From positions 84,630,001 to 84,694,000 of the forward strand of contig OZ024741.1 in the NCBI GenBank assembly GCA_964016885.1: DNA of 64,000 nucleotides. The letters are read 5' to 3'. The notes below the pieces were generated by a model. It was not told where the DNA came from, did no database searches, and saw nothing but the letters and a program-made list of their open reading frames with translations. The position numbers and the translations under genes were made by a program. This document shows positions 1-64,000 of this stretch, in pieces; the stretch's first letter is position 1, and each line of letters opens with the position of its first letter. The stretch comes from Eledone cirrhosa. Taxonomy: Eukaryota.

Positions 1-1365
1 GACAGGATGAGAATGTCAGATATGATGGACCCATAAATAAGGAGAGAACCAGAACTGAATACCTCAGAAGAGTAAAGAAAATATGGTCATCAGAACTGTC
101 AGCATACAACAAATACATTGCCCACAATACTTATGCTGTGCCAATTCTAACGCCAACATTTGGCCTGCTGAACTGGTCATTGCAAGAACTAAGTGAGATG
201 GATGTTAGAACTCGAAAACTTCTCAGTGTTACTGGGAAATTTAACATCAATGATGATGTGGATAGGCTATACTTCTCACGCAAGGAAGGTGGCCGGGGTC
301 TAAAATCAATATTAACAACATATGAGACCCGGATAGTAACACTGAAGCAACACATTCAACAGAGGAAAAAGGTTGGCAACCATCTTGCCCAGGTTTATGA
401 GCATGAACAAAAAAATATCATTAGAATAGCGACTGATCTGGAGGAGAGATATGGAATAAAGCCTGATATAAATCTCTCACCCAGAGAAATCGGAAGATCC
501 TATTCAATGTTCAAACAAGATAAAAAAAAATGGCCAATTTACAGAAAAAGTTGTGCATGGATACTTGAGGCGTAAAACACAGACCATAGAGGGGATAAAC
601 CACTCAAAAAGCCTGGCATGGAGTTCCGACAAGTTTATGACATAACACCTTGAGGGATATCTCTATGCAATACAGAAACAAGAACTCGCTACCAAATATC
701 TGCTGCACAAAAGAGGAGGGCCAGCAGCTGACAATAAATGAAGGCTATGTAAAACAATCATTGTTGCCAGCTGCGAAAGAATGTCATCTCGCTACTACCT
801 CCCCATGAGACACGATGGGATAGCTAGAACCATCTGGAACGCACTTCGGAAAACAAAATTAACAACAAACGAGGAGGAATATATTGAGACGGATGGCACT
901 AAGGAATACTGCTGGAACCTGAAAATAAAAACTGCCAGCAAATTAAAGCACAACCGGCCTGATGTTGTTGTTTGGGACCACACATTGAAAACCTGTTCTG
1001 TTGTGGAGATCAGCTGCCCACTTGATGTAAACGTTGTCAGAAAAATACAGGAGAAGGAGGACATCTACGGACCATTGATAAGGATTTTACAAATCCAGTA
1101 TCCAAGATACACCTTTAGCTTCATACCCATCATTATTGGAGCTACAGGTTATATACCAACCCGCTTCGACCAAAGTATGACTGAACTTGGATTTGCAGAC
1201 AAAAACGCAGCTCCCTAATTCATAGTCTACAAATGGCTGCGACAGCTGCCACCTTCAAAATTTGCAAAACATTCTTGCGATTCAAGGGATGACACTTTCT
1301 TTTCTTTTACAACCTTGCCACCAGGAAGGTGGCCGGTCAAAAAAATATACTCGAAATTAAGAGAA
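1..1365 (+). mobile_element. 3' part of a degenerate R4/Dong-like non-LTR retrotransposon (RT C-terminus plus restriction-like endonuclease), ending at a (TACA)n tract
   Basis: ORF 138-575 has RLYFSRKEGGRGL. ORF 781-1218 has RHD...NRPDVVVWD...VEISCPLD...KEDIY, typical of the REL endonuclease. Frameshifts and stops are present. Confidence 0.85.
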
Positions 1366-1414
1366 AGAGATACATACATACATACATACATACATACATA
1401 CATACATACATACA

Positions 1415-2005
1415 TGGTGGCTGCCAACTCGTTTTCGAGTATGGCCACTACTTTATATCCATGTAGGAGAACTCCTACCGATGCGCTGAACGAGTGTGAC
1501 TTTTTACTCCAGCCAGCGACTTGAAAACTCAGGTACAACACTACACCTGTGACAATTATTGACACATAGTGCTGGGCCCATGGTACCATGTGACGACAAG
1601 TGCAGAGAGATCTCCAGATATAAAGCAATGTCTGTGCCGTGAAGCTTTTATAGTGAGCAAAGGCACTGCACAAAGCCAGTCCCACTCTCTTAACCAAAAA
1701 GAAGAACAAGTCAACATCATTGGATACCATCAGGGTTGCAGGTGTTATATCAGAGTTTTCCTTCTCCTAGAATTCTGCCTTGACAAAGGCTAAGGGGTCA
1801 TCTCTCCCGGTGATTTTGGATGGCCATTGACTCTTAAGAGCGCCTTTGCCCTTTGACAGGTTTTGTTTTTAGTCCTGCAGGATGTCCAAAGTCACCCTCC
1901 TCACCAAGAAACCTTGGTGGGGTTGCCAGTTTAGTCGCCAACGTCCCGACCATGAGACAGGTTGTACTGGGATACATGTTACCAGTAGCACCAACTGGTG
2001 ACCTG
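1415..2005 (-). mobile_element. ~590 bp non-autonomous retroelement (RTE-type UTR-like) embedded in (TACA)n, copy 1
   Basis: Highly similar to 12318-12910 in the opposite orientation. Contains CTAGGAGAAGGAAAACTCTG, an RTE-associated motif recalled from memory. (TACA)n lies on both sides. Confidence 0.7.
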
Positions 2006-2156
2006 ATACATACATACATACATACATACATACATACATACATACATACATACATACATACATACATACATACATACATACATACATACATACATACATA
2101 CATACATACATACATACATACATACATACATACATACATACATACATACATACATA
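2006..2156. repeat. (TACA)n microsatellite, representative of dozens of (TA)n, (CA)n, (GA)n and (TACA)n tracts in the window
   Basis: Directly visible. These tracts generate most of the low-complexity YIYI/THTH/CVCV ORFs. Confidence 0.99.
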
Positions 2157-2779
2157 CCGTTAATGTGTGCCATTTACAGTTCAGAGCAAAGCCAGTCCAT
2201 TACAAACAAATAATAATAAAATTAAAAATCATAAATGAAATCATAAAATAATGCAATATTATTGTAAAGAAAAGCAATCATTTGGAAACGCTGAATTAGT
2301 AAAAAAAAACTTTGGTTGTGGGTGGCATTATTAGTAATTAATATGAAATATTTCCTTCAATATTACAGAGCCGATATTTACAGTATTAGGCAGTACCTTA
2401 TCTCTGCCAGTATTCGAACAATATCTCAAATGAATGTGGAGGATAAACGGAGGGTGGTGGTTGTAAAAAGTTATTCTATTCGACATGATACATATGATCG
2501 AACTAACATTACATACACGCTATGGTGATATGCGCTGTATTGTCCGGTTCTTTTGTTGTTGATATTTTCTGTTGTATTGTTGTATTATTGTTTGTTATTC
2601 TTTTGCTAACAACCAACTACAGTTAACAAATTATTTTCGAAGGTTCTCATTTACAAACGTGATACTGTTACCATTGCTTCTGTTTCAGTTGCTACCACCA
2701 CTATTTCTTCTTCGTCTCTTCTACCTACTACTATTACTACGATTACCACTATTTTTTTCTTTTTGTTTATTATAATATA

Positions 2780-2843
<64 letters not shown>

Positions 2844-3899
2844 TGTGTGTGTAAATACGGACACATAGAAACACATGCATATATATGTATATATAAAGAG
2901 CGAGCTAGATAAAGAAACATGGCAACTAGTAAGGGTTATGAAGTCAAAGATTGCGAACACGGACTTGCCTATTAATTCATATATGCATATGGCTGTGTGT
3001 TATATAAAACCGATTACAGTGAGGATTATGTAAAAATCCTTACATCCCTTGGTCTAAATCCAATACTGCCAGAAATATCCATTTAATGGTGGGAGAAAAT
3101 AACCAAGGGAAACAATGGAAACAACAGTAAGAATCAGTAATCTAATTTATATAATTATAGCAAGATAACTACAACAAAAATTGATATTCTTTCACTTGTT
3201 TAACCCCAGGTTAGCCCTGATTGATAATAACGGCATTAAATCTATTCTGGCCATCACCGTTGTATCTTACAGCCATTATTTATCTTCGTCTATATTATTT
3301 AATGCAGTGGTTAGCAATCTCTACGCACCGAGATGTAATCAGGGGCGCCACGAAATAGTATAATTCTAATTCAAAATATGAGAAATACTAATTGAAATTC
3401 GTCACTAAGTTCATATATAACTGTCAAAATAGGGGAAGCAAATAAACTATGAATGAAAACCTGTCAAAAGCACCATATGCTTTTCTTCTAATTAATCCAT
3501 TTATTGAATAATGAAGGAAGCGGAAATATATTTTTTTATTTTTTTATTATTAATATTTCTACTTTATTTTTTAATTATTTATATTTTTACTTTCTTTTAT
3601 GCCAATTTGTGTAAAAATAAAACTCATTTATGAATAATTATCTAATTTAGGTACAAAGTGTACTAAAAATTTTTTTTTTTTCTATAGTAATCCGTAAGTA
3701 AAATATAAAACGTTTGGGAATTAATGGTCTAATAAGTCATTTTTCTTTAAATACAACAGAGGAATATTTGACAGCTACTTCTAACATGTCAAGCGACTAC
3801 AAACAGAGTACCTTATTGCTTTGATAAGAGATCTGAAGTGGGTATTGTTCGTAGGTTCATTACTGAAAATTTCGTATCCTTGTGTTATAAAAGGCACGA

Positions 3900-4544
3900 A
3901 TTATTTGTAGATACCATCTGAGGGGATTAGTCAAGGAAATTTCAGTTCGAATTCACTGCTGACTTCTACAAGAAATATATATTGCCAAACGGAAAATATA
4001 AAAAACATCTTGACTAATGCGAAACTGATGATATCATTATTTGGAAGTACATATGCTTGTGAACAACTTTTTTCCAAAATGAAATATAATAAAAGTCATT
4101 TACGAACAAGGTTGCGTGAAGACCACCTGGATGATGTTTTGCTCCTGTCATCAACAAATATTTCACCTGATGTGGAGAAGTTATCACACAATAAGCAGAA
4201 ACAAGTGTCTCATTAAATCATTTACCATTTCTAACTGTATTTCGTTTGTAGCAAGGTATTTGTTTTTTTTTTGTTGATTGTGATAGTAGTTGTTTTTCTG
4301 TTATTCCTGCAGTAAAATAAGGAATTTGCCTTTTTTTTGTTGAATGTGGTTGTAGTTTATTATTTTTTTTTTTTTGTTATTCCTGCAGTAAAATAAGGGG
4401 CCTTATTAAAATTAAAATTATATTAAATTCCTTGTTTTGCTTTAAACCTCCAGAAAATTTATTTACATATTTAATAACATGGCCCTCCTCCATGAGGCTG
4501 CATAGCTGTTTGGCCCTCTCTCTCCAAAAGGTTGCCGACACCTG
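3900..4544 (+). mobile_element. hAT (SPIN/Charlie-like) transposon 3' remnant with C-terminal dimerisation domain and right TIR
   Basis: ORF 4010-4216 reads SLFGSTYACEQLFSKMKYNKSHLRTRL..HLDDVLLL. A TIR-like AAGGTTGCCGACACCTG lies at 4528-4544. Confidence 0.8.
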
Positions 4545-4559
4545 CATTAGAACCACATG

Positions 4560-4990
4560 CCCAAAATATCGGAGCTAAGATCTCTCAATTCGAACAAGTA
4601 GCAACTTTACTGCACCAGCTCCTGCAATTCTGTACTTTATTCAGCCTCCTACCTTCCATCACTCGTGAACACGGTCCCGAGGTACTTGAACTTCAGTGTA
4701 CTTGAGCTTCAGTGGAACTACATTCACAGTTAGAGTGCACTACGCATGTGTCTCAGTTTTCGCAGCACTGATTTTTATTCTAGCCATGCAGCACTCGACA
4801 TGTAACTTGTCAAGTGCAAGTCGGAGATCACCTTCTAAGACCATGTCGTCTTAAATTCCAGCAGAATGATTTTACACACACCACTCGTATTATCACTTCC
4901 AACCCAGCTGCGCATGTCAATTCTGTTCATGAAAATAATGAACAGGAAAACTACCCGTATGCACCTTATCGAAGTCAGACTCCCACATTA
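4560..4990 (-). mobile_element. Degenerate RTE-clade RT fragment
   Basis: Minus strand near 4620-4695 reads KFKYLGTVFTSDGR...RIAGAGAV across stops and a frameshift. Confidence 0.55.
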
Positions 4991-5186
4991 AATGGTTTAG
5001 TTTTAGCACCACTTATCCAAAATTGCATTAAAATATCAGGAACCAAGTAATATACTGTTCTTACAAGTCAGTTGTTTAATAATGGTTACCATATATATAT
5101 ATATGATCTAAATAAAACCTGTGTGTATGTGTATGTACACATAGGTATACAAACACAAACACACACACACACACATGTATATATCT

Positions 5187-5217
<31 letters not shown>

Positions 5218-5584
5218 TATGCATTTATGTATTTATGTATTTGTGTGATGCTTTCTATATGTGGGTATGTACCATTGACTTATGTGTCTGTTTGTATTAG
5301 TGTGCGCGGATATGAAATGGAGAAAAGATACGATAGACAGTTGACCACACCATTGCCGCAATTGATGTGCTGTTAATTGTCAAATGATGATATATATTCG
5401 TTCTCGTTGTTTTGTTTTTACTCTTTAATTAACAGACGTTTGTTTGATGTCACCGCGGCTTTTGAAGAAGCAAAATTAAATCTGTTGCTGACTGCTTTCA
5501 TGTGTTACCTACCGTACCCTGCTAAATATTCCATACAAAATGATTGACTATACTTTGAGCTTATCTATACGTTTAGATATATAC

Positions 5585-5647
<63 letters not shown>

Positions 5648-5789
5648 TAAGCAAAGATTAATATGATTCATTGATTACTCAATGAATATAGTTTTACAAT
5701 AGATTAAAAGCACTCTACAAAGAAGCTTTCTGGAGTTATTAATATTATTCAAAATATTAATAAATGAATACGTTCACATAATCAAAATA

Positions 5790-5860
5790 TATGTTTTATT
5801 ATATATATTTCGGAGGTACTGTGCTGTTTTTTCAGTACGCCCTCATCAAATAAAATATAT
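5790..5860 (-). ncRNA. Type I hammerhead motif with C3>U (probably decayed)
   Basis: TTTTAT-TTGATGA-GGGCGTACTG..CAGTACCTCC-GAAA-TATATA-TA-ATAAAA. Confidence 0.6.
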
Positions 5861-6051
5861 GAATTGATGCATGACATACCTCAACTGTCTTGATGGTTCA
5901 ATTCCAGTCTTGGTAGTGATTTATTACAACAAATCTCAATATTTATATACACAAATAATATATTTAAGTTTAGCATCTTATTATTTGTGTATATAAATAT
6001 TGAGATTTGTTGTAATGAATCACTAACAAGAATGTTTCCATTAATTAATAT

Positions 6052-6156
<105 letters not shown>

Positions 6157-6441
6157 TAGATTATATATATATTTATTAAAATAACAGATTAAAGTTTAAG
6201 CAAAGAATCGCTGCTTTCACCCTTAACGGGATCTTCTGAAACTAACAAAGTCAATCTGTAAACGCAGAACTGGATATTTCAAAAAACGTTGCAACCGGAG
6301 GAAGACAGGAAGACGATACTTTGGTTCATGGTGACGTTCGCTGGCAAAAAACGGGAAAAAACGAATAATACGTCATTAATAGGAGCGGTGAAAAACAATT
6401 ACGTGCAAGGACAGAACCACGTTTATGGTATATTAATAGAT

Positions 6442-6472
<31 letters not shown>

Positions 6473-6500
6473 GAGAAGGAGCACACAAGTTGGAATATAT

Positions 6501-7200
6501 ATATGTGAATAAGGAGAAAAAGACGATTATTAGGAAGAAAAATATTTTGTTTTCCTTTTGTTTTTTTCTCTGGGTTAGAAAATGTTTAAAACAAAATATT
6601 TTACTTTGTGTGAAGTGTTAAGGTATTAGTTAATTTATTTATTAATTAACAATGGTATTTATTTCTATATTTATTTCTATATTTAATAATTGTCTATTAC
6701 CGGTTTCAGCATTTTTCAGAGGTGGGGATTTGTATTGGTATAAAATGTTGGAGAGAAGATAACGTGATGTTGAACATGTTAAGGAAATGGGAAAGAAAGA
6801 ATAATATTATTTACAAACAAGGTTTTTGAAGTAAAAAGAAAAAAGAAAAAAAAGGGGGTGATGTGGAACATGATAAGGTAAAGGGAAAGAAAGAATAATA
6901 TTAGTTACAGGCATAGTTCTTGAGCATAAGCAGTTTAAAAAGTGTTATTATGGCAAGAGCGTTTGGTTGGTCCATAATTAAATCTTGGTTTGTCAAAATT
7001 ATTTAATATATAAATAAATGAATAAATAAATAAATGCTATTGTTAATTAATAAATAAATTAACTAATACCTTAACATTTCACACAAATTAAAATATTTTG
7101 TTTTAAACATTCTCTAACCCAGAAAAAAGAGAAAATAATAAAAGAAAAAAAAAAAATTTTTCTTCCTAATAATCGTCTTTTTCTCTCTATTTACACATAT
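6501..7200. mobile_element. Inverted-repeat structure (arms about 6501-6653 and 7039-7200), probable PLE terminus remnant
   Basis: ~150 bp diverged inverted arms flanked by (TA)n. A broken HHR-like CTGAAAA..GAAACCGGTA lies on the minus strand at about 6697-6720. Confidence 0.55.
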
Positions 7201-7930
7201 ATATATATGGGGTGGGTCTGTGTGTGTGAGAAAGAGAGGGTGTGTGTGTGAGGGGGGGGGGAGTATAGAACAACGAAAATTAAAAAAAGGCGAAGATCGG
7301 TTCTTAATTAATTTACGAATGTTTCAGCGTGGGGAGTGATCATAATATATCGATAGTCTTTATGCCACCACGTATTTCTAGTCTCCATAACCTATATCCA
7401 TCTCTCAGTATTGCTCAGAAGCAAATCACACACACACACACCCATACACACACACACACACACAGACACACACACAAACACACACATATATATATATATG
7501 TGTGTGTGTGTGTAGTTTAATGTCCATTCTTATAAAGAAACTGCATAATTTGACGTTTGCGGCTTGAAAGGCCCTTCTCCCCCATACTCATAATTAGGGC
7601 TGGGGTTTGGCAAATATGGATGATGACTGAGGTAGGGATTATCAAGTATGTTTTAGTTCAAGTATAGACATTTAATTCATGATTGCTGTAGGTATATTCG
7701 GATGTATAGTCTATGTATTTGACCGTCCTACTAGCTTATTCGCATATATATGTGTGTATGTGTATGCGTGTGTGTGTGTGTGTGTGGTGTATATATATAT
7801 ATATATAATTTATATGATGTATATATGTATGTATATATAGGGTAGTCGTTGAAGCTGACTAGACTGGTTGGAGTAATAACAGTCTTATTTACGTTTATAT
7901 ATATATACATATATACACAGAGAGAGACAG

Positions 7931-7973
<43 letters not shown>

Positions 7974-8238
7974 AGGAGAGAGAGAGAGATCCGTATGTGG
8001 GTGACGGTTGAGAGAAACAAAAATAGTACTCAATACCAAAGTATAGTCTTAATATTCATTTTATTAACGCTAAAATGTGAGTTTTGTTATTTTGGAGTTT
8101 TGCCTGATTAAGTAAACAGGCGAATACCAAGACTGTTTGAATAAACTCCTAAGTAACAAGACTCACTGTTTAGCCTCAATAAATGCATATATATATATAT
8201 AAATATATATATATAAATATATATATAAATATATATGA

Positions 8239-9970
<1,732 letters not shown>

Positions 9971-10399
9971 ACATCTTTATTCTGTGATAGGACTTATGCA
10001 AATATATAAGCAATATGTCGTGTGCTCATAGAAATAACGTCTACTTCTGATATAACATGGTGATTTACGATTTACAATAAGATTCCGCGGAAATTTTATA
10101 TGTTTATCTGCATACCATATAAAAAAAAACATTCCAGTAAACTCCAACTATTGATTAAACTTTGCTATTGTAGTATTCATCTTGAAATAATATCAGCTAT
10201 ATCATAATCATATCAATGAATGGAAAATTGAAAGATATTGTGATAATAGATTCAATATAACTGTACGACAAAGTGGACAACAATTCTATACACCGAATCG
10301 TATTTATTTTATTGCTTCCATTTTCTTTAAATTAACACACACACACGCACACACACAGATTGACAGACAGACAGACACACATATATATTTATATATATG

Positions 10400-10458
<59 letters not shown>

Positions 10459-11186
10459 CTGTGTGTGTGTGTGTTCGTATGTATATATATATATATAGAT
10501 AGATAGATAAATATGTGTATTCTATATAGATTATTCCTCTAATTGTTGGTGACAGTCTTGTTTGTCTTGTTTTAGATGTTATTATACAACAATTGTTGTT
10601 TAATCATTTCATATTCTCACAACTAATATGATTGAGTATTACTATATTATTATTCTTTTCATTGTCACAACCCTTTCGTTAACATAGAACTGAGGAAAGA
10701 TAGTACTTATGATTTCGAAATGATTTTGTAAATTATCAACAATGTGTAGGGATTTAGTGATACAACTTACGTTCACTTTATTAGAAAGTTATTTGGAGCA
10801 TAACTTGAGAAACGTTCTTGCATAAAATTATGAATTTTTTTTAAATAAATATAAACATTTCAAACAGTTTGTATCATATTACTAGGGCTGGTTTGATGTG
10901 TGTTGGGATACAAACAAAGGTTTAAATTATCTTGGTATTCCCAAACGATGGACAATATCGATAACCTGAATCGGACATATGGTATCGATTCATATTTAAC
11001 GCCATTTCATATATGCTGGTATTTCCGCCTAGAAAGAGTTATTTATGGACAGAATAGTTCATCAGGTTCTTGGATTACAGAAATGCTTAAGAGTTGTGTA
11101 AAACGATATACAAAGTTTCGTTATGTCCCTTAATGACCTGAAATCAAATCTTGCCAAGTACAAATTGACTTTCTTTCCTCTGATAA

Positions 11187-11242
<56 letters not shown>

Positions 11243-11317
11243 GGTTGGGGGGGTGTACATGTGCGCATGCGTGTGTGTGTGTGAGTGTGTGTGTATATGT
11301 TGCTGTGTTTCTGTGTT

Positions 11318-11359
<42 letters not shown>

Positions 11360-11379
11360 TATTCAAACGGCAAACAGAA

Positions 11380-12290
11380 AAAACAAAGCAAAATAACTGT
11401 GCCCTGAAGAAATATATTATTAGTTTTAGGTTCGATATCGTAGGAAAAGAGTCTTAACATTTCGTCAGAAAATAGAATGAGAAATTAAAGAAGAAATAGA
11501 AATAGAAGAATTTAGGAGACTGTGCAGTGGCAGAAATAGAAAACATTTTCTAGTTAAAAAAAACATGTTTATTCACGTCTCCTCTCCTGTCTAAAAAAAA
11601 ATTGTCTATTCACGTCTCCTCCTCTCCATCTGTTGATGCTGGCGTTTTATATCAGATGATGGTGTTTTGAAAGGTGGTGATCGAACTCGTCTAGCTGAAA
11701 AGGTGAAAAAAAACGTTTTATATATAGAGCTGTACGTGTGTCTGTTTGTCTGTTTGTTATTCGTCCCTAACGAAACTAAGAGGATATGTGTGTGTGTTTG
11801 TAAGGGCAAAGCTATAGGCGTATATATGTGTATATAAGGGTGTGTGTGTGTTTATGTGTGTTGGTTGTTGGTCCTTGCAGAGTGAAGGTAAGTATGTGTG
11901 TGTTTTTGATGGTCTGTATAAGCTTTAAGAGTGTGTGTTTCTGGCCATGACAGAATCATAGGTATCTAGAGGGTGAATGTATGCGTACATGTATGACAAC
12001 AGCGAAGTTTATAGACATAAGCACGAGCGTATATATACAAGATTATAGAAATTGGTGAGACGAGTTGAGTCCATTAGAGAAACTGCACCCAAGGCGGAAT
12101 ATGAGACTCTGCTCCGATCTGGTGCGTGAGGCCAGTGATCCATAATGTAAAAGAACATCAAGAAGTAAGACAGTTAAGGGAGAATGGCAGAGGGAACGGA
12201 AATGAATAGCGAATGGAGTGTACATGCCACGTCTAATTGTTCCTAAAGTGTTCACACAAACGGTGCACCTGGAGGTTATAGATAACGTTG
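11380..12290 (-). mobile_element. Second Neptune-like PLE 3' remnant (GIY-YIG end plus terminus with deleted HHR stem II)
   Basis: ORF 12043-12426 ends ..RSEQSLIFRLG..NGLNS. The terminus is homologous to 8275-8600. Confidence 0.7.
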
Positions 12291-12317
12291 GTATGTATGT
12301 ATGTATGTATGTATGTA

Positions 12318-12910
12318 TGCTACTGGTAACATGTATCCCAGTACAACCTGTCTCATGGTCGAGTCGTTGGCGACTAAACTGGCAACCCCACCAAGGTTTC
12401 TTGGTGAGGAGGGTGACTTTGGACATCCTGCAGGACTAAAAACAAAACCTGTCAAAGGGAAAAGGAGCTCTTAAGAGTCAATGGCCATCCAAAATCACCG
12501 GGAGAGATGACCCCTTAGCCTTTGTCAAGGCAGAATTCTAGGAGAAGGAAAACTCTGATATAACACCTGCAACCCTGATGGTATCCAATGATGTTGACTT
12601 GTTCTTCTTTTTGGTAAATATCCTTTTGGTTAAGAGAGTGGGACTGGCTTTGTGCAGTGCCTTTGCTCACTATAAAAGCTTCACGGCACAGGCATTGCTT
12701 TAGATCTGGAGATCTCTCTGCACTTGTCATCACATTGTGCCATGGGCCCAGCACTATGTCAATAATTGTCACAAGTGTAGTGTTTGTACCAGAGTTTTCA
12801 AGTCGCTGGCTGGACTGAAAAGTCACACTCATTCAGCGCATCGGTAGAGGTTCTCCTACATGGATATAAAGTAGTGGCCGTACTCGAAAACGAGTTGGCA
12901 GCCACCACCA
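12318..12910 (+). mobile_element. Copy 2 of the (TACA)n-embedded non-autonomous element
   Basis: Reverse complement of 1415-1990, flanked by (TATG)n. Confidence 0.75.
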
Positions 12911-13546
12911 TGTATGTATGTATGTATGTATGTATGTATGTATGTATGTATGTATGTATGTATGTATGAATGTATGTATTAATTATGTACCCCTAGCTTC
13001 TCTCAGGGTATTCTTCTAGGAGAAGACAGCTCAAGAACCTGGCATAAAACCTGCAGGTCAGCAGTTACTGATGATCTTGATCTTTTCTTGTTTTCGGATT
13101 ATAGCTACAGTCGCTCAAAGAGTGGATCACTGCACAGTCTTTCCTCACTTTAAAAAATATCTATACGCACAGGCATTGCACGATAGCATTAATTGATAAT
13201 TATCAATAATGTTATATCGTGCAATGGCCTTACTCGATAACGAGGGGGAAGTTATCACGTATATATGTATGTGTTTGTGCATGAATACGTGTGTGTGAAT
13301 GTTTACACATATATATATATATAATAGCAAACTAATGAAGAATAAATGGTCGGCTGTACAATATATATGTGTGTGTGTGTGTACAGATTGGAGGCGGTAA
13401 AAATCAGTTAGAACATTATTACTCACCAGAGTACTCGATACGTGGAGTAGTAGAGTGGGTAATATGAAAACATTTAGGATCCCGCCGGCTGAGTTCAGAT
13501 CTACCTATTGAAAGGTCCGGAGCTCAGCCGTCGGGGTGCTGAATTT

Positions 13547-13614
<68 letters not shown>

Positions 13615-13715
13615 ATATGTATGTATATATATATATATATATATAGATAGATGTGTGTGTGTGTATGTATATATATATATATATAGATATATAGATAGAT
13701 AGATATGTGTGTGTG

Positions 13716-13751
<36 letters not shown>

Positions 13752-14128
13752 AGGAAAAAAGATGGAATCGAAAATGCAATTGAGATGGAGGGTTTGTGGT
13801 TTATAAACCACAAACCCTCCATCTCAATTCTACTTTTGAAACGCACAAGAACTGCAAAACTGGTAAAGGAACCAAATAAATATTTTTAAAAAGACTCCAG
13901 TTGCATTTTCGATTCCATCTTTTTTCCTTATACTTTCACTCGTGTAGGACATCTCGTTTTTTTTTCATTTTGTAAAAAGACCTCATTTTATAATATATAT
14001 ATATATATATAAGTTGTAATAAAATGAAAACGAAATTTCATTTCTCACTCTTCGTACGGCACTTACTTAAATGTAAGTATGTATGTATACGTACATACAT
14101 ATATGTATACAGACGTACAGTAGCATGC

Positions 14129-14159
<31 letters not shown>

Positions 14160-14309
14160 CAGGTACACATACATATATGTACGTATCAGTTTAGCGGACG
14201 TTTATTATAACGCCCGCTTTGTCCGTTTGTAAACAAACTGACAGCCTGAATTTATGCCGTACGGTGTTAAGGCAACCATGTCACCTTTTTGTTCAACACT
14301 GACACAGGA

Positions 14310-14352
14310 ACGATGTACTAGTTTCAAGCTTCCTAGCTATCATCAGCACCGT
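14310..14352 (-). ncRNA. Minimal type I hammerhead
   Basis: ACGGTG-CTGATGA-TAGCT(AGGA)AGCTT-GAAA-CTAG-TA-CATCGT. Confidence 0.8.
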
Positions 14353-14514
14353 ATACCCTTCTGCTAGATGGTTGAACGTTCGAAAGTATATACTTTCCTT
14401 ATGAAAATTAACGGCTGAGCAGCCTAATTTGCATATCGAGTGAGTTCAGTCGGCCAGGCCGACTGAACTCACTCGATATGCAAATTAGTAGAAGTGTTTA
14501 TTTCTAAAGGGTAT

Positions 14515-14557
14515 ACGGTGCTGATGATAGCTAAGAAGCTTGAAACTAGTACATCGT
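14515..14557 (+). ncRNA. Minimal type I hammerhead
   Basis: ACGGTG-CTGATGA-TAGCT(AAGA)AGCTT-GAAA-CTAG-TA-CATCGT, palindromic stem III ACTAGT. Confidence 0.85.
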
Positions 14558-14738
14558 TCCTGTGTCAGTGTTGAACAAAAAGGTGACGTGGTTGCCTTAA
14601 CACCGTACGGCATAAATTCAGGCTGTCAGTTTGTTTACAAACGGACAAAGCGGGCGTTATAATAAACGTCCGCTAAACTGATACGTACATATATGTATGT
14701 GTACCTGTATGTATATATATATATATATATATATAAAA

Positions 14739-14799
<61 letters not shown>

Positions 14800-15035
14800 T
14801 GCTACTGTACGTCTGTATACATATATGTATGTACGTATACATACATACTTACATTTAAGTAAGTGCCGTACTAAGAGTGAGAAATGAAATTTCGTTTTCA
14901 TTTTATTACAACTTATCGTTTTCGGTGCGCCTGGCCGACTGAACTCACTCGATATGCAAATTAGGCTGCTCAGCCGTTAATTTTCAAAAGGAAAGTATAT
15001 ACTTTCGAACGTTCAACCATCTGGCAGAAGGGTAT

Positions 15036-15078
15036 ACTGTGCTGATGATAGCTAAGAAGCTTGAAACTAGTACATCGT
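15036..15078 (+). ncRNA. Minimal type I hammerhead (tandem copy)
   Basis: Same motif as 14515-14557 with one stem I change. Confidence 0.8.
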
Positions 15079-15228
15079 TCCTGTGTCAGTGTTGAACAAA
15101 AAGGTGACGTGGTTGCCTTAACACCGTACGGCATAAATTCAGGCTGTCAGTTTGTTTACAAACGGACAAAGCGGGCGTTATAATAAACGTCCGCTAAACT
15201 GATACGTACATATATGTATGTGTACCTG

Positions 15229-15264
<36 letters not shown>

Positions 15265-15312
15265 TGCTACTGTACGTCTGTATACATATATGTATGTACG
15301 TATACATACATA

Positions 15313-15374
<62 letters not shown>

Positions 15375-15500
15375 GTAGTAGGTGAGTTTTATTGTAGTAC
15401 AATAAAGCAATGCAGATATCGGATAAGAAGCACTCTACAGTTTGTAGGACTGGAGTATACATAATATAAGATCAAAAGATGGTTAAAGGAGTTCCATGTA

Positions 15501-15567
15501 TTTTATTATGCGCATTTCAAAAACAAACATCATCATGCAATAATATTTGTGTTTTCATCAGATAAAA
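15501..15567 (-). ncRNA. Type I hammerhead
   Basis: TTTTAT-CTGATGA-AAACACAAA..TTTGTTTTT-GAAA-TGCGCA-TA-ATAAAA. Confidence 0.8.
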
Positions 15568-16532
15568 CAGGAGAACATGATATGAAGGCTAAAAAACACT
15601 TGTGGATAGTGCAGTTTTAAATCAACATATGAAAAGTGGTTTTAGATTGATGTGTGATATTGGGAAAAATATTTTATTTAGAGAGGGGGGGGTGGAAAGG
15701 ATGAAAAAGGGGAGGAGATGAGAGGGAGAGATGGGTGATAGAGAGATAGTTTTTATAACTGAGAGGAGATATATTGTTTTACATAGAGAGGTTGAAAACC
15801 GTTGGAAGATAATGTATAAATTAAAAAAATTTGAAAATTAACGAAAGGAGGATATGTGCGAGGAAAAAGTATTTTATTTAGGGAGGGGGGTGGAAAGGAT
15901 GAAAAAAGGGGGAGGAGATGAGAGTGAAGGTGGAGAGGGAGAGATGGGTGATAGAGAACTACCTGTTAGATTAATTGCCCCCTCTAAATCTGATCTGGGG
16001 GTTGTTAGTAAAGCCATCTTGGATAGAATTATCCCACAGGTTAGTTCTAATTGCTCTTCTTTGAACCTAAATTTATGGTTTGGTACTTCTGAGGTGATTG
16101 GCTGGTTCAACAAATTGGATAATAAAAACAAACTAAAATTTATTCAATTCGATATTGCCAGCTACTATTCCTCCATTTCGCCTTCACTTCTCAATAATGC
16201 TCTATCTTTCGCACTTAAATATTCTGACATCACCACAGATGAACTTCACATCATCCTCACCGCACGTAAAACCATCCTAGATTTCAACAACGAATATTGG
16301 ACCAGAGCCGATACCTCTAACAACTTCGACATCACAATGGGAGCATCCGATTCATCTCTATCACCCATCTCCCCCTCTCATCTCCTCCCCTTTTTCATCC
16401 TTTCCACCCCCCCCCTCTCTAAATAAAATATTTTCCCCAATATCACACATCAATCTAAAACCACTTTTCATATGTTGATTTAAAACTGCACTATCCACAA
16501 GTGTTTTTTAGCCTTCATATCATGTTCTCCTG

Positions 16533-16599
16533 TTTTATCTGATGAAAACACAAATATTATTGCATGATGATGTTTGTTTTTGAAATGCGCATAATAAGA
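16533..16599 (+). ncRNA. Type I hammerhead (inverted copy of 15501-15567)
   Basis: Same core with palindromic stem III ATGCGCAT. Confidence 0.8.
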
Positions 16600-16631
16600 T
16601 ACATGGAACTCCTTTAACCATCTTTTGATCT

Positions 16632-16663
<32 letters not shown>

Positions 16664-17509
16664 CACAGATATCTATGTATATATATTTAACGAAGGTATG
16701 TATATATATAACACCACATATATGTATATATATATACTTATATATGAGAATAAACGTGCTGCGGGGTTGCTAATGGGTTACATATGAATAAAGTTAGTCC
16801 TTCATCAGTGATCTTCCAACCATCATTGGTATTTCATCGCTTTAAAGACCATATACCTCCGGTTGGTGCGAACAACGGCTAAAAAAAGTCGTTGGGACAC
16901 GTAAATAAAGGGGACACGAGTGTAAACAAACAAAAATGGTGAAGCAACGAAAAGTGAGGAAGAAGGAGTCAAATCCCAAATTTCTATGAATTTAAATTCC
17001 GTGAAATCGTGAACGAGAGTGAATAAAGACCATCAAACCTGGTTGGAATGTAAGCAAGGAAGGAATTCCGTGTACAGGTCTAACGGGAGGAAGAAGGGAT
17101 CTAGTCTGTGATTTCGGTGAACGTAAGTTCTGTGAAATCGTAGACTAGAGAGAGAAAAAAAGCGACCTGCCAGACCAAGGGTGCGAAAGAAAAGAATTAC
17201 GCACAGGTCAAACGGGAAGAAGGAGGAGGAGGAGAGGTAGTAACAGAGAAGGAGTGAGTGAAGGGTGAGGAAGAGGCTAACAGAGAGAGTGACTGCTAGA
17301 GAGGGTAAAGATACTAGTAGAAGTGTTTATTTCTAAAACAAGGTGTCAGTGATCCTATCAACGTAGTACATTATAACATAATTTTGTATGTAGACACTTA
17401 AAGACAATAAACATCAGATTGTCTAAAGTGTGATATAGAAAAAACACACAGAGGAAACAATAGATCAATAAATGCAAGTAAACATGATGAAAAAACCGTT
17501 GATATTTAC

Positions 17510-17624
<115 letters not shown>

Positions 17625-17632
17625 TTATGTAT

Positions 17633-17707
<75 letters not shown>

Positions 17708-18210
17708 GTCTATATATTTATATAAATGAATATATGTACAAATATACATATATATGCATATATAAATATATACATATGCATAAATAAGCATATATGCACA
17801 CGTACACGCACATATATGCATAGACACACACACACACATATATATATAGTACTCTTTTACTATTTTACCTGTTCCAGCCATCCGACTGAGGCCATGCTGG
17901 GGCACCGCCCTTAGAAAAATATGGAACGCTTCACGAATTTGCGGGTTATATATATATATATATATAATGCCGGTTGCCCAATGGCAAGTGGGCCCACCAC
18001 GGTTGCATTGCAGGCGCCCGCTGTAGCATTTTAGGGGCCATTGCTTCGATTTCAAAAAATACCTGAAGTCTAAGATTTTTGAAAAATAAATAAAACAATT
18101 AAGCAAAGCATTTGGTCAACCAATTCCCAAGAGAATTGATAGAAACCCAAATATATGAGAGTGTAAATAGCTGGAATCAGTGATTGTACATTCTACTAAA
18201 TCTATTAATA

Positions 18211-18394
18211 ATTGTTTCTATTTTAGGCACAAGGTCAGCAATAACCCAGTAGATTACTGGTACTTTATTTTATCGACCCCGTAAGGATGAAAGGCAAAGT
18301 TAACCTCGGCGGGATTTGAACTCAGATAATAAAGGGACGTAACTCTATGCTTCAAAGCATGGTGTCCGACTCTCTACCGATACTGCCAATCCAC
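18211..18394 (-). mobile_element. tRNA-derived SINE, full length, with TSD
   Basis: A-box-like TGGCAGTATCGG, B box GAGTTCAAATCCC, body GCCTTTCATCCTTACGGGGTCGATAAAATAAAGTACC. TSD ACTAAATCTATTAATAAT at 18195-18212 and 18393-18410. Confidence 0.9.
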
Positions 18395-18513
18395 TAAATC
18401 TATTAATAATAATATTCGATTCGTTTTCAATTATGCAAACATCCTCTTTTAAGCCATGTTAGTAGAATGAGCCCCTCATTCTTGCTCTTGTGTTGGCATG
18501 TAAACATGTTGGC

Positions 18514-18557
<44 letters not shown>

Positions 18558-18573
18558 ATATACATATATGTAT

Positions 18574-18640
<67 letters not shown>

Positions 18641-18719
18641 ATATTATTAATTGGAAACTATATTTATAAAACCATAATTCATAAAACCATAAATATAGTT
18701 TCCATTTATTAATATATTG

Positions 18720-19060
18720 TATATAAGTATGTACACGTACATACATATATGTATACAGACGTACAGTAGTATGTATATATATATATATACATACATGCAC
18801 ACATATATATATGTACGTATGGATTCACCGAACATTTATTATAATGCTTGGTGTGTTTGTAAACAAACATCCCGTATTAAGCCGTAGTGTCTAGAAACCA
18901 TCGTTGCTCGTTTGTTCAACACTGACAAAGGAACGCTGCACAAGTTTCAAGCTTATTAGCTATCGTCAGCAACGTATACCTTCCTGCCAGATTGTACGTG
19001 TACTTATATTTAAGTAACAGCCATACTAAGAGTGGGAAATGAAATTTCGTTTCATTTTTT
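18720..19060 (-). mobile_element. Older diverged copy of the 14 kb PLE terminus with decayed HHR (18933-18975)
   Basis: CTGACGA-TAGCT(AATA)AGCTT-GAAA-CTTG-TG. The flanks align to the 14 kb unit. Confidence 0.75.
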
Positions 19061-19156
19061 CCAATATATTATATACTCCACTAAACTGTTGAGTGCTTTA
19101 TATCAGTTATAAACAATTTTAAGCTTGTTGAATCCCAACAAATTAAATATAACCTC

Positions 19157-19222
<66 letters not shown>

Positions 19223-19371
19223 AAATGTCAATTAGATTCCTAGGGATGTTTGTACAAGTTGAAAACATATATATAAATTTATATATACACATGTACATGC
19301 ACATAATAAACACGCACTTCCACATTTATTGAGTGAGTGCGAAAGTCGAAAGGTCATTATTGAAAGACTCT

Positions 19372-19562
19372 CTAGGGTGGTAGATTGGCAGAATCGGTAG
19401 AGTGTCAGACACTATGCTTTCTAGCATAGTTACGTCCATTTCCAGTCTGAGTTCAAATCCCGTCGAGGTTAACTTTGCCTTTCATCCTTACGAGGTCGAT
19501 AAAATAAAGTACCAGTAATGTACTAGGTAATTGCTGGCCTTGTGCCTGAAGTAGAAACAATT
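19372..19562 (+). mobile_element. tRNA-derived SINE, full length, with TSD
   Basis: Same family as 18211-18394. TSD ATTATTGAAAGACTCT at 19356-19371 and 19560-19575. Confidence 0.9.
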
Positions 19563-21429
19563 ATTGAAAGACTCTGGATTTCGCAAAATATATATTTTTT
19601 ATTGAAGAAGGTAAGATATTTTCCCGCAAAAATTTGATTGCACTGGCTTGTTTCCACTTTTCATCCTGGAAAAAAAATCGACGTTGGCTTTATAATGGAA
19701 AACAACCAACCAACTATATTGAAAAAAAAGAAGGATGACTTTGGCCGGATTCAAAGCTAAAACGTACCGAGCCGTACATATTGTAAAGCATTTAGTTTGA
19801 CACCTTAATGCTTCTATTTATCCAATTGTCTTCGTGATCGTCCTCAAGGAGTAACTGATTTGGGTGTTTTTATGTGGTTGTTTGATCTGCATTATATAGA
19901 TGTCAGAAGTTGCTGGGATTTTGGAGAAGGATACATTGCCAAAGGGTTAATTTGTCTAGGGTGTTAATTCTAAAGTGTGCCAGCTGTATGTATGTAAAAA
20001 ATAATAACTTTTCTTCCCCTTTTTATTATTCGTATAAATATGCAACATAACTACATTATGCATATCCGCAGTTGAAAAAGCATATAATGCTGAAACCCGT
20101 ATTATTAAATGCGGAAACATCCACTTTATAAATAAATGTTTTTATATTATACTGAAAAATCTCTTCAGCATTTTCTACTGAAAAAAATCTGTTTCCTCTG
20201 TACTATTTGTTTATATATATAATCTCAATGCTCATTTGCTTATTTATAAGGTTAACACGTTTAACTCCCACTGAAACAAGCTGACATCCGGGATTTATCC
20301 AACTAATGCAAGAATGGAGAATCAGAATGAAAATGAAAACCCTTATCTTATATTTGAATGTGTTTCTTGTTGAAGCTTCATTCTAAACAGATGGTATATC
20401 ACAATGGATAGGTTGAGGAATAGTTTCACATATATGTCAAAATGTATCAATCAATCACTTATGTATGTCTATATGGTTTGAGTCTGGTCATTAATTTTAA
20501 AATATACTATATATTTTACTTTATTCTCTCCTTGGTGTTAACTGACTTCCTTGTTTACTGAAGGATACGTTTAAGACCTTTAAACACAATGGTGTTCAAC
20601 ATTTTCGTTTTTCATAATATACTTCATTAATTTCCTATGACATTCATTACATTGTTCGTAGCCAATAAACCAAATCTCCAACAGTAAGAAAATAACAGAA
20701 CATGAAAATTATTGCTTCTAATTTAAATATATGGGGGGGGGGGATAATATTGTATATGTATATACATCTCGTATATTGGTGGCTAATATTATGTATGTAT
20801 GTATATCGCTACTCATGAAAATTTCAAAACCTCACCAACTAGACATAATGCATTGATTACCTGCCTTGGCTTATAAACAGTGTTTGGATGTTTGCCTATA
20901 TCTCACACATAAAATGAAGGATCGGCCTATATTCAGATTGGCTTATATTCGAATATACAGTAAATATATAAGCATTCTACTCTGTGAGCACTCTTTTTAT
21001 TCTTATTTCTTACACAATCAGCACATTACCAACTTTAGAATAGATATATACGAGCGGGATTACTCCTTAAAGAACATTTTCACTCCCTCCAACCAAGTTT
21101 ATTCAAAGCGTCTTATCCAAATATCAGAAGACGCCATCAAACGCATGTATTGGCGGGCTCTGGCTTTCGGCGGAAAAATTACGGGAACTGCCGACACTTA
21201 CCCCTAAAATGTAATTGGTAGCCTATCCGTCCAAAGTAAATGAGCTCCCTCCTTCTGAAGTGGACGTTCTTGACTTAGTCGCTAACGTTACTTTCCGCAA
21301 ACACTCTAGCCTTTTCTAAAACAAACTTAGCAGAGATTATTAAAAAATGTTGATCTTCCACTAAAACTTTCGTCCTATCTAATAACACTATCAATAGTTA
21401 TGAAGTTGACCAAAGTACTTATAACTACT

Positions 21430-21720
21430 TGGCGCCTAAAACTACAAGTTCGACGTACCATAGCAACAATAACACCTAGTAATGGTGCAGCCCTCTTTCA
21501 CATCCTGGATATTCCGTTTGATCAAAAGTGGGACAGACGAGTGAGTGACAGTGACTGCTCGAGATTGCATCGGCACTGAAAACCGTTGGCGGAAGCATAA
21601 TGTGAATGACGACTATTATTGTAGTTGGATTGGTAGTATCCCAAGAACATTGCACAAAACACTCTGCGTTATTTAGTTACGATTGTCTACACTCTATATA
21701 CAAATCCTGCCGTGGTTAAG
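21430..21720 (+). mobile_element. Highly decayed REL-type LINE 3' end
   Basis: Remnants resembling ..PFD....IIV..GSIP..L of R4-like endonucleases, read across frameshifts. Confidence 0.35.
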
Positions 21721-22384
21721 TTTATCCGAGGGCTATACAATACTGTACCAGTAAAGAATTGATGTTACCATCATTCACCTCTCCAGAAAATATCAGCTTT
21801 CTATATATAATCTCGTGTGTTTGTACAACAGTGCGATTTGAAACAAACGGAAAATGATGAGTGATTAAAAGTTTAAAAAATATATAGGAAAGATCGAAAC
21901 AAATAAATAAGAACATTTTTTTTTTATATATTTAATAACTATTAGACGGTCTGTCTGAGTTGTCTGCACCCACGAACCTCTCAAGAAGAAGAAGAAGAAG
22001 AAGAATTTATAAAATAGTGAAATGTGAAACACTGTTGCTTTGATCCCCACCCCCACCTCCTGCGATAGACTTAGAACATATTTCCTTAATTTCTTTAAAG
22101 TTATATTTGCTATAACCTGTATGTAATATTAAATTTAAAATTCTAATCATTATAATTATATTATTATAACCATATCGCTATGACAGTGGTAGTTAGCATG
22201 GTAGACAGAAGTGATGAAGACATAAATCCAAATATGCACGTATGGTCCCGTAACTTCTGATAGTCGTAGGGGCGTCGTATTGACATGCGGCATTTCTTGA
22301 GCATTTAAGCATAGCGGAGCCGATCCCTCTCCTGGCCTGATTACAGCAGATTTCTTCTAGAGAAAGATAGAAAGTGAGAGAAAG

Positions 22385-22522
22385 ACTGGTACATGTGTAT
22401 CGACCTTGAAAGGATGAAAGGCAAAGGTGACCTCAACGGGATTTGAACTCAGAGAGCAGAAAGCCGGAACGAAAATCATAAAGCATTCTATTTGACGTTC
22501 TAACGACGCTGCCAATTCGCCG
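22385..22522 (-). mobile_element. Diverged partial SINE
   Basis: ATCGACCTTGAAAGGATGAAAGGCAAAG..GGGATTTGAACTCAG. Confidence 0.8.
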
Positions 22523-22526
22523 ACAA

Positions 22527-23850
22527 TCTATATATATAAAACTGTGGTTGTCTGTCTGTCTATCGATTTTTGGCACACATCTCCTCTTAGAATCTCTGAC
22601 GGAATTGCACCGAATTTGCTATACTTGTACATTGAGCCCTAGCGAAGACATCGGAAAAAAATATTTCAAATTGACCCACCCTATGTGACGAAATCGAATA
22701 TAATGTATCGATTTTTGAGCGTAAGTTATCAGTTATTTCCCTTTGTTCTGTTTACATTGAGCGTCTTACGTAAAAAATTACGCTGGCTTTCTCAGCGTTT
22801 AAAATGACATTAACACAATACACGAACAGTTGTCGAGCCAGCAAAATATTGACCTGCAAAATTCATCAGTTCGAACACTAAGCTTCCGTTTTGCTTCATT
22901 TCCATTTAAAAGCATTTTAAAACAATATTTTTACTTGAAAACAAGTCTATTTAAAGACTACGTAAAACAAGCAAATATTTCAGGCGTGCAGACAGACAGT
23001 CGTGCAGAGAGGTGATATAGGCGTGCAGACAGACATCTATATATATAAAACTGTGGTTGTCTGTCTGTCTATCGATTTTTGGCACACATCTCCTCTTAGA
23101 ATCTCTGACGGAATTGCACTGAAATTGCTATACTTGTACATTGAGCCCTAGCGAAGACATCGGAAAAAAATATTTCAAATTGACCCACCCTATGTGACGA
23201 AATCGAATATAATGTATCGATTTTTGAGCGTAAGTTATCAGTTATTTCCCTTTGTTCTGTTTACATTGAGCGTCTTACGTAAAAAATTACGCTGGCTTTC
23301 TCAGCGTTTAAAATGACATTAACACAATACACGAACAGTTGTCGAGCCAGCAAAATATTGACCTGCAAAATTCATCAGTTCGAACACTAAGCTTCCGTTT
23401 TGCTTCATTTCCATTTAAAAGCATTTTAAAACAATATTTTTACTTGAAAACAAGTCTATTTAAAGACTACGTAAAACAAGCAAATATTTCAGGCGTGCAG
23501 ACAGACAGTCGTGCAGAGAGGTGATATAGGCGTGCAGACAGACATAACTGATAATTTGGTTACGCTAATGTTTTTCTCTGCGTTGCAGTGTTTACATTTT
23601 CGATCTTTGTTAATAAATAACCAGTGCAGTTTTTATCCCCAGCATCCTCTTTTGTTATAACATTCGGGTTATCGTTATGTTTTCTTAACTTCATAAGGCA
23701 TATTGTTGGTTGAGGGAATATTAATCAAAAACACCACATGCAAGTCTGCACAGAAGACATTACAGTTTTTAAGCCAAAAAAAGAAACTTAACATTGTAAC
23801 TTTAACACAGCTACTGAGCGACCCCGAGCAACGCCAGGCTTTACTGCTAG
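22527..23850 (+). mobile_element. Non-autonomous Helitron with duplicated 509 bp 5' segment
   Basis: 5' TCTATATATATAAAA at 22527 and 23036. The 3' end has an imperfect GC hairpin followed by CTAG (23847-23850). The element is inserted between A22526 and T23851 with no TSD. Confidence 0.9.
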
Positions 23851-25760
23851 TCTAGATATAAAGATGTTAACAAAAGTAGATGGTTGAGACTGATGCGTAG
23901 ATGTGTTTTGAGTGTGGGGGCTCTGCTGGAGTCAGCATCAACGCACACACATGCGCGTGCCCGCACACACACCTGTTACTACCAACAAAAAGATGAGACC
24001 AAATCATTGAAATATTTACATAAAACAAAACCGTAACCCAAGATTAATTTAAGAGAACGGCTTATTATTTACAATTATTACCTCTATATTATTTGCTAAC
24101 TTCTTTTGCAATGGTACTTTTATTATTTCCCCTTTCACCAAAGGAAAACAAAAGCCGTTCCTATAGACAACAGCATGGGCGCTGTTAAGCACCACTGAGT
24201 TCACTACAGACCAAGGACTAAATCCAATAACGTGGCTAAAATGGAAATGAGACTCTGCAAGGAAATGTTACAATGATTGCGATCAAAATTAACAATATGT
24301 ACAACACCCATTTTATACTCCTCGTCTTCTTTCTTCTGTATTTCATCAATGGGGTAGTCACTGTGAATTCTTTTGAGTAGTCTCCTAGGATTAGAATAGA
24401 ATCGTTAGTGTCTATTTAGTAATATCAATGGAGTCATGTAATCTCTTTAGGGAGATATGATCGCAAAGGCTTTCATTTCACACTCTCGTGTGGCATATTT
24501 AGTTTTCATATACTGCATATGTATATGGCTTGCTAAATACATCCATAAATAGCATAACAGCGTGTATATACGAGAGATAGTGAAACATAGAGACGAATAT
24601 ATATATATATATATAAACATAAAAACACATATACTTATATACATATATATACACATATATACATATATATATATACACACTTACTTGCATACATACACAT
24701 GTATATACACATATATACATATATATATACACATATATACATACATACATACATACATACATACATACATACATACATACATACATACATACATACATAC
24801 ATACATACATACATACATACATACATACATACAAGAAGACAGACAATGATATTAATTTGCTTTGTTTCAGAAATAACAAAATTGATGAAAAATGATATCA
24901 ATCAAAACGCCATTAGGAGTTTTGAAATTTCAATTTGGCTCTCTTCCAGCTATGTAAACTTAATTTTCTCAGGTCTTCCCAAATAACATTTTTTTCTGGA
25001 AGAATTTGTACAACTGTTAATTCTTAGAGACTGTGGCAAGTCACGCATCTAATAACATAAAGGAATTAAGAGGTGGAAAATTGAGTTTGAAATTCTCATA
25101 AACAATTTAGTAATATTTTGGGCAAGACTGATATGTATATATTGGAGGGCGAAAAGTGAGAGGATAGTCTATATGTTGAGCTAAAAGTACGTGCACACGT
25201 CTGTATAAATGTGAGAGTGTCTACGATTGTGCGCGCATGAATGTGTGTGAATGTGTGTACACATATTTTTATGCATGCGTGGCTTGTGTATATTGTGTGT
25301 AGGAATGTGTGTTTGTTCTAGCAATGTTTTCAATTGTGTTTCTTCACAAAATATAGTTTTTCCTTATATTTCTGAAGAGTTCATTTCTCAGAATTTCTCA
25401 ACTGAAAGAAAGTTTTGTAAACTAAAAAATATATGTGTAACAATAGTTCCAACCCTCAGAGGATTTAGCAGCTCGATTCCTAAATGTATGGATGTATGAA
25501 TGCGACGCTCCTGCTAGAGTCATATGGGTGCCGTAGTAACATACGGTGTCGTCTCTTGAGCATTTGAAACCTAGGGGAGCCTATTAATCTCTGGTCTGAA
25601 CACAGCTGGTTTATTTCAGAAAAGGAGAGAGGAAGTGATTAAGAAGAGGTAATAGAGAAGTGAATGAGGACTTGAACGCGGTTTCGGAGACAACTACATA
25701 CGTTGATTCTGTGATCTGTATTCATGTTAGAATATAGCTTAACAACGATTCTTACACAAA

Positions 25761-25868
25761 ATAATTGTTTCTACTTTTGGCACAAGGCCAGCAATTACTG
25801 GTACTTTATTTTATCGACCCCGTAAGGATGAAAGGCAAAGTTAACCTCGGCGGGATTTGAACTCAGAA
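25761..25868 (-). mobile_element. Partial SINE
   Basis: Same SINE body and B box as the other copies. Confidence 0.85.
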
Positions 25869-26117
25869 TGGCAAGGGTGGAAGATTTTTAGCTAAATATA
25901 CACATTTTAAAACAAGCAGTATTGTATCGTACAACCAAAGGTAATTTCCTGCTGATTGGTATTATATGAGTTAAACCAAACTATTTGTAGTTACTTGCAT
26001 AATAGAGCAGCCACGCTGCTTTCTCTAAAATTACGTGGATAGGGAATAAACTAAAATCAACGTAAGCAAAATTCGAACTTTTTCTGCATAAACATTTAAT
26101 CTGGAGACAGTTCAATA

Positions 26118-26300
26118 TAATTGTTTCTACTTTAGGCACAAGGCCAGCAATTACCCAGAGCATTACTGGTTCTTTATTTTATCGACCCCGTAAGGATGAA
26201 AGGCAAAGTCAACCTCGGCGGGATTTGAACTCAGATCGTAAAGGGACGTAACTATGCTGGAAAGCATGGCGTCCGACCCTCTACCGATACTGCCAATCCA
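26118..26300 (-). mobile_element. tRNA-derived SINE, full length, with TSD
   Basis: TSD TTCAATATAAT at 26111-26121 and 26301-26311. Confidence 0.9.
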
Positions 26301-26493
26301 TTCAATATAATGAAGAGTTTTTTTTCCCACGGGAAATAAAAGGATTGGCTTTGGTGTTAAAGAAAAACGCATTATATGTACGTCCATAATGAATTCGTTC
26401 TATGTTCGAGTTTTATTTCTATCTCTGTATCTCTCTTAAGACTCTCTCTCTCTCTCTCTCACACACCACAAGACGTTCTCACCCTCTTTCTCT

Positions 26494-26529
<36 letters not shown>

Positions 26530-26963
26530 CTCTCTCTCTCCCGCATGTATATCAGCATGCATTTGTGTGAGGCACCTTGTGTATATATATACATGTGTGA
26601 TCATCATTGAATTATTGCATTTTGCATATTAATGTCAAAAGTGCTTTGCATTATTTAGAAACAGTATGGCAGCTTCAAATTGAAAAACGTATTACTTCAA
26701 GAAAGTGACATTTTCAAAATCACATTTTCAGCTAAGATGGAAAAACTGAGAAAAGGAAATGAAAAAGCCATTTTCTATTATTTCATTATGCTTAATTTTA
26801 ATATTACTTCTTAAATTATCACCAAGAAAATGAAATTTGAACATAACGCAACTCCGTTCACGCTCCCCTATTCCTTGATTAAACAACTTTCTCTTACCAA
26901 TAAAAAAAGAAGAAATCTAACAACAATTACAACGGTAATAAGTACAAATCATATATCTATTTA

Positions 26964-27089
<126 letters not shown>

Positions 27090-27633
27090 TGTGTACAAAA
27101 TAAAAAAATATAAAGCAATCAAATGTGTGCTTAATACATTTAATTGATTCCGATCGTTTCTTCCGGACAACTGTCTGGAATCATCGGAGCATACAAAATG
27201 TTTAAACAAGTAATTAATTACATTCCTAGTCCTTAGAATATTCATTAAGATACATTATTATCGTATATATATATATATATATATATATAATTCTATTGCA
27301 GTGTGTTCGCTATAGACACGATGAATGACTAGGAACCAAAGAAATACTGTTTATGATTGTTTATGTTAGTGCTGTTCTTTACCAAAACGCCGATAAGTAT
27401 TGTAATACAGCAAAAATAATTATTGGTATTATTGAAATAACACCACTATGAAAATGTCAAAATTTCAAAAAATTTTCAAGAACCATTTCGTGAAAGATTA
27501 AATGGAAACTTGGAAAATACTCATCATTCAGTTTAAATATTGCTCTAGTTGAGTATCCGTAACCAGGAAACAATTGATATTCGTGTCACTGCTGTAACTT
27601 GAGAAATACAATAAAATGCCTATAATTATATGC

Positions 27634-27698
<65 letters not shown>

Positions 27699-27901
27699 TA
27701 AAAAAGACTGTTTCCCATCCCTCTCCCTTCTTACTCTTTATTTCAATTTTCTCTCTCATTATATATTCTATCTTCGGATAAAGGACTAATGTCCCAAACA
27801 TAAAGACTTTTTCGACTATAATATATCAACCGTTAACATAGTATATTTCTTCATTGAACTGCGTTGTTTGCTTCATATGTTTCCGTTTACTTTACATCTA
27901 T

Positions 27902-27971
<70 letters not shown>

Positions 27972-28098
27972 TGAGGAATTGTGGTTTACTATATATTTCT
28001 GGCAATATCATATTACCAGAACATGACCCTCCCTAGATATAGCAACACATACACACAACACACACACGTGCGCGTGCACACACACACACACACACTCG

Positions 28099-28179
<81 letters not shown>

Positions 28180-28840
28180 GTATGCATCAGTTATATACAT
28201 TTCGAAATATAATTCTGAAATTCTACAGAAAATAATGAACGAGAAAATTCATTAAAATTAATAATGACGAAATAAAATATAGGATTAATCAAATATATAT
28301 CATGATATCAGATTCTACAAAGCTGGAATTAGAAAAAAATAGATCGAAAATTATCAGTGAGATAAAAAATTGGTTATTAAAATTGAATAAATAAAACATT
28401 TCAATAAAAAATAATCATAGAAAAAATATACAGATTTCTGTCATTAATATTCAAATATGCCAGAAAAAAATTAGCCAAGGTTAGAATAAAATTATATAAA
28501 ATTCAGAATATTTAAACGTTGGTTTACAAACCTAAAATCGATTTAAATTTCAATTTTCAACCATTTTCTTCTATATTTTTCGCGTTTTCTATAGAATTTT
28601 CATTGAATTATATTTATCAGTAAAAGACTTCTGTGTTTAATTCTTCGATGCGAGAGTTATTCTGTGGAAATTTACACATCATCAATACTTCTGTTTGTCA
28701 TTTTAATTGAAACTACTTGTCTGATACATCTCTTATTGCGTAGGCGAAAAGACATTTGGGAACATTAATGATGAAGGAATTCACAGCCAATAATGGATTT
28801 TTTGTTTACTTGCTTACGGTTCGCTTGCAGCCTTAAATTT

Positions 28841-28917
<77 letters not shown>

Positions 28918-28923
28918 GTGTAT

Positions 28924-29035
28924 ATGGCCAACCAATATAGGGTGGAGCTAAAATGTGTAGCAACAAGGACGGTGCTCCAGCATGGGCTCAGCCGGATGGC
29001 TGGAACAGGTAAAGGAGTAAATGAGTATATATATA

Positions 29036-29096
<61 letters not shown>

Positions 29097-29146
29097 AGTA
29101 CCGCCCTTGTTGCTACACATTCTATCTCCAGCCTATATTGGTTGGC

Positions 29147-29147
<1 letters not shown>
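28924..29147. repeat. Short interspersed repeat with inverted duplication (28924-28978 and 29094-29147), related to 17850-17912
   Basis: Reverse-complement arms. CCAGCATGG..CAG.CGGATGGCTGGAACAGGTAAA is shared with 17860-17900. Confidence 0.7.
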
Positions 29148-29208
<61 letters not shown>

Positions 29209-29239
29209 TACACACACACATATATATATATATATACAG

Positions 29240-29319
<80 letters not shown>

Positions 29320-29395
29320 GAAATGGCTGTGTAGTTGCTCTTAAGGTATCTTATAATAGAGTGGGAATAAGAAGAAAGCAAGAACGGGGGGAGGG

Positions 29396-29496
29396 AGGTT
29401 TCCGCATCAGTTGTCTACTGGGGGTATCGGATATTTCTACGCTTTAAAGACAAGATATCTACCGCCCAGGGCGTCAATAACTGGATACGTTATTGG
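29396..29496 (-). ncRNA. Permuted hammerhead-like pseudoknot motif, copy with CTGATGC
   Basis: Homologous to 30265-30364. Confidence 0.5.
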
Positions 29497-30018
29497 GAAA
29501 ACAGAGAAGGGAAGAAAAGAGAAAATAGTGGAAAAACAGCGAAAAAAAAAACAACAAACCGAGCAATGTGCGAGCAATTTAATGTAAGAAAATCCAAGAC
29601 CACTCGATGAGAGAACTTAAGTTCAAGACTGAGTGGTCGAGAGAAAAAAGACACACGTCTGATCCCAGCAGTTGTAAGTGCGAAAAGAACTACTAGAGGG
29701 TCAGGCGAGGGGGTGAAAGTGAGAGGGAGAAAGGGAGAGGAAGAAAGTGGTGTAAGTGTAGATAGTAACGAAATAGTTAGGTAGGAGAAGAGAGAAGACT
29801 GGTAGAGATGATGAGTGAAAGTGAGAGAGAGAAAGGGAGAGGAAGAAAGAGGGGGAGTGTAGAAAGTAGCGAAATAGGTAGGTAGAGGGGGAGAGGGAAG
29901 AATGGTCACAGTGAAAACATGATAAAATATATGGAGAATAGAAATGGCTGTTTAGATGCTATTTAAGGTATCTTAAAATGGAGTGGGAATAAAAAGAAAG
30001 CAAGAACGGGGGGGGGGG

Positions 30019-30116
30019 GGGTCCTCATGAGTTGTCTACTGGGGGTCTCGGATATTTCTACGGTTTAAAGACAAGATATCTACCGCCCAGGGCATCAATA
30101 ACTGGATAAGTTATTG
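30019..30116 (-). ncRNA. Permuted hammerhead-like pseudoknot motif, copy with CTCATGA
   Basis: Homologous to 30265-30364. Confidence 0.5.
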
Positions 30117-30264
30117 AGAAGACTAAGGAGGGAGGGAAGGAAAACAAATGGGAAGAAAAGAGAAAAAAAAGCACATTGCTCGGTTTGTTGGGATTTTTCG
30201 GTGTTTTTTCACTGTTTTCTCTTTTCTTCCCTTTTGTTTTCCTTCCCTCCCTATTCCGTTTTCC

Positions 30265-30364
30265 CAATAACTTATCCAGTTATTGATACCCTGGGCGGTA
30301 GATATCTTGTCTTTAAAACATAGAAATATCCGAGACCCCCAGTAGACAACTGATGAGGAGACCC
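30265..30364 (+). ncRNA. Candidate non-cyclically permuted, pseudoknotted hammerhead-like RNA with kink-turn (intact core)
   Basis: CTGGG-CGGTA-GATAT-C-TTGTCT-TTAAAACATA-GAA-ATATC-CGA-GA-CCCCCAG-T-AGACAA-CTGATGA-GG. Stems covary with 53126-53229. Confidence 0.6.
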
Positions 30365-30419
30365 CCCCCCCCCCCCGCTCTTGCTTTCTTCTTATTCCCA
30401 CTCCATTTTAAGATATATA

Positions 30420-31371
30420 TATATAAATGAAAATAAAATTAATGTAAGCAAAATGCCAACAATAATTCAGGTATATAAGTAACTATACCATCAAGATGAA
30501 AAAATATTTAATGTAAGATGAGGGAAAAGTAATACAATCTTAATTCAAAACAAATCAAGAAGAAAAACCTTTTGTCATCAAACTTTGTGTAAGTTGTGGA
30601 AAAAGCACTACAATCTTAATTCAAAATAAAATCAATAAGTAATACTTAACCGTTAATTTGGGGAAAGCTCCAGATGCACTATATAGTCTTAAAAGACCAT
30701 TTCACGAAACTTTTCAGTGGGGTTAGTCACGGTTGGAACCGATCATCAGTAGTGCTCAACATTTTAACTAAATCACCGCTGCTAAAATACCGAGGGGGAA
30801 AAAAATAATCAACTGGGAGTTAAAAGCAGGCAAGCGAACAGCGTGTAGAAATGAAATAACAAAACAACACGTGAACACAAACTAGTGATGACGGGATGAG
30901 ATGAGAAACAAGAAACAACAGTCAAAACATTCCGAAAAAAATCAACAAAAATATGGAGTTCAGCTTAAGCAATATTATCGCAGTCTTTCTGAAAAAAAAC
31001 TGGGATTAGTCACAAATATTAGTAGCACTCAAGGAAAAACCGAGTATATATATATATAAATGAAAATAGAGAAATTAATGTAAGCAAAATGCCAACAATG
31101 ATCCATGTATATAAGTGACTATACCATCAAGATGAAAAAATATTTAAAGTAAGATGAGGGAAAAGTAATACAATCTTAATTCAAAACAAATCAAGAAGAA
31201 AAACCTTGTCATCAAACTTTGTGTAAATTGGGGAAAAAGCAATACAATCTTAATTCAAAATAAAATCAAGAAGTAATACTTAACCGTCAATTTGGGGAAA
31301 ACTACAACTGCACTATATAGTCTTAAAAGACCATTTCACGAAACTTTTCAGTGGGATTCGTCACGGTTAGA

Positions 31372-31377
<6 letters not shown>
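30420..31377 (-). mobile_element. PLE terminus tandem (about 30420-30760 and 31052-31377)
   Basis: ~320 bp diverged direct repeat containing an HHR. The second copy stops just before the CTGATGA box. Confidence 0.75.
30676..30755 (-). ncRNA. Type I hammerhead with long stem III
   Basis: GCACTA-CTGATGA-TCG...CGT-GAA-ATGGTCTT(TT)AAGACTAT-A-TAGTGC. Confidence 0.85.
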
Positions 31378-31454
<77 letters not shown>

Positions 31455-31458
31455 ATAT

Positions 31459-31890
31459 ATCATTGCTGTAGTGGAGTCTGTGCTGCTGTATGGGTCTGAG
31501 ACTTGGACACTGACCAAGAAACTCACTCAGATGGTGGATGGGTGCTACACGAGAATACTGAGGATGGCTCTGAACATTAATCAGTATACACTGAGGATGA
31601 AAAACTCCGAGCTGTATGGGAGCATCCCAAAAGTCAGCTCAAAAGTGACACAGGGGAGACTGAGGTTAGCTGGACATGCTCACCGACATCCAGAGTTGAC
31701 ATTGCACTCAGTACTCCTTTGGGAGCCCCTACATGGACACACTAGAAGAGGAAGACCAAGGTTAACGTATGTTGATGCCCTAAGGACAGACACTGGTTTG
31801 TTGGAGTTGCAGGACATGGCAGCGATAATGAGGGACAGAGACCGCTGGAGAGAACTCGTCCATGGATCTCGGGAATTTTACCCGCCTTAG
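31459..31890 (+). mobile_element. RTE/RTE-X LINE 3' fragment, 5'-truncated, in (TA)n
   Basis: [46 protein letters not shown], followed by a (TAGA)n tail. Nearly identical to 55714-56143. Confidence 0.9.
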
Positions 31891-34772
31891 ATAGATAGAT
31901 ATATATATATATCAACCAGTAGAGTCCGTGGTTAAAATCTGATATCAACTGTTTAAACAGTAGAATATATATTATGCATTGAAGCGGTAGAAAAGTCGAA
32001 TATTTTTGACACTTGTTCTTTCAGAGAATATAAAATGTCTTCATTCTTACAATTTCACTCCTTACTGATTGCATAAAAAATATTTATACTGTTTGAAAAT
32101 TTGTGTAAATGATTAAACGAATGATGATAGAAAACGTGTATATTTTCCAGACATTTCTAGCATAAACAATTTTATATTAGAGTAATGAGTATTATATGGA
32201 AAGACAGTTATATTTTTACCATGTAAAATTGTGCGCATTTTGCCGTACAATCTAATGCCTATGTCAATTAGCGCCCTGTTCTGCTAATTCATCAGGTATA
32301 AGATTTATCCAGTCTTTATAAAGGCACACATTATATATAGATTTTGTTTAAATAAATTTGTTTCCTCTATGGTGCGTTTGCGTAAGAGTAACACAAACAT
32401 TTATCAAAGACTAGTATTATCAATAAACATTTGTGTGCCTGTATGTTGATCGTATCTGAGAATGGCTCTTGCTCCAATCTCTTAGAATCACATTCATAAT
32501 TGTATAAAATGTCTATATTTAAGAATAATGAAAGAATCCTCAGAGATGGTGAAAATAAGAAAAATGTATCATTAAAATAATTACAACAATCCGATATTTC
32601 TAATGCTATTTTTAGATAATGTTTCTCACAAGTGTTGCGCTATTACTAGAAAACATTGTAAAAGGAAGATGATTGGTTTGGAGAAGTAGGAATGATGGGG
32701 AGAGTTGTTGAGAGAAAAAATAGCAAAAGGAAGTACAAGAGGTCACGAAGTTCTCCTTTTTATTGTTTTGCCCATGTTTTTTATGGTTTTCAGTAAATTT
32801 GTCACCTTCATTAAATCCTCATTTAAATGAAAGCGACAATTTTGCATCTTTATTTAATACGATGAAACAAATTCTTCTTCTTCTTCTTCTTCTTCTTCTT
32901 CTTCTTCTTCTTCTTCTTCTTCTTCTTCTTCTTCTTCTTCTATTTATTCCTGAGAGGTTCGTGAGTGCAGACAACTCAGACATCTACTCCTCTAGCACAT
33001 TTTTTCTATTACTTTGAATGTATTTATTTATTCTGACTTCTATCAGTGTCTTCTATTTTTGTTTTCTTAATCTGTCTACTTTCATCTTTTCATATATGTT
33101 TCACCCGGTCACATTAAATGTCAACTAAACTGATATACTAAAACAGAATCACTTGTATGCGAGTGTCTCTACTACTACACGCAAATAGATGACACCATGC
33201 CACAACATGTGATATATGCACTAATATACAAATCATTTAAACCGATATAGTAAACCAGAATTGGTTATACAGGAGAGCCACTACCCCTGCCGTGAAATAG
33301 TTGGAACTGTGTGATATATACAGTAATGGTCAAGTGATCTATACTGATAGAGTAAACCAGAATTTGTTGTAAAGGAAAACCACTACTACCATATTGAAAT
33401 AGCTGAAACCATACCATAACAACATGTAATACATACACTAAACACCCTGTCAGCTAAGCTTATAGTAAAACAGAATCTTCTACATAAGCAACTAAAATGG
33501 ACGGCTGTAGGAAGACGCGATGTTTTGCCGAAATTCTTGTTTTTGTTTGTCAACAACCGGTATAAAAAATAAATCATGATCAAAGAAGTTCAAGCCCTGT
33601 TCACACATTCTTGTTTTTGTAAGAAAGTATGTCAGGAACTACATTATCAAGTGGTCTCCATTATCTAAAATATTAGGATGGGGAATGAAGGAGATATGGC
33701 AAGAAAAGATTACTTATGAGAAGTCGTTATTAGTTATGAGAAACTAAGCTGTGTACGTGATGAGGTTTTTTGGATGGAAGGTATAGCTATTTCCAGTTGA
33801 GGTGATATGTCGCCATAGAGAATGCTTGCAGCCATAGGAATGACTGGAAGAGAAAAGCCAGCACCTAGCGAGATGGGAGAGGGCATTAGAAAAGCCACTT
33901 GCTGGTTATGGAGCAAAGAGAAAGAGATAAGCTGAAAGACGGGAGGAGATGTGTAGTTATGTAGCCGTAATTGACGACTTAACAACAAGAGTTTCACGAC
34001 ACAGGAAAGAAACACCCAGTCAATGTTGAACACCCTCAAATGATATCATCACCTCATCGCAAATGCTATATTCACTGAAACTGAATGGATATGGGGTATC
34101 TTGTATCAGATTGGTTTATTCATATGAAACGAAGCTGTGCATGATATGGAATGACATGTTAAATGTTATAAAGAAAGGGTGAAGTCGTTAGATATAAACT
34201 AGAAATGAAATTAATACTGTATGTCTGTTGAACCTCAGGTAGTTGTGATGAAGAAGGCTCTAGTTGTTTGATCAACGGAACAGCCTGTACATGAAATCAT
34301 CGGGTAAGGGGTTGAACATCCCACAGGTACGCTTTCCATTATCGCAAATGTCAGAAATGTGACAGTCTCAAAGGATTGGGGCAACAAGAAATGTGTTATT
34401 CTTAAGGTCACAGCACACCAACTAGTTACATATCGTACTCGCGTCCTTAAAAGCCATGACCCTAACCACTAAGCCAGGTGGTTTCACAGTTAATACAATA
34501 ACATAATGCACTCATCACAGTGACAGCTTAAATGATATTGTTTCATTTCTATAAGACGCCTTGTAATCCCTAATCAAATTATTGGAATTATGTTGTATGA
34601 ATCTAATTTTCATTTTTTTTTTATACAAGTAGACTAGATGTTTACGCTCATATTTATATTTGAAGCATTGTCTGCCTGTCTCCACCTATCAATCTTAATA
34701 TTTTTGCGTCTATGTATATATACACACACACTCACACAAACACACACACACATATATATATATGTATATATA

Positions 34773-34849
<77 letters not shown>

Positions 34850-35775
34850 ATAGGTAGATAGATAGACAGATAGATAGAAAGATGTGTAGATAGAAAGATA
34901 GATAAATGGATAGATGGATAGGTAAATAGATAGGTAGATACTTGTTATTTGATAATCTTAGTACCACATACAGTAAGCGCGTTTCATTTGTGGGTCTTTT
35001 GCGTGTGTATCAAAATGCTTCAATACCTGAAGCAACAAACAAGTATCAAAGGAGCATAATTTTTACTTAAATTACATAGCTGGGTATAAATCTGGATCAA
35101 ATTATATTTAATAGTATTTGCTTATTTTGAGCCTCTGTGTGCCATTTCTAAATTTTTAAATCGCCGCAATATATATTATATTACACTTATAATATGATAT
35201 TTGTTTAAATAAATATATAATGGTGTTTACGGGGTATATATATAGGCTCATTGGGTAATATTACGGAATATTTATAATAAATGTCTTTAGGAGGAATTAT
35301 TAAGTAAATGATGTGTAGGTGATGAGATGGGAGGAATCTGTACGTTACTTTTAGAGAACTATTTTGTGAAATTGTTTAGCAATTTTTTGCATAGAAAAAC
35401 CATTTATTTCATAGTAAAAATGTATTCAGGGCTCAATTGAACAAATTATGATTAATTGAAATACAATCCAAAGTAGATAATAGCAGTTTGTTTAATAGTT
35501 CTTCAAAGAGATTCTTAAAAGCGGCATCGCAGTATTAGTATGTAATAGGCTAACTGTACCTTTTATATATATATTATATACGGCAATCTGTGTAGCCGGC
35601 TGAAACATTTGGAAAATGAATGAATCTATTACTATAAAACGAGTAAAATTATTATGAACAACATTATGTCTTTCGTCTCCATTTAATTATAATAAAACGT
35701 TAGCATTAAACGTAAAGCTATTATATATTTAAACTTTAAATTGTTATTTCTATCTGTCTTTCTGTGTATATATCT

Positions 35776-35858
<83 letters not shown>

Positions 35859-36026
35859 TACAATATATAGAAACACACAGATACATGCGGACACATACAT
35901 ATACATGAATATCCACATATATCTTTGAATTAGTGGTGCCAACTTCAACCGATGTTGCTCTATGAATAACTGGGACAAAATAATTCGAATAGATTAGATT
36001 GATTCAGTATCAGAGCTATATAATAC

Positions 36027-36320
<294 letters not shown>

Positions 36321-36396
36321 CGAAGGAAATGTGGTAAGGAACCAAGTGGACCATAACGCACCAAAGTACTCAATACTTAGGGTAGTAGAGTGGGTA

Positions 36397-36509
36397 ATAG
36401 GAACAAATAAGACCCCGACGGCTGAGCTCAAGCCGTTTCGACGGCTAATTCTGGACTCAGAATTAGCCGTCGAAACGGCTTGAGCTCAGCCGTCGGGGTC
36501 TTATTTGTT

Positions 36510-36514
<5 letters not shown>
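36397..36514. repeat. Perfect fold-back palindrome centred on HHR stem II
   Basis: ..GTTTCGACGGCTAATTCTG(GACT)CAGAATTAGCCGTC-GAAA-CGGCT(TGAGCTC)AGCCG-TC-GGGGTC. Confidence 0.9.
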
Positions 36515-36544
<30 letters not shown>

Positions 36545-36689
36545 AATTGAAAAAGTGGAGAATAACATGGTCAATAGTACAAAAAAGGGAATTTATTTGC
36601 AGTTTAACAATTGTACGCTAAAGCTATCCATAATAAAAAGTATTCACGACCTCTAATTGGATTACCTATAACGATATTTTGTTATCCTT

Positions 36690-36792
<103 letters not shown>

Positions 36793-36834
36793 AAAGCAAT
36801 CAAAGAACGCCTACATACTCATACAATTTTTATT

Positions 36835-36881
36835 TGCTGACAGTGTTTCATCCATATCATGAGGCAGGAATCATCAGAGTT
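36835..36881 (-). ncRNA. Type I hammerhead with weak stem I
   Basis: ACT-CTGATGA-TTCC..GGAT-GAAA-CACTG-TC-AG. Confidence 0.65.
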
Positions 36882-37429
36882 TTATAAACAAAAATATAGT
36901 GTTCAGTATAAGCTCTACCAAGCTTAGTCACACGAACATTAGCTATACAGTACATGATAATACTGGGGAGATCGGAAATGGAAAGGATGGAGAGAATGCG
37001 TAATGGGGTTGTTAATCAACATTGCAGTTACATATGAGGATATAGGCAGATTTTCTCACAAGAGGAGGAGGTACATGAGGGCACACAGAAACAAATAGAC
37101 CATTTATCGATAGTTTAAAAATATAATAATAATAAAGTAAAAGAAAAAGAAAAATACAAAAAGATAAATAAATAATTTTAAAAAAATATAATTATAAAAA
37201 TTTAAGCACACAAAAGCCAGAGGAAGTTATGCATTGGTCACTATATAGAGCAGGTGATTTAGTTACCAATAACTTAGAGTTATAGAAATAGTAAGAAACC
37301 CCTAAGGTACCTTCAGGAAGTCCAAAGGGGATTTTATTCCTCCCCATAGTATACATAATCATGGTATACCAGCAGGTTACGGAATTACGTGAACCAGGGG
37401 TGCTAAACCTGCACATCGACAGGCACCAC

Positions 37430-38390
37430 ATCAATACAAGCCATACACAGACAAAGCGGGGTTAATACATGGTCAAGCTGAAGCAAATAATACACAACAA
37501 ATATGGTTTAGTCCCTGTATAAGGCACATCTGGTGAGGTGTCACGACATATGTGTTTCTACCGTAGAAGTTAATCCATTCGTTTTCATACGCCCCGATTG
37601 GCGAGGAGTTATAATATAAGTAGATCGTCCGTAGATGGTAATCCAATCTAGAATTTACAACATATGTAGATCGTCCGTAAAATGTAATTCAGTCTCATTC
37701 ATATGCTCATCAAAACATATCAGCACATATAGTAATATGCGTTACAGGCTGATGTTACACATAAAAAATCCTCCCATGTTTAAAATTCCAGACCGCGATG
37801 TGCTATATATCCAAGTTGAAGCTCCAGATTCCGTATAACCATATTCGTCACACCTAATCCAGCCGCGACCACGTCCAAATAATGCCAGGTCAAATGTAGC
37901 AGCAATTCCCCTTTTACCAATCGCGCACACGTGGACTAACAATCAATACAAGACTGAAAATAACACAAAATGCTCAAATCAGTAAATCCACCAGGCACCA
38001 CAGTATGTCTATTAGAAACATAGTTTATGCATGTGATGTTGTAACGGCAACCTCCACCAAAACATATGTGGGATCTACTTCTACCTCATTTAAGACTAGA
38101 TACAACTCCCACAAATATATATTGAGATACGATAGGCTCAGGGATACCACCTCCCTGGCTAAATATATTTATTTTAAAAAAAAATGCTAGTATTTATTAT
38201 ACCCTTAATTGATATTGGTAACTAAATCTACGCCCTACTGCCCTCCGAGCAAAACTTGTAACCTGTGCCTTCTAGAGTCTCACGCCCTAATATACTGTAG
38301 ATGTAACCTGCTCAATAGGAAATCGGATAATTTTCTTCTTGCATACACATGAATCTTAGTTCCTTTTACCACTTTAAGCCAATTACCTAG
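37430..38390 (+). mobile_element. Decayed PLE C-terminus with GIY-YIG endonuclease (Naiad-like)
   Basis: ORF 38005-38190 reads NIVYACDV...TYVGSTSTSFKTRYNSH..TSLAKYI, followed by PY..SKTCNLCL. Confidence 0.8.
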
Positions 38391-39229
38391 ATCCGCCGAG
38401 TTATCACTCCTCCCTCTTCAGTAACCCTTTAGCACTCTTTCAGCTTTCCGCCTTTTTAAACCTATTTCCTTAACCAATTAGCTTCCCCTCCCTTGGACCT
38501 CCCTCGGTATGTCATTTTGTATGACATTGGGACAGTTTGCTCCATTGCATTTGTGTGTTGCTTGACAATCGGTTGGTTTCCGGTGAGCCCAGCCCATGGT
38601 ACTGATGTCTAAGTTCCCAGGGGTGATCCCCATGTGACCTACACTTCGTGGTTTCCCTATTGCCACTGCGGTTGGGTGGTGCCACAACCCATCAGCCCCC
38701 AACTCGGGGGTTACTGGTGTGTATATGTACGCCTTGTCCCCATTTGGGCCAGGGATTCAAAATTTAATTTGTTGGGTTTTTGTTCCTTGATGGATAGCGT
38801 GGCGTCACAAGAATTATCTCCCCATGATGGCGGATGGTACTATATCGGGTATGACAGCCCGTGGCTATTATGCGGAAGGTAACTCAACTACTCACCCCAT
38901 TTGGCTTGGTCCTACAGACCGATACGGGCGTATCTGGTTCCATTGATAGACCCTTCCTGCTGCGGGACATGCGTACACTACCCGAACCCCATACTTGACA
39001 ATAGATGCGACTCATACTGTGGAATGGGACACCTTACCTGTACCTTTAGGTTAAATAATGTTCCCTTTACCGCAGCACCTATATATTATACTTTCTGTTT
39101 GAACCTGACCCTGTATGAACACTTCTCCATAATAGAATTAGTAAAGTTAACCTTGGGCTTATGGACATATCCTACGTTAACCGCGATTTAAAAGTATATG
39201 GTATGACCCACTTGACAATTCTGGAGGTC

Positions 39230-40066
39230 CGACAATAATAATATAGTTTTATTTGTACGGATCTTATTGATTCAGTGTGATAACTCTGTTGGTGACTGAA
39301 TTTTTATGGCAGTTCGAATTAAATAGCCTCATAGACGACATAACTTATTTCTATATCCAGACTTTGTTAGTGCATCATTATAATATTCAACATTAGAATT
39401 AAATACGTCCTCGGTACATGATAAACTGCTAATCCTATTGGATACGCCTTTAATAATTGCATTTAGTACTGACTGAGGATGGTTGGAATCAGCATTCACA
39501 TATGTCTGTCTCTCATTCGGTTTATAATAAGGTGTGAAAATCTTATTTTCTAGGTCAAGTGTTACATCTAAGAAATTAACTGTTTTATAATTCCTATCCA
39601 TAGTGATACTTAGGTTAAAACCTTTAAAGAATTTACGCAGGTCCTTCTTTGTCCTTTCAATGTTATATTTTTTATTCTTAAGGGTGAAGAGAGCATCGCC
39701 ACGGTATAGTCCACCGCGAAGATACGGGAGTGCTTTATGCAGCTCATGGAGAAGGTAAAGTCCATCTAAATCAGCGACCTGTGCTGAGTCACCAGAACCC
39801 ATTGTGATATAAACATTGTTAGTTGTGTTCTTCCGGGTCCATAATTGCTCCTCAAACAGGATTATAGTTTAACGTCCGGCAAGAACGATATCAATTTAGC
39901 TAGATCACTATTCTGCAAGGCCAGTAAGAGGGCCTTGTTCAAAAGGATGGGAGATATAGAGATGTAATACGAATCAATATCAAATTGGGCAAACATAAAG
40001 GATCTATAGTTGCTAATGCTGGAGAACCATTTAATCACTTCCTCCGTATTCCCCCACAGGTTAAGG
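39230..40066 (-). mobile_element. PLE reverse transcriptase fragment (Naiad-like)
   Basis: QFDIDSYYISI; MGSGDSAQVADL.GLYLL..GGLYRGDAL..NFLDVTLDL..PYYKPN..YVNADSNHP. Confidence 0.88.
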
Positions 40067-40469
40067 TAAATATATATATATATATATATACACACAGAAA
40101 CATACACACACACTCCCACTCTAAACACCTACACTCACTAGCGACGATAAACATTCAGTTCAAATAAACATATGATCTCTCTCTCTCCCTCTCTCTTTCT
40201 TTCTTACTTTCTTTGTCTCTCTTTTCTCTCTCACTTTCTCTTTCTTTTGCATTTTGTTAACATACACACTATATATATATATGTTTTCATACATATACAC
40301 GTATATATGTATGGGTGTGTGCAATGAATTAGACAACACTACTTTCATAGAGTACAAAAGTAACGTACTAGAAGATAGTTTTTGCAAGTAGAAAAAAATT
40401 ATTGTTACATTCCCCTCCAATTCCATGATGAAAAATATGTGTAATAAAATCACTAATACTAATTCTCTT

Positions 40470-41292
40470 AGTAAACATCAGGATACATCGTATAAAAATA
40501 AAAAACAACATCGAAACCGTAATAGACGAGTTACTTGGTATAATGCTCCATTTAATCTACAAATTAAAGATAATATACCTAAAAACTTTTTACTATCCTA
40601 GAGAAAAACTTCCCGCCAAACCATAAATACCATCAAATTTGAAATAGATCAACGGTCAAATTCTCCTACACAACAACCAAAAATATACAAAATATAAGTG
40701 CCTATAATGCATATAAATGTAAAAAAAAACCATGAATATACCACCAATACATCAAACTAACCATAATACTAAAATAAACCACAGCAAACCACCATCTCAT
40801 TCACATACATCAAGTCGAGAAAATTCCACACCTAATTTGACTATCTCCTCTGATACAACATTCACGAAAGGTTGTAACTGTAGAAACAAAGCAAATTGCC
40901 CATTAAAAGGAAATTGCCTTATTAATAACATAGTATATAAATGTAAAATTAACACTAAGGACTCAACTTATTCATATATAGAAGCTACTTCTAACCAATT
41001 TAAAGTAAGAATTAATACCCACAAACAGTTTTTAAAATGCCGCATTAGCTAATACAACAACCTTAGCTGAAATAATTAATAATTATAGAAAAAAGAATAT
41101 CGATTATAACCTGACCTGGAGTGTGCTCAGAAGGGCCACCCCTTATCAAAATAATAGGTATGAATCTAGATTATATTCCCAGGAACTTTTTGAAATAATG
41201 AAATCTAAGGATATCCTATTAAATAAGCGACACGAATTAATTATATCGTGTAATCATAAAATTAGAAGAACTTTTAATTATTATAAACCTAA
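40470..41292 (+). mobile_element. PLE C-terminus: Cys-rich linker plus GIY-YIG endonuclease (Naiad-like), disrupted
   Basis: WYNAPF; CNCRNKANCPLKGNCL..NIVYKC....YI.ATSNQFKVRINTH. Confidence 0.85.
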
Positions 41293-42004
41293 TTAATATA
41301 CACTTTACAAATTATTATAATAATTTTTTTTTTTTTTAAATTAGTTAACCTATAATTAATATTCTACTACTAATGAACTGCATAATTTTATTTCCCTTTT
41401 ACAGCTATCTTTTCCTAAAATTTATACCAATAAGTATACATATAAACTATTTTAATTTCAGGTTATGAATCTATATTCCTTGTAATCTATATGAATTTGT
41501 TATTTCTCACTAATACATTTACCCCCCCCCCCCCACACACATTTTTTTTTTTTAACAACATTCTTCAATTACATCTAACTCTTATTTATCATATCTATAT
41601 GAATTAATATAAATTTAGCAATATAGATATACCTATCAATTAAATTCATTTATTTTCTTTTTATAGATGTAAATTCCTTATGTTTTAAATAAGATTGATA
41701 TTTATCGTAAAATTTTATTCTCCTTAGGTTTTAACATTAGCATTATTCTTTTATAACATCAAATTTTCGTGTACCTTTCACCGGCTTGACCTATTTTCAA
41801 CCCAAAAGTTATCTTTTCATTCAAAATACTCTTTCCATTCAAAACTGAAGTCTGCTTTCCTCTACCCCTAAATTAAATTTCTATTACTGCTATTCTATCA
41901 TCTTGACCACTTACTACCTTTCTATTGGTCAATTCAAAACCTGTTCCCAAACAGACCTATTATATTAAATCTTTGTTGGTTTGTTTTCAATAAACAAATA
42001 TCAT

Positions 42005-42175
42005 TCGGTGGAGGGTCGGACGCCATGCTTTCCAGTATAGTTACGTCCCTTTACGATCTGAGTTCAAATCCTGCCGAGGTTGACTTTGCTTTTCATCCTT
42101 ACGGGGTCGATAAAATAAAGTACCCCTAATGCACTGGGTAATTGCTGGCATTTTGCCTAAAGTAGAAACAATTAT
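42005..42175 (+). mobile_element. tRNA-derived SINE
   Basis: B box GAGTTCAAATCC and conserved body. Confidence 0.88.
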
Positions 42176-42430
42176 TTCTGAAGACAGCATATATATGTGT
42201 AGGTATGTATATTCCCTCTGATAGTTTGTAAACATTTTACATAGATCTATATGATATACATACCAACACACACATATATATCCTAGAAATGATCGTAAAA
42301 TGATGAATTTTTTAATAATAGGAACTGTTTCTTTGTTTTTATTCATTATTTTTATTAATTTAATATATATATATATAGTTAAATAAGATAACAAGGACCA
42401 TTGGTTACTCCTTCGTTACGTTTATTGGTT

Positions 42431-42515
42431 GGTGACACGCGTTTCGCTACTGACCAGCTCAAGGTTCAATCTGTATCGATCTGACCTACATCTGTAATCC
42501 ACGGCTCGTCAGACC
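42431..42515 (-). ncRNA. Type I hammerhead with long loop II
   Basis: GGT-CTGACGA-GC...GC-GAAA-CGCGTG-TC-ACC. Confidence 0.75.
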
Positions 42516-42550
42516 CCTTGTAATGTTAATTACTCCAAGTTACACTCCCT

Positions 42551-42588
<38 letters not shown>

Positions 42589-43132
42589 CTATAATAATGA
42601 GTTCAAATCTCAGGCAGTCTTTTACAATGAAATAGCTCAAAGAAAGAGTATTTCTGAGCCGTGTAATACAGGTTAATATAAATTAATATATTTGATAAAC
42701 ACAAATACCGACATATTCATGTTTGTATTGTAAATGACCAAGTTAGCTAGATTGAAATATACTAATAATAATATTACAGTTTGCCTATCTTGACTTAAGA
42801 TAATAAATCAACAAAAACAAATTGTATTGGCAATGGCCGTGGTGCTTGGACAAATTTAAATTTCAAAATCAAACCTGTTCCGTAGACAGGTTTAAACCTT
42901 AAAATCCAAATATGTTTCGAATAATGAAAAAGTGGAAGAAATACCGCATTTTGATCTCCTCAGCAAGCACTATAAAAATTGGTATGTTCCACTTCAAAAT
43001 ATTTAGAAAGACTGTTTAGCTAACTTGGTCATTTACAATACAAACAAATAAATAAATAAATATTTTGATATTACACTGAAAGAATCTCTTCAGCATTTTC
43101 TACTGAAAAAATCTTTTTCCTTTCTACTATTT

Positions 43133-43250
<118 letters not shown>

Positions 43251-45421
43251 TTGTCAGTGACACAAAGACAGTGTATATATACACAATAGGGGTGTATATA
43301 AAAGCATATATAAACATACTTTACGTTTATCGCCTGTCATCAATCACCATGTGGTGAGCACGATCGATGTTTTCCTTTGTGGTGTTAGTCCTAGGACATC
43401 CAGAGCTTGGGTCAACTTCAAAACTCTTCATCACCTCCTAAAATCAGCTGCCCACATTTGCAATCAAGGGTCATCCCCGAATGTAGTAACCATACCAGCA
43501 TCAATGGCCAAACTGTGCCCATTTTCAAGATAAGTTGCTACTACTTACTTTTGAAGTCTTCTTTAAACAGTCAGATGTCAGTTTACTTGAAATGAAACGA
43601 TGTAGTTATTAATACGAATAGTTCAAATTAATGCATGCAAGATTCCACAGCTCTAACATCACTCCTTTCTAGTCAGCCTATGAATCTTTCAGCCACCCCT
43701 CTTATGCACATATATATAAATACATATATTGATTAATTGATTAATTGATTAATTTAATTAGACAATTCTATTGATTGGTTAATTATTTATGCTTCCTTAA
43801 TAACGTCTGGTCGAGAGCTTTATTCGGTTTGTGGAGCGGAATTTATTCCTTTGATCAAAATTTGAATTTCGACCACCAAAAACGGGGTTACCTCCCTTTG
43901 GGAAAACCATGTGACCGCCTTACTGCTAAAACTCACAACCGGCGCGGTACAGAACGGATACATGTTGAGAAAGTGAAACCTCTGTTCGATTTTCCTGAAC
44001 CAATAACTTGCATACCCCGCAAGTGGATTTTGTTGATTTCGGATTTCACGGAAAGCTAGCGGAGATATTTCTTAATATCGACGCGATGGTCCAGGTTTGT
44101 CAAATTATCCTGAGTTGGTTTTGTCGTTGCTTTGGTCCCTGCGGCTGGCTTACCGGTCGCAATCTTCAATTTGCAAAGCTTTCTAAACGTAATGTTATTA
44201 CTCTAAGGTAAAACACCTTATTGAGTGCTTAGCTGCACATTCCGATTGATTTCGTTAACCTAGCTGCAGCCAGAGCTTCGATTATGCTGAACTTCCATTT
44301 GTAAATACATATATATGTAGTCAGTGCCGGTGTGTGAGGTTGGGGTTGTATGTGCGCGTGTGTATGTGTGTGCATTATCTGAATTGTAAAAATAACAGTG
44401 ATGATATGTCATGCTTTGAAACAGTTTTAGAATTCCTGACCTTAATAAATATTTCTATAAATCTTATTCTAATTTTCCACATTTTACTCATCTGCATTTC
44501 ATTTGAAGAGGGTTTTCTGTTGAATTGAACGAATATATTTCACTATTACTTTCATATTAAGATAATTTCAATTTGTTTACAAAGAGGGAATCGTGAAATT
44601 ATTTATTTCTGTAAACATCTGCTTGGAAACAGAATCTGATGGCATAGATAGTGTGTCGGTTGGAATCTATAGAATGGTATTAAACGTAAACATTGGATTT
44701 GCCATGCAAATAGAAAGTTTGCATTTTTATCTAGGGGAAATAATTCCAGGCTTCAAACCTTTTTCATTCCATCTATAGGCACGTAATTTCCGGGAGAATC
44801 GCAGTTTAGCCGTACGGATATATGCCATCTTTTTGGTATTATAAACTTGCAGAGATACAGACTGACAGACAGACAGATAGAAACAGTGAGAATCAGAGCG
44901 TGTCAGAGAGAGTGAGACAGACAGGGAGTAAGAAAGAGCAAATGAGAGGCAGACTGACAGATAGAGAAAGTGAGAAAGACATGATATGGGAAGAATCAAC
45001 CCAGTATTTGACTGCTACTTGAGATATTGACAGTTATAGGACGTCATCTACATAAACTATAGACTGCCAATGTAGTCTCCTAGGTGGCAAATTATTAAAA
45101 GCATCAGTGCCTCGGCCGCAAATATTTAGAGTATATATTTTTCACTTAAGCATCGCATTTGTATAGTTAGAAAATCGAGTCACTCTGCGCTCTGAATTTA
45201 AAGTGAGCTGAGGTTAAATTTGCCTTTCATTCACGTTCGATAAGAAAAGTACTAGTCCAGAACTGGAGTCGAGTCTTATTCATTCCTCCGCTCCACCTTT
45301 CTTCATTTTCTCTGCCAATATGAAATCTATAAATACTGGACTTTATCTGACATTCATGATGATTTTAAATGAAGGAAAATGTTTTAGTCCTGTACAAATC
45401 ATATTTATTTATATTATATAG

Positions 45422-45530
45422 AAATCCCGCCAAGGTTAACTTTGCCTTTCATCCTTACGGGGTCGATAAAATAAAGTACCAGTAATACACTGACTTAATT
45501 GCTGGCCTTGTGCCAATAGTAGCAACAATT
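45422..45530 (+). mobile_element. 5'-truncated SINE
   Basis: AAATCCCGCCAAGGTTAACTTTGCCTTTCATCCTTACGGGGTCG. Confidence 0.85.
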
Positions 45531-45625
45531 ATATAGAAGAGATGTTTCCGGGACTAGAAGTATTTTATTCCATGAGTAACTTCTTAAACTGTAGTTATTT
45601 CACTATATCCTTTGGGACACCATCC

Positions 45626-45695
<70 letters not shown>

Positions 45696-45790
45696 AATAA
45701 TCTGTTATTTTAATAAATATATATATATATATATATATAGAATAAGGAAAAGCGAAGTAGTTTCAGATGTTCAAGTCCTTTAATAATAAT

Positions 45791-45864
45791 GCTGTGATAT
45801 ATATTTCAGTGACGACACTGGCCACACTGTTTTGTGTGCGAGTGTCGTGTCATCATCAGACAGC
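45791..45864 (-). ncRNA. Type I hammerhead
   Basis: GCTGT-CTGATGA-TGACACGACACT..AGTGTCGTCACT-GAAA-TATATA-TC-ACAGC. Confidence 0.85.
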
Positions 45865-47140
45865 TTGTTACATAATAAGGTTATGTTTCCGAGGCAATCC
45901 AAATTGGATCGACATGGGAACGGATGAATTGCGTGTTTTGGGGTTTTTCATCCGCTCCCTTGTGAGTACCAATTCACCCCCCACCCTTCTGCGCAAGCGC
46001 ATGTCCGAAGGAAGTTGACCATTAGCCACCGCATAATTTAGCTCCAATTAGTTGAGCGCTTTACGATGTAACCGATATGGTGGAGAAGAGAGGAACCAAC
46101 CATAGGCTACCCCAGAAATTCCCTCTACCATGGGAATGGAAACCCCTTACACTGGACGGACATAATAGTAACTTTCTGCAGGATAAATACGCGGAAACAA
46201 ATAATAGGATAAACCCCTATTTTCCTGCACCAAATCGCATTTGAACAGAAGCCCCCTCAATTCAATCTATACATGGACAGATGGACAATCATATGGATCA
46301 TTTTGCATATATGTACTCTGTGTTTTTGCATTTATTCACTATTAGTTCTGTTCTTTCCTTTGTGTACTTTATGTCTGTTTTTCTTTGATTTTGTTCCATG
46401 TGATGGAAATTATGACTGTACCAGATTGACTAATGCCTAGAGCCCTGTAGTTTTCCCTCAGTTATGATGTACGGCACTGTCGTTCAATATGTGGATAGAG
46501 TAACTGTGACACTAGAATCCCTCTCAGAACATATTACTTAAACATCTCTCTCCATATTATTTACTCACTTCAGTCTATATTTTTACTCACCTCAATCCGA
46601 ATTATCACCTGAAAAGAATTTTTTTTAATTATTTAATTTCTAATTGTTAATTTCTTAATTGTTTAATTTATAATTTCTGATATTTGATTTAGGATTTTAA
46701 TTTTTATTTCCAACTCTCACTCTTAACTTCCAACGTAAAACCATGACACCTAGAATTAAGTTTATCTTCCCTTATAAGGTGATGGTCAGTCGTACCGTCA
46801 ACGCTTAGTGAGGGGTAGTATTATGACCTGTAAAAACTAACACTCTCCCATCCCCTCTGGCTCTAACTGACTGCCACAGCCGTGATGGGTAGCAGTAAAG
46901 TATGGTACAGGCATTGGTGGGCCATTGTTTTGACTGAGAGGGTGAACTGACTAAGCGAATTTCGTTGAAATCTGCGGTGGCTAATGGTCAACTTCCTTCG
47001 GACATGCGCTTGCGCAGACCGGTGGGGGGAATTGGTACTCACAAGGGAGCGGATGAAAAACCCCAAAACACGCAATTCATCTGTTCCCATGTCGATCCAA
47101 TTTGGATTGCCTCGGAAACATAACCTTATTATGTAACAAG

Positions 47141-47212
47141 CTGTCTGATGATGTCACGACACTCGCACACAGAACAGTGTGGCCAGTGTCGTCACTGAAA
47201 TATATATCACAG
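47141..47212 (+). ncRNA. Type I hammerhead (inverted copy of 45791-45864)
   Basis: CTGT-CTGATGA-..ACGACACT..AGTGTCGT..-GAAA-TATATA-TC-ACAG. Confidence 0.85.
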
Positions 47213-47253
47213 AATTATTATTAAAGGACTTGAACATCTGAAACTACTTCGCT

Positions 47254-47347
<94 letters not shown>

Positions 47348-47505
47348 CGGAAAATATTGTTTTGGTAAAAACAGGAATAAGCAGGAGAAAGCTCTCAACA
47401 ATCGTTGTTTTAGTTACGATGGAGAATTTTATAAAAATGTATGCTGGGCGCACAGGCATTAGGATGTGTGTTTTCCTGCCAGCGGCATATCAAATATATC
47501 GATCT

Positions 47506-47593
47506 TCATCTGAGGAAACCGTTCTCATAATCAACAGCAAATGCATGAAGGACATCTCGATTGCATGGAGAACCGTAGAAATAATTATTATGA
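47506..47593 (+). ncRNA. Type I hammerhead with an internal loop at the base of stem II
   Basis: TCAT-CTGAGGA-AACC-GTTCTC...GAGAAC-CGTA-GAA-ATAATTAT-T-ATGA. Confidence 0.65.
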
Positions 47594-47649
47594 TTAAACG
47601 ATATATGTAACTTCAGCATCTTATTTTATTACTTTTATATATATATAGC

Positions 47650-47850
47650 AAAAGAGTCAGGACCCCGACGGTTGAGTTCCGGCCGTTTCGACAGCTAGCT
47701 AGATCCGAAGTTCAGATCTAGCTGTCGAAACGGCCGGAGCTCAGCCGTTGGGGTCCTGACTCTTTTTCTATTACCCACTCTACTACCCTAAGTATCGAGT
47801 ACTCTGGTGCTTTATGGTCCACCTGGTTTCTTATCATATTTTCTTTGTTA
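47650..47850 (+). mobile_element. Short PLE terminus with fold-back at HHR stem II (same family as 36319-36514 and 13420-13548)
   Basis: Palindrome at 47650-47766. Shared tail TATTACCCACTCTACTACCCTAAGTAT.GAGTACT.TGGTG. Confidence 0.8.
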
Positions 47851-47859
47851 TATATATAT

Positions 47860-48910
47860 ATCTTCGGCCGAGTTCACACTCGCAAAGATTCAGCACGCTT
47901 TCTCCAATCGTCCCGGTCGAGCATGACATTTCGCAGTTCGTCGATGTTATCAATGTTGGCATCTCTCAGCAGGGTATCAATGAAGGAGACAGCCTGTCTT
48001 CCCTAGCTTCTTCGTCCGACCACCAGTTTCCAGAGCACAAGTTGTGACGTTGTCTCTTCTCGATGATGAATGCAGTGCTCAGCCAGTTTCATTCGTCGGC
48101 AGGGAACGTTTGGGGGGACTGGTGGTAGTGATCTGTGTAGTCCTTTATTTGTCAGCTTCTGTTTCCAAGAAATGTTGAGAGCCATTCTCAGCATCTTTCT
48201 GTAACATCCGTCAAGTCTCTTGCATAGCACTTTGTCAATAATCCACGTTTCACTGCCGTAAATTAGGACGGATTCAACAGTTGCCGGGAAGAGGCGCTCC
48301 TTGACTTTGCGGTTTAGGTTGGACATCCACACCTTCAGTAGGTTGTGGCATGCCGATCATGCTAGTGCTTTTCTAACTTCAAAGTCCTTGCGTGAGCTGT
48401 GCATCCATGCACCAAGATACTTAAAGTTCTCAACTGTTCTCATTGTTGTATCATCCTTAGCAAGAACTGGAGCTGGATCAACCTGAATGTAGTGCATGAT
48501 TTCGGTCTTCTGTGCCCTGAGATGCAGTCCTATTTTGCCTGATTCAACCTCGACACGTGTGAGCAGTGCTTGAGCTTGGCTGATTTTCTCTGTGATCAAG
48601 GCTATGTCATCGGCGAAGTCTGTGTCAATGACAACTTTTGGATGGTGACGACAGCTTCTCCTTCGATCCAATTTGAAACTCAACTCTTCTTCCTTCCCAT
48701 GAATGGCCTGTCTCATTGCATAATCGAGGACAATTGCAAATGGGAAGAGTGCAAGCTTGTCACCTTGGCGAACACCTGCGAGAATCTCAAACTAATCAGT
48801 GTTTCTGTCCAGTGTCAATACGCGAGCTCGAATACCCTCGTACATCAGACATATAGCCTGAACTATCTTTTCAGGCACATCGTATGCTCTCAGGATCTGG
48901 AGCATTCGCC
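47860..48910 (-). mobile_element. RTE/RTE-X LINE RT fragment, frameshifted
   Basis: GVRQG; DTDFADDIAL..GLHL...KTE..ENFKYLG; VESVLIYGSETW..LDGCY.KMLRMALNISW. Confidence 0.9.
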
Positions 48911-51900
48911 TCACAAAATTACACTCCTACAAGATTATCTGGGCCACTGTGGTATTTTAGCGCCGTGCCACGCAATATCTTACTCAATGACAACTGAAAT
49001 GAATTTAAGAAACAACATATATTCATGGATATTTAGTCTGTGGTGGCAATAATCAAACAAACTCATTAGGATTAACAAGAAAGTTAATAAAACCAGTATC
49101 AACTAATTACTGAATATAAATCAATTAATAAAAATATCAAAAGTATTGATATATTCCCAAACCATCGCTGGTTTTACCAATGCCAAACTGTTAATATTTG
49201 TTTTAATAATTATGTAAAAATAAAAGAGCATACGTCACTTGTAAAACAACTCGGAATTGGCATAGGATCTTCAGTGAATTTGCCGAGTAAACAGCACAGA
49301 GGAGAATAAGATACTTTTTCAGGCACCCAACAGTAGCCAGCTGTTTTCGATTATCTGTCAACAGCTTGAAAACCAATCGATGTACCCTACTGTGTTGTTC
49401 AAAAGAGGCGGGAAGTTAACGGGACAATACATATGCAGCTTTAAAATAAGCAGTCAACTAGAATTACTACTATGAGTAAAATATACTAAGAGATTTACGA
49501 GATTACTCTACCACAAGATGCATTGCGTGCCTATGGGATTGCAACACTGTGCAGCGCAATATCTTACTCGCAGAATTGCGTGACGGAAAACTAACCAATA
49601 TGCTCTGATTTCTGATGCCTTTTATCCGTGCGCAATCCACCTAATGTTCGCTAGCTCTAAGTATAGCCTGAATATATTAATATTTACCACTGTCAGTACT
49701 GTGGAAATGATGAACTGTTAATTTAGATTGCAGTACCAAGTTTAATCCCTTATTCTTTGAGTAGAAAAGGTGAGCGCCATGGAGTTTTTCTCACAATAAA
49801 AAGTTCTTGAATTCAATTTCCAGACCGTATAACTCACTGTGTCATTCAGTAATGCACTTCATTTCATTGGAATTAAGGCAGACATGAACATTCGTTAATA
49901 TCGACGATGAGTGTTCCATTTCTTCGGTCACCAGAACAGCGTGCTCATGTTATTAATGTGTAAGTGTTTAACATGGCTGGCCTTTTGAATTGCGGTCATT
50001 GTCTATCCAACAGGCTCCCAAGCGAGTTCCGTCATCTCACCTTCGACCTGTTTTCATGGTAAATGATACTTTCCCAATATGATATGCAGTGGGACCAAAA
50101 ACGAAACCTAATTATTGCGAAGCGAACTTCTTAAACATGCAGCCTCACTACGTCCACCTAGTTCAATCTGAAGGTGAGCACAACCAGCAGGAGGGGTCAG
50201 ATGATTCCCTTCGATGCTGAGAGAATAAGCTTTGTTTTTAATGTCCCTTAAACACTGAGTAATAGGGGTGATGAACTATAGATAGCGTCTGAAGTTAATA
50301 TGGGCAAGTTTCGTTCAAGAAAATTGTAACTTTAAATACAAAACTGCATAATTCTCATACTTATGTTTTATATTTCTTTTTCCACCGTTTGCAATTAAAA
50401 AGGAGACAAAGCAATCTTGAAAAGAGATCAGACAATTCTTTTGAATAATTCTATTTACTAGGGGTGAATATTTCCTTTCATTCCTGAATACTTTGATATA
50501 AATCTTATTTTAAGTAAATATTCTATTCAATACTGACGTGTAATCTGCTTATAAGCAATGAAAATGTAACTTATCTAGCCAATTATTGAGATGTACAGAT
50601 GCAGAATTTCTCTCGTTTAAAACCTTTTATTAAATAAACGACTTTTTCTAATTGCATTCACCTAGATTCATACTATAAAATCAATTTCCCTAGATCTGGC
50701 TGAATTATTTTCGGATTTATTATTTTTTCTTTTGCAGTGTTTTAAACATAATATTGCAAGCTAAATCATACAAGTATACAAATATTCCAAAACCACTTTA
50801 TTTAACTCTCGCGTATCTTTTTTTCTTCCAGTGTGTTAAATTTGAAATAGCTTCAGTATTAAAAGTTTCGGTCCAGCAACGGACCTTCGAAGCTTTTATT
50901 AATGTGAACTTTGCCCATAAAGCTAAATCTTTATAGCCATTTGGCTTCTCTAAACATTCTAAAGCAACCATTATCACAGACATTTTCTGCCAATAAACAC
51001 AAAACAGGCAAAAAGAGAAATCGGTCATTTCAATTTTCCATTTTAGAAGATGTTATCACACGTATTCACTGACACTAACTTACAGTTTCGATCTTAAGTT
51101 CTCTTAAATATAGTTCCTACTTTCTGCTAACCTATAAAATATAGAAAGTTTGAGGCAGATAGAGAAAAAGGTTTAATGCATGTTTGTAACTACCTTTGTT
51201 ATTTTTCCCCATCAGAATGAAAATGAAGTAAATCGGTATTAGAAGTGAAAGCTAAAAAAAAACAACTTATATTTCTACTGTTCTACGAATAATATTATGA
51301 GTCACAAGTTTAGTGGTGATTAAAATGGTCTATAAACCTGTATATGTTTAAAACCCAGATAATGCATTTAGTTTTCATTCAAATGCATTACTGCCAATTG
51401 TTGAAGTCAATATAAATTTATCTGGTGTATTCTTTATTTAATACAATTTATTTACTGAGAATAGGAAAACAGACCCTGCCATGTAAAAACATCAACATTC
51501 GCATTGGTTTGTTGTTAAGGTGAATACACTTTCCTGGAATATTGTATGCAGTGGAAAATAGCTTTCTATGACGGAAGGAAATATATTACATTTGTATATC
51601 TCCACCTTGTTAAATATAATGGAACTGTACTAGATTATAGGTATATAAGATCTATGAATAGGATATGTTGTATATGATCTAACTATTAATTCTTAGAGGT
51701 AGTATACTAATGTTAAAAGCTATATTAACTTAGAAATATAAAAAGAAAGCCGTGGTGAAATATAAACCGCAACTTCTAACGTATTGTCCTTTGGATGGCT
51801 AGATTTACGGCATTTATTTATTTATTTATTTTTACATATGTTCATTCATATATTTTATATCACAAGCAAGTAGTGAACAATAATGTTGGTTACAGATTAT

Positions 51901-52923
51901 CATCAAAGAAACACTGGTTCATTGTCTTTCTGGTATCGAGTGTGGCTACCTAATATTCAAGGAAATAATATATGTCTCCTGGCTTGCAAAGAGGAACATT
52001 GCGCGTAATCATATTTTCCATGGTGCATATTGGTGCATAACTCACATAGACCCAGGTCCAGGTGATCTGATAACAGGATACATCATTATTATTGTATCCT
52101 GGGTACAACAGGCAGCCTCATCCACATGATTCGAATGAGCTTAATCGAGCTTTAAACTGTGTCCAAGTAATACTCTAAGTCCTCCCACATATATAATCAT
52201 GTGGATAAGGCAGTCTGTTGTAGCAAGGGCACAATAATGATAATTTGTACCGTAGTCAGAATACCTGAATGTGAGTGTATTATGAAAGAGCACGTTGTGA
52301 CTCCGGGATACAACACATATGATGTGTCTAAATAGAAGCATCATGAAAAACATGATATTTCCATAAATATGATTCCACATAATGTTCCTCTTTTCAAGCG
52401 ACGAGAGACACATTATTCTCTTTCAAGGTTAGACAGTTATATCCGAAACGAGAAAGACCGTGAACCACTGTTTCTTTGTTGATAAGGTGAGACCAACCTT
52501 ATTGTTCACCACTAGCTGATTTGTAAATCTGTGTTTCGGTTTTTTAGTCATGGAAGCTTTTACGTTGATAGTTTTCTAACTAAAGAACAATTTGACTACA
52601 GTCGTGGCTATTCACCTCTGGCGCCAGCAGTGGCCATAACCTTTCTGCAAACTCATGACTATTCCTTTCGAATAATATCTGATAATGAAGCTCTTCTGTA
52701 TTAACTACATGCGTATCTGCTGCAAATGTGCATATTTTCAGTTCCCACTCTGAGAAAACGATTTATAACCGTTTACATCGAGTGTTGTTCGGACGATTCT
52801 TGATTTGTCAGTTTGTGGTGTCACCGGACAGTGCTATGGAGAATGAACTACTCTATCTCACTCTATCCCTCTCTTTCTCCTCTCTCTCTCCTCTCCCTCT
52901 CTCTCTCTCTCTCTCTCTCCCTA

Positions 52924-53265
52924 TACAATAACTAAATTAAGTTATTGAGATAAAAAGAATTGGTGGAGAAAGAGAGACAGGTAAACAAACACGAATGGTG
53001 AGGTAACGTAAAGAGAGGAAAACATAAGAAAATCAAGTCAATGATTCATTTTGAACATAAGAACTTTGCCTCACCATTCGTGTTTATTTACCTGTCTCTC
53101 TTTCTCCACCCAGTTCTTTTTATCCCAATAACTTAATTTAGTTATTGTATTGCCCTAGCCGGAGGTATATGGTCTGTAATGCGAAAAAATACCTATGATG
53201 GCTAGTAGACCACTGATGACGGATAGTCCTGGCTTCTATTTCTAATTTTTCATTTTATTATATAT
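52924..53265 (+). mobile_element. Short PLE-like terminus with 5' inversion (about 52924-53006 and 53067-53150)
   Basis: Reverse-complement arms between (CT)n and (TA)n. Carries the permuted motif. Confidence 0.65.
53126..53229 (+). ncRNA. Permuted hammerhead-like pseudoknot with canonical kink-turn (second family)
   Basis: CTAGCC-GGA-GGTAT-A-TGGTCT-GTAATGCGAA-AAA-ATACC-TAT-GA-T-GGCTAG-T-AGACCA-CTGATGA. The G12 position is A in this copy. Confidence 0.55.
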
Positions 53266-54835
53266 ATAATAATTGCAACAACACAGCTCACCATTTTTCA
53301 TTCATATATGCTTTCCCGTTCGCTGTGACCTGTCTTTTTCTCTTCCCTTACTGCTATCCTCTTTCTCTCTATACATATATATATATATACATACATAAAT
53401 ACATACATACATACATTCATACATATATATATAGCGGTTTTCAATCATCTACATATCCAAATGCTTGGACATATCATCCAGAGAGCTTTCCAAGACACAC
53501 CTTCATCCATGTAACCTTACCAATATTGACCAAACCTCAACATGTGTCCATGCAGCGTAGTCCTGAACCCTTCTCTTCAGATAGAGCCCTCTGGAGCTCT
53601 TCTCGGCTCTTCTCACTTTGTTTTTGGTAGCCCTTCAATAATACTAATTTTTCGTATAGTTTACGAAGGGAACGACCTGCAAACACTCGGATGTCAACTT
53701 CCACTAGCTTTCACAATGCTTCATATAAAATATTACATTATGTATAATGTCTTTCTATTTAGAGACATCTACATGCTCTTTCATCGTAGTCATATTTATG
53801 ATAGAGTATGTAGATTTAAAAAGTCGGAGGTGGTTAGATAAAAGTAGTTTAACAATATCAATCTTACGTTGTGCACTTCTTTTAAAACTGAAAACTCGTT
53901 AATACATGTGTAATTTATCTGATATTTATGGTATTTAAATCTCGTAAATATTTTCGTTCTTTAAAAGAAGATTAGCTTCAAAATTCTATTTTATATGTAG
54001 TTTATCCTAGTTTTAATGTTTTCACCAACGAAACGCTTTTGTGAACGTCGATCTTCCTTAATGTTGATTGTGAGAGTACGTGGGTGGGGGGTGTAATCAA
54101 CTAGCTGTTAATGGCAACAAATAAAAACAGAGATATAGAAGGGAAAGAGAAAAAGAGTGTGTGTGTGTGAAATATGGCATTTTAAATAGAAGAGACTATG
54201 AACTAAAAATGTGTAGTAGTCATTATACTTTTAACAAGATTGTGGATGCAAGAATCGCTAAGTGGTAAAGAAGTTTGCTTCAAAATGAAGAGGAACTGCG
54301 TTCGAGCCACTTTGGGCAAGTATTTTAGTATAGTCTCGTTTCGACCATAGCTTGTATGCGAAACTTTGAAAGCCCTTCGTATGGATTGTATCTGTAATTC
54401 AAATGTCCAGCCTTGACACCTATTGTCACATTCCTTCGGTTGGGGTATTTCATTAATGGTACCCGTGTCTTATGAAATACCCTGCCGACTACACATTAAT
54501 TCAACTTGTAGATGTTGAAAAAAACCTGACAAAGGATCCTTCTTTGACAAGCTTGGAATAAATTTAGATATTATATTTCCTATAAAAACTATTGTAGTGA
54601 ATGAAAGCAGAACTTCCGTTGTGCGTCATATACAGCTGAGTCAAACGAGATGTGTACAGGATAGAGAATCACGTAGTCAAGCGAAATGTTTAGGGGATAG
54701 AGTACAGTTGTCTCATGCCAGATGTATATGGAACAAAGCACGGTTGATTTAGGCTATATATAAAATTAAAATGTTAAGTTAAAAACTGGCAATAATCCCG
54801 TTTAATAAAATAAGCTCAAGGAAACACACGCACGC

Positions 54836-54891
<56 letters not shown>

Positions 54892-55099
54892 GCATTATAT
54901 GCCTGTTCAAATCTTAACGGATATAAAACCGCCAGGGTGACGAATATATTAACTACGGATGGAACAGTCTATAAAAATTACTTAAAAGGATAAATTGATA
55001 TTTAAAAAAAACGACCATAATAACTACTAACATCCAGACACGTTCGAAATAGAACTATGTTTCGCATCAATTGGCTTTATATCCTTTACGATTTGAACA

Positions 55100-55182
<83 letters not shown>

Positions 55183-55217
55183 ATTTCTCTCTTTACCGTG
55201 CTATATATATGATTCAG

Positions 55218-55260
55218 ACCGGACTGAGGATCCGAATAAGGTGAAACATTTGTCTTCGGT
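55218..55260 (+). ncRNA. Minimal type I hammerhead in a ~80 bp island between microsatellites
   Basis: ACCGGA-CTGAGGA-TCC(GAATAA)GGT-GAAA-CATTTG-TC-TTCGGT. Confidence 0.8.
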
Positions 55261-55286
55261 GTGGTGAACTAACTGTTGTGGAACTA

Positions 55287-56189
<903 letters not shown>

Positions 56190-56273
56190 AAAGGTAAACA
56201 GAAATAACAACACAATCGGTACGGTATATGGAAGGTATATATTAGTTCAACGCTAGATATAGCAGGAAGAGGG

Positions 56274-56309
56274 TCTTAACGTTTCGGACGCTAGTCCTTC
56301 ATCAGAAGA
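56274..56309 (-). ncRNA. Minimal type I hammerhead in a solo Neptune-like terminus (56185-56400)
   Basis: Identical core and stems to 8365-8400. Confidence 0.8.
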
Positions 56310-56974
56310 AAGAATGAGAATTAAAATAGATTAAGGGGACGGGCGGGATGGATTTGGAAAAAATGTCTTTAGATAACAATAATAGGTCCATTCATATTGA
56401 TGTGTCGAAACACATATTGTTATACTTGGGGAGGGTCATATAGTTGTAAAATATTGCCAGAAATAATAACAGAACACACACAGTTTGGTTGGTTTTTGCT
56501 TCTGTATCTTTTATATCTCCACAGTTAATTCATTTGGTCCTCATTTTTTATCATTGACTGACCAACGGTAAACATACAGATATAATATATATATATACAC
56601 ACATATATATATAGCCTAACAAAGTTATTTCGTTGCAACATCATCAGTGGTACTGTTATGTTCCTCCTCGTGTATTGTATATCTACGCCATTTTTTATTT
56701 TATCTGTTTATTTATTTATTTATTTATGTCATCTTCTCTGCGCATGAGTTTACGTGTATGTATAGTGTTTGGTGTGTGTGTTCGCGTTTGGGTGACTGTG
56801 GTTTGGTTATTGTATTCTATCTTAGTTTTCTAGTGTGTGTTTATATGTGTTTGTTGTTATTGTGCTTGTGTATATATTTATCTATTTATTTATTTATTTA
56901 TTTATATTTCTCTTAAGTCATTATTGTTTGGGTATGTTTGTTGTTATTATTCGAGTCATTTTAGATATTATTGG

Positions 56975-59900
56975 CTAGCTCGTCTTCCTCCATGCCCAGA
57001 GTCTCTCCGAGAGCGTCGTCGCACTTGCTGCGCACCAACCCTCTATAGAATGTTGAGGTTGAGTCTCTACTGATTGCCGGATCCGCTTGCCAGAGGGCCG
57101 TGAGCGCCTGGGCACATTCAATGTGCCAGTCGCCCACTTTTCTCGGTCTTTGCTTGACCCAGCATTGCAGCTCGGTGAGTGAGACGAGTCTCGGAAAGGC
57201 TCGCCTCACAAAAGGGGCCCACACCGGCTGACCGGTGGGGAATGCCTGGAGGTGCCGTAGCCTTAATGCCTTTCTACGCATCGTCAGCCATGGCATACCC
57301 ACCCCTCCGTTCGAAGGGTGTTGACAGCAGATGGATCTTCTCACCAAAGAGGCCCGCTTCTTCCAAAGGAATCGGAAGAGCGCGCGCTCCATTTTGGCGA
57401 GCGTTTTCGCTGGTCAAGGCACGACGATCGAGCGGTAGTAGATGACGGACGCTACATAAGTGTTCGCCACCTCCGCTCGACCTTTCAGGGATAGTTTGCA
57501 CTCTGCCACTTCTGGGCGAGTGCAAACAACCTGCCCGTTACGTCATCCCAGTTTTTCTCCACCTGGAGGTCCGGTCCGAATCAGATCCCGAGCAGCTGCA
57601 TCGGTCCGTCCGTCCAACGTCCGACGACGCCGTCGGAGGGCATCGGTTTGCCTCTCCACGTTCCGAGTTGCAAACCGACGGACCTGTCCCGGTTCAGCTT
57701 GGCTCCTGTAAACATTTCGTATTCCTCCAGTAAGGTGCTGATCTGCCCGATTTCCGAGGCCCACGACACCATTACTGTCACGTCATCGGTGTAGGCCGAC
57801 ACCGCTTTCCGCAATCCCGGTTCCAAGGGGATTCCCTGCAACAGCTCTAACTTCCGCAGCTCTAACTTCCGCAGTATGCCAGCACATACAGAAGGGAGGA
57901 GAGAGGGCAACACTGTCGGATAGATCGCGTGATTTGGAACGGCTCCGAGAGGTAGCCGTACACATTGTCACTCGAGCAGGTGTTGCTGCTGTGCATTGCA
58001 GCAATTCGGCCCCTGAGAACGGGTCCGAAGCCTGCCGCCGCGAGCACCGCATCCAGGTACCGATGGTCGACCCTATCGAACGCCTTAGATTGATCCAAGT
58101 TGATCAGGGCCCCACCAAAGCCGGGTACGTTCCCTACCCTCTCTACGATGTATCGCATGAGGTAGAGCTTGTCGTGTATGGACCTGGACGCGATTGCGGA
58201 TGTCTGCTCTTCTCCCACCAGGTTCCCGCCGACAAACGCCAACCTCTTCGCTAACACCTTGGCTAAAATCTTTAACTCTGTGTTTAGCGGAGTTATGGAC
58301 CTGAATTTATCTATATCATCCCCCTTGTTCTCGTCCTTCCTCACCAGCGTGACTATGCCCTTGGTCACAGAACTGGGAATTCTTCCGTTCTGTTGCCAGT
58401 TGCAGTAGACCGCCTCGAGGAGATCGGAGAACAAGTCCGTTATCGCTACATAAAGTTCGTATAGTAGACCATCGAGACCCGGAGATTTTCGTTTGCCGTA
58501 TAGGCTCAGCGCTTCCCCTATTTCAGTGGCTGAAATCGGTCTTTCGCAGGACTTAGCCTCCCCGTCCGTGAGCCGCGGCAGACCGTCGAATTATGGACCG
58601 AAATCCATGGCCTCACCCGGCCCACCGCCCCGCCCGAACAGTCGTGCAAAGCGCCGTTGAAATGCCGCGCACATCCGCTCAGGTTCAAGGATTACGCGTC
58701 CATCCTGGTCCTTCAAAGACCGAATCGTAGACTTGTTTCCACTTTTTGCCTCTGTCACTCGGGCCCAACTAACAGCTTTGGCTCCCTCGTTACCCAGAGC
58801 ACGTATTTTACTCCTGACAACACAGCCCTCGTGCTTCGCGTCAAAGAACTGGTCTAAGGCCGTTCTTGCCGCCAGCACACCGGCCACGTTGCCCCTCCTA
58901 ATCGCCTCTTCTACTCTATCTATCAATTCCCTTTCAGTTCTATTCCTATTTGATGCTAATTCCTGACTAAAACCTATCAATTCTATTCTAATTTCTCTCT
59001 TGAGAGAACCCCACCACCTACTGTTGACAATTGCCCCCGTCAACCGCTGCTTAACTAGATAACTAATCCGCTTACTGTAAGCTTTGTTTGTCGGTAAGGA
59101 CAAGTTTAGCTTCCAGTAACCGGGTCCTTGTCTATGGGTTCTATCAACGTTGACCACTCCGGTCACCAACTTGTGATCCGAATAGTCAACCATGAACATT
59201 CCTGGATAGCTTAATATGTCCCTATCCTTATTTCTAACTAGGAACCTATCTAGGTACGACCTAGATGTTCCGCTGAGATTACTCCACGTCCACCGTGGCA
59301 CAGTCGGAAAATCTAGTCGATATCTATCGGCCAGATCAAATCGGCGGATTAACCGTTTGAGGCTGTTACACCCCCTTCTATCGGGACATGCCCCTACATA
59401 GTCCCAACGTGCATCCAGGATACCATTCCAGACCCCACTAAAAGCAAGGAGCGAGACGTTCCCAGAAAAGTCTCTAGGCGTTGGAAGAAATCCGGTCGCG
59501 GTGTCCCAGATGGGGCATACGCTGCCACACGCCTGAAGGCTCCACCTTCACTACTGCCTACGTCTAGAACCACCAGTCGACTCTCCAGGTCCAAGTGTAC
59601 CTTCCGTGTTGCGAGGCCCAGGTGTTTTCGCAGAAAAACGACCACCCCGCCCCCACCCTCCGGATGACAGAGATGCATAGATCTCAAAGTCGTCGAAGAT
59701 GGGGGCCAGTTGGTGCTCACTGCTGATCCTGGACTCACAAATAGCTATCACATCCATTCTGTGCGACCTGAGGTCATTTAAGAGTTTGCCCTGCTTCCAG
59801 GACATCCCCAGGCCATTTCAAGAGGACGCGGTTGCTAGGTCTAGTACAGGGGTTCCCCACGTCCTCGGGAAAGTTCTGTTTGAGCATTGCGTAGGTGTCC

Positions 59901-61708
59901 CTTGGGACCCTAATCATTTTTAAATGCGGTTTAGTCGCCGCGTTGGTTAACATTTTCCCTTCGGTTTGTCTATTGTTTGTCTATTGTTTGCACAAGTGTT
60001 TTGTTGTTTGTGTTGATGTATGTGTACTGTTTTTGTTGTGTTGTGTTTGTTTTTGTTTGTTGTTCTTGTGTGTGTTTGCGTTGTGTAGTATGTGTTATGT
60101 TTTCGGGAGGGGTGGGTTTTTTTGTTTGTGATGTTTGTTCTGTTTGTGCTGGTGGTTGTGTGTTTGTTGCATTTTTGTTAATGTGGTACCTTCTTTTCTT
60201 TCTTTTTACAGGTTGAAAGGGTTCTCGCTCGTCGTCACTGGGTGACGTTGATAAGGGGTCCTCGTCCGTGTTGTTGGGGAGGGGTATATTTTTGGGTTTT
60301 GTTCTGGTTGCTTTTGTATTTGTTTTAGGTGGGGAGGGTTGGGTGTGACAGTGTCTTGTGTTGACATTTTTTCGTGTTGTTGTTGTTGTGGTGGTGGTGG
60401 TGGTTGTGTTGTTGTGTGTGGGGTGGGCAGAAGAGTGTCTTGGGGGGGGGGAATTTAAAAAGGGGACAGGATGCCCTCAGGTGACCACTTCTTGAACAGT
60501 GGTAGCATGAAAGCCGCCTGCCCTCAACAGAAATGTTTATGAAGGCGACTCCATCTAGGGACACACGCTGCGGTATTCTTGCTAGCCGTTCTGGTCTCAT
60601 TTGGACCAGAACTTCAAGGGTATTGCCGCCGAATACGCCCCCGGTGGATTCGCCTATGGAAAGGGTTGTGTCTTCATCTTCTAAGAATCCCGTTAGCACC
60701 CACCAAATGCTCGCATTTGGCCTGATGCCCGAGATTCTTATCTTTTGAGTTCTTTTCCCCAAATATGTGGGGAAAAGGGTGTATGCTTTGGATACAATTG
60801 GCGACACAGAATATTTCCGTGCCGCCAATTCATCTTGCATTAAAACAGATATGCTTCCATACAGTTTCCCTTTCTGTATGAAAGCGATATCCTTCCAGGC
60901 ACTACTTAGGACCAGCTCAATTTCGCTTTGGAACAATTGAGCCGGGTTCCTAGTCGCATTCGAAACTGTCCTAAAAATGTTGGTCCTGAGGACTGTGTCC
61001 CTTCTAATTTCTTCGGGGGAGGTAATTGTGAATTCCCCACCTTCGCCGAAATTTACACAATTCCTTGCTCCTTTCAGCAATTTCTTGGCATTCGAGATGT
61101 CCAGTGCCCTGTATGTCTGCGTTTCTCGTACCGCTTGTGCGAAGGAGACTGCAGCTGTGGGTCCGTTTTCTTTCGTGTTGTTATCATTGTTGTCGTTGTT
61201 ATTCGTGTTGGCTTGCTTTTTTCCTTTGTTGATGTTGTCATTATTGCTGTTGTTGGTTGTGTTGTTATTGTCATTGTTGCTGTAGTTGGAAGTGTTGTTA
61301 TTGTCATTGTTGTTCTTGTTGTTCTTGTTTGTGTAATTGTTACTTTTGGGGTTTTCACCCATTTCCACAATTTTTTCTTTTGATTCCATGGTGTCTTTTG
61401 CGGGAGTGAGGAGGGAGGGCTTACAGCGTTGTGCTGCTACCTTCTCTCTATCACTTTCCTTGGGGGGCATGGCATGCGTCATATTAATGGCGTCCATTTT
61501 CACTAAACGACTTTTTATCGACAACTTACCCCCCCCCCCAAAAAAAAAGGGGGCGAAATATATTTTACCCAACGTCTGCAGGCCCAGGCGAGGGGTTAAA
61601 CACAACAAATAACAAATTACTTAAACAGACCTACCGCTTCTCGTAATATATTCCGACAAAATGCAGGAGCGAAACAAAAACACGTCTGTCTTCTCCGTGA
61701 TAGATAGA
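56975..61708 (-). mobile_element. Tx1-like (L1 group) LINE with 5' UTR, ORF1 and frameshifted APE-RT ORF2, 3'-truncated
   Basis: ORF1 has a CCHC knuckle. The APE region reads DVIAICES, AYAP, SYLDRF, SDHKLV, GPGYWKLN. The RT region reads SPGLDGL, LDQSKAFDRVDH, AYTDDVTV. Confidence 0.92.
60325..61494 (-). CDS. Tx1-like ORF1 protein (Asn-rich N-terminus, CX2CX4HX4C zinc knuckle)
   Basis: Long open frame with CYHCSRSGHLRASC. The start is placed at the first in-frame ATG (MDAIN). The C-terminus is probably shortened by a frameshift. Confidence 0.75.
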   Translation of the reverse strand, partial: DAINMTHAMPPKESDREKVAAQRCKPSLLTPAKDTMESKEKIVEMGENPKSNNYTNKNNKNNNDNNNTSNYSNNDNNNTTNNSNNDNINKGKKQANTNNNDNNDNNTKENGPTAAVSFAQAVRETQTYRALDISNAKKLLKGARNCVNFGEGGEFTITSPEEIRRDTVLRTNIFRTVSNATRNPAQLFQSEIELVLSSAWKDIAFIQKGKLYGSISVLMQDELAARKYSVSPIVSKAYTLFPTYLGKRTQKIRISGIRPNASIWWVLTGFLEDEDTTLSIGESTGGVFGGNTLEVLVQMRPERLARIPQRVSLDGVAFINISVEGRRLSCYHCSRSGHLRASCPLFKFPPPKTLFCPPHTQQHNHHHHHNNNNTKKCQHKTLSHPTLPT

Positions 61709-61710
61709 TA

Positions 61711-64000
61711 TCTTTCTTTATTTGCCACAGGGGCGTACAAAAATGGGACATTACAAGACGTGAGGGCGGGGGTTTTACATAAAAATAACTTTAACATTAA
61801 TAAATAACAATAAACTATATATATAATAAAATAATAATTGAAATCCCAAGTAGGGGGAACGTTACTGCAGGGTTGTTTTACACCCCGTGGATAGAACAAC
61901 CCTCAACACCAGGAACACGTTTTGTATGTGTTCCTGTCTTCCCTCTGTTTATCTTCCTCAACCTACAGGTTTATATACAGAGAAGGCCCATTCACTCGGG
62001 CCATTTTTGCCACATTCACCCACTTTTCAGCGAATTTACTGGGGTGTAGCACCTCTCTCTCCACTCTCACCTTCCTTCTGAAGTGCTCCTTAATGAAGGG
62101 GATAAGTTGTTGTCCGGAGAGAAAGGTGTTTGCTCTCAGTCCTTGTAACCTCGTCCACCATATTACCTCTTTTGCCATAGCCACCAGGCAGAGGAAAACC
62201 GCCTCACCTTCGTTCTTAAATGAAGGCGGCGGGGTGATCCTCACGATGGACTCGGCTGACAACTGGATGCGTCCCACACGTGACAGCAGCTGTTTGACAT
62301 AATTCCACAGGTCGGTCACCCCTGCGCACTGAACAATTGCGTGCAGAACGGTTTCGATGTCCTGCTCGCATCTTGGACAGATCCTTTTGGCAGGATCTCT
62401 GCCAGGGCGTCCGTGCCTGTAGATTTTGTCTCGAACTGGTAGAGCTCCTCGGTAGCACTGCCAAGCCAGAGACACCTGGAAGTTATCCATAGGCCCTGGA
62501 CGGAAAGTCCTCTCGAACAGTCTGGTCAGTTCGTCCTCTTCGATGCCTAGAGTTTCCCCGAGAACGTCGTCGCACTTATCTTCCACTAATCCCCTATAGA
62601 ATGTCGAAGTAGAGTCTCCGCTGATTTCCGTTTCCGCTTGGTAGATGGCTGTGAGCACCTGTAGGCATTCGAGGTGCAAGGCACCCATTTTCGGTCTTCG
62701 CTTGACCCAGGACTTCAGATCTGTTAGTGAGACGAGTTGTGGAAGAGCTTGTCTCACAAACGGCAGCCACACCGGTTCACCGGTCAGGAATACCTGGATA
62801 TGGCGTAGCCTCAGCGCATGTTTGCGCATAATCAGCCTCGGCATGCCCAGCCCTCCATTAGAAGGGTGTTGACAGCAGATGGATCTCCTCACCAATGGAG
62901 CCTATTTCTTCCAGAGGAACTTGAAGAGTAGACGTTCCATTTTGGTAAAGTATTCGAGGAGGCAAAGCGCGACTGTCAAGCGGTAGTAGATGACGGACGC
63001 TATGTAAGTGTTCGCCACCTCAGCTCGACCTTTCAATGAGAGTTTGCAGTCAGCCCACTTCTGGGTGAGTGCAAACACCTTCGCCGTGACCTCGTTCCAG
63101 TTCTTGTCCACCTGGAGGTCTGGACCAAACCAGACCCCGAGCAATTTCACCGGTCCTTCCGTCCAGCATCCGACGACACTGTCGGAAGGCATCGGTTTGG
63201 CTCTCCATGTGCCGAGTTGCAAACCGACAGACTTGTTTGGGTTTAGTATTGCTCCTGTCAACGTTTCGTATTCCTGTAATAGGTTGCCGATTACCCTGAT
63301 GTCCGAGGTTTTCGACATCATTACGGTTATGGCGTCAGCATAGGCTGACGCTGCTTTCCGCAGTCCCGGTTCGATCGGGATGCCTTGCAACAGCTCAGTT
63401 TCCGCAGTAACGGCTCGAGAGTCAGAACATACAGAATGAAGAAGAGAGGGCTTCCCTGACGGATGGAACGCATGATTTGGAATGTCTCTGATAGGTAGCC
63501 ATTCACCTTGACTGTCGAGCAGATGCTGGTGTGCATGGCAGCGATCCAGCCTCTGAAGACGGGACCGAAGCCGCCCGCCTTGAGAACTGCTTCCAAGTAT
63601 TGATGGTCGACCCTATCAAATTCCTTAGACTGATCTAAATTGATCAGAGCCCCACCAAAGCCAGGTTTACACCCTACTCTCTCTATGATGTATCGCATGA
63701 GGTGGAGGTTGTCGTGTATGGACCTGGTCGGGATTGCACACGTTTGGGCTTCCCCTACCAGGTTCTCAACGACAAGCGCCAGCCTTGCTGCTAACACCTT
63801 CGGCAAAATCTTTAACTCTGTGTTGAGCGGAGTTATGGGCCTGAAATTGTTTATCTCATCCCCCTTGTTCTAATCTTTCCTGATCAGCGTTACTACGCCT
63901 CTGCCTACAGAACTGGAAATCCTCCTTTTCTGCCGCCAGTTGCAGTAGACCGCTTCGAGGACGCCAGAGAACAAGTCTGGCATGCCTAAGTAAAACTCAT
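61711..64000 (-). mobile_element. Second Tx1-like LINE: RT, C-terminal Cys/His domain and 3' UTR (runs off the window)
   Basis: LDQSKEFDRVDH, SIRQGSP, AYAD, CPRCEQDIETVLHAIVQC. The 3' end is GGCAAATAAAGAAAGA followed by a short (TATC)n. Confidence 0.92.

Follow-up and report, generated by a model that had tools for sequence, protein, structure and literature searches.

A candidate hammerhead of permuted block order, with a kink-turn beside stem III, carried by abundant tandem repeats of Eledone cirrhosa

Near 53 kb of a 64-kb window of the Eledone cirrhosa assembly (the window being the whole 64,000-nt stretch of DNA that was analyzed), the conserved words of a hammerhead ribozyme stand in a permuted order, which raises the question of whether they can assemble into a hammerhead and what such a motif does in a genome. 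An earlier note had proposed a permuted hammerhead at this site, and our results bear out that topology: positions 53121-53225 (+) hold a hammerhead-type motif with block order S-G-C, in which stems I and III covary and a standard kink-turn (k-turn) lies between stem III and an outer helix, P0. The best explanation of the sequence data is that this motif represents a type SGC-like hammerhead element of very abundant small non-coding tandem repeats. We term it a variant of type SGC and not a member, because its functional layout is like that type, yet one defining feature is missing.

Previously, non-circularly permuted hammerheads were described from environmental sequences, without host or role (Eckert 2023, PMC10085705). 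In that study, type SGC is one order among six published permutations and consists of block S (stem III, UH, stem I), block G (stem II, GAAA, stem III) and block C (stem I, CUGAUGA). The scheme assumes that CUGAnGA is inseparable from the stem II strand, and the search patterns demand CUGAUGA(U)G, then the stem II strand, CGAAA, and a G-C pair at 10.1-11.1 (PMC10085705). At 53 kb, by comparison, we found no intact block C of this kind: the bases after A9 pair upstream, forming a closing helix (Pc), and the strand for stem II is found upstream of P0 (Table 1). A canonical type I, II or III reading was rejected, as no GAAA follows CUGAUGA. In family A, to which the 53 kb motif belongs, a local hairpin after A9 (GGA-TAG-TCC) was considered as a leftover stem II, and this idea was dropped because those bases pair upstream in all families.

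Table 1. Features of the 53 kb motif, its insertion and the related copies in the window
Feature	Position	Strand	Remarks
Closing helix Pc, 5' strand TATCC	53121-53125	+	Pairs with 53221-53225; pair probability 0.86-0.98
5' hairpin, CAATAAC (53126-53132) and GTTATTG (53141-53147)	53126-53147	+	3/7 pairs double-changed; 95% of cells paired
Displaced 5' strand TTGC of distal stem II	53150-53153	+	Pseudoknot with 53181-53184; 100% of cells paired, 2/4 pairs double-changed (9 representatives)
Outer helix P0, CTAGCC and GGCTAG	53155-53160 and 53200-53205	+	5/6 pairs double-changed
k-turn non-bulged strand: 3n G, 2n G, 1n A	53161-53163	+	28/29 per position in family A; GA in 20/30 unselected copies
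Block S: stem III strand GGTAT (53164-53168), H17, stem I strand TGGTCT (53170-53175)	53164-53175	+	Stem I 5/6 and stem III 2/5 pairs double-changed; U16.1 is 53168, H17 is A53169
5-nt linker, stem II strand GCGA and A11.1, block G, stem III strand ATACC (53189-53193)	53176-53193	+	G at 53186 in 28/29 aligned copies; 53186 (G12) is A in the window copy, followed by A13, A14, A15.1
k-turn bulge TAT (53194-53196), 1b G, 2b A, 3b U, P0 3' strand GGCTAG	53194-53205	+	1b,2b GA in 29/30 unselected copies; G.A, A.G and U.G pairs are 53197-53199 against 53163-53161
1-nt linker T53206, stem I strand AGACCA (53207-53212), CTGATGA (53213-53219), position 10.1	53206-53220	+	Family A alignment; 10.1 is C in the window copy, T in 16/29 family A copies
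Closing helix Pc, 3' strand GGATA	53221-53225	+	Pairs with 53121-53125
Family A insertion, forward arm	53063-53370	+	Monomer positions 469 to 201 of the next unit
TA/ATAC microsatellite ending the forward arm	53371-53433		
Family A insertion, inverted 5'-truncated arm	52923-53066	-	Monomer 413-555; stops before the ribozyme core
Family B copy	30250-30361	+	Distal stem II broken (ATAC vs ACAT; commonest letters ACGC/GCGT)
Inverted family B copy	30022-30129	-	Changed core CTCATGA
Tandem family B copy	29397-29510	-	Changed core CTGATGC
Family C copy	16786-16912	-	Intact core, standard k-turn

Positions follow the hammerhead numbering, in which G12 is the catalytic base. An alignment of 29 family A copies (the window copy and 28 others; locus L005 was omitted, as it overlaps L004) showed C3 in 28, G8 in 26, and U4, G5, A6 and A9 in all 29; U16.1, the A15.1-U16.1 pair and A or C at H17 were also found in 29 of 29. 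Among 30 unselected copies, U16.1 was present in 25 and H17 was A, C or T, never G, in all 30; the variation at N7 (T or C) and at H17 stays within hammerhead limits. In all 10 clusters outside family E, the predominant letter is unchanged at C3-A9, at G12-A15.1, at U16.1 and at the GA and A of the k-turn; for the core, this invariance is partly by construction because families D-I were found with core-demanding descriptors. C11.1 is present only in families D and E. The earlier note had cautioned that G12 is A in this copy, and it is; the family consensus is G (28 of 28 other aligned copies), so the window copy is a point mutant. Because A replaces the catalytic G12, the 53 kb copy itself is probably dead. 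By analogy with known hammerheads, the predicted cut would fall at 53169/53170, and the ribozymes of the repeats are likely to cut their own transcripts into unit lengths.

We examined covariation in nine natural family representatives, family E being excluded for its different spacing. Results showed that 96.6% of 296 cells pair and that 19 of 33 pairs are double-changed; neither value was reached in any of 500 shuffles, a control that overstates significance, and whose count is not a probability, because the families are related. Partner-sliding controls gave 30-47% paired. Double changes were found in the closing helix (1 of 4 pairs; ATCC/GGAT, GTCC/GGAC or TTCC/GGAA across families), in the 10.1-11.1 pair and in the other helices as listed in Table 1, and stems I and III are paired in 100% of cells. 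The compensatory changes reported earlier for P0, stem III and stem I were all located and extend across the nine representatives, and the T linker, the CTGATGA word and the upstream hairpin are likewise present as described. The concern that stem I and the outer helix might exclude each other is eased, since they use different bases and are not mutually exclusive by sequence; both covary. Two further helices, the 4-bp distal stem II and Pc, are added here; the earlier note had named no stem II, closing helix or retrozyme-like carrier. Distal stem II reads TTGC/GCGA in the window copy, ACGC/GCGT in families B and H, TCGC/GCGA in C, D, F and I, TTGC/GCAA in G and GGCGC/GCGCC in E, which carries another hairpin sequence in the same 5' place. 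All wobble pairs except one favour the ribozyme strand; the exception lies in the 5' hairpin of families C, D and I (alignment A2, columns 19 and 30), where an A.C mismatch would be a G.U pair on the opposite strand.

The main weakness of the hammerhead reading is the weak pair under G12 (10.1-11.1) in families A and B. In family A it is U-A in 16 of 29 copies, with C.A in the window copy, and in family B it is G.A. The pair forms in 6 of 8 representatives, the other 4 stem II base pairs coming from the 5' strand, and in 26 of 30 unselected copies (G.U in 11, A-U in 10, G-C in 5). When the window copy was folded with RNAfold, the four nested helices (Pc, the hairpin, P0 and stem III) were found unaided at probabilities of 0.86-1.00, and the outer pseudoknot strands were mostly free in the nested ensemble (unpaired probability 0.78 and 0.91). 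The 4 bp of distal stem II amount to -1.5 kcal/mol as a duplex, the 3' strand having an unpaired probability of 0.39 in the same ensemble. Against shuffles, the nested folds reached z-scores no better than -0.6 to -1.7, and for families D and E the minimum-energy fold departs from the proposed scaffold; such results can arise when two helices are pseudoknots.

CUGA is the box D word and UGAUGA the box C word. The motif might, on this resemblance, be a box C/D snoRNA-like element that has been misread as a hammerhead, or else a chance or decayed rearrangement that was passively amplified in repeats, which would suit the scattered core-position mutations seen in genomic copies. Both possibilities are largely refuted by the double changes in all seven helices across families, and we consider them highly improbable. 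Nothing in the 64-kb window matched Rfam at gathering score, and near the site only sub-threshold miRNA and snoRNA matches appeared, from the inverted repeat and microsatellites. A box C/D snoRNA was also rejected on order, the D-like word lying 5' of the C-like word, the reverse of the snoRNA arrangement.

The pairings suggest how hammerhead parts in S-G-C order could meet. As covariation shows, Pc, the 5' hairpin, P0 and stem III form a nested scaffold of four helices, and the loop capping stem III makes two pairings with the outer loop, namely stem I, of 6 bp, and distal stem II, of 4 bp. UH, GAAA and CUGAUGA are thereby placed in hammerhead positions despite their order. The two loops sit at opposite ends of one duplex, made of stem III and P0, which must therefore fold back. 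We infer that this bend comes from the k-turn or, in family E, from a 5-nt bulge, and it is plausible that the kink makes the pseudoknotted fold feasible.

The k-turn that had been read here, a TAT bulge followed by G.A, A.G and U.G pairs, is present in full. In family A the bulge is UAU, followed by G.A and A.G, with U:G at 3b:3n, C:G at -1b:-1n and G:C at 4b:4n; P0 forms the non-canonical arm and is topologically the 'I' helix of type SGC. The 3-nt bulge with G.A and A.G occurs in 28-29 of 29 family A copies per position and in 8 of 9 representatives; both GA are present in 20 of 31 pattern matches, and C:G at -1b:-1n in 24 of 30. Most family B copies have U at 2n, and one B subfamily is standard. 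An A.U pair at 2b:2n is a known k-turn variant; it was seen, with the CGA bulge, in the 30 kb copy as the earlier note had described, together with one bulged C in the outer helix. Family E carries, at the same joint and without a k-turn, a 5-nt pyrimidine-rich bulge on the opposite strand (18 distinct copies). What is conserved thus seems to be bending at this joint, usually by means of a k-turn.

Previous work showed that C:G at -1b:-1n together with U:G at 3b:3n favours folding in Mg2+ alone, that G:C at 4b:4n lowers this folding somewhat, and that U:U plus G:C leaves folding very impaired without protein (PMC5689011). The U:U plus G:C combination occurs in only 2 of the 20 standard k-turns among the 31 matches. 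The family A sequence predicts protein-free folding, and by this rule protein help is possible for some families and not needed for family A. Protein assistance, which had been suggested for the 53 kb motif, is thus weakened for family A and stands as a possibility for some families.

No kinked cage would be needed if the pairings formed between two units or molecules, as in a dimeric hammerhead. The copies do occur in tandem, vertebrate retrozyme hammerheads act as dimers (PMC7229834), and the absence of stems I and II from single-strand nested predictions is expected under either model. The conserved bend (the k-turn in 8 of 9 representatives, the bulge in E), the fixed 1-nt and 5-nt linkers and the closing helix instead fit a compact single unit, and published type SGC motifs, which share the block order, cleave in vitro as single constructs at 0.007-0.19 per min (PMC10085705). 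We regard the dimeric arrangement as quite unlikely.

The frequency of this layout was determined in the assembly, which comprises 3.0 Gb and is microsatellite-rich, with a pattern consisting of the linker, GAAA, a 23-base gap and CTGAYGA. This pattern fixes only two invariant bases of distal stem II and leaves stems I and III, P0, the UH site and the k-turn free. It yielded 9,643 + 9,862 = 19,505 exact matches, and the reversed control yielded 0. In the first 30 matches, at least 5 of 6 pairs formed in stem I (28 matches) and P0 (22), at least 4 of 5 in stem III (25), and 4 of 4 in distal stem II (20) and the closing helix (21); stems I and III, P0 and distal stem II were found all together in 22; 29 matches had the k-turn GA of the bulged strand, and 20 had that of the non-bulged one. 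The same helix test applied to pattern matches elsewhere gave 0 of 109 scored metagenome matches (120 loci; 25 of 64 parts scanned) and 0 of 14 scored viral matches (16 loci); a complete distal stem II was found in 0 of the 109 scored metagenome matches versus 20 of 30 unselected copies. A loose descriptor found 2 matches in 800 kb of unselected assembly sequence and 1 in 10 shuffles of it. As to expression, no RNA dataset was listed as containing the stretch; two contig sets carry the repeat family, and no ends are visible there.

A first look returned 2,394 candidates for family A (40 scored), 2,126 for family B, typified by the 30 kb motif, and 895 for family C, the third in the window. The best 40 family C copies are 99-100% identical, as in a young family. 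Unit positions 259-528 of family C (L070:1818-2088) contain an internal 130-nt duplication at ~72% identity, which may explain the greater unit length. Descriptor and profile scans of fetched loci added families D, E, F, G, H and I and single degenerate copies of two more; D, E and H are multi-copy by DNA search, and the pattern search turned up F, G and I repeatedly. A DNA search with a family G copy gave no matches, though the pattern search lists G copies. The 53 kb copy had been thought to represent an independent family within unalignable flanks, and neither point held: the monomer bodies of families A and B are homologous (local score 64 versus a maximum of 50 in 200 shuffles), as are those of A and C (88 versus 43), with ~62-68% identity in aligned columns; the B-C alignment, at 32, did not exceed its shuffles (maximum 45). 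Family E (L191-L210) has 690-699 nt units, a GUC cleavage triplet and a 5-bp stem II drawn wholly from the 5' strand. Its body similarity to A and B is marginal, and hence it may be a deep branch or have a separate origin.

The carriers are non-coding monomers with one ribozyme per unit, in partial tandem and inverted arrays that end in (TA)n. Unit spacing is 562-699 nt (two deleted units of 426 and 518 nt were set aside), and units are 71-76% pyrimidine on the ribozyme strand. Across 90 loci, no shared sequence or shared long ORF was found beyond the monomer. Of 77 matches to the upstream segment, 74 lead into the SGC order, and none leads into a core of canonical order alone. We then considered 179 arms from six families, at loci chosen for containing the ribozyme: 171 end 60-165 nt past the predicted cut, where ATAT/TATA motifs also cluster, and 159 run into (TA)3+. 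One predicted cut site is crossed by 169 arms and two by 33; insertions thus retain uncut junctions, for which circles or incomplete cleavage are needed. Within -5 to +15 of the predicted cut, 10 5' ends were found versus 4.0 expected (P = 0.0085 for 172 of the 179 arms, 7 being skipped, in a post hoc window with 7 bins), an excess that gives weak support to RNA ends at the predicted cut.

The clustering of 3' ends just downstream of the domain and the uncut junctions kept in most arms might also mean that the fold is real and acts chiefly as a signal by which a borrowed RT or a k-turn-binding protein is bound or positioned, with cleavage slow or vestigial. This would suit the weak 10.1-11.1 pair in families A and B and the location of Pc and the 5' hairpin outside the catalytic core. 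We consider such a signal unlikely, however: the catalytic-core letters and the UH site all persist while the stems turn over, the ATAT/TATA motifs and the choice of loci bear on the 3'-end clustering, and the modest 5'-end excess falls at the predicted cut and not at the 3' edge of the fold.

The reading that we favour, and consider likely, is that the single-unit, kinked and pseudoknotted hammerhead cuts tandem transcripts into units, and that these would be turned into circles and returned to the genome by a Penelope-like enzyme. Transcription running through a tandem array would yield RNA that is cleaved 3' of H17, with ligation of each unit into a circle, as has been reported for metazoan retrozymes. 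At a nicked (TA)n, a Penelope-like RT might then use AUAU motifs lying 60-165 nt past the cut for priming and continue over the junction, which would generate the partial tandem and inverted insertions. Suitable enzymes exist, since a truncated Penelope-like ORF (RT motifs and GIY-YIG) shares the (TA)n of a repeat at L015. This 5'-truncated element (RT motifs, Cys-rich linker, GIY-YIG, PF01541) lies in (TA)n at L015:1761-3149 and L231:300-1650, and also at L108, with an inverted copy of its own 5' part downstream and no obvious hammerhead. Among the loci examined, we saw no autonomous element that has an end in common with these repeats. The ORF at L015 was rejected as an autonomous partner because (TA)n separates it from the repeat and the downstream region has no such motif by eye, and a family H pair 2.8 kb apart proved to be a local duplication without an RT ORF.

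Other hammerhead-bearing repeats were observed in the window. A separate family of canonical minimal type I hammerheads occurs at 8396 and 56305 (-) and, degenerate, at 11468; it has a short palindromic stem III and one extra A after CUGAUGA. Its 25-base core has 3,797 exact matches in the assembly, and of 20 loci, 3 have GIY-YIG-like motifs, which in 2 of them lie upstream on the same strand. Origin of the SGC repeats from this canonical hammerhead family was rejected: the only similarities were a weak match of 38 nt and, in L417, an SGC copy inserted separately. A third hammerhead-bearing repeat, of canonical type I order and nested inverted, spans 14129-15259 and recurs at 18969 (-), with a fragment near 17320-17380. 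In the whole window CTGATGA occurs 22 times versus 9.15 expected, and sites in inverted or direct repeat pairs lie at 15456-16644, 22526-23334 and 45750-47254. A coding repeat with two copies (31470-31700 and 55720-56200) is presumably the end of an RTE-type LINE reverse transcriptase.

Altogether, the results assign a candidate non-circularly permuted hammerhead to an animal genome, where its copy number is very high and its many diverged families supply natural covariation. In the openly accessible literature covered, a 'type-SGC' hammerhead was met only in Eckert 2023 (PMC10085705), and such a motif in an animal genome was not found among the matches listed. Since CUGAUGA and the stem II strand can no longer be regarded as inseparable, their separation would explain why type I and SGC patterns and Rfam miss the motif, and censuses of animal retrozymes may undercount. 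The motif is well suited to testing, being 105 nt long, with natural dead copies and with families predicted to differ in ion-driven or protein-dependent k-turn folding. We lean slightly towards a broader proposal drawn from these sequences: that an active, four-part-permuted hammerhead, caged by a k-turn joining stem III to the helix that bridges stems I and II, would be the processing ribozyme of an animal retrozyme superfamily of ~20,000 copies, that no earlier non-circularly permuted ribozyme would have had both its host and its genetic role known, and that some of its families might be switchable by the host 15.5K protein.

The repeats resemble metazoan non-LTR retrozymes, which are non-coding low-GC tandem units with one ribozyme each, dispersed as monomers to short multimers, and which are thought to use Penelope-like enzymes, as we propose here (PMC7229834; bioRxiv 10.64898/2026.07.22.740005). 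Circular RNA has been shown for those elements in the same two studies. Their hammerheads are of type I and were detected with type I descriptors, unlike the S-G-C motif, and their units measure ~170-400 nt (PMC7229834) or 51-972 nt (bioRxiv 10.64898/2026.07.22.740005), compared with 562-699 nt here. Penelope-like elements share 5' truncation, partial tandems, an adjacent inverted truncated copy and microsatellite targets with these repeats (PMC8557442); unlike them, the repeats have no ORF, and the pLTR hammerheads are minimal type I, similar in this to the separate canonical family at 8396 and 56305 of the window.

As in type SGC (HRIMA-1 and variants; PMC10085705), the blocks follow the S-G-C order, two stems are pseudoknotted, the linker between stems I and II is short, and stems I and II are linked at their outer ends by an extra helix, here P0 at 1 nt from each. 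In the SGC-2 oligos, CUGAUGA is succeeded by the stem II strand, a single G and the bridging strand (PMC10085705); family E has the same run at its 5' end. Unlike type SGC, the present motif has its stem II and bridging strands upstream of block S. Its chain is therefore open beside A9, a break that the three-block scheme takes to be impossible, and the split of the CUGAUGA block from stem II places the motif outside the six published permutations. A closing helix and a hairpin are added, and the bridging helix enters stem III through a k-turn. In a few of the published RNAs the bridging helix meets stem III without a spacer, a geometry described as not obvious (PMC10085705). We infer that a sharp bend at this joint would resolve it, and a k-turn there offers a direct, testable answer; the word 'kink' is absent from the supplement of that study, and no paper on a natural k-turn inside a hammerhead was found among the matches listed. 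The k-turn itself is like the standard ones of Kt-7, the SAM-I riboswitch and box C/D RNAs (PMC5689011) in its 3-nt bulge, tandem G.A and A.G pairs and C:G at -1b:-1n. As in SAM-I, the predicted bend would bring a loop to a distant partner, and unlike the standard k-turns the canonical arm here is hammerhead stem III itself.
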